Source: Candidatus Poseidoniales archaeon (GTDB taxonomy: Archaea; Thermoplasmatota; Poseidoniia; MGIII; CG-Epi1). From it: DNA of 64,000 nt. The stretch covers positions 2,226 to 66,225 of the forward strand of contig JBJLBX010000013.1 of assembly GCA_045567955.1 (NCBI GenBank). Direction: 5' to 3'. This document shows, in pieces, positions 1 to 64,000 of this stretch. Below the pieces are notes generated by a model. That model did no database searches. It saw nothing but the letters and a program-made list of their open reading frames with translations, and was not told the origin of the DNA. A program made the translations under genes and the position numbers. Every line of letters begins with the position of its first letter. Position 1 is the stretch's first letter.

Positions 1-1
1 A

Positions 2-3378
<3,377 letters not shown>

Positions 3379-3385
3379 ACTTTAT

Positions 3386-3619
3386 TTAATCCTCAAACAT
3401 TTTTTTTGTTGATTTAATAGTTTCACCTGCAGAAATTAAAACATCACCTGTTGATTCGACTACATCTCCCATCTTATCAGTTACTCCTTCAGCCTGTTCT
3501 GCAGCCTTTTGCATTAGATCTTTTGACATATCTGAAACTTTCTGTGCAAGGAATTTCAAATCCTCCAATGCTTCATCTAAACCTAATGATTCTATTTTAG
3601 TTTCTTTTTCATCAGCCAT
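3386..3619 (-). CDS. hypothetical small acidic helical protein
   Basis: 77-aa ORF between well-supported genes with no competing frame. No recognisable family motif. Confidence 0.4.
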   Translation of the reverse strand: MADEKETKIESLGLDEALEDLKFLAQKVSDMSKDLMQKAAEQAEGVTDKMGDVVESTGDVLISAGETIKSTKKMFED

Positions 3620-3655
3620 ATTAAGGTAATCTAGTGGTTATAATTAAATCTGTGC

Positions 3656-5418
<1,763 letters not shown>

Positions 5419-6174
5419 CTAATCGCGATCTATTCTTGGAGCTAATAGAAATTTAACATTTCCTTGAGCGCCAGTCATATCATCGACAGCTAAATCAGCA
5501 TCAATTTTAACAGGTAAATCAGTTCCTAAATTGATATGTAATACTCTATCTGCAGGTAAAGAATTGACCATTAATGCAAAGTATTCCAAGGAAAAAAGTG
5601 AAGTAGTATCTTCAGATGAATCTAATTTTTCTAATTGTTCTTTTCCTAGTGATAAGTCAACACTATTTTGATTATCGCCTTCACACACCAATCTAAAACT
5701 ATCCTTAGTAGTTGAAAGTGCTATATGATCTGATACTGTTTTAGAAGCCTTAAGTCCTTGACCAATTTCACCAACAACAACACTTACTGATGCCGGTAAA
5801 TCTAATGAAGGTACTTTTGGATCAGGCATTCCCGAGGTGTCAAGGAGAGGCATTGCTCTTGTAAGATTACCTATGTTCACGACTAGCCTATTTAGGTCAT
5901 CATCTTTTTCAAGTTCAACCATATCAGTTTTTCCAGCAACGGTTAAAACAGTTTTAAATTTATCAATATCAAGTCCCATTTCCATCGGTTTTGCTTCAAA
6001 AACATCAAATCCTGTTTTTGCTAAATTAGTCTCAATCATAGCTACATGAGAGGGATCTACAGCTTTAATTTGTATTCCATCTTCGGTAATATTCAATTTT
6101 GCTTCATCCACTAGTGAACCTACGGTTCCTATGAATTCTTTTAGACTATCTGCTTTGATTCTGGCTTTAAACAC
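5419..6174 (-). CDS. pcn: DNA polymerase sliding clamp PCNA
   Basis: 251 aa. The N-terminus (MFKARIKADSLKEF...ITEDGIQIKAVDPSHVAMIE) and the C-terminus (KFLLAPRID) match the archaeal PCNA pattern. Confidence 0.85.
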   Translation of the reverse strand: MFKARIKADSLKEFIGTVGSLVDEAKLNITEDGIQIKAVDPSHVAMIETNLAKTGFDVFEAKPMEMGLDIDKFKTVLTVAGKTDMVELEKDDDLNRLVVNIGNLTRAMPLLDTSGMPDPKVPSLDLPASVSVVVGEIGQGLKASKTVSDHIALSTTKDSFRLVCEGDNQNSVDLSLGKEQLEKLDSSEDTTSLFSLEYFALMVNSLPADRVLHINLGTDLPVKIDADLAVDDMTGAQGNVKFLLAPRIDRD

Positions 6175-6262
6175 TAAACAACCTCTTACGTTGATTGGTG
6201 GCCGATATTTAACTTTTGTTTATGGTTTTAAAATAGCCATTAATCTAATATACTTAGCTCCG

Positions 6263-6928
6263 ATGAAGATACATTCTACTTCTTGGAGGGAATTTTTGTC
6301 AGAAAAAGATTTAAAAAAAGGTACAACCACTTTGGGGTTGGTTTGCAAAGACGGCATAGTAATGGCAACAGAAATGAGAGCCACAATGGGTAATTTAATA
6401 GGTCATAAGACGACTCAAAAATTGTTCAGAATATCAGATAATATGGGTTTAACAGTTGCAGGTTTAGTTGGCGACGCTCAAATGTTAGCAAGATGGTTAT
6501 CTGCAGAAGTGAAATTATATGAATTAAAGAATGGGAGGCAGATGTCTTTGAGAGCCGCTTCCACTTTAATGGCTAATATCATGAATGGTAGAAGATATAT
6601 GCCTTTCTGGGTTCAGTTACTTTTGGGCGGTATTGATTCAGATGGTTCGCATGTATATTCACTGGATGCTGCAGGTGGTTCAATACCTGATAAATTCCAA
6701 ACAACAGGTTCTGGATCGCCATTTGTTTATGGTGTTTTAGAAGATAGATTTAAGGAAAATATGTCTGTAGCTCAAGGTAAAGAACTTGGTGTAAGAGCTT
6801 TAGTTGCAGCAATGAAAAGAGATTCAGCTTCTGGTGATGGAATATCAATGTGTGTTATAGATTCTAAAGGATATCATCCTGTTTCTCCTGAAGAATTGAA
6901 GAAAATTGAGACTAAATTAGCAGCTTAA
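6263..6928 (+). CDS. psmB: 20S proteasome beta subunit
   Basis: The propeptide ends ...LKKG|TTTLGLV, exposing the catalytic Thr. I chose the ATG at 6263 because the longer 6131 ORF overlaps pcn on the other strand. Confidence 0.85.
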   Translation: MKIHSTSWREFLSEKDLKKGTTTLGLVCKDGIVMATEMRATMGNLIGHKTTQKLFRISDNMGLTVAGLVGDAQMLARWLSAEVKLYELKNGRQMSLRAASTLMANIMNGRRYMPFWVQLLLGGIDSDGSHVYSLDAAGGSIPDKFQTTGSGSPFVYGVLEDRFKENMSVAQGKELGVRALVAAMKRDSASGDGISMCVIDSKGYHPVSPEELKKIETKLAA

Positions 6929-6958
6929 TAGCTACTAAATAATAGAAAAGGAGGTCAA

Positions 6959-8881
6959 ATGGCCGTAGAAGACGTAGTTAAACTAGTCAAGAAAGTCGCG
7001 ACAGAAGTCATACCAGATAGTGTATCTTTTACAGATGTAAAAGTAGAGGCGTCTAACGTAGTATTGTACACTCCAAATGTAGAAATTTTTACAGAGAATA
7101 ATGATTTGGTTCGTAATTTAGCCCAAAAAGTTAGAAAACGAATTGTAATCAAAGCAGATCCTAGCGTTAGAAAGCCAATTATTGCAGCTAAACAAAAACT
7201 TAATGAAATAATACCTGAAGAAGCAGGTGTAGTTGAGATTAAGTTCGATGAAATTAATGGCGATGTTATCATTGAAGCTACGAACCCAGGTAAAGCAATA
7301 GGAAAGCAGGGTGTAGTTCTCAATAAAGTTCGTAGAGAATTGGGTTGGAATCCAGTAGTCTTACGCTCAGCTCCAATGGAATCTAAAACATTGAAAGATG
7401 TTCGAAACTATATGCTTGGAGATAAGGTTGCGGAGGGTCGGAAGAAGTTTTTGGCTAAAGTTGGTAAAAAAATATTCCGTGATACGATTGATGGTGAACA
7501 ACATGTTAGAGTTACTGCATTGGGTGGTTATCGAGAGGTAGGTAGATCATGTCATCTATTAATGACTAAAGACAGCAAAGTATTGATTGATTGTGGTTTT
7601 AATCCTGGCAATGACAAAGAACCAAGTCCATTCCTTAGTGCACCTGAAGCGACGCCTTTAGAAGGAATAGATGCAGTAGTCCTTACTCATGCGCATTTAG
7701 ATCATTCAGCTTTACTTCCAATGTTGTTTGTTTATGGTTTTGATGGACCTATCTATTGTACTCCTCCAACAAGAGAATTATCTTCTCTTTTACAAAATGA
7801 TTTTATAAAAATTCAGAATAGTGAAGGCAAAAGAGTTCCATATAATACAGAACATATTCGTCAATCTATTAGAAATACGATACCTCTAAATTATGGAGAT
7901 ACAACAGATATTGCACCAGATCTCAAATTAACATTTCATAATTCAGGGCATATTTTAGGTTCTGCAGCAGCACATTTCCATGTCGGTGAAGGCCTATATA
8001 ATTTGGTTTTTTCAGGAGATATAAAATTTGAAAATACTTGGCTTTTTGATAGAGCAGTTAATAATTTCCCGAGACTTGAAGCATTAATTATGGAATCTAC
8101 ATATGGTGGTTACAAAGATTTCCAACCACCAAGAGAAGAAGGGACTAGAAATCTTACTGAGATAATTAATAGAACTGTTGAGAGGAAGGGTAAAATCTTG
8201 ATTCCTGTTTTTGCAGTTGGACGTTCACAAGAAGTTATGCTTGTTCTTGAAAAAGCCTATTCTGAAGGAAAGTTGAAGGACATGCCAGTATATTTGGATG
8301 GTATGATATGGGAAGCTACAGCTTTACACTCTGCATATCCAGAGTATTTGAACAATAATCTGCGAAATAAGATTTATCAAAACCAGGATAATCCTTTTAG
8401 ATCAGAAATTTTTAATAAAGTTGAAAGTCCTGAGATGAGGCAGGAAATTTGTGGGAGGGAAGAGCCCGCAATAGTTTTGGCTACTTCAGGTATGGTTAAT
8501 GGTGGGCCAGTTATGGAATATTTACGGCATTGGGCTCCAGATTCAAGAAATAGTATGATATTTGTGGGGTATCAAGCTTCAGGAACTATGGGGCAGAGAT
8601 TACAGCAGGGGGCTAATGAGATACATCTACATGATAGAGAAAATGGAGGTATGGTCCCAGTTAAAGTTAATATGAACTTAGAAACTTGTGAAGGTTTTTC
8701 AGGACATAGTGATAAAAGACAACTAATGAGATATCTAAGAACCATAAGACCACGTCCAAAGATAGTATTATTGAATCATGGGGATGCTCAAACATGTGAG
8801 CAATTTGCAAATGACATTAGAAGAAAAGTAAGATTAGATTGTAGAGTTCCACATAATCTTGAAACAATAAGGTTCTTATAA
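6959..8881 (+). CDS. aCPSF1-type KH / metallo-beta-lactamase / beta-CASP ribonuclease
   Basis: 640 aa. N-terminal KH-like region, metallo-beta-lactamase motif VLTHAHLDHSA and a beta-CASP C-terminal half. Confidence 0.9.
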   Translation: MAVEDVVKLVKKVATEVIPDSVSFTDVKVEASNVVLYTPNVEIFTENNDLVRNLAQKVRKRIVIKADPSVRKPIIAAKQKLNEIIPEEAGVVEIKFDEINGDVIIEATNPGKAIGKQGVVLNKVRRELGWNPVVLRSAPMESKTLKDVRNYMLGDKVAEGRKKFLAKVGKKIFRDTIDGEQHVRVTALGGYREVGRSCHLLMTKDSKVLIDCGFNPGNDKEPSPFLSAPEATPLEGIDAVVLTHAHLDHSALLPMLFVYGFDGPIYCTPPTRELSSLLQNDFIKIQNSEGKRVPYNTEHIRQSIRNTIPLNYGDTTDIAPDLKLTFHNSGHILGSAAAHFHVGEGLYNLVFSGDIKFENTWLFDRAVNNFPRLEALIMESTYGGYKDFQPPREEGTRNLTEIINRTVERKGKILIPVFAVGRSQEVMLVLEKAYSEGKLKDMPVYLDGMIWEATALHSAYPEYLNNNLRNKIYQNQDNPFRSEIFNKVESPEMRQEICGREEPAIVLATSGMVNGGPVMEYLRHWAPDSRNSMIFVGYQASGTMGQRLQQGANEIHLHDRENGGMVPVKVNMNLETCEGFSGHSDKRQLMRYLRTIRPRPKIVLLNHGDAQTCEQFANDIRRKVRLDCRVPHNLETIRFL

Positions 8882-9108
8882 TGAAAGAAATCGAAGATAA
8901 AGTTTTAGAAGTTATCAAAGAATTAGAAAGTTGGGAGAAAAGAGAAAAGAAGGTTAGACTTCGATTAGAAAAAGATGAAGCTGATATCTCTGAATTAGAT
9001 AGAATTAATGAACAAATTTCTCATTATCAGAGTTTGTTACATGATATGAAAAAGAAAATGTCATCAACCGACGTTTCACGTACGATTTTCCGTTCGGGAA
9101 ATCCATAA
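8881..9108 (+). CDS. hypothetical small coiled-coil protein
   Basis: 75-aa K/E-rich ORF whose ATG overlaps the aCPSF1 stop (TAATG). No family motif. Confidence 0.45.
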   Translation: MKEIEDKVLEVIKELESWEKREKKVRLRLEKDEADISELDRINEQISHYQSLLHDMKKKMSSTDVSRTIFRSGNP

Positions 9109-9138
9109 TAATATAGATATAGAATGCCTTTATCATTG

Positions 9139-9215
9139 GGTGAGGTGGCAGAGCCCGGCTATGCACGCGACTGCAGATCGCGACCACGGGAGTTCGAATC
9201 TCTCCCTCACCACCA
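9139..9215 (+). tRNA. tRNA-Cys (GCA), CCA encoded
   Basis: Hand-folded cloverleaf. Acceptor GGTGAGG/CCTCACC, anticodon stem CGCGA/TCGCG with loop CTGCAGA, T arm GGGAG-TTCGAAT-CTCTC, discriminator A followed by CCA. Confidence 0.9.
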
Positions 9216-9218
9216 ATT

Positions 9219-10898
9219 TCACATTCGGTTAGGAGCTTTGATCCCCAGTATTTCTAAACTAGTTTTCAATATTCTTTTTGAAGTGGTTACTAAATTTATT
9301 CGTAATTCTTCACTATTATTTCCTAAAACAGGGCAATCACGATAGAATTGGTTGAAATTTGAAGCTAATTCATGAGTATAATTTGGAATATAGTGAATCG
9401 ATAAATTTGAAACAGCTCTTTGAACAATATCAGGCCATTTAGAAAGAGTTCTCAAAAGTTTTATTTCCGAATTAGACAATTTTTCATTTAACAATACGTC
9501 AGGTATATCTTTTCCATAATTTCGCATTATAGCAGCAGCCCTAGCATGTGAGTACATTGCAAAAGGGGCTGAATCACCTTGCAAGTTAAGAGCGTCTTCT
9601 ATGTTAAAAGTGAAACCCTTTTCAGCTTGTACTTTGAGAATATTATACCTAAGAGATCCTATGCCTATATTTTCAGCTAATTTATTTTTAATATTATTAT
9701 TTAACTCAGTTTCATCTAGTTTCTCTTTTGCTAACTTAACAATCTTTTCCATAATCTCATCTAAGTAGACAACTCTACCAGCTCTAGTGGACATCTTGCC
9801 TCCTGGAAGATTAACAAAAGAATAAAATAAACCTGTTGGTTCTTTAGAATTTAATTCTCTTAGAGCAATGCCTAATAATTTACTTTGTAATCGATGATCT
9901 TCTCCCAATACATTTAGGGCTTTGTCATATTTTTCAAATTTATAAAGATGATAAGCAATATCTCTGGTTGTGTAAAGACTTAATCCATTTTTTCGTGTAA
10001 AAAAGAATTTTTGGTTTCTTCCTGCTATATTTTCACTTTTCAAATCTAAGTAATATGCTCCATCTTCCTCTTTACATAAATCACTATTTTTTAAACTCCC
10101 AATTACTTTTTCTACACTTCCATTTGCTATTAAATCAGATTCATGATAGTAGGTATTCGCCTCAGCACCTAGTCGTTTCAGGGATATTTTCATTCCTTCA
10201 AGCATTTTTTTTGCAGATTCTTTTACTTCTCCAAGTACTTCTAAATCACCCCCTTCAATTTTTTCCATTTTTTGATAAATCTTATCTTTTACATCATCAT
10301 CTTCTTCTAATAGTTTAGATGCCTTTCGATACGCTTCTACTAATTCATGGTCAATTTTATTTTTATTTTTAGCTTTATAATCAGATAATCCAAAAGCTAA
10401 AGTTGCAGCCTGTCTGCCAGTATCATTCACATAGTATTGAGTTTCTACATTGTGTCCATAATATGTCAATAATCGGGCAATACTATCTCCAATTATTGGG
10501 TTTCGAGCTCTTCCCATGTGGAAGGGGCCTGTAGGATTAGCAGATGTGTGTTCGACTAGTATTTTATCAATATTGCCTTTTGTTTTAGCATACGAATCAT
10601 TATTTATTTCATCGATAACATCAATTACAATATCATTCCAGTTAATTATAACATTACAGTATCCCTTTTCAGGTTCAGCAGAGATTACTTGTTCGATGTT
10701 TTTGAGTTTAGAAGCAATTTGAGTAGCTATATCCAAAGGCTTCATTTTCAATATTTTTGCAGCAGGAAAACATACTAAAGCAAAATCACCGATAGGGGGT
10801 TTCAAGTCAACAGGTAGGTCAGGCCAATTCAAATCCTTTGTTATAGATGATACTCTTTCTAAAATCTCATCTATCCTGTTTGCTACTATCTGACTCAC
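9219..10898 (-). CDS. argS: arginyl-tRNA synthetase
   Basis: Class-I HIGH-type motif HTSANPTGPFHMGRARN. 559 aa. C-terminal anticodon-binding domain ends in a terminal Met (…APNRM). Confidence 0.9.
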   Translation of the reverse strand: MSQIVANRIDEILERVSSITKDLNWPDLPVDLKPPIGDFALVCFPAAKILKMKPLDIATQIASKLKNIEQVISAEPEKGYCNVIINWNDIVIDVIDEINNDSYAKTKGNIDKILVEHTSANPTGPFHMGRARNPIIGDSIARLLTYYGHNVETQYYVNDTGRQAATLAFGLSDYKAKNKNKIDHELVEAYRKASKLLEEDDDVKDKIYQKMEKIEGGDLEVLGEVKESAKKMLEGMKISLKRLGAEANTYYHESDLIANGSVEKVIGSLKNSDLCKEEDGAYYLDLKSENIAGRNQKFFFTRKNGLSLYTTRDIAYHLYKFEKYDKALNVLGEDHRLQSKLLGIALRELNSKEPTGLFYSFVNLPGGKMSTRAGRVVYLDEIMEKIVKLAKEKLDETELNNNIKNKLAENIGIGSLRYNILKVQAEKGFTFNIEDALNLQGDSAPFAMYSHARAAAIMRNYGKDIPDVLLNEKLSNSEIKLLRTLSKWPDIVQRAVSNLSIHYIPNYTHELASNFNQFYRDCPVLGNNSEELRINLVTTSKRILKTSLEILGIKAPNRM

Positions 10899-10928
10899 AA
10901 ATATGTTGTACTAAAAGGGGGTATAAGC

Positions 10929-11687
10929 TTATCCAATATATCTTGAAATGGAAGATGAAACTTCAGGAGGGGCTTGTTCCCTTACATTTTGTACTTCCTG
11001 TTCGAGGTTTTTTGCTTCTTTAAGTAATGGTTTTGGATCTAGTTCAATAGCTAATAAAAGTTCATCTATAGCTTTGATAACATCGGCTGCAGCTCTTGCA
11101 TCTGGAACATCTTCACTTACTTCAGCTAAAAGACCAAGAACATTGAAATCAAGTATTTTCCCTTCATTCAAAAAAGCGGCAGTGGTTCCTCCGACAGTTC
11201 CAAAAGTAAATGGTTTTACTTTTGCATCTTTAATCCACGGTCTAGCTCCAATCGTGGAAGTTATGCCATATACATCATTATTATCACCCTTTTCTTTTGG
11301 AGGTGAGCTGAATCCTTCGGCTGAAATTATCTTTTGACAACCTTTCTTAATAGCCCAATTAGTTAGTGAACTAACCAATTCCTTAATCATTTCAGGGGGT
11401 GGTGTGAATTCACTTACACAGACTACAACTCGGTTACAGGTTCCATCATTACAAAATTGTTTACCAGAGTATAGTCTTAACGGATTATGTGGTTCTCCAT
11501 TCTTAATTATCGAAATAGCAGGAAAATTAGGGCTATCTATTATTCCTATTTGCTCTAATTTTAAAGTATTAATTAGAAAATTTGAAACAATGGTACCAAT
11601 AAGTCCCACGCTAGGAAAACCTACAATTAAAACAGAATCTTTTAAATCTTTTTCAACTATTTCATGAATTACTATGGACTTATTCAT
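10929..11687 (-). CDS. PAC2-family (proteasome assembly chaperone-like) protein
   Basis: 252 aa. The N-terminus (LIVGFPSVGLIGTIVSNFLI...) and overall layout resemble archaeal PAC2/PbaB-like proteins. The family call is from memory of the pattern only. Confidence 0.5.
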   Translation of the reverse strand: MNKSIVIHEIVEKDLKDSVLIVGFPSVGLIGTIVSNFLINTLKLEQIGIIDSPNFPAISIIKNGEPHNPLRLYSGKQFCNDGTCNRVVVCVSEFTPPPEMIKELVSSLTNWAIKKGCQKIISAEGFSSPPKEKGDNNDVYGITSTIGARPWIKDAKVKPFTFGTVGGTTAAFLNEGKILDFNVLGLLAEVSEDVPDARAAADVIKAIDELLLAIELDPKPLLKEAKNLEQEVQNVREQAPPEVSSSISRYIG

Positions 11688-12058
11688 AGAAGTTCATCAA
11701 GATCAGCATCGTCTTCTAAATCTGGAAGATCAGCATCATCGTCTAATAGGTCACCCAAATCGTCGTCGATTTCATCATCGTCATCACTAAAATCTTCTTT
11801 TAGTGAATCACTTCCGCCACCAACAACTTTTAAGCGAGTCCATAGTGAAAATTCCGAAATATCACTTCTGCTTGCAAAACGGTTAGCATCACTAACTGTG
11901 CGGAATTTACCTAAGATAGGGTCACCTTCACCAGGGTCAGCAGGAAGCATAACATATCTTTCTTTATTGACGATATCACCGACAAGAAGCCGGACAGCTT
12001 TTAGAACATCAGGATTAGATTCAGACATTTTTAACTCAAACATCCTATCTAGCCTCAT
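11684..12058 (-). CDS. hypothetical protein with poly-acidic C-terminal tail
   Basis: 124 aa: an ~80-aa globular part followed by a D/E-rich tail (DFSDDDDEIDDDLGDLLDDDADLPDLEDDADLDELL). 4-nt overlap with the downstream PAC2-like gene. Confidence 0.55.
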   Translation of the reverse strand: MRLDRMFELKMSESNPDVLKAVRLLVGDIVNKERYVMLPADPGEGDPILGKFRTVSDANRFASRSDISEFSLWTRLKVVGGGSDSLKEDFSDDDDEIDDDLGDLLDDDADLPDLEDDADLDELL

Positions 12059-12126
12059 TTAAATAATTTTATGGTGACTCCAATATAAACCAAAGGAGTT
12101 ATTTACTCATTTGTTTCAATGATATT

Positions 12127-13149
12127 ATGTCTAATCGTAAATCTCTTGTTTTAAGAGGTGTTGCAGAATGTGTTACAGAAGAAGAACTAGATAAGTTACT
12201 TTCTAATAAAAATAATCCCAAAGCATATATTGGTTTTGAACCATCTGGATTGCTACATGCAGGTTCATTGGTTCCAATGTTAAAGTGTAAAGAGCTTGTT
12301 GAAGCTGGGTTTGAAGTTATTATTCTTTTAGCAGATTGGCATGGTTATATCAATGATAAACTTGGAGGTAATTGGGATAATCTAAAGGCAGGTGTAGATT
12401 ATCAAAGACAGATGTTTTCAGTTTTTTGCCCTGGTGTAAAATTTAGAACTGCAAGTGAATTAGTTAAAGAAGAAGGATATTGGGAAATGGTCCTTCGTGT
12501 TTCAAAAGCAAGTAGTCTCAAGCGAATGCGTAGGGCTCTTTCAATTATGGGTAGAGATGAAGTAGATGGGGATAAGGACATGTCGAAGTTTTTTTACCCT
12601 GCAATGCAAGCAACAGATATTTACGCACTTAATGTCGATTTAGCTTTAGGTGGTATGGATCAGCGCCATGCACATATGTTAGCAAGAGATGCCGCAGACA
12701 AGTTAAAACTATCCAAACCAGTTGCATTACATACACCTCTTCTTGGTTCATTATCAGGCCCAGGGAGAATGGATGCCGATGCTAAGATGTCTAAATCCAA
12801 TCCATCAGGAACTTTGTTAATTCATGATAACAAAAAGGTTTTAACTAAGAAATTATCAAAGGCATATTGTCCATTAGAGAGAGAGGGTAATCCTGTTCTT
12901 GACATATGGGAGCACTTACTTGAACCAGCATTAGATAAAATTGTAATCGAAAGACCTGAAAAATTTGGTGGTAATTTAGAGTTTGATTCTTATTCTGATT
13001 TAGAAGAATCTTACCTTTCAGGTTCATTGCATCCATTAGATTTGAAAAATGGTACTGCAGCAGCTCTTTTTCAGGTGGTAAAACCAATGCAGGGCGCCTG
13101 TGATGAAAACTCAGAGTATTATGATTCTTTAGTTTCTAGTTTAGAATGA
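12127..13149 (+). CDS. tyrS: tyrosyl-tRNA synthetase (archaeal type)
   Basis: AYIGFEPSGLLHAGS, LLADWHGY, GGMDQRHAHMLARD, KMSKS and KAYCP...EGNPV, co-linear with my memory of M. jannaschii TyrRS. Confidence 0.9.
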   Translation: MSNRKSLVLRGVAECVTEEELDKLLSNKNNPKAYIGFEPSGLLHAGSLVPMLKCKELVEAGFEVIILLADWHGYINDKLGGNWDNLKAGVDYQRQMFSVFCPGVKFRTASELVKEEGYWEMVLRVSKASSLKRMRRALSIMGRDEVDGDKDMSKFFYPAMQATDIYALNVDLALGGMDQRHAHMLARDAADKLKLSKPVALHTPLLGSLSGPGRMDADAKMSKSNPSGTLLIHDNKKVLTKKLSKAYCPLEREGNPVLDIWEHLLEPALDKIVIERPEKFGGNLEFDSYSDLEESYLSGSLHPLDLKNGTAAALFQVVKPMQGACDENSEYYDSLVSSLE

Positions 13150-13202
13150 TAAAATTGAAATAGTAAAAAAACGAATAGACTCAAGATTATGAAATGGGGA
13201 AT

Positions 13203-13577
13203 TTAGTTGTCCATATGGCTGGCATTCAGTTTTGGAGGTTCTTGAATGTTTGCAGCCTTAAATTCACCGTGAGAAGGTATTTGTGAGATTGCTTTTTCAA
13301 TCCAAATTCTCATTTCTTTAAGGTCTATATTTTTGTAATTTTCAGGAAATGTTTGTAACAGTTCAGGTAATTGTCTCATCAACCTTTGTGCCGCTCGGAA
13401 ATTTCCAGTTTCGAGATGTACTGCTAGTGCATCTGCTTGAGCTAAGGTTTGTATTGTATCCTTCTCTTGACGATTATCTAATTCTAACCATAAATCCTCA
13501 AAAAGTTCGTGAGCTTCATGATAATCTCCTGAATTATGTTCTTTGAGGGCATTATTCCATAACTCCTTAGTATTCAT
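13203..13577 (-). CDS. DUF309-like helical protein
   Basis: 124 aa. The motif YHEAHELFEDLW is reminiscent of DUF309. TAATG-coupled to the upstream gene. Confidence 0.45.
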   Translation of the reverse strand: MNTKELWNNALKEHNSGDYHEAHELFEDLWLELDNRQEKDTIQTLAQADALAVHLETGNFRAAQRLMRQLPELLQTFPENYKNIDLKEMRIWIEKAISQIPSHGEFKAANIQEPPKLNASHMDN

Positions 13578-14044
13578 TAGTGCCAGCGATGATATGCAGG
13601 ATGTCCTTCTTTTACAGCAACAAATAGTCCCCTACCTGTTGCACAGGTTTTTCCATCAGCTTTTAATTCAATAATTACTTCAGCTCTATCATTTTGCAAA
13701 CCTAATACTCTGCTTTTTAGAATAAGTTTAGGACCAAATGGAGTAGGCCTTTTCAATTTTACTTCATACTGAGCAGTTACAGTGCATTGAGGTTCATCAA
13801 ATCCATTTTTGTCCATTATTGCGATCGCAGCAGTCCAGTTTCCATGGCAATCAATTAGCGAACCTATTATTCCACCATTTATGACTCCAGGAAATGCTTG
13901 GTGTTTTTCTTCACATTCAAATTCCATTTCTAGTCCATCATCTATTCTATAAGATTTAATTTGTAAACCTTCTTTATTCGATGGTCCACAACCAAAACAG
14001 ATAGAATTAGGTGCATATTTATCTTGTACAGCCTTGTTACTCAT
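13577..14044 (-). CDS. hotdog-fold (PaaI-type) thioesterase
   Basis: 155 aa. N-terminal CFGCGPSNKEGLQI and the hotdog-core pattern GVINGGIIGSLIDCHG. Confidence 0.65.
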   Translation of the reverse strand: MSNKAVQDKYAPNSICFGCGPSNKEGLQIKSYRIDDGLEMEFECEEKHQAFPGVINGGIIGSLIDCHGNWTAAIAIMDKNGFDEPQCTVTAQYEVKLKRPTPFGPKLILKSRVLGLQNDRAEVIIELKADGKTCATGRGLFVAVKEGHPAYHRWH

Positions 14045-15747
14045 GCATTTAACTCCTTGAGATTAGTCTCAACTAAATTAACGGCATATTTCAGCATACT
14101 TTCCCCAAATTCAAATTTTGCTCCTGCAGCTTCGAAAAGTTCAGGTAGTGTTGCATTTCCTCCTAGGCTAAGGGCATGTCTGTATTGTTTTACAGCATTT
14201 TTTTGATTTTCTAAAGCATTACCCCATACTTGGATTGCTCCTAATTGAGCCATCCCATATTCTACATAATAGAAGGGAACATGGAAAAGATGGAGTTTAT
14301 TATGCCATCCAGTCGCAATCACATCTTTGAATTCACTTGAATCTAAGTCATCATAAACTTGGAATCGGTTCCAAAGTTCGGTCCATCTTTCGTCACAGTT
14401 TTTAGGTTCTATAGCCATTTCAGGATTGGTATATGCCCAATGTTGAAAAGCATCTACAACAGCCATATATGGTAAGAACATGATGGTTTTTTCTAGATGC
14501 TCTATTCTTGCCCTTTTAGCTTCTTCTTCTTCATAGAATCCACCAAATTCTTTAGTTAGATAAGGTGCAGATAGCAATTCCATGGACATGGAAGCAACTT
14601 CAGCAAATTCCATGCCAACATCTCTTTGAGCCGAATATGGTAACTGATTAGATTCAAAAACATGAAATGCATGTCCACCTTCATGTAACATAGTTTGAAC
14701 ATCACTATGTGTTCCAACTGCATTCATAAAAATAAATGGAACTCTTCTGTGATGGTATTCAGTACAATAACCTCCAGGTGCCTTTCCTTTCCGATTAGCC
14801 AGATCTAGCAGTTTTTCATCTCTCATTATTTTAAAATAATTTCCAAGTTCTGAATCTACTGAGTTGAAAATATTATGACATTTCATTTCTAATTCATCAG
14901 CATTTTTAAAAGGTTTTAAAGGCGTTCGATTAAGCGTATCAACGCTTAAATCCCAAGGTTTGAGTGTTTTTAATCCTAGTTCATCCTTACGTTTTTTTAT
15001 TAATTTATTTGCGAAGGGCATAACTACTTTTTCAATTGCTGAATGGAAGTCTAAGCAATCATCTGGAGTATAATCAAATCGGTTTAGATATTCCCATCTC
15101 CATGATCTATAATTATCATGTTTAGCATTTTTAGCAATATTCATTCGTATTTGTAATATTTTTTTCCACACTTCATTTATCTTATCTCTATCTTTGAGTC
15201 TTCTTTCAGAAGCTAATCTCCAAGCTTTTTCTCTCTTTTTACGGTTAGTTTCCAAAAGAACAGGTCCTAGCTGTGTAATTGTTACTTCTTTATCTTCCCA
15301 TTTAACAGTTTGAGCTCCGATAATTGCATCATATTCTTTTGATAGTTTACTATCTTCCGTTATAAGAGGGAGGTTCTTTTCACAAAATAAATTTACTTCA
15401 CTTTTGATAGCCCGTAGTGGTATTTCAAAATTTTCAGGTACAAAACCACTATCTAACAATTTTTTCCTTAACATTTGATTTTTCGAGCTTGCATTTTCGC
15501 TAATGTCTTTTAGAAATGTATTAAATCTATTCTTAGCATTTTCATCAGTAGTATCCACAGTTGTGGAAACATATACATCAGTACCGACTTCTCCAATTAA
15601 TTCACTAAGATTAGACCAAGATTTCATCCAAGCATTGATGTTGTTTTCATCTATATCTTGGTTTAATAAATTGTCAAAGTAAGGCTCATAATCATTCCAC
15701 TTCCAATTCTGCATTTCTTTGCTTCCACTTGGTAGCTTTAAATTCAT
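14041..15747 (-). CDS. pepF: M3B oligoendopeptidase F-like metallopeptidase
   Basis: 568 aa. HExxH zinc motif HEGGHAFH with a downstream Glu (EFAEVAS). Confidence 0.8.
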   Translation of the reverse strand: MNLKLPSGSKEMQNWKWNDYEPYFDNLLNQDIDENNINAWMKSWSNLSELIGEVGTDVYVSTTVDTTDENAKNRFNTFLKDISENASSKNQMLRKKLLDSGFVPENFEIPLRAIKSEVNLFCEKNLPLITEDSKLSKEYDAIIGAQTVKWEDKEVTITQLGPVLLETNRKKREKAWRLASERRLKDRDKINEVWKKILQIRMNIAKNAKHDNYRSWRWEYLNRFDYTPDDCLDFHSAIEKVVMPFANKLIKKRKDELGLKTLKPWDLSVDTLNRTPLKPFKNADELEMKCHNIFNSVDSELGNYFKIMRDEKLLDLANRKGKAPGGYCTEYHHRRVPFIFMNAVGTHSDVQTMLHEGGHAFHVFESNQLPYSAQRDVGMEFAEVASMSMELLSAPYLTKEFGGFYEEEEAKRARIEHLEKTIMFLPYMAVVDAFQHWAYTNPEMAIEPKNCDERWTELWNRFQVYDDLDSSEFKDVIATGWHNKLHLFHVPFYYVEYGMAQLGAIQVWGNALENQKNAVKQYRHALSLGGNATLPELFEAAGAKFEFGESMLKYAVNLVETNLKELNA

Positions 15748-15781
15748 TAAACACTATAGCCGGCACTATATTTTAGTCTAT

Positions 15782-18184
15782 TCAGTTTAATTTTAATATT
15801 TTGAATAAATTAGGCCCTACTTTTACTTCATCACCTTCTTTAGCTCCTTCTAGTGCTTTTCCGATAGGATTTGTTAAAGGTATTTTTCCATTCTTAGGAT
15901 CAACTTGGTCTGGATTTACAAGTTCAAAATTATGTTCAGTTTCTTTTGTTAAGTTCTTAACTATGACGCTTGAACCAATAGCTGCTACTGGTATTTCTGA
16001 ATTAGTAACTGGTGCGGATGGCTCTTTTACAGCTTTATCGATGCTTTCAATTCTTGCTTCATCAATCTTCTTAGATAAATCTAAATTTTGGCTGCTGAGT
16101 TCATCAGCCTCTTCTTTCATTTCTCTTGTTACTTCTTTATTTTTTGGTACTTCTATTTCCATAGCTTTTATCTTTCTTTCAGTATCTTCTTCATTTCCAA
16201 TGGTGGTTCCTTGGAGAAATTCTAAATCTTCTTTCAATTTTTCATGTTCCGTTCTTTCAGTTTCCAGTGATCTTTCAGCTTGGTTCCTCTCATCCATAGA
16301 AATATTTAGTTCAGCTTTAGCATCATCAAATTGTTTTTTCAAGCTTTCCATTACCTTACTAACTTGTTTTGAAGCATTTTCTAAAGTATCAAGATCTTTT
16401 TTAGTTTTCTTTTTTCTTTCAGTTTCTTCTTTTAATTCATCTTGAATTCCTGCATTAGATGTGTTTTGTTCAGTAACTTGTTCTTGTAATTCTTTTAAAG
16501 AGTCAGTTAGGCCAATGATTTCACCTTCTTTTGCTCTATATTTTTCAGATTCTTGCTGTAATTCTACAATCGTTTCTCTTTCTAAATCCAATTCACTTAA
16601 TGTAACAGCTGCCTTTTCTCTTGCTGAGGATAGGTCTTTTTTGGCTTTTTCTATGCTACTAGTAAGTGTTGTAAATTTGTCATTTATACGTTTTTTATTC
16701 TTTTCCATAAGTTTCACTTCTCTATCTAATTCTTTTCTTCTTTGTGCAGCTTCATTACGTTCAGCTTTAGCTGCTTTTTCTCTTTCATTTGATTCTAAGG
16801 TATGCTGTTCATAATCCATTATCTCTTTTTCAAGATTATTCTTTTCTTCAACTGTTTTATCATATGCTGCTTTTACAGAGTCATAAGATTCTAGAGCACT
16901 AATGGTTTCAGGTTTTTCAATTTTTAGTTTCTTTTCAGCTTCTATTGCTTTTTCCTCAGCATCTTCACTCATTTTCCTTAAAGAACCAATTTCACGCGTC
17001 ATTCTATCACTTAATCTCATATCATTTTCATGTTTAGCTCTCAAATCTTCAATTTCAGTTTCGAGATTTGTTTTCGCGGCTAAATCATCATTTAGTTCTT
17101 TTTCAGCCATCCTAGACCTTTTTTCAACTTCGGAAGTGGCTATCCTAGCAGTTTTTAGTTTACTTTCTAATGAATTGTTTAAAGTTTCTACGCTCTGATT
17201 GAGTGCAGTTAACCTATCTAATTCAATATTTAAATCATCAATTCCATCATAATCAATGCCTTCTGCAGCTGTTTTTACGTCCTGTATTTTTTTCTCAGCA
17301 TTCCTTAATTTTTCCTCAGTATCCTCGAATTCTTGAAGGAGATCTTTGTTTTTCTCAATTTCTCCGTCTTGTATATTTTGTTGTCTTTCAATTAAATCTT
17401 GTTTTTTCAATATGTGTTGCCATTCTTCATCAATATTTCCGAGGATATACAGTGTACCTCCACCTGTTAGAACACTTCCCAATAGAACAACAAAGAAACC
17501 AATTCCCGGGCTCCATGTAATTGGCGTAACTCTTGCAACAATTATGTCTGCAGTACCTTCATTTTCAGCCTTAACAGTTTCTATACAAGAACCACTGCCG
17601 TAAAAAGTTAGAGGAGTGCTGACTATACAACCTAATTGGGATTCTTGACCTAATTCTGTACTTATGGCCGCTTCATCTTCCATTAATGCACCTGGCCATG
17701 CCATAGCGAATAATCCTGTAGTCAAGGAACCTAATACTAGGACTAGTATTGCTGAATATTTCAAGTTTTTAAGAACTTTCCTTAAATTTTTCTTATGTAA
17801 ATGTTTGATAGAGTCATTTGCCATATATGCAACAGCCATAGCCATAATCGCAGTACCATAAGCCAAACGTTCTATATTTTTCACTGCATTAATTTTGTTT
17901 ATACAAGATTCACAGTCTATTGAATAGTCATGATTTTCTTTAATGGCGTCATCAGAAGTAAATTTAACATATTTTGATAGATAATAACTGTATTCAAAAT
18001 AATATGAAGCTCCGGTAGCTTCTCCAGTATCTGGATCTACATTCTGTATTGTTCCGTTAACTTCAAACCATTCAGCATAATCTCCACTACTATGAATTGA
18101 GATTAGTATGACTAAGAAAGTAACAATGGCGACCGCTTGTATTTGTTGTAATTGCTCTTTCATGTGGACTACTTTTTGTCCCAC
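15782..18184 (-). CDS. 4-TM membrane anchor + ~470-aa coiled coil + GreA/GreB-like C-terminal domain protein
   Basis: Hydrophobic helices at aa ~17-30, 108-122, 143-163 and 225-247. An uninterrupted K/E/L heptad-rich region spans aa ~250-725. The C-terminal 70 aa match the Gre-factor CTD pattern. The true start may be the ATG at 18163 (see the TATA feature). Confidence 0.8.
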   Translation of the reverse strand: MGQKVVHMKEQLQQIQAVAIVTFLVILISIHSSGDYAEWFEVNGTIQNVDPDTGEATGASYYFEYSYYLSKYVKFTSDDAIKENHDYSIDCESCINKINAVKNIERLAYGTAIMAMAVAYMANDSIKHLHKKNLRKVLKNLKYSAILVLVLGSLTTGLFAMAWPGALMEDEAAISTELGQESQLGCIVSTPLTFYGSGSCIETVKAENEGTADIIVARVTPITWSPGIGFFVVLLGSVLTGGGTLYILGNIDEEWQHILKKQDLIERQQNIQDGEIEKNKDLLQEFEDTEEKLRNAEKKIQDVKTAAEGIDYDGIDDLNIELDRLTALNQSVETLNNSLESKLKTARIATSEVEKRSRMAEKELNDDLAAKTNLETEIEDLRAKHENDMRLSDRMTREIGSLRKMSEDAEEKAIEAEKKLKIEKPETISALESYDSVKAAYDKTVEEKNNLEKEIMDYEQHTLESNEREKAAKAERNEAAQRRKELDREVKLMEKNKKRINDKFTTLTSSIEKAKKDLSSAREKAAVTLSELDLERETIVELQQESEKYRAKEGEIIGLTDSLKELQEQVTEQNTSNAGIQDELKEETERKKKTKKDLDTLENASKQVSKVMESLKKQFDDAKAELNISMDERNQAERSLETERTEHEKLKEDLEFLQGTTIGNEEDTERKIKAMEIEVPKNKEVTREMKEEADELSSQNLDLSKKIDEARIESIDKAVKEPSAPVTNSEIPVAAIGSSVIVKNLTKETEHNFELVNPDQVDPKNGKIPLTNPIGKALEGAKEGDEVKVGPNLFKILKLN
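15785..15997 (-). other. GreA/GreB C-terminal-domain-like module
   Basis: AAIGSSVIVKNLTKETEHNFELVNPDQVDPKNGKIPLTNPIGKALEGAKEGDEVKV aligns position by position with E. coli GreA [56 protein letters not shown] (recalled from memory). Confidence 0.65.
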
Positions 18185-18188
18185 CTCC

Positions 18189-18196
18189 TATTTAAA
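18189..18196 (-). promoter_or_regulatory. putative TATA box (TTTAAATA) for the coiled-coil gene
   Basis: Consensus-like archaeal TATA read on the minus strand. It sits only ~5 nt from the GTG at 18184 but ~26 nt upstream of the in-frame ATG at 18163, which suggests a leaderless mRNA starting there. Confidence 0.45.
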
Positions 18197-18248
18197 GTTT
18201 CCTTTTTAGCGTTATTGTTTTTATTGTGTTTGTGCTAATATTCCCTCA

Positions 18249-18280
18249 GTTAACATTTTAACACCATGATTCTGTTAACA
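18249..18280. promoter_or_regulatory. two GTTAACA motifs 25 bp apart in the divergent intergenic region
   Basis: cAGTTAACAttt at 18249-18255 and cTGTTAACAatt at 18274-18280. The palindromic GTTAAC cores bracket an A/T-rich TATA-like stretch (ATTTTAAC) ~27 nt upstream of the ATG at 18285. Confidence 0.3.
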
Positions 18281-18284
18281 ATTA

Positions 18285-21200
18285 ATGAAGGTCTGTCCGG
18301 TCTGTCAATATGAAGAAGAACAAGATGATGAAGTGTCTTGTGCTATTTGTGGTTCAGATCTTGAATCTGAAGGTAGTATTATAGAAGAAATATCTTCAGC
18401 AAGTTCAGATATTAGTGAAGGAAAAAGTGGTGAGGTGAGTTCTGATATTGTTGAAGACAAAGCGACTTCTGAAAGTGATATTGAAGAATCTAGTTCTACT
18501 ACTGAATCCTCCATGACTGATGACGAAAAAGCAATGGAGGAGGTTTTATCAGCTTCAGAGGTTTCATCTTCAGATAAATCAGATAGTTCAAGTTCTTTTT
18601 CAGAGGTATTTTCCACTATTAAGGAATCGTTTGGAACTTTCTTTGGAAGACTTGATGGTTTTTTTAAGACAGATTCAAAAATAAATTATAAAGCTCCTTT
18701 AATGGCTCTCGTTGTCTCAATACTCTTATTTTTTTCAGTTATAGGCTTAGCAGTAACAACTGTTCCTTTACCAGATGAAGAATCTTCTGATGGCATGTTA
18801 CCTGTGTCTCCTTATCGTAAGAATGGAGTTGATATAGGAAGAGGAGTTTCCGATCCCTTTACAGGAGAGCCATTTAATTGTGAGATATGGGATGGTTTGG
18901 TTTATGAAGAATTTAGGGTAGAGGATGCTGAAGATCCTCTGATTACTTATGCAGTTACAGACACGAACCAAAGTGGAACCGTAGATAATAGCGAAAGGTA
19001 TGGTTGCTTTGTGAATATGAGTTGGATGAGTGGTATTTCGATTGTGTTTTTCAATATATGTTTATTTGTTTGTGCCTTATATCTGTATAATTCCGTTACA
19101 AATAAGTCAATACTTCAACCAATAATAGCCTTTGGTTTAGCTGAAGTTGTTTTATTTGTTATTTATGGTGGTATTCTCAATAAACTAATTGAGCCTTTAC
19201 TTTTGACAGTTGGTTTGGTTTGTACAATTTGTCTAATAGTTTCGGTAGGTGTGCTACTTGCTCGAGTAGTAAGAGAACGTACATTAGATGATCCACCTAG
19301 TTTAACTTTTTATTTGTTTATGATTGCTGTAGCACTACTGATTTCGTCAGTATTTTTCAATTATGCTCAGGGACCTTATTTAATTTGTACAGATGAGTAT
19401 GGTACTTCTCCACGAACAGAAATTATAGATGGCAATGTAACATTTATGGATTCTGAATTAGAGGAGATGAGAGCTAATATTGATTTTGAAGAACAAACAG
19501 TTTGTCAGAGAGTAGGGTACAAAGCATTACTTGTGAAACCATTCTATCTGGAGGGTGGCGGTTCAGATAGTATGATTCTTCTTTTAGCTTCAACATTTAT
19601 TTTCATAGGGGCTGGTAATTGGCTAATTTCAAGCACTAAAATTAGGGATATAGATGAAGCTAAATATATGACAATGATAATTTCAGGCCTTGTTTTACAA
19701 TTCTTGATTTTAGCGTATAATTTAGTTACAAACGGGGACGATGGTCTTGTTTTAGATACGAATGATACAATGTTAACAGTAATGGCCGTTGGTGTCGCTT
19801 CGGTTGGGCTTTTTTCATTTTATAAAAAACGTAAAGGTGATGCCAGCTCAATGGGTGTTGCATACTTTGGTATTTTTGCAGCAGGTATTTTTGCCTTATT
19901 TGGAACTTTTTTATCTCCAATATTAATAGGCGGTAATGACATAGAGATACCAAAAGATAGTGAAGGTAGATTGTATCTTTTATTAACTACTTTAGTCACG
20001 GCAATAGGATTCTGGTTAAGTTATAAATTTGGTTCAAAAAAGTTGCAAGAATTTTCAATTGCAAGCGATATGGCTATGCCTAATCGTGAAGATCCTTTTG
20101 CTCCAACAGTGCCAGGTCAGCAGGCAGCTATGCCCGAGTGGACTGTGGATTCAGCTATGGAATTCCTTATGCAGGAGTATGGAGATGAATTTCAGATTGA
20201 GCTAAAGCATACTACTGAACATACTCCGGATATGGCTCTTGTTGAAAAAACTATGATGGATAATGTGGACCAATCAGTTACTATTAGACAAGGGATAGAA
20301 GTTGATTATAATGTTAAATTTGAGGAAATAGCAGAGGCATATTCAACAACAAGAGACACAGTAGATGAAGTGATTACTCATTTAACTTCAGGTAAAAATA
20401 TTATGTTGTTCGGTGAGCCAGGAACTGGTAAAACTGCTTTATCAAATATATTATTGACAAAACTTTGTGGTGAGATAGATCAGCCTAATGGAAGTAAGGC
20501 TCCTAACTATACCATTGTGACTGCTAATGCCGAATGGTCTAATTTTGATGTTATTGGTGGTATTTCACCAGACGATTCAGGTGGTTATTATTTCAAGGAT
20601 GGATATGTAGCTGAGGCAGCTAAATTATGTGAAAAATCTATAGTTGAAACAGGAAGGCCCCATTATCTTGTAATTGATGAGTTTAATAGAGCCAATATCG
20701 ACGAAGCATTTGGTAAATTATTTACTGTTTTTGAATATAGAGATAAACAGCCATTATTGACGCATAAGGAAACTGGCGGAGCTCCATTTATGATGCCACC
20801 TGAGTTCAGAATTATTGGGACGATGAATACCCAAGATAAGAATACTCTTTTCAATGTAGGTTTTGCATTAATGCGTCGTTTTGCATTTGTTGAGATTGGT
20901 TTACCAGATCCTAGTGATGAATATAATAGAATGCCAGTATTCGTATATTTCAAGTTGAAGAAACTAGGTTTAGTTCCAGATAGGCCTGAAGGAGATGAAC
21001 TTTGGAAATTTGGAGAAAAATGTAAACACTTCCCAAGTCGTAAGTTTGATTTTTATGATGATGATGGTAATATGTATAAATGTCATGAAAAGTTAGTTAA
21101 ATTTTTAGCACCAGATGAGACGCCTAAACGTGGTGACGAAGTAGCAGTCGGTGTCCGTACTTTCCGTAAAATAGGACCTGCATTGTTGATTGATTCTATG

Positions 21201-21410
21201 GTTACTATTTTCAACTCTATTCAGAAATATGGTCCTGAATTAGCTCTTGATAAGGTTATTCGTTCCAATATTATGCCTTCCTTAGAAGGTTTAGAACGTA
21301 GTGAGATACGCTGTTTATTCTTAAAAGCTAAGGAAGTATTAGGGCCAAATTCAGTGGTAACAGAAACTTTCGATAGAATGGCAAACTCAGATAGTCTAAG
21401 TTTATTCTAA
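18285..21410 (+). CDS. zinc ribbon / acidic Ser-rich linker / ~10-TM domain / McrB-type AAA+ GTPase fusion protein
   Basis: 1041 aa. N-terminus is CPVCQ...CAICG, followed by an S/D/E-rich region (aa 25-110) and ~10 hydrophobic helices (aa 135-590). The C-terminal domain has Walker A GEPGTGKT, Walker B/NRA LVIDEFNRANIDEAFG and the McrB signature IIGTMNTQDKN...ALMRRFAFVEI. Confidence 0.85.
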   Translation: MKVCPVCQYEEEQDDEVSCAICGSDLESEGSIIEEISSASSDISEGKSGEVSSDIVEDKATSESDIEESSSTTESSMTDDEKAMEEVLSASEVSSSDKSDSSSSFSEVFSTIKESFGTFFGRLDGFFKTDSKINYKAPLMALVVSILLFFSVIGLAVTTVPLPDEESSDGMLPVSPYRKNGVDIGRGVSDPFTGEPFNCEIWDGLVYEEFRVEDAEDPLITYAVTDTNQSGTVDNSERYGCFVNMSWMSGISIVFFNICLFVCALYLYNSVTNKSILQPIIAFGLAEVVLFVIYGGILNKLIEPLLLTVGLVCTICLIVSVGVLLARVVRERTLDDPPSLTFYLFMIAVALLISSVFFNYAQGPYLICTDEYGTSPRTEIIDGNVTFMDSELEEMRANIDFEEQTVCQRVGYKALLVKPFYLEGGGSDSMILLLASTFIFIGAGNWLISSTKIRDIDEAKYMTMIISGLVLQFLILAYNLVTNGDDGLVLDTNDTMLTVMAVGVASVGLFSFYKKRKGDASSMGVAYFGIFAAGIFALFGTFLSPILIGGNDIEIPKDSEGRLYLLLTTLVTAIGFWLSYKFGSKKLQEFSIASDMAMPNREDPFAPTVPGQQAAMPEWTVDSAMEFLMQEYGDEFQIELKHTTEHTPDMALVEKTMMDNVDQSVTIRQGIEVDYNVKFEEIAEAYSTTRDTVDEVITHLTSGKNIMLFGEPGTGKTALSNILLTKLCGEIDQPNGSKAPNYTIVTANAEWSNFDVIGGISPDDSGGYYFKDGYVAEAAKLCEKSIVETGRPHYLVIDEFNRANIDEAFGKLFTVFEYRDKQPLLTHKETGGAPFMMPPEFRIIGTMNTQDKNTLFNVGFALMRRFAFVEIGLPDPSDEYNRMPVFVYFKLKKLGLVPDRPEGDELWKFGEKCKHFPSRKFDFYDDDGNMYKCHEKLVKFLAPDETPKRGDEVAVGVRTFRKIGPALLIDSMVTIFNSIQKYGPELALDKVIRSNIMPSLEGLERSEIRCLFLKAKEVLGPNSVVTETFDRMANSDSLSLF
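20380..20930 (+). other. McrB-family (AAA_5) GTPase domain
   Basis: Co-linear with recalled E. coli McrB FIIDEINRANLSKVFGE...YIIGLMNTADRS...ALRRRFSFIDI. Here the sequence is LVIDEFNRANIDEAFGK...RIIGTMNTQDKN...ALMRRFAFVEI. Confidence 0.8.
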
Positions 21411-21418
21411 GGTTAAGT

Positions 21419-21610
21419 CTAATGAGCGTGCATATCATTTCCACAGCACATTGGAGATTTAATCTTTCCACAACCACCAGGACATTTTGAAACGTCTACG
21501 GTTGAACCATCATCCTTAGTGAGTGTAGCGTGGACTAATTCTTTACCACATGCTCCACAATTCATTGCTGCAACTGACATGTCACAATTATGACAAACGT
21601 ATTTTCCCAT
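21419..21610 (-). CDS. small cysteine-rich (probable metal-binding) protein
   Basis: 63 aa with 8 Cys arranged as CxxC, CxxC, CPGGC and CC, and a C-terminal MHAH. It is the last gene of the minus-strand elp3 cluster. Confidence 0.55.
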   Translation of the reverse strand: MGKYVCHNCDMSVAAMNCGACGKELVHATLTKDDGSTVDVSKCPGGCGKIKSPMCCGNDMHAH

Positions 21611-21643
21611 ATTTATTCAGTAAGATGCTTACTTATAAAATAG

Positions 21644-22576
21644 TCATACCTTTTTTTTTGCAATCAAACTATCTAAATATCTCTTCTTTAATTTGAATCC
21701 ATTCATTTTGGTCAATTTTGTAATTGCTTTATCAAAACTACTTCCATATTGTGCTCCCTTTTTTTTGCGTTCCGAAGCTTCTTTTGGGACTCCGAGATCT
21801 TTAGCAATTTCTCTCAAAATTTTTTTGTTTGAGTTTGAGTCTATTTTTTTATCAGTAGGTAGACTCATTGCTAAAATTATGAGTTTATCGTCAATATAAG
21901 GACTAACAATTTCTTTTCGCATACTATCAGATATCAATTTATCCCTTGAAATTACAAGATTATTCATACGTTTTAATCCTTCCCAACTCTCTTCCTGAAG
22001 TCCTTTGATATCAATACCTCTCCATGTACCTCTTTCACTAACTGATTTTACATGTCTTTGATAGCCTGCAAATAATTCTTCAGCCCCAATTCCACTGTAA
22101 AAGATTTTTTCATCACCTAAACTCATTGCAGCAAGTAAAACAGCAGAAACAGATACTTTAACCATATATTCAATATAATTATCGTCACGAATTATGGGGT
22201 TTGGTAGTATTTTTATAACTTTCAATAATAATTGTTCAATCTCATCTAGTTCAAATTCCTTGGTAATTAGTTCTAATTTTAAAATACGGGCAATTTCTTT
22301 GGAAACTTTAAGATCTTCTGAGCCTTTAATTCCAACACAAAAACATCTAAATGGAGCTTCTTGTTCTTTACATATTTTGGCAATAATGGATGAATCTACC
22401 CCTCCAGACAGAAGAATTCCAAATGGTTCTTTAGGTAAATCTCTTATTATTGATGTTTTTAGAGCTGTAGTAATATTCTGTTTTGTCCCAATAATATTTT
22501 CAATATTCTGAAGGGTTTCAATATGCTTAATCCAGTTTGTCTCAGAGATAGGAAGTTCAATTTGTAAGTTAGGCAT
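21644..22576 (-). CDS. asparagine-synthetase-like PP-loop adenylating enzyme (synthetase domain only, no glutaminase domain)
   Basis: PP-loop LLSGGVDSS, GIGAEELFAGYQRH and the C-terminal KKILREIA...KKKGAQYGS pattern of the Asn_synthase domain. 310 aa, so there is no N-terminal Ntn (Cys1) domain. Confidence 0.75.
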   Translation of the reverse strand: MPNLQIELPISETNWIKHIETLQNIENIIGTKQNITTALKTSIIRDLPKEPFGILLSGGVDSSIIAKICKEQEAPFRCFCVGIKGSEDLKVSKEIARILKLELITKEFELDEIEQLLLKVIKILPNPIIRDDNYIEYMVKVSVSAVLLAAMSLGDEKIFYSGIGAEELFAGYQRHVKSVSERGTWRGIDIKGLQEESWEGLKRMNNLVISRDKLISDSMRKEIVSPYIDDKLIILAMSLPTDKKIDSNSNKKILREIAKDLGVPKEASERKKKGAQYGSSFDKAITKLTKMNGFKLKKRYLDSLIAKKKV

Positions 22577-22579
22577 TTC

Positions 22580-24079
22580 TTATGCCAAATCTTTGACCAT
22601 ATAATATTCGTTTAGTTCATATCCTAATTTTTCATAGTATAATCTTGTTCCAGGTCCATGTGTAACTCTAATTTTAGAGTAGGATTTGGATTTTTCTTCA
22701 GCTATTTTCATTAATTTACTTCCTAGTCCCATGTGTTGTACTCCCGTCCCTGTTTTTCCAATATTGGCAGCCTGACCAGTAACTTTTAGTTCTCTAACGG
22801 TCGCATTATCATCTAATCTTAATCTTAGATATGCTAAAAGTTTTTCACCCGATTCATAAGAGATAAAGTATTCAGTACCTCCACTTGATTTATATTCGAT
22901 TTCTTTTAGTTCAGCAGTTTTAGGATCTATTTGGGCTCTCCAAAGTTCTCTACAATTAATACATCTACATTTTTTCCCTCGAGCCTTCAATTCTCTTCTT
23001 GCATATTGTCGTAAGTTTGAGTTCATTACTCCAGCTATAATTTGGGGTTTTGGAATATCTCTTTGAATCCTCTGAATTCGAACATATGGGGGCACAATTT
23101 CTTTAAGACTAGCTATCAGATTTGCTGCAGTTTCAGTATCATATGGTACAAAATCGCCAGGGTTACGAGATAAAGGCGAACCTTTTACGAGAAGAGTTGG
23201 GTATAATTTCAGCATATCTGGTTGGAAATCTTCTTCTTCAAATAATCTTTTAAAATCTCTGAGATCAGTTTCAGGAGTCATTCCAGGCAATCCTGGCATC
23301 ATATGGTAAACCACTTTGAATCCTGCCTCTTTCAATAATTTCGTTGCCTTAATAACGTCATCAACAGACTGTTGTCGATTTAATTTATCATGTACTCCAT
23401 CATCTAGACATTGTACTCCAATTTCTACTCTTGTGGCGCCCTGTTTTCTCATTTGAAATACAGTCCATGGAGTACACTCCGTTGGTCGTGTCTCCATTGT
23501 CAGAGCTACACATTTATGTTTTGCACCTCCATTAACTTGTAATGCTTCTTCTAATGGTAATTCTTTACCATTAAGAGTGGCAAAAGCCCCTTTTAGAAAT
23601 TCATCTTGATAATCAGGCGTTCTTGCAGTAAATGTTCCACCCATTATGATTATTTCAACTTTGTCTGTAGGATGTCCATTTCTGACGTATTGTTCAAGGC
23701 GTGACTCTACCTGTGATCTAGAATTATAGTTGTGACGTCTACCTCTTCGAGCAGCAGGTTCATGGCCAGTATATGATTGTGGACTTTCATTTGTAGGGCC
23801 TCCTGGACAATAGGTACAAGTTCCATGCGGGCAAGGGGCTGGAGACGTCATTATTGCTACGGGTGTTACTCCTGCACTAGTTCGCATTGGTTTTACACGT
23901 AATAACTTAGCTAATTCAGGTTCTTTCTTTGCATCTATCTTTGCAAGGAGTTGGTTATTTGGCGGAATACTTGCAAATTTCCCTTCACGGGCAACTTCCA
24001 ATTTAATTAATTGAATTTCTTGTCTAGTTTTAGGCTCTTTCTCTAAAAGGCGATTGACCACTAATTGAGCTTCTTCCAT
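22580..24079 (-). CDS. elp3: Elp3-type radical-SAM / GNAT tRNA uridine(34) carboxymethyl-forming enzyme
   Basis: Radical-SAM cluster motif CPHGTCTYCPGG and a C-terminal GNAT region (GLGSKLMKIAEE). 499 aa. Confidence 0.9.
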   Translation of the reverse strand: MEEAQLVVNRLLEKEPKTRQEIQLIKLEVAREGKFASIPPNNQLLAKIDAKKEPELAKLLRVKPMRTSAGVTPVAIMTSPAPCPHGTCTYCPGGPTNESPQSYTGHEPAARRGRRHNYNSRSQVESRLEQYVRNGHPTDKVEIIIMGGTFTARTPDYQDEFLKGAFATLNGKELPLEEALQVNGGAKHKCVALTMETRPTECTPWTVFQMRKQGATRVEIGVQCLDDGVHDKLNRQQSVDDVIKATKLLKEAGFKVVYHMMPGLPGMTPETDLRDFKRLFEEEDFQPDMLKLYPTLLVKGSPLSRNPGDFVPYDTETAANLIASLKEIVPPYVRIQRIQRDIPKPQIIAGVMNSNLRQYARRELKARGKKCRCINCRELWRAQIDPKTAELKEIEYKSSGGTEYFISYESGEKLLAYLRLRLDDNATVRELKVTGQAANIGKTGTGVQHMGLGSKLMKIAEEKSKSYSKIRVTHGPGTRLYYEKLGYELNEYYMVKDLA

Positions 24080-24081
24080 AT

Positions 24082-25179
24082 TCAGTAAAGCTCCTTTTCA
24101 GCTTTAGTTAAAATGGTTGGGTTCTTCCCATTTACGAGTACATCATCTTCAATACGTATCCCTCCTTTGTCGGGGATGTATATTCCCGGTTCAATAGTAA
24201 CTGCCATTGAATCTTTTATAATTGTTTTTGATTTATATGTTAAAGATGGAAATTCATGTATTTCTAGTCCAAAACCATGCCCAGTTCCATGTACAAAGTT
24301 TCCACCATATCCTTTCTTCTGTATAAATTTTCTTCCAGCATTGTCTACTTTATGACTAGTATTTTCTACAGTAAGTTGTTCAGTAGAAAGTCTATTTGCT
24401 TCTAAAACGATATTATATATTTCAGCCCATTTTTTTGAAGGTTCACCTCCAACAAAATAAGTTCTTGTAATATCAGAACAATATCCCTCCCAAAACACCC
24501 CGAAATCACATATCACAGGATCTCCAATTTTCAATTGACGATTTGTGTTAGAATGATGTGAATGAGCTGCATTTGGTCCCGAAGCAATTATTGTTGTAAA
24601 TGAATTTTCCTGAATACCTCTTCGGCCCATGAAATAATCAATTTCCACTCTGACTTCTTTTTCAGTTAAATTTTTTCCTGATTCTACAAGGTTCTTAGCG
24701 AAATCCTGTCCTGCATCTGACTGTTTGATGGCTTTCTTTATTCTTTCCAATTCATCATTCGTTTTTACGCCTCTCATCTCAGTTACAAAAGGGCTTGCAG
24801 TGGATTTTAGACTCCTTCCTAATTTTATTTTGTTATCCACATATATTTTTCCGATATTATTTTCTTTAAGTGTATTCTTTAGAACTTCGATTGACGTTTT
24901 TCCATCAGATTTAATATCAGGGTAGTGAGTCCATGATTTGATTTCATCTATTGCTGATTCTTTTCGACAACGGTGTTCTTCTAATGAAGATGTAATAGCA
25001 ATTGGGTCTCCTTTTTTTGGTATAATTACATAATTCATTGTTGAACCAGGAGGGCAACCAGGCGGAGCCTCAGAATTTCCTAAATATCGGGTGTTCCCAG
25101 GTAATGATGCAACGAAAGCGTCTCTATCATCTAAATTCGAGCGAATATGCTCCCACCTTCTTTTATAATTAATTTTCAT
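24082..25179 (-). CDS. M24-family Xaa-Pro aminopeptidase/dipeptidase
   Basis: Pita-bread metal-ligand pattern: CDFGVFWEGYCSDITRT, HGTGHGFGLEIHE, IEPGIY and RIEDDV. Confidence 0.85.
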   Translation of the reverse strand: MKINYKRRWEHIRSNLDDRDAFVASLPGNTRYLGNSEAPPGCPPGSTMNYVIIPKKGDPIAITSSLEEHRCRKESAIDEIKSWTHYPDIKSDGKTSIEVLKNTLKENNIGKIYVDNKIKLGRSLKSTASPFVTEMRGVKTNDELERIKKAIKQSDAGQDFAKNLVESGKNLTEKEVRVEIDYFMGRRGIQENSFTTIIASGPNAAHSHHSNTNRQLKIGDPVICDFGVFWEGYCSDITRTYFVGGEPSKKWAEIYNIVLEANRLSTEQLTVENTSHKVDNAGRKFIQKKGYGGNFVHGTGHGFGLEIHEFPSLTYKSKTIIKDSMAVTIEPGIYIPDKGGIRIEDDVLVNGKNPTILTKAEKELY

Positions 25180-25336
25180 TTTTCTCCATCATTGATGCAG
25201 CCATTGCATATCCTGGTAATATGTTACCTAAAAATAGTAAACTGGCTATAATATAGTGTTCTTTGGAAATGAAAGCGATTACACAAGATATTACTATAAT
25301 GTACATCAAATATATGTAAATTCTAGTTATATTCAT
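25169..25336 (-). CDS. possible 55-aa two-TM micro-protein (not in ORF track)
   Basis: Hand translation gives MNITRIYIYLMYIIVISCVIAFISKEHYIIASLLFLGNILPGYAMAASMMEKNEN. Its ATG overlaps the upstream stop (TAATG) and its 3' end overlaps the pepQ-like start by 11 nt. Confidence 0.3.
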   Translation of the reverse strand: MNITRIYIYLMYIIVISCVIAFISKEHYIIASLLFLGNILPGYAMAASMMEKNEN

Positions 25337-25926
25337 TAATTTCCTCCTAATATATTTTGAGTTATGTCTGGGCTGAAATCCATTGAAGATAAAAGAGTTA
25401 GAACAAGTATTGGTATTATTTGCATTGCAAAATCATCATCAAACCATTTAATTTTTGGTCTTTCAGAAGCTACAGCAACAATAGATCCAATTATGGAGTA
25501 AAATAACTCCCCAATTATTAATTGATAAATTAAAAAGCTACACAGTAGCCCTAATCCAATACCCCACTTATCTCCAAATCGTTTGTTTGCTTCGCCAATT
25601 AAAGGATCAGTATATGCAGCCATGATTATAGTTGCAATAGCTAGGCTTTGAGGAATAACATCTAATTCGTATAGTCCTAATATTAAGCATGTTCCAGTTG
25701 CGAACCATACAAATCCAGCTATTCTATTATTTTCATAGTCGCGCATTCCAAGGACTTTCAAATCTTTATTCAATCGTAAGTATTCAATAGTAACAAGGAA
25801 TATCCAAAAGAGTATGATAAAATATTCTCTTTTAATTCCTAGAATGTATTCTGGGAAAAGAAAATAAATTACAAAACATGCTGCAACAGTATGATTGAAA
25901 CGCCGGTATATTTGTTCATTAATCAT
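25336..25926 (-). CDS. polytopic membrane protein, possibly polyprenol/dolichol kinase-like (COG0170-like)
   Basis: 196 aa with ~6 hydrophobic helices. YRRFNHT and TDPLIGEANKRFGDKWG weakly resemble the cytidylyltransferase/dolichol-kinase family. Confidence 0.35.
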   Translation of the reverse strand: MINEQIYRRFNHTVAACFVIYFLFPEYILGIKREYFIILFWIFLVTIEYLRLNKDLKVLGMRDYENNRIAGFVWFATGTCLILGLYELDVIPQSLAIATIIMAAYTDPLIGEANKRFGDKWGIGLGLLCSFLIYQLIIGELFYSIIGSIVAVASERPKIKWFDDDFAMQIIPILVLTLLSSMDFSPDITQNILGGN

Positions 25927-25953
25927 CCGAATTCTTTACGGATTAAGAACGGC

Positions 25954-26889
25954 TTAGATATGGATATCTATGTTTAGGAACTGAGCCATTTCCTTGTAAC
26001 GACTTCTTATCGTTACTTCGGTAAGATCAGCAGCTCTTGCAACATCTTTCTGTTTCCTTCTTTCATTATTTACTATAGAAGCAATATAAACTGCAGCTGC
26101 AGCCAAAGAAATCGGTACTGAATTGGTTAGAGGAACGTCTTGTGCCGCTCTCAATAAATCTCTTGCAGCTCCTTCAACTTTTGGAGACAGTTCTAATTTG
26201 GAACAGATCCTAGGTAAGTAATCCTCGGGAAGTGGTGGCATAGAGTGCATTTTTAGAGCTTTGACCATAACTTGGTATGTTCTAGAAATTTCTTTTCTTG
26301 AATATCGGCTATGTCTGCTGATTTCAGTTAGAGTTCTTGGAACTCCTTCTTGTCTACAAGCTGCATACAATGCAGCACAAGCTACCATTTCAATTGCTCT
26401 TCCGCTAAGTGATTGTTCTTGTATGGCTCTTCTGTAAATAAATGCTGCAGTTTCTTGAATCCTTCTTGGTAATTTCAGATTAGTAGCAACAGCTTGCATC
26501 TCTCTCATGGCAACAGCCATGTTTCTTTCAGCTGACTTTGACGCTCGAGCTCTTCTTTGCCATTTTCTCATTCTGAAAAGCATAGACTGATTTCTATTGG
26601 ATATCGATCTTCCGTAATAATCTCTGTTTGTTGGTGAAATTTCTGTTGATAATCCTTTATCTGGAAGTGTAGTAGACATAGGAGGTCCTGCTCTTGCAAG
26701 AGCGTTTTCTTGCTGCATGTCAAATGCTCTCCATTCAGGTCCGGTATCGACAATATTTTCTTCTAAAACAAGGCCACAGTCAGCACATACAATTTCTGCA
26801 TGATCGTAATCTCTCTTAAGGTGAGTACTCTTACAATCAGGACATGCTGTGACTTCATCAACTTTTTCTTCTTTGTTTTCAGATTTCAT
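25954..26889 (-). CDS. tfb: transcription initiation factor TFB
   Basis: N-terminal Zn ribbon CPDCKS...CADCGLVLEE, a B-finger/linker and two cyclin-fold repeats. 311 aa. Confidence 0.95.
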   Translation of the reverse strand: MKSENKEEKVDEVTACPDCKSTHLKRDYDHAEIVCADCGLVLEENIVDTGPEWRAFDMQQENALARAGPPMSTTLPDKGLSTEISPTNRDYYGRSISNRNQSMLFRMRKWQRRARASKSAERNMAVAMREMQAVATNLKLPRRIQETAAFIYRRAIQEQSLSGRAIEMVACAALYAACRQEGVPRTLTEISRHSRYSRKEISRTYQVMVKALKMHSMPPLPEDYLPRICSKLELSPKVEGAARDLLRAAQDVPLTNSVPISLAAAAVYIASIVNNERRKQKDVARAADLTEVTIRSRYKEMAQFLNIDIHI

Positions 26890-26930
26890 GTTTTCACCAT
26901 TAAACTGGGTTTTGTGTGGATTGAGGCCAC

Positions 26931-26939
26931 TATAAAAAG
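26931..26939 (-). promoter_or_regulatory. putative TATA box upstream of tfb
   Basis: The minus strand reads AAAGCTTTTTATAGTG, about 46 nt upstream of the tfb ATG (26889). Confidence 0.35.
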
Positions 26940-26972
26940 CTTTTGGTAAACTATCGACGATAGCTACTTATT

Positions 26973-27404
26973 TTAGAGATGTTTTTCCATTACAATGCCA
27001 TCACAACCATCTTGATAATAGCAAGGTAAAACATCTACACTCGAAAAGCCAAGCTTCCTGTAAAAGGCAATAGCGTCTGAATCCTTTCGAACTTCTAGTG
27101 TTACTTTTTTCACACCAAATATGCTACTTTCTTTAACCATGAGTTTCATAAGTTGTTTTCCTAGTCCTTTCCCTTGATAATCTTCATGAAGAACTAAAAT
27201 AAGAATTCTCAATTTGTCATTTGGTAAAATAGCACCACAACAAACTCCAACTATTTTTTCTATATTTTTTATAATTAAAAAACCCTCAGGCCACCTCTGT
27301 CTTATATTCAAGAATACTTTTTTTTCATAGTTTTCTTCAAGATTAGAATCTAGAAAGGCCATAAGCTCATCTAGATCATTCGTTTTAAATTTGGTAATAT
27401 TCAT
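26973..27404 (-). CDS. GNAT-family N-acetyltransferase (RimI-like)
   Basis: 143 aa. Acetyl-CoA motif YQGKGLGKQLM. 4-nt overlap with the upstream gene. Confidence 0.8.
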   Translation of the reverse strand: MNITKFKTNDLDELMAFLDSNLEENYEKKVFLNIRQRWPEGFLIIKNIEKIVGVCCGAILPNDKLRILILVLHEDYQGKGLGKQLMKLMVKESSIFGVKKVTLEVRKDSDAIAFYRKLGFSSVDVLPCYYQDGCDGIVMEKHL

Positions 27405-28624
27405 AGTTCTTCTAATTTTAGGTTCCCAGTTAATTTACAATCTGAAACATAAGTATTTTCCAAATAGCTTGCTTGACTAGTTCCTTGACTCGAAAACAAA
27501 TAATAATAAGAATATAGATTATCACCATTTCCATCATCTACCCAGTCTGAGATTCTGTATGCTGGCATCCACATAAAGTATGAATTTGCTATGTCAATAT
27601 TTACGGTAGTAATAGTTCCATCCTTTAGAGGTACAATTGCATTAACCCATGCATGACCGCCCCAATCTTCTAAATTACAATTACCATTTTGACTGTCTAC
27701 GAATGCAGGTATTTTCCCCAATTCTAGCCATGTAGGAATTCCTGCAGCTCTAGCAATAGATGAGAAAAGTATTGAAAAATCATCACAGTCGCCATATCCT
27801 TGCTCCATGGTTTCAGGACAGCTTTTAGGTATTGAAGATTTTTCATATTGATATTCATTTATGATATAATCGAATATATTTTGAAGAATTAGAATAACAT
27901 TTCCATCAGTTCCATTCACCATTTGTGATGCTAAATCATTGATTACTGGAAGGCTAGGTTCTATTAGCCATTCATCATCTAAGTAGGTTTCGTACCCTTC
28001 AGGAATGTCATCTAAAGTTCCAGAATTTTCAGGAGTTAAGTCGGGCCTTAGTGTATTTACGCTAACTTTGTATTCAACTTCGATGTAGTGTCTTTCTTTT
28101 TCATTTATAGTACCATTCCACTCCATTCTTCCGGCTTCATTCTCCATATAATCAGGATAAACTGAGATACTATGAACTTCTTGCCAAATATTTGCATCTT
28201 GCTGTGGCCACGAAGGCCTATTATCAGGTTCACTCAATATTAATTTATATTCTGAAAATCCGCTTTCGCTCGGTAAATATATTGTAAAGTTACGGACAAG
28301 TGTCAATTCAAGTGTTTGAGGTATTGAGTAGTAAGGTGTGTTAATCTCATCCCAATATTCTTTTCCATCTTTAATCAATGTTTGAGTTTGGGGTGCCATT
28401 ACAAGGCCTATCACCATGATTAGGGCTATGGTTTTGCGTGGAATATACTTTCCCCAGTTCGTTGGAGGTTTATAGATTATATTTTCATTATTGTTTTTTT
28501 GTGAAATTGGTTTAGAATTAATATTCTCGCTAATTGGTTCTCTACCGGGAACCTGCGATGAACAATTTTTGCATTGATTATCATCCTGACCAATGACAAA
28601 TCCACAAAAATCACAAAGTTGCAT
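27401..28624 (-). CDS. membrane-anchored transglutaminase-like (Cys-His-Asp) protein with N-terminal zinc ribbon
   Basis: N-terminal CDFCG...CKNCS, one TM (IALIMVIGLVMAP), and a transglutaminase core GYGDCDDFSILFSSIARAAGIPT followed by GGHAWVNA. Confidence 0.75.
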   Translation of the reverse strand: MQLCDFCGFVIGQDDNQCKNCSSQVPGREPISENINSKPISQKNNNENIIYKPPTNWGKYIPRKTIALIMVIGLVMAPQTQTLIKDGKEYWDEINTPYYSIPQTLELTLVRNFTIYLPSESGFSEYKLILSEPDNRPSWPQQDANIWQEVHSISVYPDYMENEAGRMEWNGTINEKERHYIEVEYKVSVNTLRPDLTPENSGTLDDIPEGYETYLDDEWLIEPSLPVINDLASQMVNGTDGNVILILQNIFDYIINEYQYEKSSIPKSCPETMEQGYGDCDDFSILFSSIARAAGIPTWLELGKIPAFVDSQNGNCNLEDWGGHAWVNAIVPLKDGTITTVNIDIANSYFMWMPAYRISDWVDDGNGDNLYSYYYLFSSQGTSQASYLENTYVSDCKLTGNLKLEEL

Positions 28625-28656
28625 TATATCTATTATAAGAATATAGATTAATAAAA

Positions 28657-28902
28657 TTATACAGTATCGCTTCTTCGGGATCGTATTTCATTTATAATGA
28701 TAATAATCGCCCCTACAGCTAAGACATAAGCACTTGTTACTCTATCAAATGCTTCAGCAATTTCCACAACCATTATGGTTAGAATACAGGTAAGAATAAC
28801 GGCCCCTTTTGAGATTTGGATTGCGTTACTATCTTCTGCATCAAAGTAACGAATTAAACCTGCGGCAGATTGAAAACCTTGCCCTTTTTTTTCTTTTGCC
28901 AT
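28657..28902 (-). CDS. Sec61-beta / archaeal SecG translocon subunit with extra C-terminal hydrophobic segment
   Basis: SAAGLIRYFDAED followed by a TM matches the Sec61-beta signature (recalled M. jannaschii: SAGLIRYMDE). At 81 aa it is longer than the usual ~55. Confidence 0.7.
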   Translation of the reverse strand: MAKEKKGQGFQSAAGLIRYFDAEDSNAIQISKGAVILTCILTIMVVEIAEAFDRVTSAYVLAVGAIIIIINEIRSRRSDTV

Positions 28903-28991
28903 AATTTTTCGACTTCCATGTCTTATATAAAATTAAGTTAGCATAATTATAAGAGGGCATCTCACCGTAAATACGATATTAGGAGCAGGTT

Positions 28992-29240
28992 ATGTATTGT
29001 CGAATGTGTGTAGATATTCATGGTTTAACACCAACAAAGTTGAATGGGCCCGCAGAGGCTGAATTCTTTGTATCGCATTGTTATCTTGGCGACTTAAGGC
29101 ATAAGCATGAAGAGAATCAAGGATTTCTTCATCCGATGTGTGGTCCTTGCGTTGATCGTATAAAAGCAAACCCTGATTTATTTGTATTTTCTGTATACAA
29201 ACTTACTCTTGAAGAAATGAATGATGTCGAGGAAAAATAA
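28992..29240 (+). CDS. hypothetical small CxxC...CxxC protein
   Basis: 82 aa with two Cys pairs (CRMC, CGPC). An AGGAG lies 6 nt upstream of the ATG. TAATG-coupled to the next ORF. Confidence 0.5.
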   Translation: MYCRMCVDIHGLTPTKLNGPAEAEFFVSHCYLGDLRHKHEENQGFLHPMCGPCVDRIKANPDLFVFSVYKLTLEEMNDVEEK

Positions 29241-29557
29241 TGGGTATAAGCCAAGAAGACTTTGAGAAATTGAATATGCGAGGAATTGTTATTTCCTCTA
29301 TAATGACTGCCTTTGGTTTGGTAGTGGCCTTAGCTTGGAAGGATACAATCAATGCTACTGTGGCATATTTAATGCCAGATAGTGATGATGGTACTCTCAA
29401 GGGGATGTATATTTCTGCAGTGGCAGTTACGGCCTTAGTTATGGGTTTAGCTGTATTAGTATTGAATATTAATAAAAGAGCTGAAAAAGAGTTGGAACGT
29501 GTACAGTCATATCTTTTTGATGATGATGATGATGAAGAAGACAAAAAAGATGCCTAA
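29240..29557 (+). CDS. small two-TM membrane protein with acidic tail
   Basis: 105 aa with two hydrophobic helices and a C-terminal DDDDDEEDKKDA. Confidence 0.5.
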   Translation: MGISQEDFEKLNMRGIVISSIMTAFGLVVALAWKDTINATVAYLMPDSDDGTLKGMYISAVAVTALVMGLAVLVLNINKRAEKELERVQSYLFDDDDDEEDKKDA

Positions 29558-29639
29558 GGCGCAGTTATAGGATCTATAGTAGACCCACCAAAGAACAAAA
29601 CAACCACAGTATTAAATTAAACAAAGGCGTCAGGGGGGT

Positions 29640-29840
29640 GTGAGTGAAGAAGAAGAGACCGCACCTTCGTTTCCGTTTAAAATAGGTATAATTATTGTCC
29701 TTTGGATTATAATCTTTATTGCATTTTACACAGATGAAGACGGCCCAATAATGCGTGCTTTTGGATTTCTTAGTATGATAATGTCTTTAACATTCCCCTT
29801 TATTTTATATTCTATTCTATCTAAAAATAAAACAGATTAA
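29640..29840 (+). CDS. small two-TM membrane protein (GTG start)
   Basis: 66 aa. A purine-rich AGGGGGGTG lies just upstream of the GTG. Two hydrophobic helices. Confidence 0.35.
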   Translation: MSEEEETAPSFPFKIGIIIVLWIIIFIAFYTDEDGPIMRAFGFLSMIMSLTFPFILYSILSKNKTD

Positions 29841-29939
29841 TTTTTACAAGTTGCAAATATGATAATCGGCCTGATACTCGGATTATCGAATTACTCTAAA
29901 ATTCCGTAGAAAGACAAGCCGGATGAGGAAGCCTGAGTT

Positions 29940-30482
29940 TTATTTCCACTTAATATTACAACCCATTGAAGGGATTTGTTTGAATTCTATTTCATTACCA
30001 CTTAAGACGTTATCAATTGCCATCCTCAAATCTTCACGAGTTACATTATGAGGTTGTTGCCAATTATCATCTAGTCTTCCTCGGTATTCCAATTTTCTAT
30101 CTTTGTTGTAAAGAAAAATATCAGGTGTACACACTGCACTGTATGCTTTTGCTACATCTTGAGTTTCATCAAATAAATATGGGAAAGGGTAACCTTTTGA
30201 TTTGTGTTTCTCAGCCATTCTTGCAGGTGAATCTTCAGGGTAATTCACTACATCATTAGAACTAATTAACACAAAGTCTGTTTTTCCTTTGTAATCATTT
30301 GCAAGTGCAATCAGACGATCTTCGACTGCTTTAGCATATGGGCAATGATTGCATGTAAAAATAACTACTAAAGTTTCTGATTTAAAATCATTAAGTGAAA
30401 TATGATTTCCATTTGTATCGGGTAAGTTAAAATTAGGTGCTGGAGATCCTAGTTCTACCATTGTAGATTCAGTTAGTGCCAT
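29940..30482 (-). CDS. thioredoxin-fold thiol-disulfide oxidoreductase (AhpC/TSA/TlpA-like)
   Basis: 180 aa with a redox motif FTCNHCPY in a thioredoxin-like context. Confidence 0.75.
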   Translation of the reverse strand: MALTESTMVELGSPAPNFNLPDTNGNHISLNDFKSETLVVIFTCNHCPYAKAVEDRLIALANDYKGKTDFVLISSNDVVNYPEDSPARMAEKHKSKGYPFPYLFDETQDVAKAYSAVCTPDIFLYNKDRKLEYRGRLDDNWQQPHNVTREDLRMAIDNVLSGNEIEFKQIPSMGCNIKWK

Positions 30483-30545
30483 AGTTATTCAGTATGTAGT
30501 GTCTATTAAGAGTATTTCTTTTAAAGCGCCTTAAATGACGTAGTA

Positions 30546-31937
30546 ATGAATATTTCACAAGACATATTTCGAGCCTATGATATTCGTGGAGTTTACGGTG
30601 AAGAGTTGGATGCTTCAATTGGAGAAAGAGTAGGGTTAGCTTTTGGTAATTATTTAAGGAAAAATAATAGCAGCGGTAAAGTTTCTATTGGATGTGATGC
30701 ACGTGTTAGTTCACCAGAGTTACAAGAAGCTGTAGCTACTGGAATATCTAGAGCTGGTTTCGATGTTGATGTAATTGGTATGCTTCCAATACCTGTAGCA
30801 AATTATTTTACTTGGAAAGCTAGTTCAGGTTCCAATCCATATCTTGGAGGTGTTTACATTACTGCAAGTCATAATCCTGCAGAGTATAATGGAATTCGTT
30901 TTAGACATCCCGATGGTACTGGATATACCGAAGGTAACATAGAAATCAAAAGAATATTCTTTGAAGAAGAATTAACTGAATCTTCTTCTTTTGGTTCAAT
31001 AACCAAAATATCGACAGAGAGTGTGTTAGATGATTATGTAAATTTTGTATCACAAAAGGTAGGTAGCATTAAAGGAACAAAGATAGCACTTGATCCAGGG
31101 AATGGAGTTGGCTGTGTAATAGTAGAAAAGTTGTTTCAGAAACTTGGTGCTGAAACATTTAGTATCAATAATGAGCCAGATGGGACTTTTCCTAATAGAC
31201 CTTCAGAACCCGCTCCAAAGAATTTGGGAGATTTAATTTCAGTAATGGGAAAAGGCAATTATGATTTTGGAGTAGCTTTTGATGGTGATGCAGACCGTTG
31301 TGTTTTTATCGATAATAAGTCCCGTTCAGTTTCAGCAGAGAAAATAGGTATTATTGTTTCAAAAAGTCTGATTACTCCTGAGTCAAATAAAGTTCTTGCA
31401 GGAGTACCGTGTTCTATGATTTTAGAGCAAGAGATTCCAAAAATAGGTGGAGAATTGATTTGGATAAGAGTTGGGGATGTTTTTGTATGTGAAGAATTGA
31501 AGAAGCATAATGCAGCTATTGCTATGGAAATATCGGCACATTTTTTTGCACCGGGTTTGACTGAATTTATTTTTGATGATCCATTAATTTTCAGTTTGAC
31601 ATTAGCAGAACATATAGCGAAATCTGATTTAACTTTGGCAGATATGTCTGATGCTATCCCCTCATATCCTTACGAAGAGTTGAAATTTACTTGTTTAGAT
31701 TCTATAAAGTTCAAAGTAAATGATAATTTGGAACAAACTTTTACCTCAATGGGGTATAAAGTAGAAACTATTGATGGTGTTAAAATCTGGCTTGATGGAG
31801 GTTGGGTTTTACTACGTCCTTCAAATACACAACCAGTTATTCGGATGTTCGTGGAAGCTACAGATACAAAAAGGTTAGAGGAAATCAAAAAAGAATTTCA
31901 AGGATATTTTGAAGAGGCTGTGAGGGCAGTTTCTTGA
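30546..31937 (+). CDS. phosphohexomutase (phosphoglucomutase/phosphomannomutase/GlmM family)
   Basis: Active-site TASHNPAEYNG, metal loop FDGDADRC and sugar loop in a 463-aa four-domain layout. Confidence 0.9.
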   Translation: MNISQDIFRAYDIRGVYGEELDASIGERVGLAFGNYLRKNNSSGKVSIGCDARVSSPELQEAVATGISRAGFDVDVIGMLPIPVANYFTWKASSGSNPYLGGVYITASHNPAEYNGIRFRHPDGTGYTEGNIEIKRIFFEEELTESSSFGSITKISTESVLDDYVNFVSQKVGSIKGTKIALDPGNGVGCVIVEKLFQKLGAETFSINNEPDGTFPNRPSEPAPKNLGDLISVMGKGNYDFGVAFDGDADRCVFIDNKSRSVSAEKIGIIVSKSLITPESNKVLAGVPCSMILEQEIPKIGGELIWIRVGDVFVCEELKKHNAAIAMEISAHFFAPGLTEFIFDDPLIFSLTLAEHIAKSDLTLADMSDAIPSYPYEELKFTCLDSIKFKVNDNLEQTFTSMGYKVETIDGVKIWLDGGWVLLRPSNTQPVIRMFVEATDTKRLEEIKKEFQGYFEEAVRAVS

Positions 31938-32710
31938 TTGAGGATATCCTTCTTCCAGAACCGCTAACAATATTATCAATTACAATTGTAAGTATTTTAA
32001 TTTCAGGTATCGCTTTTTTTAAGAAAGTATTAGATCAAGGAGGTTCTGCTTTAGCTTTCTTAGTTTGTTTTATAATTGGAACATTGGGTCATTGGAGCTG
32101 GTTATTGATTATGTTAATTTTTGTAGGGAGTGCTTTCTTAGCTACACGATTTGCAATAGTTTACAAAAAAGCTTTAGGAGTTGAAGAGAGTGATGAGGGA
32201 ACTCGTGGCGGTTGGAATGTAATATCTAATGGAATAGTTCCAGCAATTATTGCAGTCCTTTATAGTATTGGATTATTATCTCCAGAACAAGCCTTAGTTG
32301 CTTTCGCAACGGCAGTTGCTGCAGCTATGGCAGATACAATGGCTAGTGAAATTGGCGTTTTATCTCCTGAACCTGTACTGATAACTAATATTCTTGAAAA
32401 AGTAGAACCTGGAACAGACGGAGGTATTTCTTTGGAAGGTACAGTAGCTTCTTTGCTTTCATCAGTTTCAATTTCTATGCTTTCTTTTGCAGCTTTTTTG
32501 ATATTAATTGAAGAAAATCACCCTTTTCATGCGTCTTTTAAAGTAGACTTCTGGTATATTTCATCCTTTTTTGGCTTTTTAGGGTGTATAATTGATTCTT
32601 TATTGGGTGCGACTTTAGAAAAAAAAGGGATTTTAGACAATAATGGCGTAAATTTCTTTTCAATTTCGATAGCTGTAGCGTTTTCTTTACTATTTCTGCC
32701 TTTATTTTAA
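31934..32710 (+). CDS. DUF92/TMEM19-family integral membrane protein
   Basis: 258 aa, polytopic. GTRGGWNVISNG and the overall pattern resemble DUF92. TTG start overlaps the upstream stop. Confidence 0.55.
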   Translation: MIEDILLPEPLTILSITIVSILISGIAFFKKVLDQGGSALAFLVCFIIGTLGHWSWLLIMLIFVGSAFLATRFAIVYKKALGVEESDEGTRGGWNVISNGIVPAIIAVLYSIGLLSPEQALVAFATAVAAAMADTMASEIGVLSPEPVLITNILEKVEPGTDGGISLEGTVASLLSSVSISMLSFAAFLILIEENHPFHASFKVDFWYISSFFGFLGCIIDSLLGATLEKKGILDNNGVNFFSISIAVAFSLLFLPLF

Positions 32711-32724
32711 GATTTTTGCACTTA

Positions 32725-32735
32725 TTTTTATATAT
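32725..32735 (+). promoter_or_regulatory. putative TATA box upstream of thermosome gene
   Basis: TTTTTATATAT centred ~37 nt upstream of the ATG at 32767. Confidence 0.35.
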
Positions 32736-32766
32736 CCTGCCCTTAAGTTCTATTTAGTGATAAATA

Positions 32767-34410
32767 ATGATACCCGGTAATTCACCAGTAGTAATACTTA
32801 AGGAAGGAACAAAAAGAGATAGTGGCCGTAGAGCCACACACAATAATATAGCTGCAGCCAAAGCAATTGCTGAAGCAGTTAGATCAACATTAGGGCCTAA
32901 AGGTATGGATAAGATGCTTGTAGATTCGATGGGTGACGTCGTAATAACTAATGATGGTGTTACCATACTAAAAGAGGTAGAAGTAGAACATCCTGCAGCT
33001 AAAATGGTTGTAGAAATTGCTAAAACTCAGGATTCTGAATGTGGGGACGGTACTACAACAGCAGTAATTTTAGCAGGGGAACTTTTGAAAAATGCTGAGG
33101 AATTACTTGAGAAAGGAGTGCATCCAACGGCCATATCTAATGGTTATCGGAAAGCTTCTCAAGAATCTTTAAGATTATTGGAAAAAATATCGAGGCCAAT
33201 TAGTAAGAATGATACCTCTACCTTGAAAGCTATTGCAATAACTTCAATGACTGGAAAGTCTTCAGAAGCTAATGCAGATTTCTTAGCAGATTTAACTGTA
33301 AGAGCAGTAAAGATGGTTTCAGAAGGTAGCGGCAAACAAATCACAGTTGATCGTGATAATATAAAAATACAGAAGAAACACGGTGTTTCCATCTCCGATA
33401 CTGAATTAGTCTCAGGAATTATAATGGATAAAGAACCAGTTCATACTGGAATGCCAACTCAAGTATCCAAAGCTAAGGTAGCATTAATTGATGCACCACT
33501 TGAGATTAAAAAGACAGAAATAGAATCTAAAATACAGATAAATGATCCCTCACAAATTCAAGCATTTTTAGACCAAGAAGAAGCTTCAATTAAGAAAATG
33601 GTAGATCAAATAAATAAAACAAAAGCCAATGTATTAATTTGTCAGAAAGGTATTGATGATCTTGCTCAACACTATTTGGCTAAATATGGAATAATGGCAA
33701 TTAGGAGAGCTAAGAAATCAGATATTGAAGCTCTGGCAAAGGCAACCGGTGGGAGAGTAGTTTCTAATCTTGAGGCAATAAGTAGAGATGACTTAGGTTT
33801 TGCAGGTTTAGTAGAGGTTAGAAAAGTGGGAGATGACGATATGACTTTCGTAACTGACTGTAAAAATCCAAAAGCAGTTTCAATTTTGGTTAGAGGAGGT
33901 AGTGAGCATGTTGTAGATGAAATTGAACGTAATCTTGATGATGCTATAGGTGTTGTATCTCTTGTTGTTAAAGACGGTAAAATTGTTACTGGTGGCGGTG
34001 CAGTTGAGATTGAATTAGGTCTTAAATTAAGAAAATATGCACCCAGAATAGGAGGTCGCGAGCAGATGGCTTTTGAATCCTTTGCACAAGCAGTAGAAGT
34101 AGTACCTAGTACACTAGCTGAGAATGCAGGTTTAGATGTAATAGATACATTAATGGGATTACGAAAAGCACATACACAAAAAGGCCGTAATCCACATGCA
34201 GGTTTGGATGCATATACTGGTAAAGTAGTTAATATGAAATCGAGAAATGTTGTTGAACCACTAAGAGTAAAAACTCAGGCTTTGAGCAGTGCAACTGATG
34301 TAGCAACCATGATATTACGAATTGATGATGTTATAGCTTCTAAGCAACCTGAAGGTCCTCCACCAGATGGTGGGGATGGAATGGGTGGTATGCCTCCCGG
34401 TATGATGTAA
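32767..34410 (+). CDS. ths: thermosome subunit (group II chaperonin)
   Basis: [20 protein letters not shown] and GDGTTT, with a C-terminal [11 protein letters not shown] tail. Confidence 0.95.
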
Positions 34411-34412
34411 AA

Positions 34413-37070
34413 TTAATTCCTTGCAGGATTCGGTGTGTCTGGGTCAATATCTAAGCTTTTTAAGGCTGCTTTAGCTTTTGCTTCAGATAATTCACCTTCA
34501 GTTAGAAGAGTGCTTATTGTTGCTGCAACAATATATTGAGAATCAATTTCAAAGAATTTTCTTAAGTTCTCTCTCGTGTCACTCCTTCCAAATCCATCAG
34601 TTCCTAGAGATACATATTTTCCAGGTATCCATTTTTGGATCATATCAGGGACTGCCTTTACATGGTCTGTAGAGGCAATTGTAACCAACTTTTTTGTCAT
34701 CACTTTTGAGATATAGGGTATTTTTTGTTTTTTCGTAGGATTCAACAAGTTCCATCGCTCACATTCAACTGCATCTCTTCGTAAACCTCCAAAACTTGTA
34801 GCACTCCATACTTCAGTTTTAATATCTAATTTTTCCAACATTTTTTGTGCTAACAAAACCTGTTGCATTATTGATCCACTGCCAATTAGTCGAGCTTTTG
34901 GTTTTGATGCATTTTTGAACTTGTAAATTCCCTTGATGATGCCTTCTTCACAATCCTTTGGTATTGCTGGCATTTGATAGTTTTCATTGTATAAAGTAAG
35001 ATAATATAGTAAATCTTCATTATTATCATACATTCTTCTTAATCCTTCCTTAATAATAACTCCAATTTCATAAGCAAAGGCGGCATCATATGATATACAA
35101 TTTGGGACTGTATCTGCTACTAACAAGCTATGACCGTCTTGATGTTGTAACCCTTCACCGTTTAGAGTAGTTCTTCCAGCAGTAGCTCCCAATAGGAAAC
35201 CTTTTGCTCTTGAATCTGCAGCACACCATATTTGATCACCAACACGCTGGAATCCAAACATTGAATAATAGATATAGAATGGTATTGTTGGTTTACCTAT
35301 TGTGGAATAAGCCATTCCTGCGGCTGTAAAGCTACTCATAGCTCCAGCTTCTGAAATCCCTTCCTCTAATATTTGGCCATTTTTTGCTTCTTTATAACTT
35401 AGTAATAATTTTGAATCTACAGGTGTATATGTTTGTCCTTGAGAAGTATATATTTTGAATTCAGTGAATAAGGCTTCCATTCCAAAGGTTCTTGCTTCGT
35501 CGGGAACAATAGGAACAATTAAGTCACCAATTTGTTCATCCTTCATCAAGTTTCTAAGTAGTCTTACAAATGCCATCGTCGTTGAAACTTCTTGTTCTTT
35601 AGGAGTTCCTTTATCGAATTCAGAAAACACTTGATTTGTAGGCATTTGGAATCCACTGTATGTTGCATTACGTTTTGGCAGAGGTCCTCCAAGTTTTTCT
35701 CTTTGGTGCTTTAAATATTTAATTTCAGGACTATCTGCAGCAGGTTTGTAATATGGCATATCTTCTAACTCAGAATCAGTGAATGGAATTTCTAGTAGAT
35801 CTCTAAAGTATTGCCAATCAGATTTATCTAAACCTTTCTTTTGGTGAGTCATATTTCGAGCTTCAAATGCTTTTCCTAGGGACCAACCCTTAACTGTTTT
35901 AGCTAGTATAACAGTAGGTTGATTTTTATGGTTAATAGCTTCATTATATGCTGCAAATAATTTTGTTGAGTCGTGGCCACCTCTCCTTAATCTAGCTAAA
36001 GTATTATCGTCTAAGTCTTCAACTAATTTCTGTAATTCAGGTTCAGGGCCAAAGAAATTTTGTCTAATATAGTCGCCTGAGGATGCAGCAAGATTTTGGT
36101 AGTCACCATCAACGGTTTTCTCCATTTTCTTTAATAAATGACCCATCTCATCCTTTTGTAATAATGGATCCCAATCTTTACCCCATAATACTTTTAGAAC
36201 ATTCCATCCAGAACCTCTAAAGATAGCCTCAAGTTCTTGTATGATTTTTCCATTTCCTCTAACAGGTCCGTCTAATCTCTGCAAGTTACAATTTATTACG
36301 AAGGTAAGATTATCTAATTTTTCACGATGAGCTAAATGAAGTGCATGCAAAGTTTCAGGTTCATCACACTCTCCGTCACCCAAAAAAGCCCAAACTCGGC
36401 TATTTGAGGTGTCACAAATACCTCTTTCATGTGCGTATCTTAGAAATCTAGCATGATAAATTGCATTAGTTGGTCCTAATCCCATTGATACAGTAGGAAA
36501 TTCCCAGAAATCGGGCATAAGTCTAGGATGTGGATAGCTTGATAGTCCATCATCAAAAGATTCTCTTCTGAAGTGGTCAAGTTGTTCTTCGCTTAATCTC
36601 CCTTCAATAAATGCTCTTGAATAGATTCCAGGTGAAGCATGTCCTTGAAAATAGATAAAGTCACCTAATCCATTGTCTTTTCCTTTAAAAAAATGCTGAA
36701 AACCGACTTCATAAAGGCTAGACGCAGAAGCGTATGTAGAGATATGACCGCCAAGACCTGCGAAATTTTTATTGGCTTTTGAAACCATCATAGCAGCATT
36801 CCACCTAATCATCCTTCTTATTTTCTTTTCTAGTATTTCATCACCAGGATATTCAGGTTCTGATTCAGGTGGAATTGTATTTACATAAGGACTGTTTGTA
36901 AGCAAGGGTATTGCGATATTTCGGTCCCGAGCTTCTCTGATTAAAGTTTGTAAAAGGTATCTAGCTCTTTCATCACCTTTCAAGTCGATTATAGAGGCTA
37001 TAGAATCAATCCATTCCTCAGTTTCCTGGGGATCTCTGTCTGGCAATTGTTGACGATATCCTTTTTTCAT
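34413..37070 (-). CDS. aceE: homodimeric-type 2-oxoacid (pyruvate) dehydrogenase E1 component
   Basis: 885 aa, co-linear with recalled E. coli AceE (YVNTIPPESEPEYPGDEILEKKIRRMIRWNAAMMV vs [35 protein letters not shown]). ThDP motif GDGECDEPE...NLQRLDGPV. Confidence 0.9.
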   Translation of the reverse strand: MKKGYRQQLPDRDPQETEEWIDSIASIIDLKGDERARYLLQTLIREARDRNIAIPLLTNSPYVNTIPPESEPEYPGDEILEKKIRRMIRWNAAMMVSKANKNFAGLGGHISTYASASSLYEVGFQHFFKGKDNGLGDFIYFQGHASPGIYSRAFIEGRLSEEQLDHFRRESFDDGLSSYPHPRLMPDFWEFPTVSMGLGPTNAIYHARFLRYAHERGICDTSNSRVWAFLGDGECDEPETLHALHLAHREKLDNLTFVINCNLQRLDGPVRGNGKIIQELEAIFRGSGWNVLKVLWGKDWDPLLQKDEMGHLLKKMEKTVDGDYQNLAASSGDYIRQNFFGPEPELQKLVEDLDDNTLARLRRGGHDSTKLFAAYNEAINHKNQPTVILAKTVKGWSLGKAFEARNMTHQKKGLDKSDWQYFRDLLEIPFTDSELEDMPYYKPAADSPEIKYLKHQREKLGGPLPKRNATYSGFQMPTNQVFSEFDKGTPKEQEVSTTMAFVRLLRNLMKDEQIGDLIVPIVPDEARTFGMEALFTEFKIYTSQGQTYTPVDSKLLLSYKEAKNGQILEEGISEAGAMSSFTAAGMAYSTIGKPTIPFYIYYSMFGFQRVGDQIWCAADSRAKGFLLGATAGRTTLNGEGLQHQDGHSLLVADTVPNCISYDAAFAYEIGVIIKEGLRRMYDNNEDLLYYLTLYNENYQMPAIPKDCEEGIIKGIYKFKNASKPKARLIGSGSIMQQVLLAQKMLEKLDIKTEVWSATSFGGLRRDAVECERWNLLNPTKKQKIPYISKVMTKKLVTIASTDHVKAVPDMIQKWIPGKYVSLGTDGFGRSDTRENLRKFFEIDSQYIVAATISTLLTEGELSEAKAKAALKSLDIDPDTPNPARN

Positions 37071-37112
37071 AAGTGTTAACCTTTTTAGTTTATTATAATA
37101 ATGGTATTTATA

Positions 37113-38186
37113 TCATTTAGAATCAAAAACGGTACTTAAGTTACGACCCTTTCTCTTCTCATTTTTCATTTTATTGAATATATATCCTACCAGTAGTGGA
37201 AAAAATACAGAAGCTTCCCCCCATATCATTATGTCTTCCATATTTTTATCGTTTTTACCCCAAGATATTGCTTCTCTAAGCGTTGAACCCGATAAACCTC
37301 CATCTCTTTGATCTGCAGTGCTAATTTGTATTCCAAATTTGTGTTTATCTACATTATAACCTAGCATTTCAGCCATTACTACAGAGTCTTGTGAATAATT
37401 CTTAGGTACACCTCCACCTACAATAATTATTCCAGAATCACCGCATTCACTTTTCAAGAAAGCTATTTCCTTTAAATCTTTAATTGAGTCGATACTCATA
37501 TTTTCTTTTTTGTTATTTTGTATAGCTAAACCAATACCGATTGAACAATCATTTATTGCAGGAATAAAGATAGGGATATTTTTTTCGAAAGCAGCCTGCA
37601 TTACACTATCTTGAACACCTTTAGCTTCACTTAGCCATTTACCAGATAAGCGCATAAATTCACGGCTTGAGTATAATTTAGGTTGGATACTTTCAGCTAT
37701 TCTTTTGAATGTAATATCTACTTGTCTTAAAGCGATTTCATCCAGTAAATGGTCGTAAACACGATCAATATATAATTCTTGTAGTTCTCCGTCATCGATT
37801 TTTGCATCACAGATGTAATGTTTGTGGCCTAAAGCTTCAAGCATATCTTGCTCAAATAGAGCTCCAGTACAAACTAAGGCGTCTACTAAATTATTTCTTA
37901 TTGCATCTATGGTTATTTGTCTTAGACCTGCGCTAAAAATACTTCCAGAAAGGGACCAAATAATAGCTGTGTCAGTTTGTATATGTTTATGATATAGTTC
38001 AGCAGCTTTACCCAGATTTCGAGCTTCAAAACTAGAATTTGCAAATGCCTCTATTAATGTAGTAAAATCCGAGTGTTCATTGATACTAATCTGTTTGACT
38101 TGTTTATGAAGGAGACTTTTCTTCCGTAATTCCTGTTTTTTAGTTAGTTCCATATTAGGCATACTAGGTATCTCATTTTGTTTCAT
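37113..38186 (-). CDS. dys: deoxyhypusine synthase
   Basis: 357 aa with GGGVPKNY and ISTADQRDGGLSGSTLREAISWGK signatures. Confidence 0.85.
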   Translation of the reverse strand: MKQNEIPSMPNMELTKKQELRKKSLLHKQVKQISINEHSDFTTLIEAFANSSFEARNLGKAAELYHKHIQTDTAIIWSLSGSIFSAGLRQITIDAIRNNLVDALVCTGALFEQDMLEALGHKHYICDAKIDDGELQELYIDRVYDHLLDEIALRQVDITFKRIAESIQPKLYSSREFMRLSGKWLSEAKGVQDSVMQAAFEKNIPIFIPAINDCSIGIGLAIQNNKKENMSIDSIKDLKEIAFLKSECGDSGIIIVGGGVPKNYSQDSVVMAEMLGYNVDKHKFGIQISTADQRDGGLSGSTLREAISWGKNDKNMEDIMIWGEASVFFPLLVGYIFNKMKNEKRKGRNLSTVFDSK

Positions 38187-38548
38187 GCTATGCTACCTTC
38201 AGTAAAGATTAACTTGTTTTTTTCTCTTATTTTTAATGCATTTAGTTTTAATGATTTTAATTGTTTTAGTATTTCTTTATCATTTGTAGCAATAATATGG
38301 CCTTTTTTTGCAGCTAAAACTAGCATATCATCAGCATATCCCTCACCTATATTTTTCTGTTTAAGTTTCTTGCAAATTTCAAGTGCAGCTAAAGATTCTT
38401 TTGTTTTTAGTTTTTCTAATTCAAATATTATACAAGTAGGAATAACTATATCATAGTTAGGAGCAACATCAGCAATAGCTTCTCTAAAATCAGGTCCTCC
38501 ACTAAATGTCCATAGAATAATATTTGTATCTACGAGAATGGTTTTCAT
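38183..38548 (-). CDS. PIN-domain nuclease (Fcf1/Utp24-like)
   Basis: 121 aa. The N-terminus ILVDTNIIL carries the first acidic PIN residue, with ATND later. It sits in the typical archaeal position downstream of aIF2-gamma. Confidence 0.7.
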   Translation of the reverse strand: MKTILVDTNIILWTFSGGPDFREAIADVAPNYDIVIPTCIIFELEKLKTKESLAALEICKKLKQKNIGEGYADDMLVLAAKKGHIIATNDKEILKQLKSLKLNALKIREKNKLIFTEGSIA

Positions 38549-39768
38549 TCCTTAATTATTCCGTATCCAATTAAATGCCACTTATTATCTACTCTTCTAC
38601 TAAGAGCAATTCTCTGACCCACTGGTGCGCAAACAGGTATTGTTAAATTTATGTCAACAACATTATCTCTAACTTTTATTGGAACACCAACAGTTGTTCT
38701 AGTGCCAACAGTTAGGACTAGAGGTTCTCTCGTTTTTAACTCATCAACACTTTGAATATTTTTAGTTCCAACGACTCTATCAAGCAGCGTTGTTTCTACA
38801 CTTATTTCATTCCAAACTGGAGGTAGTGTGCCAGGTTTTCCAATTACATTTCCAAGTAAGGAGTCCGATTTAGTTGTGGCTGGATCTAGGGTTGTACCAA
38901 TTGCTACTAATCCACCAGGTCCTAATGTATCTCTTGATACTCCACTGTGTAAGCTACTAACCTCAGTAGTGATAGGTTCCAATCCTTTCTTTGTTGTTCT
39001 ACCGGGCCGGATTTCAATTTCATCTCCAATGTCAATTTTACCAACGCTAATTGTTCCTCCTAAAACACCTCCTTTAATGTTCTTAGGTATTGTACCGGGA
39101 CGATTAATATCAAAAGAACGAGCGATATTCATTTGGAAATTATTTTTTAAATCTTTTGGAGGGGTCGGAAATAATTCTTCTATAGCTTCTATCAAGAAGT
39201 CAATGTTTCGGTTATGGTGAGCTGAAACTGGTATTATGTGTGAATCTTTTAGTGGTGAATCTTTAATGAATTCTTTTATTTCATTGTAAGACTCAAAAGC
39301 TCTTTCTTTTGAGCAAACATCAATTTTATTCTGAACAATTATGATTTTATCAAAACCCATATTTTCAAGCGCAGATAGATGTTCTCTTGTTTGCGGTTGT
39401 GGACATTCTTCATTTGCAGCAATAACTAAAATTGCTGAATCCATAATGGCTGCACCACTTAGCATAACTGCCATGAATGTTTCGTGGCCCGGTGCGTCAA
39501 CAAAGCTTACAGTACGGAGGTGTTCTAGTTTTCCACCTTTGAATTCATCTTTTTCAGGTTGAGAAGTATAATATACTTTTCCATTTTTCATTTTGACTTT
39601 ATAGAAATCTGCGTCAGCATATCCCAATTTAATGGATATGCCTCTCTTCATTTCCTCGCTGTGTTGATCAGTCCATTTACCTGTTAATGCTTGGGTAAGA
39701 GTAGTTTTTCCATGATCAACATGCCCCACCATTCCGATATTTATCTCGGGTTGAGGGGATACAGTCAA
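38545..39768 (-). CDS. eif2g: translation initiation factor aIF2 gamma subunit
   Basis: GTPase motifs GHVDHGKTTL, DAPGHE and NKID. 407 aa three-domain layout. Confidence 0.95.
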   Translation of the reverse strand: MTVSPQPEINIGMVGHVDHGKTTLTQALTGKWTDQHSEEMKRGISIKLGYADADFYKVKMKNGKVYYTSQPEKDEFKGGKLEHLRTVSFVDAPGHETFMAVMLSGAAIMDSAILVIAANEECPQPQTREHLSALENMGFDKIIIVQNKIDVCSKERAFESYNEIKEFIKDSPLKDSHIIPVSAHHNRNIDFLIEAIEELFPTPPKDLKNNFQMNIARSFDINRPGTIPKNIKGGVLGGTISVGKIDIGDEIEIRPGRTTKKGLEPITTEVSSLHSGVSRDTLGPGGLVAIGTTLDPATTKSDSLLGNVIGKPGTLPPVWNEISVETTLLDRVVGTKNIQSVDELKTREPLVLTVGTRTTVGVPIKVRDNVVDINLTIPVCAPVGQRIALSRRVDNKWHLIGYGIIKE

Positions 39769-39769
39769 G

Positions 39770-40159
39770 TTAAGCCACCTCTGGGTTCAATAACTCCTCT
39801 ATAGTTTTAGGTCCATATTCAATAACTTTCAAATTTACTTGAGAAATATCACTACTTAGACTACGACCTCTAATCAGTTTTCTTTTTCTTTGTCCACCAC
39901 GAAGTGGATTAAATCCAACTGAATCCTTCATAAGAAGACGTCTTCTTTGGCTCCCTTGGATGTCGCCACGCATAGGGACTCCAGATTTATCTGAGCCTCC
40001 TGTTATTTTTAATCGGTATCCGGGTAAGTCTAAGAAAATACCATCAATTTCTTCACCAACATATTTTCCAACAAGAGCGTTAGATTTCTCTTCAGGCAGA
40101 ATTTTTTGGTGCGTTATTTTATTTTTTGGATCGGCTATTACGGTTTTGAACTCAGTCAT
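39770..40159 (-). CDS. rps6e: ribosomal protein S6e (eS6)
   Basis: 129 aa. GYRLKITGGSDKSGVPMRGDIQG...RRRLL matches the S6e pattern. Confidence 0.9.
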   Translation of the reverse strand: MTEFKTVIADPKNKITHQKILPEEKSNALVGKYVGEEIDGIFLDLPGYRLKITGGSDKSGVPMRGDIQGSQRRRLLMKDSVGFNPLRGGQRKRKLIRGRSLSSDISQVNLKVIEYGPKTIEELLNPEVA

Positions 40160-40252
40160 ATCTCACCTTGAGTATATTTTGCTGATAAAAGCTAATATTT
40201 AAAGAATATTGTGAAAAGTAACAATTAAATACTAGATAATAGAATATGTTAC

Positions 40253-41344
40253 ATGGGATTGTTGGTAATCGCGATAGATAGGGACAATGATTTGGGTCGT
40301 AAGACTGGAATTAGAAGTCCGGTTTTAGGGCGCGAACCAAATGTTAAAGCAGCTTTAGAATTAGGTCTTTCAGATCCTGAAGAGAGCGATACTAACACAA
40401 TGTTAGCTGCAATTAAAACATATGATGAGTTATTAGAGGCTGGTGAAAAAGTAGAGATTGTAACCATATGTGGTGATGTAAGAGTTGGAACCAAATCTGA
40501 CATGAAAATAGCAAATATACTAGATCAAGTTATCGTTAAAACAAAATCAACAAGAGCAATTCTAGTTAGTGATGGAGCTGAAGATAGAGAATTAGAACCC
40601 ATTATTCGTTCACGTTTACGTATAGATTCAACTAGGATGGTTGTTGTGCAACAATCTAGACCTATAGAAGATACATTTTATACAATAGTTCATAAAATGG
40701 AAGATCCTAAAATCCAAAGACAGTTTATTTTCCCACTGGCACTTGTTGCTTTTGTGTATGGTTTATTGAAATGGTTTGGTCTTTCAGATATAGCCTCTGG
40801 AGCAATATGGGTTGTTTTGGGAGGGTATCTTTTGATTAAAGTGGCAGGTTGGGAGGATGCAATACGTAATTTTTATACTGAATTATTGACAGTTACAAGT
40901 GAAAGAGTTTCTTTTTTCTCATATGCTTGGTTAATAGCTTCCTTATTGATGATTGTTGGAATAACTAGAGGTTTAGATCAAATGCAAGAAGTATCGAGTC
41001 AGGGGGCATTGGCAATGGTTTTAGCTTTTATGTCTATTGATGGCGTTCTTTTACTTCTTTTAGGTTCTTTAATAGTTATAGAAGTAGCTAGAACTATAGA
41101 TACTTACCTAAGAGATAATGTTTTTAATATAAATATTATTAGATTTGTTTTCACAGTGGCCAGTATGGGTCTGATTGTAGCAGGTACTATTGAAATCATT
41201 AATGACTTATTTGTTCAGGATAATTTTGAATCTTATAATGTTCAATATATTTTATCAGGAATAATTTTAGCTTTTCTGGGTCTTTTGGTTCACGATAGTA
41301 TCCGTGAAAGGGTTGACGAAAAGTTACTACCTAATGAAGAGTAA
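40253..41344 (+). CDS. DUF373-family archaeal membrane protein
   Basis: The N-terminal soluble domain begins LLVIAIDRDNDLGRKTGIRSPVLGRE...DPEESDTN, followed by ~7 TM helices. The family call is from memory. Confidence 0.55.
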   Translation: MGLLVIAIDRDNDLGRKTGIRSPVLGREPNVKAALELGLSDPEESDTNTMLAAIKTYDELLEAGEKVEIVTICGDVRVGTKSDMKIANILDQVIVKTKSTRAILVSDGAEDRELEPIIRSRLRIDSTRMVVVQQSRPIEDTFYTIVHKMEDPKIQRQFIFPLALVAFVYGLLKWFGLSDIASGAIWVVLGGYLLIKVAGWEDAIRNFYTELLTVTSERVSFFSYAWLIASLLMIVGITRGLDQMQEVSSQGALAMVLAFMSIDGVLLLLLGSLIVIEVARTIDTYLRDNVFNINIIRFVFTVASMGLIVAGTIEIINDLFVQDNFESYNVQYILSGIILAFLGLLVHDSIRERVDEKLLPNEE

Positions 41345-41878
41345 GTGATTATGCGTTTTTGTCATGTTTTGCGGATTGGTCACCGTCCTGAAAGAGATAA
41401 AAGAATTACAACACATGTGGCGTTAACTGCAAGAGCTTTTGGTGCCAAAAAGATGTATCTGCATAGGTCAGATAGTAGAGTGATTGAAACAGTTTCTGAT
41501 GTAGTAACTAAATTTGGAGGAGATTTTATTATTGAGACAACGAGTAATCCCAAAAAAATTTTAAGGGATTGGAGTGGGAAAATAATACATTTAACAATGT
41601 TTGGACTCCCAATAGATGATAATCTAGTTGAAATTAGAAGTGTAAAAGAGCCAATATTAGTAGTTGTAGGGGCTGAAAAAGTTCCACCCTGGGTTTTTGA
41701 ATATTCTAATTTCAATATAGCGATAGGTAGTCAGCCACATTCTGAAGTTTCAGCTTTAGCAATTGCCCTTTCAAAGATAAATGATGATTCGTACAATCAT
41801 AATTTTGAGGGTCCAATTCAAGTAATCCCTTCTGGTGAAAGGCGAAACATGGTTGACATTTCTAAATCTAAAGATTAA
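41345..41878 (+). CDS. trm56: tRNA (cytidine56-2'-O)-methyltransferase
   Basis: VLRIGHRPERDKRITTHVALTARAFGA is the aTrm56 (SPOUT) N-terminal signature. 177 aa. Confidence 0.85.
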   Translation: MIMRFCHVLRIGHRPERDKRITTHVALTARAFGAKKMYLHRSDSRVIETVSDVVTKFGGDFIIETTSNPKKILRDWSGKIIHLTMFGLPIDDNLVEIRSVKEPILVVVGAEKVPPWVFEYSNFNIAIGSQPHSEVSALAIALSKINDDSYNHNFEGPIQVIPSGERRNMVDISKSKD

Positions 41879-42270
41879 TTATCATCTTCTTTTTTTTCAC
41901 TTGATACTAGGGTTATTTCGATAAATGACATACGGAAAGTGCCTTTTTTGTCTTTTTTAGGAACCTCTTCAGTTCCAATATCTACATTTTTAACTTCCGA
42001 TTTAATTTCGTTTTTAAATCTATTTCTGAATTGTTCAGCTACATTAACTGCATTTGAAATTGATTTTCCCCTAGCTTTCAGTTTAACTTCATCAATCTCA
42101 GGTCGGTCAAAATAAGACATAAGATCAGGGAAATATAGGAAAGGGTCTTCTGAACCAATGAAAACAATGCCGCATCGACCTTCAGTTTTAGTATTGACTC
42201 TAAATCTCCTTTTAGAGTATTTATTTTTTGACTTATCTGGTTTTGACTTCTTTTCAATTTTCTTTGTCAT
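41875..42270 (-). CDS. albA: Alba-family DNA/RNA-binding protein with basic N-terminal extension
   Basis: Core LKARGKSISNAVNVAEQFRNRF...DIGTEE...SFIEITL matches the Alba pattern. Lys-rich N-terminus. Confidence 0.7.
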   Translation of the reverse strand: MTKKIEKKSKPDKSKNKYSKRRFRVNTKTEGRCGIVFIGSEDPFLYFPDLMSYFDRPEIDEVKLKARGKSISNAVNVAEQFRNRFKNEIKSEVKNVDIGTEEVPKKDKKGTFRMSFIEITLVSSEKKEDDN

Positions 42271-42300
42271 TTGACTTCCACTCCACAGTCCGATGTTTCT

Positions 42301-43737
42301 CTAATCAAAGCTCTCATTTAACCATTTAGTTTCAATACGATTGTAGAAGAGTATGCTAAGTAATGCCAGAATAGCACATATAGAAGAAAGTGAGATAAGA
42401 ACTATCGAAACACTATATTTTATCGCCAAACTTAGGATAGTCATTGCAATCATTGGAGGTACTGAGACTACAAAAAATTTTAAGAATACAATTGAATCAA
42501 ATAATGCTGAATTTGTTCTTAGGCCTGTGGACCAGGCAGTATAATTTACAATGTACATACCAACCGTAATCATAACGATAATACCTATAGGCAAGAGATT
42601 TATTTCCGAACTCATATAGGAGATAATAGTTAAAAATAGTAAAGGGATCCACCATGTTATGGTAAAGAATAATACAAGTCTAGCTCTTACAACGTCTGAG
42701 ACTGAAATAGGTAGGGTCGAATAAAAATGAGGATTGTCTATGGTGTTTAGCCAAGAATAGATCATAGTACCAAAAAAGCCAACCATAACGGCATAGAAAA
42801 TTGTATTGAAATCAATTTGTATTGGTAAACCTTTGTCTATAAACCAATTCATAAATGTTAAAATTCCTAGAGGGAAGGCAAATGAAAAGAACATTTTTAT
42901 TCCAGTTTTACTTCTTTGTAAATCGATTCTTTCTTTTGCTATTATAGCTGGGTTTGAAATGTTTTGAGCCCATTTGAATTTTTTGATATACTCGTATAAT
43001 CTATTTTGGTATCCTATCATTTGAATTGGCGCTTGCTCATGATAGTCTGTAATTAGCAAGGTGGCAAAAATAGCGAGTAATATTGGAATTAGAATGGCTA
43101 TTATCATAAAGTTAGGATTATTACTTAGATACCATTCGAGCGACGCGGTGACTGATAAATCCTTGAAAAGAATAATGTACAGTATAGCAGTTGTTCCAGC
43201 ACCTATAATGCTTGTTTTCCAAGAAATTCTATATAGACTAGAAATAAGATAAGCAAAAGCTAATCCACTCAAAAAAGAAATACTTAATGTGAAACTAAAT
43301 TTTGTAAGATTTAGTAAGTTTATGTCATTGTAATATGCACCTAACATCCCACCAATAAATGCAGGTATAAGAGTAAAGAATGAATAAAATATAAATTCTT
43401 TGATAAAATATAGAAGTGTAATTTTCCGTTGTGTTATTGGTTGCGTATTTGGTAAGTTAATGATCATTCCTAAATATCCAAAAATTCTTTCTAGAAATTC
43501 ACTTCCAAAGAATGCTAAAGAACCTGCAAATAGACCATAAAACATTAGACCTATATGTAGTATTTCTAAATACTGAAAGTATCCCATATCAGCTATCATT
43601 TGCTCAGTAAAGATAACTGCAAGAAAGCCACTAATTGCAACAAGAATAGGAAAGGAATAGAATCCTCTTCCACTTGCAAAACTAGTATTCAATCTAATTT
43701 CTTCTTGGAGCATTCTCCATAATATTATTTTGTTCAT
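42301..43737 (-). CDS. ABC transporter permease (multi-TM)
   Basis: 478 aa with ~12 hydrophobic helices. 4-nt overlap with the upstream ATPase gene. Confidence 0.65.
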   Translation of the reverse strand: MNKIILWRMLQEEIRLNTSFASGRGFYSFPILVAISGFLAVIFTEQMIADMGYFQYLEILHIGLMFYGLFAGSLAFFGSEFLERIFGYLGMIINLPNTQPITQRKITLLYFIKEFIFYSFFTLIPAFIGGMLGAYYNDINLLNLTKFSFTLSISFLSGLAFAYLISSLYRISWKTSIIGAGTTAILYIILFKDLSVTASLEWYLSNNPNFMIIAILIPILLAIFATLLITDYHEQAPIQMIGYQNRLYEYIKKFKWAQNISNPAIIAKERIDLQRSKTGIKMFFSFAFPLGILTFMNWFIDKGLPIQIDFNTIFYAVMVGFFGTMIYSWLNTIDNPHFYSTLPISVSDVVRARLVLFFTITWWIPLLFLTIISYMSSEINLLPIGIIVMITVGMYIVNYTAWSTGLRTNSALFDSIVFLKFFVVSVPPMIAMTILSLAIKYSVSIVLISLSSICAILALLSILFYNRIETKWLNESFD

Positions 43738-44435
43738 AGGATTATTTCATGAAATAATTGTTCTAAATTTATGTTTTGTTGATCTAAATCATTCAGCTTG
43801 ATAACAGACTGAATTTCCCCCTCATGTATAATTGCAGCTCTATCACATAATCGTTGAGCATTTTCTAATAGATGGGTATTTAGAAATACAGTTCCACCTT
43901 CTTTTACATATTCTACTAACCAATCCCTGACTTTAGTTTGAACAATAGGATCTAAATTAATAAATGGTTCATCTAAGAACATTAGTTCAGTTTCAGATAT
44001 AAATGCAGCGGCTAACATTACTTTTTGCTTTTGTCCTCTTGATAAGTTACGACATACACGTCCTTCCATCGGTTGGAGATCAAAGAATTCAATCCAAAAT
44101 TCTATTTTTGGTTTCTCTATCTTTCTTATTGATGAGACCATTTCGAGGACTTCTCTTGGTGTGAGGAAACTGGGTGGTGATTCTTGCTCAGGTATAATTG
44201 CAATTTTTCTTTTAACTTCCATTATATTTTGTTCAATATTCATTCCTAATATTTCGGCATCTCCAGTTGTAGTTCGAATTTGGCCAGTTAATATTTTTAG
44301 AAGAGTAGTCTTTCCAGCTCCGTTCGGACCCAAAAGGCCAAAGAATTCTCCTTTTTCAATGGTTAAATTAACTTCACTAAGGGCCTGAACCTCATCATAT
44401 TTTTTTGAGAGCTCAGTACATTTTATGACATTCAT
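43734..44435 (-). CDS. ABC transporter ATP-binding protein
   Basis: Walker A GPNGAGKTT, signature LSRGQKQK and Walker B LMFLDEP. Confidence 0.9.
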   Translation of the reverse strand: MNVIKCTELSKKYDEVQALSEVNLTIEKGEFFGLLGPNGAGKTTLLKILTGQIRTTTGDAEILGMNIEQNIMEVKRKIAIIPEQESPPSFLTPREVLEMVSSIRKIEKPKIEFWIEFFDLQPMEGRVCRNLSRGQKQKVMLAAAFISETELMFLDEPFINLDPIVQTKVRDWLVEYVKEGGTVFLNTHLLENAQRLCDRAAIIHEGEIQSVIKLNDLDQQNINLEQLFHEIIL

Positions 44436-44444
44436 TTTTTAATA

Positions 44445-44927
44445 TTATTTAAACATAGATAAAATAGTCTTTTTTATGATTCCTTCATCATTTTTATCAA
44501 CTTCAGGTTCGTTGTCATCTTTTCCAAAAACACTGTTTCTTAAAAGAAACATAGTAGAATTAAAACCTAGTGTATCCTTACCAATTAACCTCACAGGTAA
44601 AGGTAATAGTTCCCAAGTACGATCTACAAAACCCTGATATTTTTCATCATTACTAATGTATGATGTTCCTTTCTTACTTGCTTTTTTCATAGAACTTAGA
44701 ATAATTTTTGTTGCTATAGTAATAACTACAGAATCTATTGTATTCTTTGCCATTTTCCCAGCAGATGAAACTGCATTTGAAGCAGTTTTAGCAGCGTCTG
44801 TAGCTAAATTTGAGGCACTATCTGTTACGTTTTTTGCTTTATCCAAAACACTATTTCCTATATTTGAGGTTGCATCTTTTACCCCTTCAGCTTTTTCCTC
44901 GGCTTTCTTTTTTATATCTTTGAACAT
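44445..44927 (-). CDS. hypothetical protein (N-terminal Ala/Ser/Lys-rich helical repeats)
   Basis: 160-aa ORF lying 9 nt upstream of the ABC ATPase on the same strand. No family motif. Confidence 0.45.
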   Translation of the reverse strand: MFKDIKKKAEEKAEGVKDATSNIGNSVLDKAKNVTDSASNLATDAAKTASNAVSSAGKMAKNTIDSVVITIATKIILSSMKKASKKGTSYISNDEKYQGFVDRTWELLPLPVRLIGKDTLGFNSTMFLLRNSVFGKDDNEPEVDKNDEGIIKKTILSMFK

Positions 44928-44979
44928 TTTTGTATATGACCAATTCTATTATTAAATGTGCGGTTCAGAGGTAATTGTA

Positions 44980-45066
44980 GCGGGGGTCGCATAGCCAGGC
45001 CAATTGCGCTGGGTTTAGGTCCCAGTCCTTAGTGGTACGAGGGTTCAAATCCCTCCCCCCGCACCA
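44980..45066 (+). tRNA. tRNA-Leu (TAG), long variable arm, CCA encoded
   Basis: Acceptor GCGGGGG/CCCCCGC, anticodon stem CTGGG/CCCAG with loop TTTAGGT, a 13-nt variable arm, T arm GAGGG-TTCAAAT-CCCTC, then ACCA. Confidence 0.9.
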
Positions 45067-45094
45067 TTTATATTCTTCTTATAAATAGATAATT

Positions 45095-45214
45095 ATGGTA
45101 GATGAACCTAATACTCCAAAGAAGAAGAGAGTTACCAAGGGAGATAAGAAGGCAAAAAAGCATTTCAGTCGTTACAAGAAAGGTGGCCCTAAGAAACAGA
45201 GAGTTAAGTTGTGA
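45095..45214 (+). CDS. possible 39-aa highly basic micro-protein (not in ORF track)
   Basis: Hand translation gives MVDEPNTPKKKRVTKGDKKAKKHFSRYKKGGPKKQRVKL. Its stop overlaps the GTG start of the ROK kinase (GTGA). Confidence 0.3.
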   Translation: MVDEPNTPKKKRVTKGDKKAKKHFSRYKKGGPKKQRVKL

Positions 45215-46065
45215 TTGGGGGGGTCGAGCTAGGAGGAACTAAATGTGTTGTTGCAGTTGCAGATAATCCTTTGGATATAGTTGAAAAGAAAATAATACCA
45301 ACAAGAGACCCAAAGAATACAATATCAGATATACTTTCATTTTTTAGTAATTTTCAGATTAGTGGTTTAGGTGTGGGGTCTTTTGGGCCATTAATACTTA
45401 ATTCTAGTTTAACAGAATATGGGCTTTTAGTAGGTGAAAGTAAAAATGGTTGGAAAGGAACAAATATAGTTAAGGAATTATCAAATATTAGTTCAAATAT
45501 TGCTATTGACACGGATGTAAATACCGCAGGTATAGGTGAATATATGTATGGTAATGGTAAGAATTGTGATAATTTGGTATATGTAACAATAGGTACTGGT
45601 ATAGGAGTTGGTGTTTTGGTAAATGGTAAACCATATACTGGGAATTTCCATCTTGAAGCAGGACATATATCTGTACCCAATCCAGATCAAATATCAGGAG
45701 TGTGTAGGATTCATGGAGAGTGTTGGGAGGGTTTAGCTAGTGGTCCTGCTTTAGAAGGGAGGTGGAATATGCAAGGTTCGGAAATTCCAGAAAATCATGT
45801 TGCTTGGGATAAGGAAGCTGAATTAATTGCATATGGTCTTGTATCTATAATTGTCAATCATTCTCCAGACAAGATAATACTAGGTGGTGGTGTTATGAAA
45901 CAAAGTCACCTATATTCAAAAATTAGGTTTCATTTTAAGAAAATATGGAATAATTATACTCCATTAGTTGATTTAACAGATTTGATTTCCAAACCAGGTT
46001 TAGGTTCTGATTCGGGTATTATTGGTTCTTTAATCTTAGCAGATGGTGGGCCCGCCCAGATTTGA
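45211..46065 (+). CDS. ROK-family sugar kinase (fructokinase-like)
   Basis: N-terminal ELGGTK, GTGIGVGVLVNG, EAGHI and Zn motif CRIHGECWEGLASGPALEGRW. Confidence 0.85.
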   Translation: MIGGVELGGTKCVVAVADNPLDIVEKKIIPTRDPKNTISDILSFFSNFQISGLGVGSFGPLILNSSLTEYGLLVGESKNGWKGTNIVKELSNISSNIAIDTDVNTAGIGEYMYGNGKNCDNLVYVTIGTGIGVGVLVNGKPYTGNFHLEAGHISVPNPDQISGVCRIHGECWEGLASGPALEGRWNMQGSEIPENHVAWDKEAELIAYGLVSIIVNHSPDKIILGGGVMKQSHLYSKIRFHFKKIWNNYTPLVDLTDLISKPGLGSDSGIIGSLILADGGPAQI

Positions 46066-46119
46066 ACTGGAGTCTATACCACCCCAAGGTACAAGGATGC
46101 CAAGCTACCCCACGGGCCC
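46044..46119 (-). tRNA. tRNA-Pro (GGG), CCA encoded
   Basis: Minus-strand fold: acceptor GGGCCCG/CGGGCCC, anticodon stem GTACC/GGTAT with loop TTGGGGT, T arm TCCAG-TTCAAAT-CTGGG, then ACCA. It overlaps the last codons of the ROK gene in antisense. Confidence 0.85.
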
Positions 46120-46174
46120 AGTTTTGACAGACTGTCGTCAATGATAATACATTTCTGTAGTCTGGATTTCACTT

Positions 46175-46366
46175 CTAATCGTAAGGTAACAATTCGTCTA
46201 TTAAGTCTACGTGAGATACAAAAATTTTCCTGCAGCAATAGCGTTTAACACCTAAATCATCCATTACTTCTCCAGGATCTTCGCCATTTTCTCTTCTTTC
46301 TATGAATTGTTCATAGTGTCCGCCTATTACTTTGTTACAACTGAAACATCTTACTGGTACTAACAT
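46175..46366 (-). CDS. rpoN: RNA polymerase subunit N (Rpo10)
   Basis: 63 aa. MLVPVRCFSCNKVIG...RYCCRKIF zinc-binding signature. Confidence 0.9.
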   Translation of the reverse strand: MLVPVRCFSCNKVIGGHYEQFIERRENGEDPGEVMDDLGVKRYCCRKIFVSHVDLIDELLPYD

Positions 46367-46372
46367 TTTACT

Positions 46373-46774
46373 TCACCTATATGATTTCTGCCTCTTCTTA
46401 CGAGCACCGCGACCCATTGGGTGTTTGGGCTCTTTGCGCCTAGTATCATTGACTAGCAATGCACGATCATAGCTTTGGAAAAGGTTTTGAAGTTTTTCGT
46501 CTCCGAACCACTCAACTATGCCTCTAGCAATAGCTGTACGTGCAGCTTCAGCTTGGCCCATCACTCCTCCACCTTGTACACTTATATTAATATCAACTCT
46601 ATTTCTCTGTTTACCAGCTAGTTCTAAAGGTTCTTGAATTTTTAATCTGGCTAATTCTGGTTGATAGAATTCAACTGGTTTATTATTGATTCTAACTCTA
46701 CCTTTACCTGATTTTAATGTAGCTCGAGCAATAGCAGTTTTTCTTTTTCCACTTGTGTGTATTACTTTTACCAT
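46373..46774 (-). CDS. rps9: ribosomal protein S9 (uS9)
   Basis: [28 protein letters not shown] and a C-terminal ...RKKRQKSYR. Confidence 0.95.
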
Positions 46775-47187
46775 TAGAATTTAGCCCCTAAAATTTTAGA
46801 AACTTCTCCGAGTTTAACATAATTTGATGAATTATTCATTTTTGCATTATCTATTGTTTGGGCCTTTTCCTCTTTTAAGGATATAGGAGTGCCTACATCT
46901 ACTTTTAATCTCTTAAAAGCTTCCCGGCCTCTTGGTTTTTGATAAGGTATCATTCCTCTTATAGCTCTCTTTAACATTCTATGAGGCATTCGAGGGTAGA
47001 ATGGACCTTTTCTGGGATGATTTAAGTTTCGTTTTTCAATATATTCTCCAAAAACCATTTCTTTAGTTCCTGAAATTACTGCATTTTCAGCATTAATTAC
47101 ATGTACCTGTTCACCATTCAATAAACTTTTTGCTACTGAACTGGCTAATCGACCCATAATACATTCACTAGCATCTACGACTATCAT
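46774..47187 (-). CDS. rpl13: ribosomal protein L13 (uL13)
   Basis: 137 aa. [14 protein letters not shown]...[22 protein letters not shown] pattern, in the conserved L18e-L13-S9-RpoN order. Confidence 0.9.
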
Positions 47188-47573
47188 TATCCAATCACCT
47201 TTACATCAGTGCCTTTTGGGCTTTTCTTAATCATTTCGCTATAAGTAAAGCATTTACCTCCGGCGGCTTCAACTTTTTCTTTAGCTGAATGCGTGAAACT
47301 ATAAGCGGCTACAGTTATTTTCTTAGTAAGAATACCAGTTCCCATCAATTTACCAGGGATAATAGCTTTGTCATTTTTATCGACATTATATTCTAATTTG
47401 CTGACATTTACGTTATGCCAGTTCCTTGAAGATCCTTCTAATTTTAAGGCTATACTTCTCCATAGTGGTGCATCATTTGCACGAGATGCTTTTTTCAAAT
47501 CATCTATGGTTTTGACTAGCTCAGAATTGCTTTTCCGGGTGATTTGTTTCAAAGACATTGCTGAATATTCCAA
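47187..47573 (-). CDS. rpl18e: ribosomal protein L18e (eL18)
   Basis: 128 aa. NVNVSKL...IIPGKLMGTGIL...VAAYSFTHSAKEKVEAAGG pattern, in the conserved cluster position. Confidence 0.85.
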   Translation of the reverse strand: MEYSAMSLKQITRKSNSELVKTIDDLKKASRANDAPLWRSIALKLEGSSRNWHNVNVSKLEYNVDKNDKAIIPGKLMGTGILTKKITVAAYSFTHSAKEKVEAAGGKCFTYSEMIKKSPKGTDVKVIG

Positions 47574-47611
47574 ATGCAGGTTGGCGGCCAGACTGTTGTG
47601 TATATAAAATA

Positions 47612-48217
47612 TTAGTCAGAACTTATTTTGATGTTTTGACCAATTATATGTATTTTCTTTGAGCATAATAGTTGAAGAACTTTCGGGAATATTTGATGTT
47701 CCTTAATTAATATTTTTTTAGACAATGAGTCTTCGGTTTCCCCATTTTCAAGATTTACAGATGCTTGCATTATGATAGGCCCTGAATCGATACCTTCATC
47801 AACAAAATGCACAGTACATCCACTTTTTTTCACTCCAGATTTTATTACATCTCTGTGTGCATGTGCTCCAGGGAAGGCAGGAAGCAGTGAGGGGTGAATG
47901 TTAATTATTTTGTATTTGTATTTATTGATAAAATTAGAACTTAATATTCTCATGAATCCAGCAAGTGCTATGATTTCAATATTCTTTTCTCTGAAAATAT
48001 CTATTACTTCTTTTTCAAATTCGCTTCTAGTTTTATTTTTAGATTCTATTATATTGTATTCTATATTTTGTTCTTTTGCTATTTTAATTACTTGAGCTTC
48101 TTTTTTGTTAACTATTAAGTGAGATATTTCTACATCCGGTAGATTTCCTTTATTTAGTTCTTTCAATATAGCATGGAAATTACTCCCTCTTCCAGATGCC
48201 ATTACTCCTACCTTCAT
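47612..48217 (-). CDS. purN: phosphoribosylglycinamide formyltransferase
   Basis: GVMASGRGSNF, NIHPSLLPAFPG and GCTVHFVDEGIDSGPII motifs. Confidence 0.9.
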   Translation of the reverse strand: MKVGVMASGRGSNFHAILKELNKGNLPDVEISHLIVNKKEAQVIKIAKEQNIEYNIIESKNKTRSEFEKEVIDIFREKNIEIIALAGFMRILSSNFINKYKYKIINIHPSLLPAFPGAHAHRDVIKSGVKKSGCTVHFVDEGIDSGPIIMQASVNLENGETEDSLSKKILIKEHQIFPKVLQLLCSKKIHIIGQNIKISSD

Positions 48218-48241
48218 ATTTGGTCCAAGAACTTGTGTATT

Positions 48242-48877
48242 TTAATTTTCCTTTTTGGTATATTTGGCTAAAATGCCATTTCCCAGTTGTTCTACTGAAA
48301 TCAGTTTCAGATTTAATATAGATTCTTCCTTCTGAAATCCTTTTCCACCAGCAATGGTTGGTGTTCCTATTCCGCCAATAATAATACTTGAAAAAAACAC
48401 ATTATGTTCATCAAAGAGTTCTTCTTTGAGAAAAGACCACATGACCGTTTCTCCACCTTCAACAAGCACTTTTTTGACACCTCTTTCACTTAAAATATTT
48501 AGCAATTTTGTTAAATCTATCTTATTTTCTCCACATTCAATTATTTCTGCAGTTTCTAAATTATTTTTCTCAGACTGTTTGCCAACAGCTATTATTGTTT
48601 CACTTTCTCCATTTAATACATTCGAATTAATAGGTATTCTACATGAAGTATCTAGAATTACTCTGATAGGTTTTGCACCAGAATTGTTTCTGACTGTGAG
48701 GAAAGGGTTGTCTTCAATTATAGTTCCTATTCCTACAATTATTGCATCACATTCAGATCTTAATTTGTGAACTCTTTCAAAATCTTTTTCGTTTGAAATA
48801 GCTATCTGTTTTCTGTTTGGTAAAGATATTTTACCATCTGCAGATGCTGCACAGTTAAGGATAACTTCAGGTCTCAC
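48242..48877 (-). CDS. 2,5-diamino-6-ribosylamino-pyrimidinone 5'-phosphate reductase (RibD C-terminal-domain type)
   Basis: 211 aa. MRPEVILNCAASADGKISL... and the DHFR-like reductase pattern. GTG start. Confidence 0.8.
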   Translation of the reverse strand: MRPEVILNCAASADGKISLPNRKQIAISNEKDFERVHKLRSECDAIIVGIGTIIEDNPFLTVRNNSGAKPIRVILDTSCRIPINSNVLNGESETIIAVGKQSEKNNLETAEIIECGENKIDLTKLLNILSERGVKKVLVEGGETVMWSFLKEELFDEHNVFFSSIIIGGIGTPTIAGGKGFQKEESILNLKLISVEQLGNGILAKYTKKEN

Positions 48878-48936
48878 AAATTTTCTATTAGAACTATGTT
48901 AAAATATAATGGGTATATACTCATTTTTGAGTAGGA

Positions 48937-49746
48937 TTAATATTCTTCTTTTTTGTTTGGGAATTTTTTCCCCTTTACATCTTCAGCATAATTTTGGATA
49001 GCTTTACTTATTTCCTCAAATAAATTTAGATATCTACGTAAGAATCGAGGATTAAATTCGTGAGTCATTCCTAACATGTCATGTAAAACTAGAACTTGTC
49101 CATCGACATCAACACCAGCACCTATACCTATTACTGGAATGTTTAATTTAATTGCTACTTTCTTGGCAAGCTGTGCCGGTATCTTTTCTAATACGATTGA
49201 GAAGCATCCTGCCTTTTCAAGAGTATTTGCATCTTCAAGTAATTTTTTTGCTTCACTATTCTCTTTTGCTCTTACAGTGTATGTTCCAAATTTGTATATT
49301 GATTGTGGTGTTAAACCTAGATGACCCATGACGGGGATGCCTGCAGTAAGTATTCTTTCAACAGACTCTATTATTTCACTTCCACCTTCTAATTTAACTG
49401 CATGTGCTCCAGATTCTTTCATAATTCTTATAGAAGATTCGAGAGCAACTTTGGAATCTCCTTGATAAGATCCAAAAGGTAAATCAACCACAACTAATGA
49501 TCTCTTTGCAGCCCTTACTACTGATGAGGCATGATAAATCATGTTGTCTAAAGTAATAGGGAGTGTAGTCTCGTGGCCTGCCATAACATTAGATGCTGAG
49601 TCTCCTACCAAGATAACATCTATTCCTGCATTATCTACTATTTTTGCGAGAGTATAGTCATATGAAGTAAGCATGGTAATTTTTTCATTATTAGTCTTCA
49701 TTTCTTGAAGGACATTTGTTGTCACTCTTTTGTAATCTAAACTCAT
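48937..49746 (-). CDS. panB: 3-methyl-2-oxobutanoate hydroxymethyltransferase
   Basis: [32 protein letters not shown] and KLEGG motifs. 269 aa. Confidence 0.9.
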
Positions 49747-49868
49747 TATTCACCTTTTTCAGGACTTTAGCAGAAAGATAGGTGTAGTTATTGTTTATCA
49801 TATTTTTTTTGCATATATTTTGGACATTAGCCCGAACTCTTTTAATAGGGTTTTGCAACAGGGTAGAT

Positions 49869-50228
49869 GTGCTTGGACATGAGTACGTTCCCATAGGGAT
49901 TTTTGCGCTAATTGCGTTATCATTTCCTATAATGACATTTTTTATCGGAAGGTTCTTCCGACCGCATAATGATAATTCTCTCAAAAATTCAACTTATGAG
50001 TGTGGAGAGGTTCCAATGGGTGAGGCACATATTCAATTTCATTTCCAATATTATATGTTTGCAATTTTATTCTTAGTATTTGATTTAGTTGTAGTGTTTC
50101 TGATTCTTTGGGTACAAGTTTACCTTCAGTTAGCAATTGCCGCAAAAGTAGTAATGATGTTATTTCTGCTTTTAACTCTTCTAGGTTTGTGGTATGCGTT
50201 CAAGAAAGAGGATGTCATCTGGATATGA
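49869..50228 (+). CDS. nuoA: complex I subunit NuoA
   Basis: YECGEVPMGEAHIQFHFQYYMFAILFLVFDLVVVFL is the NuoA signature. I prefer the in-frame GTG at 49869 (119 aa) because the longer TTG-49791 ORF would include an A/T-rich promoter-like stretch. The start remains uncertain. Confidence 0.85.
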   Translation: MLGHEYVPIGIFALIALSFPIMTFFIGRFFRPHNDNSLKNSTYECGEVPMGEAHIQFHFQYYMFAILFLVFDLVVVFLILWVQVYLQLAIAAKVVMMLFLLLTLLGLWYAFKKEDVIWI

Positions 50229-50866
50229 GCTCAAAAAAGGTACGTGGTAATCCTAGCCTTAGGAAAGGAATTGGTTCTAAAACGACTGATTCAGATAAGA
50301 TAATGGAGGATCCTCCTGCAGGTGATTGGCTGGCTTTGCGATCAGATCAACTTTTGAAGTGGATTGATGATTCAGTATATAATGTGGCAGAAAGCACTGG
50401 TGTTCGTGAAGTAGTAGATAGAATTACTAGGCCAATTTTCAATTTTGCTCAAAGATTATCGCCCCACCCTTTACATTTTGGGATTATGTGTTGTGCAATT
50501 GAAATGGGTCAGGCTTCAGCCCCAGATCATGATATTGATAGGCTAGGTTTAGTTTATCGTTCTTCTCCACGTCAGTGTGATGTTTTGATAGTTAATGGTC
50601 CTGTTTGTGAAAAACTAAGGCCAAAATTGAAGACATTATATGAGCAAATGCCGGAACCTAAATGGGTTATTGCTATGGGTGAATGCGCTATTTCTGGAGG
50701 GCCGTATTGGGATTCTTATTCAGTGGTAGCTGGTGCTGATACTTTTATGCCAGTTGATGTCTACATACCAGGTTGTCCTGTTAGGCCAGAGGCTTTGATG
50801 CATGGATTTTTAACTTTACAGAAGAAAATTAGGGCTAAAGAGCCAGGTATGTTCCTTAGGAGATAA
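50225..50866 (+). CDS. nuoB: complex I subunit NuoB
   Basis: N2-cluster cysteines in GIMCCAIEM, GECAISGGPY and IPGCPVRPE. The ATG at 50225 overlaps the nuoA stop (ATGA). Confidence 0.9.
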   Translation: MSSKKVRGNPSLRKGIGSKTTDSDKIMEDPPAGDWLALRSDQLLKWIDDSVYNVAESTGVREVVDRITRPIFNFAQRLSPHPLHFGIMCCAIEMGQASAPDHDIDRLGLVYRSSPRQCDVLIVNGPVCEKLRPKLKTLYEQMPEPKWVIAMGECAISGGPYWDSYSVVAGADTFMPVDVYIPGCPVRPEALMHGFLTLQKKIRAKEPGMFLRR

Positions 50867-50869
50867 TAG

Positions 50870-51343
50870 ATGAATATTGATGAATTCATGCAGAAACTCT
50901 CGGCTTCTAAAGGAGTTTCTAATATTTCTAAAATAAGAGAGAATGTAGTGAAATTGGATTTGAGTAGAGAAGATTCTCAAGAGTTTTTTATTGGGATAAA
51001 GTCAGATTTTGAACATTGCTCATTGATAAGTGCTATTGATAATCAACCAGATTTTGAATTAGTTTACCATTTCTCTTGTATTAACAATTCAATTGTTGTT
51101 GAAGACAGCGATTATGCCGTTATGTTAGAGGCTCATGTTTATTTGAAGAGAGAATCGCCAAGCATTGATTCAATTTCAAATATTTGGTTTGGGGCAAATT
51201 GGCATGAAAGAGAAGCTTTTGATTTAATGGGTATCTATTTCATTGGACATCCAGATTTACGTAGAGTTCTTTTGCCGGAAGGGTTTGCAGGCCATCCACT
51301 CAGAAAAGATTATGTGTATGAAATACACGAGGAGGAGTGGTAA
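50870..51343 (+). CDS. nuoC: complex I subunit NuoC
   Basis: 157 aa. [32 protein letters not shown] signature. Confidence 0.9.
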
Positions 51344-52437
51344 TGGCTGAAATGTGGATTAGTATGGGTCCTCAACATCCTATGACTCATGGGCTTTGGA
51401 CTCTTAAGGTAAAAGTAGATGGTGAAACAATTGTTGATGCAGATCCTGAGTTAGGTTATCTTCATCGTTCAGTTGAAAAAATGGGGGAAAGAAGAAAGTA
51501 TTTCATGAATACTACGTTGACTGATAGGTTGTGCTATGCTAGTGCAACAACTTGGACTCATTGTTATACACATTCTGTTGAAGAATTAATGCATGTAGAA
51601 GTCCCAGTTCGTGCACAATATATTCGTACAATAATGTTAGAATTACAGAGATTGGCTTCACACCTTATGTGGGCTGGTGCTTACATGCCTGATTTAGGAC
51701 ATATTACGGGAGCTCTTTATTTCTGGAGAGATCGTGAATTATTTTTGAATCTTTTAGAACTTCCTAGTGGTAGTCGTTTACTTTATAATTATGTTAGAAT
51801 TGGTGGAGTTAAGAGAGATTTACCAGTAGGTTTTGAGGATAAAACTGAAAGAATACTTAAATTATTTGAACAAAGACTTGATGAATACGCAGATCTTTTT
51901 GAGAATTCAAAAATTTTTAGAATGCGTACCGATGATGTAGGTAAATTTACAGCAGATCAAGCAAAGAATTTAGGAATTACGGGTCCAAATCTAAGAGGTT
52001 GTGGAACAAAATTCGATTTGAGAAAGCATGATACTTATGAGATATATGAGGAAATAGATTGGGATATTTCTACTAGAGAAGCTGGACCTGGCTATAGTGA
52101 TTGTTTCAGTAGATATATGGTTAGAATAGATGAAATGAAAGAGTCTGTTCGCATTATAAGGGATTGTTTTAAGAAAATGCCAGCAGGACCTACTATGGCT
52201 TCTAATGTTCCAGTTAGAGCTCAAGGTGAAGCTTTCCGGAGAACTGAAGATTCAAGAGGCGAAGCAATGATGTATGTAGTTGGTGATGGTTCTGACAGGC
52301 CATATCGGTGGAAAATTAAGAGTCCTATGTTTACTACAATTTCAGCATGTCCACATTATCTTAAAGGTTACAAATTAGCTGATGTTCCTGCAATAATGGG
52401 AAGTATTGATATTTGTATAGGAGAGACTGACAAATGA
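51343..52437 (+). CDS. nuoD: complex I subunit NuoD
   Basis: MGPQHPMTHGLWTL, LGYLHRSVEK and a C-terminal IDICIGETDK. ATG at 51343 (TAATG with the nuoC stop) is preferred over GTG at 51337. Confidence 0.9.
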   Translation: MAEMWISMGPQHPMTHGLWTLKVKVDGETIVDADPELGYLHRSVEKMGERRKYFMNTTLTDRLCYASATTWTHCYTHSVEELMHVEVPVRAQYIRTIMLELQRLASHLMWAGAYMPDLGHITGALYFWRDRELFLNLLELPSGSRLLYNYVRIGGVKRDLPVGFEDKTERILKLFEQRLDEYADLFENSKIFRMRTDDVGKFTADQAKNLGITGPNLRGCGTKFDLRKHDTYEIYEEIDWDISTREAGPGYSDCFSRYMVRIDEMKESVRIIRDCFKKMPAGPTMASNVPVRAQGEAFRRTEDSRGEAMMYVVGDGSDRPYRWKIKSPMFTTISACPHYLKGYKLADVPAIMGSIDICIGETDK

Positions 52438-53666
52438 GTTTGTTTTCAGTATGTCGTTCAATGGCTGAGTGGACGGCTACAAATCTACTTATTCCTGTTT
52501 TTAATTTTCAGGCAGGTTTATTTCCGCCGTTTAGTAATCCGGCAGGTTCTATTGCTGATTGGTTAGAGACGGATGGTGGTCTAAACACATTAGCTTGGGC
52601 CTATGCTGTGAATATAGCATTTATGGTAGGTATGACTAATCTAATTTTGGTTATTCATTTAGAAAGGAAAATAGCAGCCCGTATACAGGATCGTAGAGGT
52701 CCTATGTTATCTTTAAGATCATTTAGAGAATTAGGTGAAGATTTAGCAGGTGAAAAGCCTACTTGGAAATTTAAGGATAATTACAGTGGAATTGGTATAG
52801 TTCAGAATATAGTAGATGGGATTAAGGCTATAACAAAAGAATTAATTGTACCTGCTAAAGCCGATCGTTTTTTATTTACAATGGGTCCTGTAATTTTTAT
52901 TTCTTCTTCAGTATTTTTGTTGGTATTATTTCCTTTATCTGATAGATTTGCAGCTTCTTCAGCTCCAGCTGGTCTGATGGTAATTATGGCTGCTTTTTCT
53001 ATAGCTCCTATAGGTGTTTTGACTTCTGGTTGGGCCTCTAATAATAAATATTCAATGATTGGAGGAATGAGATCAGCAGCTCAGTTGATGTCTTATGAAA
53101 TACCACTATTGTTGAGTATGGCTGGAGTCTTTCTTTTGGCTGGTTCATTTGATCCTGTAACGATTGTAGAACAACAGCAAGAAGGTACTTGGTTTTTTGG
53201 TTTACCAATGTGGAATTTTATTCCTCAGTTCATTGGTTTTGTTGTTTTTATGATTTGTATTCTTGCTGAAGTTGAAAGAGTTCCATTTGATTTACCTGAA
53301 GCTGAAGCTGAATTAGTTGAGGGGTGGACTACTGAATACAGTGGTATTCGTTTCATGTTCTTTCTGATGGCAGAATATATTCGAGGTTTTGCAGGTGCTG
53401 CAGTGGCTACAATATTATTCTTGGGAGGTTGGGCAGGTCCTTGGCCAGTTCCTCCAGAAATCTGGTTTTTAATAAAAGTATATTTAATAATAATATTTTG
53501 GATATTTATTAGATGGTCAGTTCCAAGAATACGTACTGATCAAATTCTAGAGCTTGGCTGGAAAAAATTATTACCTCTCTCATTAATTAATATCTTAATT
53601 GTAATATTTATGGTAGAAATATATCCTTATTTCTCAGATATAGTTAACTTGCCGGAGGTATTCTAA
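52434..53666 (+). CDS. nuoH: complex I subunit NuoH (with N-terminal extension and loop insertion)
   Basis: ERKIAARIQDRRGP...GIVQNIVDGIKAITKE, EVERVPFDLPEAEAELVEG and TEYSG motifs. 410 aa. Confidence 0.9.
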   Translation: MSLFSVCRSMAEWTATNLLIPVFNFQAGLFPPFSNPAGSIADWLETDGGLNTLAWAYAVNIAFMVGMTNLILVIHLERKIAARIQDRRGPMLSLRSFRELGEDLAGEKPTWKFKDNYSGIGIVQNIVDGIKAITKELIVPAKADRFLFTMGPVIFISSSVFLLVLFPLSDRFAASSAPAGLMVIMAAFSIAPIGVLTSGWASNNKYSMIGGMRSAAQLMSYEIPLLLSMAGVFLLAGSFDPVTIVEQQQEGTWFFGLPMWNFIPQFIGFVVFMICILAEVERVPFDLPEAEAELVEGWTTEYSGIRFMFFLMAEYIRGFAGAAVATILFLGGWAGPWPVPPEIWFLIKVYLIIIFWIFIRWSVPRIRTDQILELGWKKLLPLSLINILIVIFMVEIYPYFSDIVNLPEVF

Positions 53667-53667
53667 T

Positions 53668-54444
53668 ATGAGTAACGAAAGAGAACCGGGTTTGATGGAT
53701 ATTTTTGTAAATCCTATGAAAGTTACACTAAAACAATTTTTCAAGTCAACATTTGGTAAACCAACAACAGTTATGTATCCTCTTGAAAGAAGAGATCCAC
53801 CTCCAACTTATAGAGGAATGAATGCAGTAATTTGGGATTTATGTATTGGTTGTGGTATTTGTGGTGAAGTATGTCCTAATAAATGTCTAAAAATGAAACC
53901 AGAAGATTTATCTGAAGAAGAGCAAGATAGAGCTTGGTATGGTTCACATTTAGCAAAGAGGAAGAGTAAGGCTGAAAGGCCAGCTATCAATTTTGGGCAT
54001 TGTATGTTTTGTGGTTTTTGTGAAGATTATTGTCCTACTGGGGCTATGACTATGACGGATTTTTATGAGTTAGCAGATACTAACCGTGAAGGCTTAATTT
54101 ATCCTGCAAGGTCTATGAAAGTAGAATTAGAAGAATTACCACAGTTGCCTCTTACAAATTATATGATGGAATCTCCTGTTCTTGATGCAGATCCATGTAT
54201 TGGGTGCAGTAAGTGTGTAGATAATTGTCCAACAAATTGTATCATTATGGACTTGGGCCCTCAGAACAAAAAATTGAAGAGTGGTAAAACTAGAAATGTA
54301 GAAAACCCTTATTTCGATTATACCATTTGTATTGGCTGCTCAACATGTGTCAAAGTATGTCCTGCAGACTGTCTCCATATGGAACCAATTAGTAATTCAA
54401 GTTCTAGTGGATTAACAACTGAAGAAACTACGCAGGAGGCCTAG
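53668..54444 (+). CDS. nuoI: complex I subunit NuoI fused to a second 2x[4Fe-4S] ferredoxin domain
   Basis: Four CxxCxxCxxxCP motifs: CIGCGICGEVCP, CMFCGFCEDYCP, CIGCSKCVDNCP and CIGCSTCVKVCP. 258 aa. Confidence 0.85.
   Translation: MSNEREPGLMDIFVNPMKVTLKQFFKSTFGKPTTVMYPLERRDPPPTYRGMNAVIWDLCIGCGICGEVCPNKCLKMKPEDLSEEEQDRAWYGSHLAKRKSKAERPAINFGHCMFCGFCEDYCPTGAMTMTDFYELADTNREGLIYPARSMKVELEELPQLPLTNYMMESPVLDADPCIGCSKCVDNCPTNCIIMDLGPQNKKLKSGKTRNVENPYFDYTICIGCSTCVKVCPADCLHMEPISNSSSSGLTTEETTQEA
54115..54441 (+). other. extra C-terminal 2x[4Fe-4S] ferredoxin-like domain of NuoI
   Basis: Residues ~150-258 lie beyond the canonical NuoI core and contain the 3rd and 4th CxxCxxCxxxCP motifs. Confidence 0.7.
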
Positions 54445-54446
54445 TT

Positions 54447-54710
54447 GTGGATTTAGTTTTAGTGATTTTTTGGTTTCTAGCATCATTAATCCTTGCTTCT
54501 GCATGGGCTGTTGTTAATGGTAATGATATTGTACATTCAGTAGTATGGTTAGCAACTGTTTTTCTTTTGACGGCGTGTTTGTTTATTATTGCAGATGCTG
54601 AATTCTTAGCAGTTATACAAGTACTTGTGTATGTTGGTGCAATATCTGTAGTTATTATCTTTGGAATTATGTTGACTAAAAGAACATTGAAGGGTGGTGA
54701 GGATGTCTAG
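54447..54710 (+). CDS. nuoJ: complex I subunit NuoJ, N-terminal part (TM1-3)
   Basis: 87 aa, GTG start. AEFLAVIQVLVYVGAISVVIIFGIML corresponds to the conserved NuoJ TM3. Confidence 0.8.
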   Translation: MDLVLVIFWFLASLILASAWAVVNGNDIVHSVVWLATVFLLTACLFIIADAEFLAVIQVLVYVGAISVVIIFGIMLTKRTLKGGEDV

Positions 54711-55518
54711 TAGAAGTACAATTTGGGTTAGAGATGCCTTAGTTATAACATTTTCATTTTATGTTGTTTTTTCACTTGCTTTAGCTCCTTGGAATAATTT
54801 AGAACTTGATTCACATAATTCGGGTATTTGTAGTGACGGTTGTGCACCTTCTATAGTTTTTCCAGACGATGATTATTATCATTATACAAATTCTATTGAA
54901 TTTGAATGGGCTCCAGTTTCAGTAAGTTATATGCATATTGTAGTAGATGATGACAATGGTGAAACAATATTTCAAGGTAATATTACAACTAATGAATCTC
55001 AAACACCTAGATTACCTCCAGGTAACTATACTTCTAGAATTTACTATGCTGGTATGGGTGGGAGTTCTTTAGGAGATAATATTGTAGATATGCCTTTACT
55101 ACTTACAGAAGAACAATCTACAGTTACAGCTTCTAAACTTTCAGTAGTTTGGCCAACTGTAAGTGTAACTTATGGTTTAATGATAAATATTAATGAGCAA
55201 GTAAGTGCTGATAAATATGATACAGTTTATTTGGATTCATTCACTTTAGTTCATCAAGTAGATGGATTAGTGGATACAAAATATACATATTCCGATTTTA
55301 TTAGCGGAGAAACTTATTCTTGGACAGTTTATGCAATTGATTCAGAAGGTTTTATTTCAGAATTCTCAGATGTTAGGGATGTAAATATAGACACTACTAA
55401 ATTTTTGGCTTATGAATTGTTTAATGATTGGGAAGTTCCATTTATTTTGCTAGGTGTTTTAATGGTAATAGCATTACAAGCTGGTGTTTTCTTAGCTAGG
55501 GAGGAGCGAGATGATTGA
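54694..55518 (+). CDS. nuoJ: complex I subunit NuoJ, C-terminal part (TM4-TM5) with ~200-aa inserted extracytoplasmic domain
   Basis: The C-terminus LFNDWEVPFILLGVLMVIALQAGVFLAREERDD matches recalled E. coli NuoJ LFGPYVLAVELASMLLLAGLVVAFHVGREER. Between TM4 and TM5 lie two related ~85-aa repeats. The start may be the ATG at 54703. Confidence 0.75.
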   Translation: MVRMSSRSTIWVRDALVITFSFYVVFSLALAPWNNLELDSHNSGICSDGCAPSIVFPDDDYYHYTNSIEFEWAPVSVSYMHIVVDDDNGETIFQGNITTNESQTPRLPPGNYTSRIYYAGMGGSSLGDNIVDMPLLLTEEQSTVTASKLSVVWPTVSVTYGLMININEQVSADKYDTVYLDSFTLVHQVDGLVDTKYTYSDFISGETYSWTVYAIDSEGFISEFSDVRDVNIDTTKFLAYELFNDWEVPFILLGVLMVIALQAGVFLAREERDD

Positions 55519-55813
55519 TCCTATTAATTTTGTAGTGTTTTCTTCAATATTATTATTGATTGGAGCTTATGGTGTGATTCGGAATAAGAATGCTATTGTT
55601 GTTTTGATGTCTGTAGAAATTATGCTCACAGCTGCAAACATAAATTTTGTAGCCTTTTCAACTTTTTATAATGTTTTATCAGGTCAAATAGTAGTACTTT
55701 TTGTAACTACTATTGCGGCAGCAGAGGTTGCTATAGGTTTAGCGATATTATTAAGTTTATTTAAACAAAGAGGCACAATTGAGTTGGATTTACTCAATAA
55801 GTTGAGGTGGTAA
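55511..55813 (+). CDS. nuoK: complex I subunit NuoK
   Basis: 100 aa with 3 TM helices. LIGAYGVIRNKNAIVVLMSVEIMLTAANINFVAFS signature. Confidence 0.9.
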   Translation: MIDPINFVVFSSILLLIGAYGVIRNKNAIVVLMSVEIMLTAANINFVAFSTFYNVLSGQIVVLFVTTIAAAEVAIGLAILLSLFKQRGTIELDLLNKLRW

Positions 55814-55943
55814 TATAAGTAGTAAGGATAATAATTCAGATTCGGATATTGGTATAGTCTCCTTAGTAAGTATAGTTTTTGCTTTAATATTACTTTTTAT
55901 TTTCACAGATCAATTTTCTTCAGATTTTGTTAGTGTAGCTTGG

Positions 55944-57992
55944 ATGATACCCGTATTTCCTATAGTTTCATTTGCTTTAATTCTTTTATTTGGAATGTAT
56001 GATCCAAGAAGAGGTGGATATTTTGCTTTAGTTGGTGTTGGTCTTTCTTCAGTATTTTCTATAGCTGTTGTTTATGAGGTTCTAATTCTGGATTCATTAC
56101 ATGGTGGTTTTATTGAATCTACTCGGACATGGTTTGGTGGAGAAACATATTCTTTTGAGTTTGGTACATACATCGACAGTTTGGCTGCAATTTTATTATT
56201 GGTTGTTGGATTTGTTTCATATTTAGTAGTTTTATTTTCTACAAGTTACATGAATGAAGATGGTGATCGGCAAATTAGGTATTTTTCAGAAATTTGTTTG
56301 TTCGTAGGTGTAATGCTTGGTTTAGTTATTGCTAATTCTTTCTTATTGATGTTTATTTTCTGGGAGTTAGTTGGTGTTTGTTCTTATTTATTAATTGGAT
56401 TTTGGTATGAAAAACCATCTGCAGCTTCAGCAGCTAAGAAAGCATTTTTGGTAACACGTGTAGGAGATGTTTTCCTTTTATTAGGTTTAATCATCCTTTT
56501 CAATACTTTTGGTACACTTAGATATTCTGAATTATTCAATGACCCTGAACTATTGGCTGCTAATGCTACTGAAGTGAAATGGGCTACACTTTGTTTATTT
56601 GGTGGTGCTGTAGGTAAATCAGCTCAGTTTCCCTTGCATGTCTGGCTTCCTGATGCTATGGAAGGGCCAACTACAGTTTCAGCCTTGATTCATGCTGCAA
56701 CTATGGTCAAAGCAGGCGTTTTCTTAGTTGCTAGGGCTTATCCATTGATTGTTCACAGTCCTGATACGGCAATCTACATTGCAGTTACAGGTGGTGTGAC
56801 TGCATTCATTGCAGCGAGTATGGCAATGGTTATGAATGATATCAAACGAGTTTTAGCTTATTCAACAATTTCACAACTTGGTTATATGTTTTTGGCGCTT
56901 GGAACTGGGGCCTGGGCATTTTGGCATGCAACTGAAGAAGGTTTAGACATTCATGTCCAAGGATATACTGCAGGTTTATTCCATTTGATGAATCATGCTT
57001 TCTTCAAAGCTTTACTTTTCCTTGGTTCAGGTGCAGTTATACATTCAGTACATACTCAAGATATGAGAGAAATGGGTGGGTTGAGAAAATCTATGCCTGT
57101 TACTTCTTTGACAATGGGTCTTGGAGTATTATCTATTGCAGGTGTTCCTTTCTTCTCAGGTTTTTGGTCTAAAGATGAGATTTTAGAAGCAGTTCACCAT
57201 AATGGAGAAGCTGAAGGTATCTTTGGAGCACTCTGGTGGCTTGCTCTGTTGACAGCTGCAATGACTGCATTTTACATGACAAGGCTTTGGATGATGACAT
57301 TTAGTGGACCAGAAAAAAGGACAATTAGTGAGATGGAGCCATCTAAAGACCATGAAGAAACAGGTAACTGGGAATTATCTAAAAAGGACGTTAAAATACA
57401 TGCGCATGAAGCTCCATTAGTAATGACAATACCTCTTATGCTTTTAGCTTTTATGGCCGTATTTTCAGGATTTTTATTATTCATTGGTGATGGGTTTGGT
57501 TCAAGAATTTATTTTGGCCACCACGATAGCACTGAAGGTGTTATTCAGTGGGGAATTATTGATCATATTCTTTCGTCATCACTTACTTATTTATCAGTAG
57601 TTGTAGGCCTTACTGGAGTAATATTAGGATATTTATTTTACAAACGTAGTAGTAATGGTGAAACTATACTTTCAACATCTTCTATTTCAGAAAATATTGT
57701 TTTTGGTCCACTACATACTTTTCTTTCTAACAGATTGTATATGTCTAAATTATTTGATTGGTTTGGAATGAGAACTTGGGATACTTTTGCAAAAGCCTGT
57801 GACTGGTTTGATAGAAACATTATTGACGGTATGGTAAATGGGACGGCATACATTACTCAAATTTTTAGTAGCAGAATTAGAAAGTTAAACTCTGGTTTTA
57901 CAGGTCATTATGCTTCTTTGACAGTTGGTGGTCTTGGTGCTATAGTGCTGCTTACTAGAGTTATAATGCCAATAATGGGGTGGTCAATTTGA
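55944..57992 (+). CDS. nuoL: complex I subunit NuoL
   Basis: 682 aa. FIFWELVGVCSYLLIGFWY and WLPDAMEGPTTVSALIHAATMVKAGVF motifs, with a long C-terminal extension (lateral helix region). Confidence 0.9.
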   Translation: MIPVFPIVSFALILLFGMYDPRRGGYFALVGVGLSSVFSIAVVYEVLILDSLHGGFIESTRTWFGGETYSFEFGTYIDSLAAILLLVVGFVSYLVVLFSTSYMNEDGDRQIRYFSEICLFVGVMLGLVIANSFLLMFIFWELVGVCSYLLIGFWYEKPSAASAAKKAFLVTRVGDVFLLLGLIILFNTFGTLRYSELFNDPELLAANATEVKWATLCLFGGAVGKSAQFPLHVWLPDAMEGPTTVSALIHAATMVKAGVFLVARAYPLIVHSPDTAIYIAVTGGVTAFIAASMAMVMNDIKRVLAYSTISQLGYMFLALGTGAWAFWHATEEGLDIHVQGYTAGLFHLMNHAFFKALLFLGSGAVIHSVHTQDMREMGGLRKSMPVTSLTMGLGVLSIAGVPFFSGFWSKDEILEAVHHNGEAEGIFGALWWLALLTAAMTAFYMTRLWMMTFSGPEKRTISEMEPSKDHEETGNWELSKKDVKIHAHEAPLVMTIPLMLLAFMAVFSGFLLFIGDGFGSRIYFGHHDSTEGVIQWGIIDHILSSSLTYLSVVVGLTGVILGYLFYKRSSNGETILSTSSISENIVFGPLHTFLSNRLYMSKLFDWFGMRTWDTFAKACDWFDRNIIDGMVNGTAYITQIFSSRIRKLNSGFTGHYASLTVGGLGAIVLLTRVIMPIMGWSI

Positions 57993-58354
57993 ATAAGTTT
58001 TTGGGAATTTTTGCTTTAGTAGGATTATTTATCTTATTTTCAGGTAGTGCTAATGCTGAAAATCATACAGTAATTGTCACTCAGGCTGATGATTTTTCTT
58101 CTTATTACTTTGAACCTAATGTTTTAGAAATAGAAGTTGGTGATAATGTACTATTTGTCTGGGGTAATGGCTCTCATAATGTGGCGCAAGTTTCAGATTC
58201 AGACTCTAATGATTATAATCTTGGTTTCTATTCAGGAGCTTCACAAGAAGGAGGTAATTGGTCGCTTCCATCTGAGTTCACTTCACAGGATGGAACTTTG
58301 TATTATGTTTGTGAACCTCATGCTACAATGAATATGCGTGGTTCAATAATAGTG
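57980..58354 (+). other. signal peptide-like segment + plastocyanin/halocyanin-like blue-copper domain
   Basis: FLGIFALVGLFILFSGSANA|EN, then a beta-rich ~100 aa with His (WGNGSHNVAQV) and the C-x2-H-x4-M ligand set (VCEPHATMNM). Confidence 0.75.
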
Positions 58355-59869
58355 GGTTCTGGATCATTACCGCTTCCTGAGATTTCTATGGAGTTTAGTG
58401 ATTTTCCTTGGTTATCATATCTTTTAGTATTTCCTCTCATTGGAGCTCTTTGGTCCATTAGCTTTAGTAACACACCTAACGCACCTCGATTGATTGCTTT
58501 ATTCACTACTTTGTTTACTTTAGTTATATCTATAATTGTTTTCATGAAAACGGGGTCAAAATCAGGTTATAGTTTGATGGAAGAATATGAATGGGCACCA
58601 AATTTAGGTATATCATTATTATTTGGTGTGGACGGTTTGAGTTCTCCACTGATCTTATTGACGGGAATAATAGGTCCTTTAACCGTTATTTTTGCATGGG
58701 AAGAAAAAGAAAAGCCAGGTCTTTTCTTTAGTTTACTTTTAGTTATGCAAACTGCACTTTATGGTGTATTTGTCACACTTGATTATTTTGTCTTTTATGT
58801 ATTTTGGGAAATTGTTTTGATACCTATGTTTTTCCTAATTGCAATATGGGGTGGAGAGAATAGAAGATACGCTTCAATTAAATTTTTCATTTATACTTTT
58901 ACAGCTTCAGTAATTATGCTAGTAGGTTTTATGGCTCTATATTTTGAATCTGGAGCTAATTCTTTTTCAATGATTGACATTGCGAATAGCAACAGAGAAT
59001 TTACAGAAGATTTCCAGATTTGGGTTTTTGCTGCATTGTTTATAGGTTTTGCAGTTAAGATACCTTCATTTCCATGGCACACTTGGCTGCCAGATGCACA
59101 TGTTCAAGCTCCAACAGCAGGATCTATTTTATTGGCTGGTGTGATGCTTAAAATGGGACTTTATGGACTTATTAGAGCAGCATTACCTGCATTACCTTTG
59201 GGAGCTATTTATTTTGTCCCAATTATGGTGATTTTAGCAGTTATTTCTATTCTTTACGGTGCAGCTTTAAGTTTAGGGCAAACTGATTTGAAAAAGTTGG
59301 TAGCTTATTCTAGTGTTTCTCATATGGGGGTTGCATTACTTGGTGTTGCTACAATGACGGAGTTAGGTTTGGCTGGTGCCGTATTCATGATGTTTGCTCA
59401 TGGAATTTTGAGTCCTGCAATGTTTATGATTGCTGGAGTTTTACTCCATCAAGTAGGAACAAGAGAAATTCCTAAATTAGGTGGATTAGCAAGACATCAA
59501 CCAAGAACTACGGGTATTTTTGTTGTAATTTTTATGGGAAGTCTTGGCTTACCAGGAATGGCGGTTTTTGTAGCTGAATTAGCTGTATTCATAGCTTTCT
59601 TTCAATCTCATGGTTACTGGCTTTTATTGCCTATTTTTGGTATGGTTTTAACAGCAGGTTATCATCTTTGGGCATTGCAGAGAGCAATTTTTGGAAAAGA
59701 CAGTGAAGAAATAGAAATAGGTAAGGTTCATGAGGCTCCATGGTATGAATTCTATCCTATGTTTACAATAATAATAATTGCAGCATTATTCGGTATCTTT
59801 CCACATTATTTGATGGATCCGATTAATACTGCCTGCTATGATATTTTGAATTTTATGGGAGTACTCTAA
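57980..59869 (+). CDS. nuoM: cupredoxin (type-1 copper) domain fused to complex I subunit NuoM
   Basis: A continuous 629-aa ORF: signal-like N-terminus, a cupredoxin ligand pattern (GSHNV ... YYVCEPHATMNMRG), then a full NuoM (GVDGLSSPLILLTG, WLPDAHVQAPTAGSILLAGVMLKMGLYG). Confidence 0.85.
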   Translation: MVNLNKFLGIFALVGLFILFSGSANAENHTVIVTQADDFSSYYFEPNVLEIEVGDNVLFVWGNGSHNVAQVSDSDSNDYNLGFYSGASQEGGNWSLPSEFTSQDGTLYYVCEPHATMNMRGSIIVGSGSLPLPEISMEFSDFPWLSYLLVFPLIGALWSISFSNTPNAPRLIALFTTLFTLVISIIVFMKTGSKSGYSLMEEYEWAPNLGISLLFGVDGLSSPLILLTGIIGPLTVIFAWEEKEKPGLFFSLLLVMQTALYGVFVTLDYFVFYVFWEIVLIPMFFLIAIWGGENRRYASIKFFIYTFTASVIMLVGFMALYFESGANSFSMIDIANSNREFTEDFQIWVFAALFIGFAVKIPSFPWHTWLPDAHVQAPTAGSILLAGVMLKMGLYGLIRAALPALPLGAIYFVPIMVILAVISILYGAALSLGQTDLKKLVAYSSVSHMGVALLGVATMTELGLAGAVFMMFAHGILSPAMFMIAGVLLHQVGTREIPKLGGLARHQPRTTGIFVVIFMGSLGLPGMAVFVAELAVFIAFFQSHGYWLLLPIFGMVLTAGYHLWALQRAIFGKDSEEIEIGKVHEAPWYEFYPMFTIIIIAALFGIFPHYLMDPINTACYDILNFMGVL

Positions 59870-61362
59870 TGGAACCATCCAGTTTGTTTTTGCCTGAAAT
59901 AGTGCTTGTTGCCAGCATAATGACTATACCTGGTTTGTATATGCTGACTGGAACTAAAAAATCGTTTGCCTTGTGTTCTAATTTGACACTTGCTAGTATT
60001 TTGTTATTCCTAATTATTTCATGGTTTGATCCAGATACTTTATCAATGGAAAATGAAGTTTCAATATTCTTACTATATGGCCATTTCAAAATAGATGTTT
60101 TCTCTCAAATCTTTAAGATTATGTTTGTTCTTGTGGCTCTTGTAGTATCTTTGATAAGTAGCTCTTATTTTGATGAGGATGAGCCCCATCAAGCAGAATA
60201 CTATACTTTATTATTATCAAGTACATTAGGAATGCTAGTTGTAGCTTCAGCTAATGATTTCCTAACACTTTTCTTGGGTATTGAAATTTCAGCATTTAGT
60301 AGCTATGCTCTTGTTGCTTTCAGAAAGCAGGATGATAACTCTGCTGAAGCTGGAGCGAAGTATCTCTTGATTGGTGCTTTTTCTTCTGGTTTAACTCTTT
60401 ATGGAATATCTTTACTTTATGCAGTTACTGGATCATTAACTTTTGATGGAGTTCACTCATTTATTGATGGCATATCTCAAGGAGTTGTAGATGGTAATTT
60501 TAATGAAGTTATATTCATATCAAGTTTATTCATAATTGCTGGTCTTGGTTTTAAAATAGCTGTAGTTCCTTTCCATGCTTGGGCTCCTGATGTTTATCAG
60601 GGTGCTCCAACACCTGTAACAACGTTATTGGCAGCAGCAAGTAAAGGAATGGGATTCATTGCAATATTTAGAGTATTTTCATTTACTTTGGAATCAGTAT
60701 CTGATGAGTGGAAATTAGTTTTGGGCCTTATTGCTTTGGCTTCTATGACTCTTGGTAATTTAGCTGCAATATCACAGGAAGATATTGGTCGGATGTTAGC
60801 TTATTCTTCTATTGCACAGGCAGGATATATTATGATTGCAATACCTGCTATGACCGATGATGCTATGTCTGGAGCTATCGCACATACTTTGATTCATGCA
60901 TTTATGAAAGGTGGTGCCTTTGTTGTAGTAGCTGGTCTGGGTGCTGTTGGTTTAGGTTACAGTCTTGATTCTTACAAGGGTTTGGCACAACGTTCACAGT
61001 TACTGGCTCTTTCTATGACAGTTTGTCTTCTTTCGTTAGTAGGTATTCCGCCGTTTGCAGGTTTTATCAGTAAATTCTTATTATTTTATGGTACACTTCA
61101 GGCAGGTTTATCTGGAGAAACCTGGATTATAGCTTTAGTAATTGCAGGTGTACTTAATTCTGCATTATCACTGTATTATTATCTTAAGATAATAAGATAT
61201 ATGTATCTGCACGAACCTGTGGAAGATAAAGAAGTAGTATTTTCTAATTCCATAAGGTATGTTTCATTAGTAACAATATTATTATTGGGAGTTATTTTCC
61301 CATTATATTGGCAATCTCTCTTTGAAATTTGTAAGGAGGCTTCAACAGCCTTAATGGGATGA
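59869..61362 (+). CDS. nuoN: complex I subunit NuoN
   Basis: 497 aa, 14-TM antiporter-like. FHAWAPDVYQGAPTPVTTLLAAASKGMGF signature. TAATG-coupled to nuoM. Confidence 0.9.
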   Translation: MEPSSLFLPEIVLVASIMTIPGLYMLTGTKKSFALCSNLTLASILLFLIISWFDPDTLSMENEVSIFLLYGHFKIDVFSQIFKIMFVLVALVVSLISSSYFDEDEPHQAEYYTLLLSSTLGMLVVASANDFLTLFLGIEISAFSSYALVAFRKQDDNSAEAGAKYLLIGAFSSGLTLYGISLLYAVTGSLTFDGVHSFIDGISQGVVDGNFNEVIFISSLFIIAGLGFKIAVVPFHAWAPDVYQGAPTPVTTLLAAASKGMGFIAIFRVFSFTLESVSDEWKLVLGLIALASMTLGNLAAISQEDIGRMLAYSSIAQAGYIMIAIPAMTDDAMSGAIAHTLIHAFMKGGAFVVVAGLGAVGLGYSLDSYKGLAQRSQLLALSMTVCLLSLVGIPPFAGFISKFLLFYGTLQAGLSGETWIIALVIAGVLNSALSLYYYLKIIRYMYLHEPVEDKEVVFSNSIRYVSLVTILLLGVIFPLYWQSLFEICKEASTALMG

Positions 61363-61619
61363 TTGATAAAAAAAGTGCAACATATTTACAGTTTGAGAAA
61401 TTGTGGGATGGTATTACTCCCAAAGGCAAGAATCATTCTAAAAAGGATACTTTTAGATCTCGAATGAAAAATTCATGTCAGCAGGAAGGTTTGGAATTTA
61501 GTAAAATTAATTCATATTTTATATTTTCAGGTGACAGTAAGAAATTAGATTCAGATACACGAATGGATGGTGACGTCAAAATATCTAAACCACCTAGACG
61601 TCATTTAAGAAAATTTTAG
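61359..61619 (+). CDS. hypothetical basic soluble protein, translationally coupled to nuoN
   Basis: 86-aa ORF with an ATGA overlap with the nuoN stop. No TM helices and no family motif. Its 3' end overlaps the convergent idsA-like gene by 4 nt. Confidence 0.4.
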   Translation: MIDKKSATYLQFEKLWDGITPKGKNHSKKDTFRSRMKNSCQQEGLEFSKINSYFIFSGDSKKLDSDTRMDGDVKISKPPRRHLRKF

Positions 61620-62593
61620 TATTTATCGGTAGCAATCAGTTCACTAGCAAATGAGAGTGGTACTTGTTCTAATAATTTTTTGGAAGCTGAATCTGGAACT
61701 TTTTCTAGAAATTTCATTGCCATGTCTTGCCAAGGTTGAATTAAACTCTCAAATACCTCTTGAGCGTGTCTGATTTCTACATTTTCAATTAATTTTTCAG
61801 AGTTTCCGTTAAAGATAAACTCGTTTACCATTTTTTGGTATTGTGGATAATTGCTCAGTTTTGTTAAAGGTAGAGTTGGTATTTTCAGAGCTAAATCACC
61901 AACTGGTGTTTTTGTTAACAAAGAATTTCTTAAGTCCAGGAAGTCATCAGCTATTTGGTACAAAATACCGACACACTCACCATATTTATACATGTCAAGA
62001 GCAAGATCAGTTCTTGGAGAAACTAAGGTACCTAATTCAGCAGCAGTACTATAGAGTGCACCAGTTTTTCTTTTAATTCTATCTAGGTATACGGCCTCAG
62101 TATAATTTTTTTTATCTGTAAAGTCAGCAATAGCACCTTCTGATAATTTTCTAGCACATCTTGCTAGTGTTTTTCCTGTAGCTAATGAGACTGCACCATG
62201 TAATGAGCCTGTTGCAACCATTAAATCAGCAACTAATACTGAAGTTCTTGGCCCGAGTTCATTCCATAATGCTGGCGCAGATCTCCTAAATTTATCTCCA
62301 TCTATCCAGTCATCATGTATTAACGCACCACAGTGAACCAATTCTAGAGCCATACTACATTCAAAAGCTAAATGTGTATCTCCTCCTAAAGCATCTGAAA
62401 CCAATCTACATAATACAGGTCTTAGTCGTTTACCACCTTTTAGACCTTTTTCAAGAAGTCTAGCAACTTCTTGAGGTTCTTTAGAAATTTCTCTTCTTAA
62501 GTGATCATTAAATTCATTTTTGACTAGGTTATAGTAATTCCTTAATTCATCAGAAATAGTCAATATAGTTTTAATTTCTTCCTTCTGTTCCAT
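61616..62593 (-). CDS. idsA: trans-polyprenyl diphosphate synthase (GGPP synthase-like)
   Basis: First Asp-rich motif LIHDDWIDGD and second Asp-rich motif IADDFLD. 325 aa. Confidence 0.85.
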   Translation of the reverse strand: MEQKEEIKTILTISDELRNYYNLVKNEFNDHLRREISKEPQEVARLLEKGLKGGKRLRPVLCRLVSDALGGDTHLAFECSMALELVHCGALIHDDWIDGDKFRRSAPALWNELGPRTSVLVADLMVATGSLHGAVSLATGKTLARCARKLSEGAIADFTDKKNYTEAVYLDRIKRKTGALYSTAAELGTLVSPRTDLALDMYKYGECVGILYQIADDFLDLRNSLLTKTPVGDLALKIPTLPLTKLSNYPQYQKMVNEFIFNGNSEKLIENVEIRHAQEVFESLIQPWQDMAMKFLEKVPDSASKKLLEQVPLSFASELIATDKY

Positions 62594-62680
62594 TTTTTGT
62601 TTTCCAAATTAAAATAACCAATCTTTTTTCTTCATATGTACCAGTATATAAATGTGCTTATTGTGTAAAAGGCTTATCTA

Positions 62681-64000
62681 TCAGTAATTTACTTTTTGGA
62701 GAGGTTTGATATAATCTTCCTCACCTTCTTTAAGAGAATCAATTGCAGCCTTTGCACCAGTCAGAGTCGTTATGAATGGTATACCCAATTCCACGGCAAG
62801 TCTTCGCATTTGAGCACCATCTGTTGCAGCCCTTCTTCCAGTAGGTAAATTTATGATTAAATCTACACTTCCTTTTCTCATAATTGATAAGATATCAGGC
62901 TGCCTTCTATCTGATATTCTCCATATAACTTTACTATCTATTCCACATTTCCGAAGTGATGCTGCAGTTCCTTTAGTAGCTATTATGCTAAAACCATGAC
63001 CTACTATATCTTTAGCTATATCTTCAAAATCCAATTTTAGTTTATTGGAAATTGACAAGAAGACAGTACCTTTAGTCGGCAATCTCTTATTTCCACCTTT
63101 CATGGCTTTGAGATATGCAGTTCCAAAGTTAGGCCCATGCCCCATGGCTTCTCCAGTCGATTTCATTTCAGGACCAAGTACTGTGTCTAATCCCGTCAAT
63201 TTCAGCCAAGAAAATGTTGGGACTTTTACAGATGCTCCCTTCATAGGAATTGTCTTAGGTATTTTATCTAATTTATCTCCAAGCATTGCATTGACTGCAA
63301 TTCTTGCCATTGGATATCCTGTCGATTTACTTACGAATGGTAAAGTTCTACTAGCTCTTGGATTTGCTTCTAAAAGATATATTACATCATCTTTAACAGC
63401 TAATTGTAAATTTGCAGCTCCTACTATACTCAATATTGTTGCAACTTTTCGAGAGATATCCTCTACATCTTTTATGTTTTTCTTAGAAAGAGATTGTGCC
63501 GGCATTACGCAAGCACTGTCCCCTGAATGAACTCCAGCCATCTCAATTTGTTCCATAATAGCTCCAATTATTACATTTTTACCATCTGATACTAAATCAA
63601 TATCGAGTTCAATAGCACCTTCAAGGAATTTATCAACTAATACTGGTTTTTCAGGGGAGGCATGAGCTTCAAGTTTCAGGTATTGATTTAGTTGCTTTGA
63701 ATTATGAACTATTTCCATTCCCCTACCTCCTAGAACAAAAGATGGTCTGACTAAAACAGGAAATCCAATTTCGTTAGAATATTGAATAACTTCCTCGGAA
63801 CTTTTTGCAGCCGCCCATTTAGGCATGGCAATACCTGCCTTTTCCATTAAATCTCCACACTTTCCACGATCTTCTGCCAAATCCATATCCTTAACTTTTG
63901 TACCTAATATTTTTGTGGGAAGCTTCTCTTTTCGTATGTATTCATCTATGTCAGATGCCAGGTTAACGGCAGTTTGGCCCCCTAGTTGAAGAATAATGCC
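62681..64000 (-). CDS. carB: carbamoyl-phosphate synthase large subunit, C-terminal portion (gene continues beyond window)
   Basis: The frame is open to nt 64000 (GIILQLGGQTAVNLA...ILGTKVKDMDLAEDR). It contains the second ATP-grasp half and a C-terminal MGS-like domain. Confidence 0.9.
   Translation of the reverse strand, partial: GIILQLGGQTAVNLASDIDEYIRKEKLPTKILGTKVKDMDLAEDRGKCGDLMEKAGIAMPKWAAAKSSEEVIQYSNEIGFPVLVRPSFVLGGRGMEIVHNSKQLNQYLKLEAHASPEKPVLVDKFLEGAIELDIDLVSDGKNVIIGAIMEQIEMAGVHSGDSACVMPAQSLSKKNIKDVEDISRKVATILSIVGAANLQLAVKDDVIYLLEANPRASRTLPFVSKSTGYPMARIAVNAMLGDKLDKIPKTIPMKGASVKVPTFSWLKLTGLDTVLGPEMKSTGEAMGHGPNFGTAYLKAMKGGNKRLPTKGTVFLSISNKLKLDFEDIAKDIVGHGFSIIATKGTAASLRKCGIDSKVIWRISDRRQPDILSIMRKGSVDLIINLPTGRRAATDGAQMRRLAVELGIPFITTLTGAKAAIDSLKEGEEDYIKPLQKVNY

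What the first reader, a model, noticed from the sequence alone, without database searches (positions are those of the whole stretch)
53668..54444. NuoI carries four instead of two 4Fe-4S motifs (extra ferredoxin domain) in an operon lacking nuoEFG
Canonical NuoI has two CxxCxxCxxxCP motifs (clusters N6a/N6b). This 258-aa protein has four: CIGCGICGEVCP, CMFCGFCEDYCP, CIGCSKCVDNCP and CIGCSTCVKVCP. The last two lie in a ~110-aa C-terminal extension (nt ~54115-54441). The operon has no NADH-oxidising module (nuoE/F/G). The added 2x[4Fe-4S] domain is therefore a plausible built-in electron-entry wire from ferredoxin or another low-potential donor.
Basis: partly seen in the sequence, partly recalled or inferred. 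Interest (0 to 1): 0.6.

Follow-up and report, generated by a model that had tools for sequence, protein, structure and literature searches.

The report
Four-cluster NuoI in headless complex I
In this marine archaeon the iron-sulfur subunit NuoI of respiratory complex I carries a conserved extra ferredoxin-like domain with two more iron-sulfur clusters, most likely the built-in socket through which electrons enter an enzyme that lacks the usual NADH-oxidising head.

Summary
Window 53668-54444 (+) is one 258-aa ORF with four CxxCxxCxxxCP motifs. Residues about 24-150 are a bona fide NuoI. Residues about 166-242 are a PorD/PsaC-type 2x[4Fe-4S] domain.

The gene lies in a nuoABCDHIJ1J2KLMN operon of a Marine Group III archaeon (Poseidoniia, Thermoplasmatota). 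I found no NuoE or NuoF anywhere in the genome (76% complete).

The fusion is neither an artefact nor a private oddity:
- 39 of 42 family genomes carry it as a single ORF.
- All 16 cysteines are invariant down to 27% identity.
- The same architecture is the FpoI of Methanomassiliicoccales, whose "headless" Fpo complex is held to oxidise ferredoxin.

In one genome of the sister family (G025), a GltD-type FAD/NAD(P)H module of 484 residues sits exactly in the loop between motifs 3 and 4. It forms a cis-fused alternative N-module in the syntenic operon, and a tree indicates that this insert is derived.

Best reading: the extra domain is the electron-input adaptor.

Not shown: cluster distances, because no model coordinates were available, and the donor in this genus. 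2-oxoacid:ferredoxin oxidoreductase and NDH-2 were not found here. Two acidic zinc-type ferredoxin homologues are present.

I found no paper describing the domain.

The parts
53668..54444 (+). nuoI, 258 aa: NuoI core plus C-terminal dicluster ferredoxin domain, one ORF
   Evidence: intact in 39 of 42 family genomes
53692..53754 (+). N-terminal amphipathic helix (residues 9-29), as in other NuoI subunits
   Evidence: AF2 model, helix H9-29; low to middling confidence (block pLDDT 53-68)
53803..54117 (+). canonical NuoI 2x[4Fe-4S] core (residues 46-150), carrying motif 1 (53842-53877) and motif 2 (54001-54036), the counterparts of clusters N6a/N6b
   Evidence: TIGR01971 above cut-off; structural match to NuoI chains of solved complex I, Z 10-12
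54118..54162 (+). acidic linker (residues 151-165) between the two domains, modelled with block pLDDT 86-89
54163..54393 (+). extra PorD/PsaC-type 2x[4Fe-4S] domain (residues 166-242), carrying motif 3 (54196-54231) and motif 4 (54328-54363) around a beta-hairpin loop rich in Lys/Arg (residues 193-219)
   Evidence: TIGR02179 above cut-off; fold matches 5c4i_B Z 10.6 rmsd 1.6, 9bt4_H Z 10.9, PsaC Z 9.4, DPD C-terminus Z 9.1; 8 Cys invariant; pN 0.105
54265..54300 (+). loop residues 200-211 (NKKLKSGKTRNV): the site where the sister-family protein P0028 (genome G025) carries a 484-residue GltD-type FAD/NAD(P)H module
   Evidence: BLASTP P0001 vs P0028: 9-199 aligns to 80-270 and 212-241 aligns to 754-783; Pfam Fer4_20 + Pyr_redox_2 in between
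54394..54441 (+). Ser/Thr/Glu-rich C-terminal tail (residues 243-258), predicted disordered and poorly conserved
   Evidence: pLDDT below 50; aa identity 0.62 and pN 0.254
49791..53666 (+). nuoA, nuoB, nuoC, nuoD, nuoH upstream in the same operon (the listed starts of nuoA and nuoB are probably too far upstream)
   Evidence: Pfam and NCBIfam
54447..61362 (+). nuoJ1, nuoJ2 (split NuoJ), nuoK, nuoL, nuoM (with N-terminal cupredoxin), nuoN downstream; no nuoE/F/G

Best explanation
NuoI of this Marine Group III archaeon is a two-domain, four-cluster subunit. The N-terminal half is the ordinary NuoI, which holds the two clusters (N6a/N6b) that feed cluster N2 in NuoB and then the quinone site. The C-terminal half is a PorD/PsaC-type dicluster ferredoxin domain. 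PorD and PsaC are protein-bound dicluster subunits that pass electrons between an enzyme core and soluble ferredoxin. In an enzyme that has no NuoEFG head, this domain most likely sits where NuoG sits in the 14-subunit enzyme. It would extend the cluster chain outward by two centres and serve as the built-in electron-input port. The proposed path is: donor, extra cluster 2, extra cluster 1, N6a, N6b, N2, quinone. The donor is modular across the lineage. In Methanomassiliicoccales, reduced ferredoxin is the accepted donor of the homologous complex. In bathypelagic-type Marine Group III genome G025, a GltD-like flavoprotein is grafted into the domain, so NAD(P)H can feed it in cis. In this genus I consider the most likely donor to be one of the two strongly acidic zinc-type ferredoxin homologues encoded in the genome. 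Shown: the architecture, its conservation, the fold class, the cis-GltD variant, the homology to FpoI, and that NuoE/F were not found. Inferred: that all four clusters are bound, their spacing, the direction of electron flow, and the donor.
For: Four motifs, two domains and family scores above cut-off for both halves. AF2 model with pLDDT 85-94 over residues 50-240 and pTM 0.69. N-domain matches NuoI of solved complex I, and C-domain matches PorD, the oxalate oxidoreductase Fd domain, PsaC and DPD domain V. All 16 Cys are invariant in 28 sequences at 27-90% identity. Purifying selection acts on the extra domain. It is a single ORF in 39 of 42 family genomes. G025 NuoI (P0028, 783 aa) equals this protein plus Fer4_20 + Pyr_redox_2 inserted between motifs 3 and 4, in the syntenic nuoABCDHIJKLMN operon. 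The insert-bearing pair is nested inside the insert-less clade, so a flavin NAD(P)H module was added onto a pre-existing domain; this makes sense only if the domain conducts electrons to or from N6a. The same architecture in the syntenic operon is the FpoI of Ca. Methanomassiliicoccus intestinalis (AGN25606.1, 38% identity over the full length) and of all 36 family-f6 genomes searched. That FpoF-less complex is described as ferredoxin-oxidising (PMC7374477). Model residues 42-160 superpose on E. coli NuoI 38-148, and the E. coli C-terminal tail 139-180 contacts mainly NuoG, NuoE and NuoF (PMC8357420 Table 3). The extension therefore starts on the N-module face. NuoE and NuoF were not found in the genome, and NuoF was found in 1 of 42 other genomes of the family. 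Two ferredoxin homologues with net charge -18 are encoded.
Against: No coordinates were available, so the spacing between N6a and the extra clusters is unmeasured, and no solved structure has the two domains together. POR_N (2-oxoacid:ferredoxin oxidoreductase) was not found in this genome or in the genus members with the most similar NuoI, and occurs in only 12 of 42 other genomes of the family, so the usual source of reduced ferredoxin is missing. Marine Group II relatives and many other archaea run a NuoEFG-less complex with a two-cluster NuoI, so the domain is not required for a headless enzyme. The complex prediction of NuoI with the genome's ferredoxin gave no answer. The loop's net charge is only 0 to +3. 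The ferredoxin dependence of the Methanomassiliicoccales enzyme is itself largely a model.
Confidence: 0.6

Rival explanations
1. The extra domain is a docking and wiring site for a dedicated dehydrogenase partner in trans, not for free ferredoxin. This would be an unrecognised NAD(P)H-oxidising or other flavoprotein that plugs onto it, as the GltD module does in cis in G025.
For: Family genomes that are at least 91% complete have dihydrolipoyl dehydrogenase (an NADH-producing 2-oxoacid dehydrogenase complex). Their only other strong Pyr_redox_2 protein is thioredoxin reductase, so no type-II NADH dehydrogenase was seen, and NuoF was found in only 1 of 42 other genomes of the family. NADH must therefore be reoxidised somewhere. 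The cis-GltD variant shows that the domain can be fed by a flavoprotein. OFOR is patchy.
Against: No candidate partner is encoded next to the operon. No GltD-like gene was found in the genome, and only one stray hit occurred in 42 family genomes. The homologous methanogen complex is thought to use free ferredoxin.
Confidence: 0.2
2. The domain is an electron exit. The complex runs in reverse, driven by proton-motive force, pushing electrons from quinol up to ferredoxin (or to NAD(P)+ in the GltD variant) for biosynthesis in an aerobe that lacks ferredoxin-reducing enzymes.
For: OFOR was not found in this sub-lineage, yet two ferredoxin homologues and four geranylgeranyl-reductase paralogues are present. 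My recollection is that some archaeal geranylgeranyl reductases depend on ferredoxin. GltD-type modules and iron-sulfur chains are reversible. Sequence cannot give the direction.
Against: An aerobic heterotroph with TCA and 2-oxoacid dehydrogenase enzymes needs an entry point for reducing equivalents, and no other one was found. The homologous methanogen enzyme is assigned the forward direction. No two-NuoM or other reverse-flow signature was examined.
Confidence: 0.1
3. The extra clusters are off-pathway and structural, like cluster N7 of NuoG in E. coli and Thermus. On this view the domain only stabilises the headless peripheral arm or is an evolutionary remnant.
For: Off-path clusters exist in complex I (N7 is named in PMC8357420). 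C-terminal extensions of NuoI in E. coli serve stabilisation. Marine Group II does without the domain.
Against: All eight Cys and the fold are kept across lineages that share only 27-47% identity. A redox flavoprotein was grafted into exactly this domain in G025. Forms with six motifs also exist, which looks like chain extension rather than decay.
Confidence: 0.08
4. Artefact: two adjacent genes (nuoI and a ferredoxin gene) fused by an assembly or sequencing error.
For: None beyond the general risk in metagenome-assembled genomes. Half-length database entries exist (P0031, P0032, 132 aa each).
Against: The same uninterrupted ORF occurs in dozens of independent assemblies, including single-cell genomes and complete genomes of Methanomassiliicoccales. 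Other half-length hits (P0010-P0012, 144-173 aa) lie on contigs of about 0.6 kb, which points to truncated gene calls. Contigs from RNA libraries cross the domain boundary and the stop codon.
Confidence: 0.01

Closest known systems
FpoI of the FpoF-less ('headless') Fpo-like complex of Methanomassiliicoccales (e.g. Ca. Methanomassiliicoccus intestinalis AGN25606.1 / WP_020448131.1)
   Same: Same two-domain, four-motif architecture and about the same length (252 aa). It is 38% identical over the whole protein. It occupies the same operon position between H and a split J in A-B-C-D-H-I-J-K-L-M-N. The genome has no NuoF. The complex is described as ferredoxin-oxidising.
   Different: The host is a strictly anaerobic methanogen and its proposed acceptor is HdrD/heterodisulfide. 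Here the host is an aerobic marine heterotroph with quinone-type respiration genes.
Canonical NuoI / Nqo9 / TYKY / NdhI (TIGR01971), clusters N6a and N6b
   Same: Residues 24-150 score above the family cut-off, carry the two motifs and superpose on NuoI chains of solved complex I and NDH-1.
   Different: The canonical subunit has 2 clusters and 130-180 aa. This one adds a whole dicluster domain of about 77 residues. It scores below the cut-offs of every species-level NuoI, NdhI and FpoI equivalog model.
NuoI-GltD fusion of mbx-like complexes (NCBIfam PRK13984; Thermotoga and proteobacteria, noted in PMC4758237)
   Same: An NAD(P)H-binding GltD flavoprotein is attached to the NuoI-type subunit as a substitute input/output module. 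The sister-family protein P0028 uses the same idea.
   Different: The window protein has no GltD part; it matches only positions 18-137 of 611 (98 bits against a 946-bit cut-off). In P0028 the GltD module is inserted inside the extra ferredoxin domain of a full 11-subunit complex I. In the mbx-like forms it follows NuoI in a small H-B-C-D-I cluster.
PorD (delta subunit of 2-oxoacid:ferredoxin oxidoreductases) and PsaC of photosystem I
   Same: The extra domain scores above the PorD_KorD cut-off. It superposes on PorD (9bt4_H), the oxalate oxidoreductase ferredoxin domain (5c4i_B, rmsd 1.6) and PsaC, including the long loop between the two motifs. These are enzyme-bound dicluster modules that hand electrons to or from soluble ferredoxin.
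   Different: Here the module is fused to NuoI. No POR catalytic subunits were found in this genome.
Ferredoxin-accepting photosynthetic complex I (NDH-1) with NdhS/NdhV/NdhO
   Same: It is an 11-subunit core without NuoEFG that takes electrons from ferredoxin at NdhI. NdhI chains are among the structural matches (6khi_I, 6hum_I, 6l7o_I).
   Different: NDH-1 recruits cluster-free accessory subunits to bind ferredoxin directly at N6a. Here two additional clusters are built into NuoI itself.

Membership tests
NuoI (TIGR01971, NADH-quinone oxidoreductase chain I) | Profile score above the curated cut-off | tested here: met
   136.9 bits against cut-off 113.05, residues 24-147
NuoI (TIGR01971) | Two CxxCxxCxxxCP motifs forming a 2x[4Fe-4S] ferredoxin fold that superposes on solved NuoI/Nqo9/TYKY | tested here: met
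   Motifs at residues 59 and 112; VIA-align Z 10-12 to 7awt_I, 8qby_I, 8e9g_I, 6hum_I; Foldseek E 2e-8
NuoI (TIGR01971) | Gene between nuoH and nuoJ in a nuo operon | tested here: met
NuoI species-level equivalogs / NdhI (TIGR00403) / FpoI (NF040612) | Score above the equivalog cut-off | tested here: not met
   Best NuoI equivalog 129.8 against 163; NdhI 94.5 against 302; FpoI 89 against 180
PorD/KorD-type dicluster ferredoxin domain (TIGR02179) | Profile score above cut-off and a matching fold | tested here: met
   70.1 bits against 60.05 on residues 166-239; 9bt4_H Z 10.9 and 5c4i_B Z 10.6 rmsd 1.6
PorD/KorD-type dicluster ferredoxin domain | Association with POR/KOR alpha, beta and gamma subunits | tested here: not met
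   POR_N not found in the own genome; found in 12 of 42 other genomes of the family
Four-cluster FpoI/NuoI of Thermoplasmatota (group defined here) | NuoI core plus a C-terminal dicluster domain in one ORF, with 16 conserved Cys | tested here: met
   Alignment A1: 16 Cys invariant in 28 sequences; full-length matches in families f1, f6, f22, f31, f42, f44, f47 and f49
Four-cluster FpoI/NuoI of Thermoplasmatota | All four clusters actually bound and redox-active | not testable with these tools
   Needs EPR and iron analysis of the protein
NuoI-GltD fusion (PRK13984, NF010590) | GltD-type Fer4_20 + FAD/NAD(P) domain in the same polypeptide | tested here: not met
   The window protein matches model positions 18-137 only, 98 bits against 946. 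No GltD-like gene was found in the genome. The feature is met by sister-family P0028 at domain level.
14-subunit NADH:quinone oxidoreductase | NuoE, NuoF and NuoG present | tested here: not met
   PF01512 and PF01257 not found in the genome. PF01512 found in 1 of 42 other genomes of the family. NuoG was not searched separately.

The most novel reading that the evidence does not exclude
The extra dicluster domain is a general-purpose socket of the Thermoplasmatota complex I, onto which different electron-input modules are plugged. These would be free ferredoxin in methanogens, a cis-inserted GltD NAD(P)H module in bathypelagic Marine Group III, and a still unknown trans partner in the streamlined epipelagic Marine Group III. 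In the epipelagic group NuoF (1 stray hit in 42 genomes), NDH-2 and, in most genomes, OFOR were not found. If so, this subunit gives a concrete handle on the long-open question of what feeds the archaeal 11-subunit complex I. It would also show an N-module being invented a second time, independently of NuoEFG.
Probability: 0.3. Interest if true: 0.75.

Novelty: new variant of a known kind. Interest (0 to 1): 0.55.

Why it matters
What donates electrons to the 11-subunit, NuoEFG-less complex I of archaea and many bacteria is a recognised open question (PMC3144371, PMC11238625). Here the input-side subunit carries two additional clusters. The feature is conserved from abundant marine heterotrophs (Marine Group III) to gut methanogens (Methanomassiliicoccales). 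In one relative, G025, it hosts a fused NAD(P)H flavoprotein. This marks where electrons enter, and it offers a culturable system (Methanomassiliicoccus) and a natural cis-fusion (the G025 type) in which the pathway can be tested directly. It also bears on energy budgets of Marine Group III archaea, in whose most complete genomes no other recognisable NADH dehydrogenase was found.

Tried and rejected
1. Cluster geometry. Structure prediction returns no coordinates and /data holds only FASTA files, so edge-to-edge distances could not be computed. No solved chain matches both domains at once; the FwdF polyferredoxin aligns only at rmsd 23-26 A.

2. Complex prediction of NuoI residues 40-245 with the genome's zinc-type ferredoxin homologue gave 'no answer' (score 0.01, controls not run). 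This is evidence neither for nor against binding.

3. The search for related loci with the 28-sequence alignment failed because no stretch was conserved enough. The single-protein scan gave the organism names instead.

4. A separate GltD-like partner was sought in the own genome. The only hit was a 311-aa frame, which turned out to be a true thioredoxin reductase: above the TIGR01292 cut-off and with the CATC motif present.

5. A thioredoxin-reductase-type ferredoxin:NADP reductase was rejected for the same reason.

6. An electrostatic argument for ferredoxin docking is weak. The loop has many Lys/Arg but a net charge of only 0 to +3.

7. Literature. Eight full-text searches found no description of a four-cluster NuoI/FpoI. 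Lang et al. 2015 could not be opened, and the Kroninger papers were not found in the library, so prior mention there cannot be excluded.

8. RNA evidence. Only sparse, low-depth contigs from marine RNA libraries lie on both halves of the gene. They are compatible with expression but prove nothing, because DNA carry-over is possible.
Full report
**1.

Window 53668-54444 (+) is a single ATG-to-stop ORF of 258 aa. It has four CxxCxxCxxxCP motifs, starting at residues 59, 112, 177 and 221. Pfam Fer4 reports four stretches.

The two halves belong to different families:
- TIGR01971 NuoI scores 136.9 bits (cut-off 113.05) on residues 24-147.
- TIGR02179 PorD_KorD scores 70.1 bits (cut-off 60.05) on residues 166-239.

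None of the species-level NuoI, NdhI or FpoI equivalog models reaches its cut-off.

The flanking genes are nuoA, B, C, D and H upstream. Downstream are a split nuoJ, then nuoK, L, M and N. There is no nuoE, F or G in the operon.

Neither Complex1_51K (NuoF) nor 2Fe-2S_thioredx (NuoE) is found anywhere in the assembly, which has 0.99 Mb in 43 contigs and is 75.6% complete.

**2. Organism**

Record titles of near-identical loci name Marine Group III euryarchaeotes (CG-Epi1, CG-Bathy1), Candidatus Poseidoniia and Thermoplasmatota. GC content is 35%.

**3. The fusion is real and conserved**

- In the order (45 genomes), 39 of 42 other genomes of the window's family (three genera, genomes of about 1 Mb) carry the gene. 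In every locus I read it is one uninterrupted ORF with the four motifs at the same spacing.
- An exhaustive HMMER search of 1.84 billion representatives found more than 20 further 50%-identity clusters with the full two-domain architecture at 27-47% identity.
- In an alignment of 28 such proteins, all 16 cysteines are invariant.
- Against 56 orthologues, synonymous sites are saturated (pS 0.73-0.88). pN is 0.052 in the NuoI core, 0.105 in the extra domain and 0.254 in the disordered tail. The extra domain is therefore under strong purifying selection.
- Half-length database hits are probably gene fragments: several (P0010-P0012) lie on contigs of about 0.6 kb.
- Sparse contigs from marine RNA libraries lie on both halves and cross the domain boundary and the stop codon. 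This is weak support for expression.

**4. Structure**

An AF2 model built from the alignment has mean pLDDT 80 and pTM 0.69, with pLDDT 85-94 over residues 50-240.

- Residues 42-160 superpose on NuoI/Nqo9/TYKY/NdhI chains of solved complex I (Z 10-12; Foldseek E about 1e-8).
- Residues 161-246 superpose on PorD of Methanosarcina POR (Z 10.9), the ferredoxin domain of oxalate oxidoreductase (Z 10.6, rmsd 1.6 A), PsaC (Z 9.4) and the C-terminal dicluster domain of dihydropyrimidine dehydrogenase (Z 9.1).

These are all enzyme-bound dicluster modules that relay electrons to or from a partner.

No solved chain matches both domains in one alignment, and I had no access to model coordinates. The key geometric test, the distance from N6a to the extra clusters, could therefore not be done.

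There is an indirect pointer. Model residues 42-160 align to E. coli NuoI 38-148. The E. coli C-terminal tail 139-180 runs onto NuoG (805 A2), NuoE and NuoF (PMC8357420, Table 3). The extra domain therefore leaves the core on the face where the N-module sits in the 14-subunit enzyme.

**5. The most informative relative**

In the sister family (genomes of 2.6-2.9 Mb), genome G025 has a syntenic nuoABCDHIJKLMN operon. Its NuoI is 783 aa (P0028).

- It aligns with the window protein at 61% identity over residues 9-199, and at 70% over residues 212-241.
- In place of the 12 loop residues 200-211, it carries 484 residues that are Fer4_20 plus Pyr_redox_2. This is a GltD/NfnB/DPD-type module binding two [4Fe-4S] clusters, FAD and NAD(P)H.
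- A maximum-likelihood tree places the two insert-bearing sequences (P0028, P0030) inside the insert-less clade. The Marine Group III clade has SH-aLRT support 99. The nearest neighbour, P0009, lacks the insert (support 85), and all outgroups lack it. The flavoprotein was therefore grafted into a pre-existing domain.
- The second genome of that family, G026, has its copy cut off by a contig end.

A flavin NAD(P)H module inserted exactly here is hard to explain unless the two extra clusters communicate with N6a. In effect it is an alternative, cis-fused N-module.

A GltD-type replacement or extension of NuoI is already known for mbx-like clusters of Thermotoga and proteobacteria (PMC4758237; NCBIfam PRK13984; an example in a bacterial H-B-C-D-I cluster). 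I found no description of one inside a full 11-subunit complex I.

**6. Wider distribution and the link to ferredoxin**

In a sample of 301 Thermoplasmatota genomes:
- Full-length, four-motif matches occur in all 8 Marine Group III family genomes sampled.
- They occur in all 36 genomes of family f6. This family holds small, mostly complete genomes. One has the contig length I recall for Ca. Methanoplasma termitum, but that identification rests on my memory.
- They occur in G215 and in several other families.
- Marine Group II (0 of 63) and many other families have a two-cluster NuoI.

G215's protein is AGN25606.1 / WP_020448131.1 of Ca. Methanomassiliicoccus intestinalis. Borrel et al. list this accession as fpoI of the FpoF/FpoO-less Fpo-like complex, which also has a split fpoJ (PMC4153887). 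It is 38% identical to the window protein over the whole length and sits in the syntenic operon.

That "headless" complex is described as oxidising the reduced ferredoxin made by MvhADG/HdrABC (PMC7374477).

None of the papers I could search mentions the extra domain.

**7. What feeds it in this genus is not settled**

- Two zinc-type dicluster ferredoxin homologues are encoded. Both are strongly acidic (net charge -18), and both score below the family cut-off.
- POR_N was not found in this genome or in the genus members with the most similar NuoI. It occurs in only 12 of 42 other genomes of the family.
- The genome has dihydrolipoyl dehydrogenase and an E2 component, so it makes NADH.
- In five family genomes that are 91-97% complete, the only strong Pyr_redox_2 proteins are dihydrolipoyl dehydrogenase and thioredoxin reductase. 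No type-II NADH dehydrogenase was seen.
- The thioredoxin reductase keeps its CATC motif, so it is not a TrxR-type FNR.
- No GltD-like gene was found.

An unrecognised partner acting in trans therefore remains a serious alternative. So does reverse operation, with ferredoxin reduction driven by proton-motive force.

The complex prediction with the ferredoxin gave no answer.

Absence of NuoEFG does not by itself predict the domain. Marine Group II genomes lack NuoF too, and their NuoI is two-cluster with a long insert between the motifs.

**8. Verdict**

- The domain is very probably a redox-active adaptor on the input side of a headless complex I (my estimate 0.6).
- Soluble ferredoxin as the donor in this genus is plausible but unproven.
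- The feature is a previously undescribed variant of NuoI/FpoI, as far as I could search. It is shared by Marine Group III and Methanomassiliicoccales.
- The GltD-inserted form found in G025 is the most novel element, and it gives a direct experimental handle.

Noticed in passing
L011:6960-9311 (-) = G025:C15, protein P0028: NuoI of sister-family genome G025 is 783 aa. A GltD-type Fer4_20 + Pyr_redox_2 (FAD/NAD(P)H) module is inserted between motifs 3 and 4 of the extra ferredoxin domain, in a full nuoABCDHIJKLMN operon. This is a cis-fused alternative N-module. A 719-aa metagenomic relative (P0030) has the same layout.
   Followed up: yes
L038:3357-6803 (+) in G025:C16; also L017 in G026:C15: Paralogues of the motif-GltD-motif unit (54% identical to P0028 residues 246-781) lie inside proteins of 1006-1148 aa. 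The G025 copy also has an HdrA-like FAD domain and a further dicluster domain, and sits next to 2-oxoacid:ferredoxin oxidoreductase alpha and beta genes. It may be a 2-oxoacid:NAD(P)+ system.
   Followed up: partly
L012:7331-8317 (+) = G029 (Marine Group II), protein P0029: Marine Group II NuoI is 328 aa with only two cluster motifs, separated by an acidic insert of about 110 residues. The second motif lacks the final Pro, and the C-terminus is Lys/Ala-rich.
   Followed up: no
L090:3787-5904 (+) = G128:C10: In another Thermoplasmatota family, NuoH and NuoI are fused into one 705-aa protein (NADHdh at residues 81-391, dicluster at 488-550). Frames of similar size occur in several genomes of that family.
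   Followed up: partly
L033:8367-9810 (GCA_030157145.1, JASDBE010000015.1): A four-motif NuoI (269 aa, 43% identical) occurs with only NuoB beside it, next to a luciferase-like oxidoreductase, a Rieske protein and an HdrD-like Fer4+CCG protein. This looks like a NuoB-NuoI module outside a complex I operon.
   Followed up: no
P0015, P0034, P0062, P0084, P0109 (metagenomic proteins): NuoI-like proteins with six CxxCxxCxxxC motifs (305-564 aa) exist, so the cluster chain on NuoI can be extended by four centres as well as two.
   Followed up: no
window 57980-58450 (+): The N-terminus of NuoM carries a plastocyanin/azurin-type copper-binding domain (Pfam Copper-bind, E 1.9e-9). The G025 NuoM aligns only from residue 160, so the domain appears absent there.
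   Followed up: partly
window 54447-55518 (+) and 61359-61619 (+): NuoJ is split into an 87-aa ORF and a 274-aa ORF; the second has no Pfam match. An 86-aa ORF with no family match overlaps the nuoN stop.
   Followed up: no
L035:1329-5066 (+) = G000:C33:26328-30065: The own genome has a cluster encoding cytochrome b, an Fe-S protein (351 aa), a CCG (HdrD-like) protein and a 280-aa protein with four Fer4 stretches. It may be a membrane quinol-linked redox complex.
   Followed up: partly
L037:2106-2726 (-) = G000:C33 and L036:2208-2609 (+) = G000:C26: There are two paralogous acidic zinc-ferredoxin-like genes (both below the family cut-off). The longer one (206 aa) has a C-terminal extension ending in a CxxC...CxxC zinc-ribbon-like motif.
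   Followed up: partly
G050, G052, G057, G043, G002 (whole genomes): In five Marine Group III family genomes that are 91-97% complete, the only strong Pyr_redox_2 proteins are dihydrolipoyl dehydrogenase and thioredoxin reductase. No type-II NADH dehydrogenase was seen, and across the family NuoF was found in only 1 of 42 genomes. How NADH is reoxidised is unclear.
   Followed up: partly
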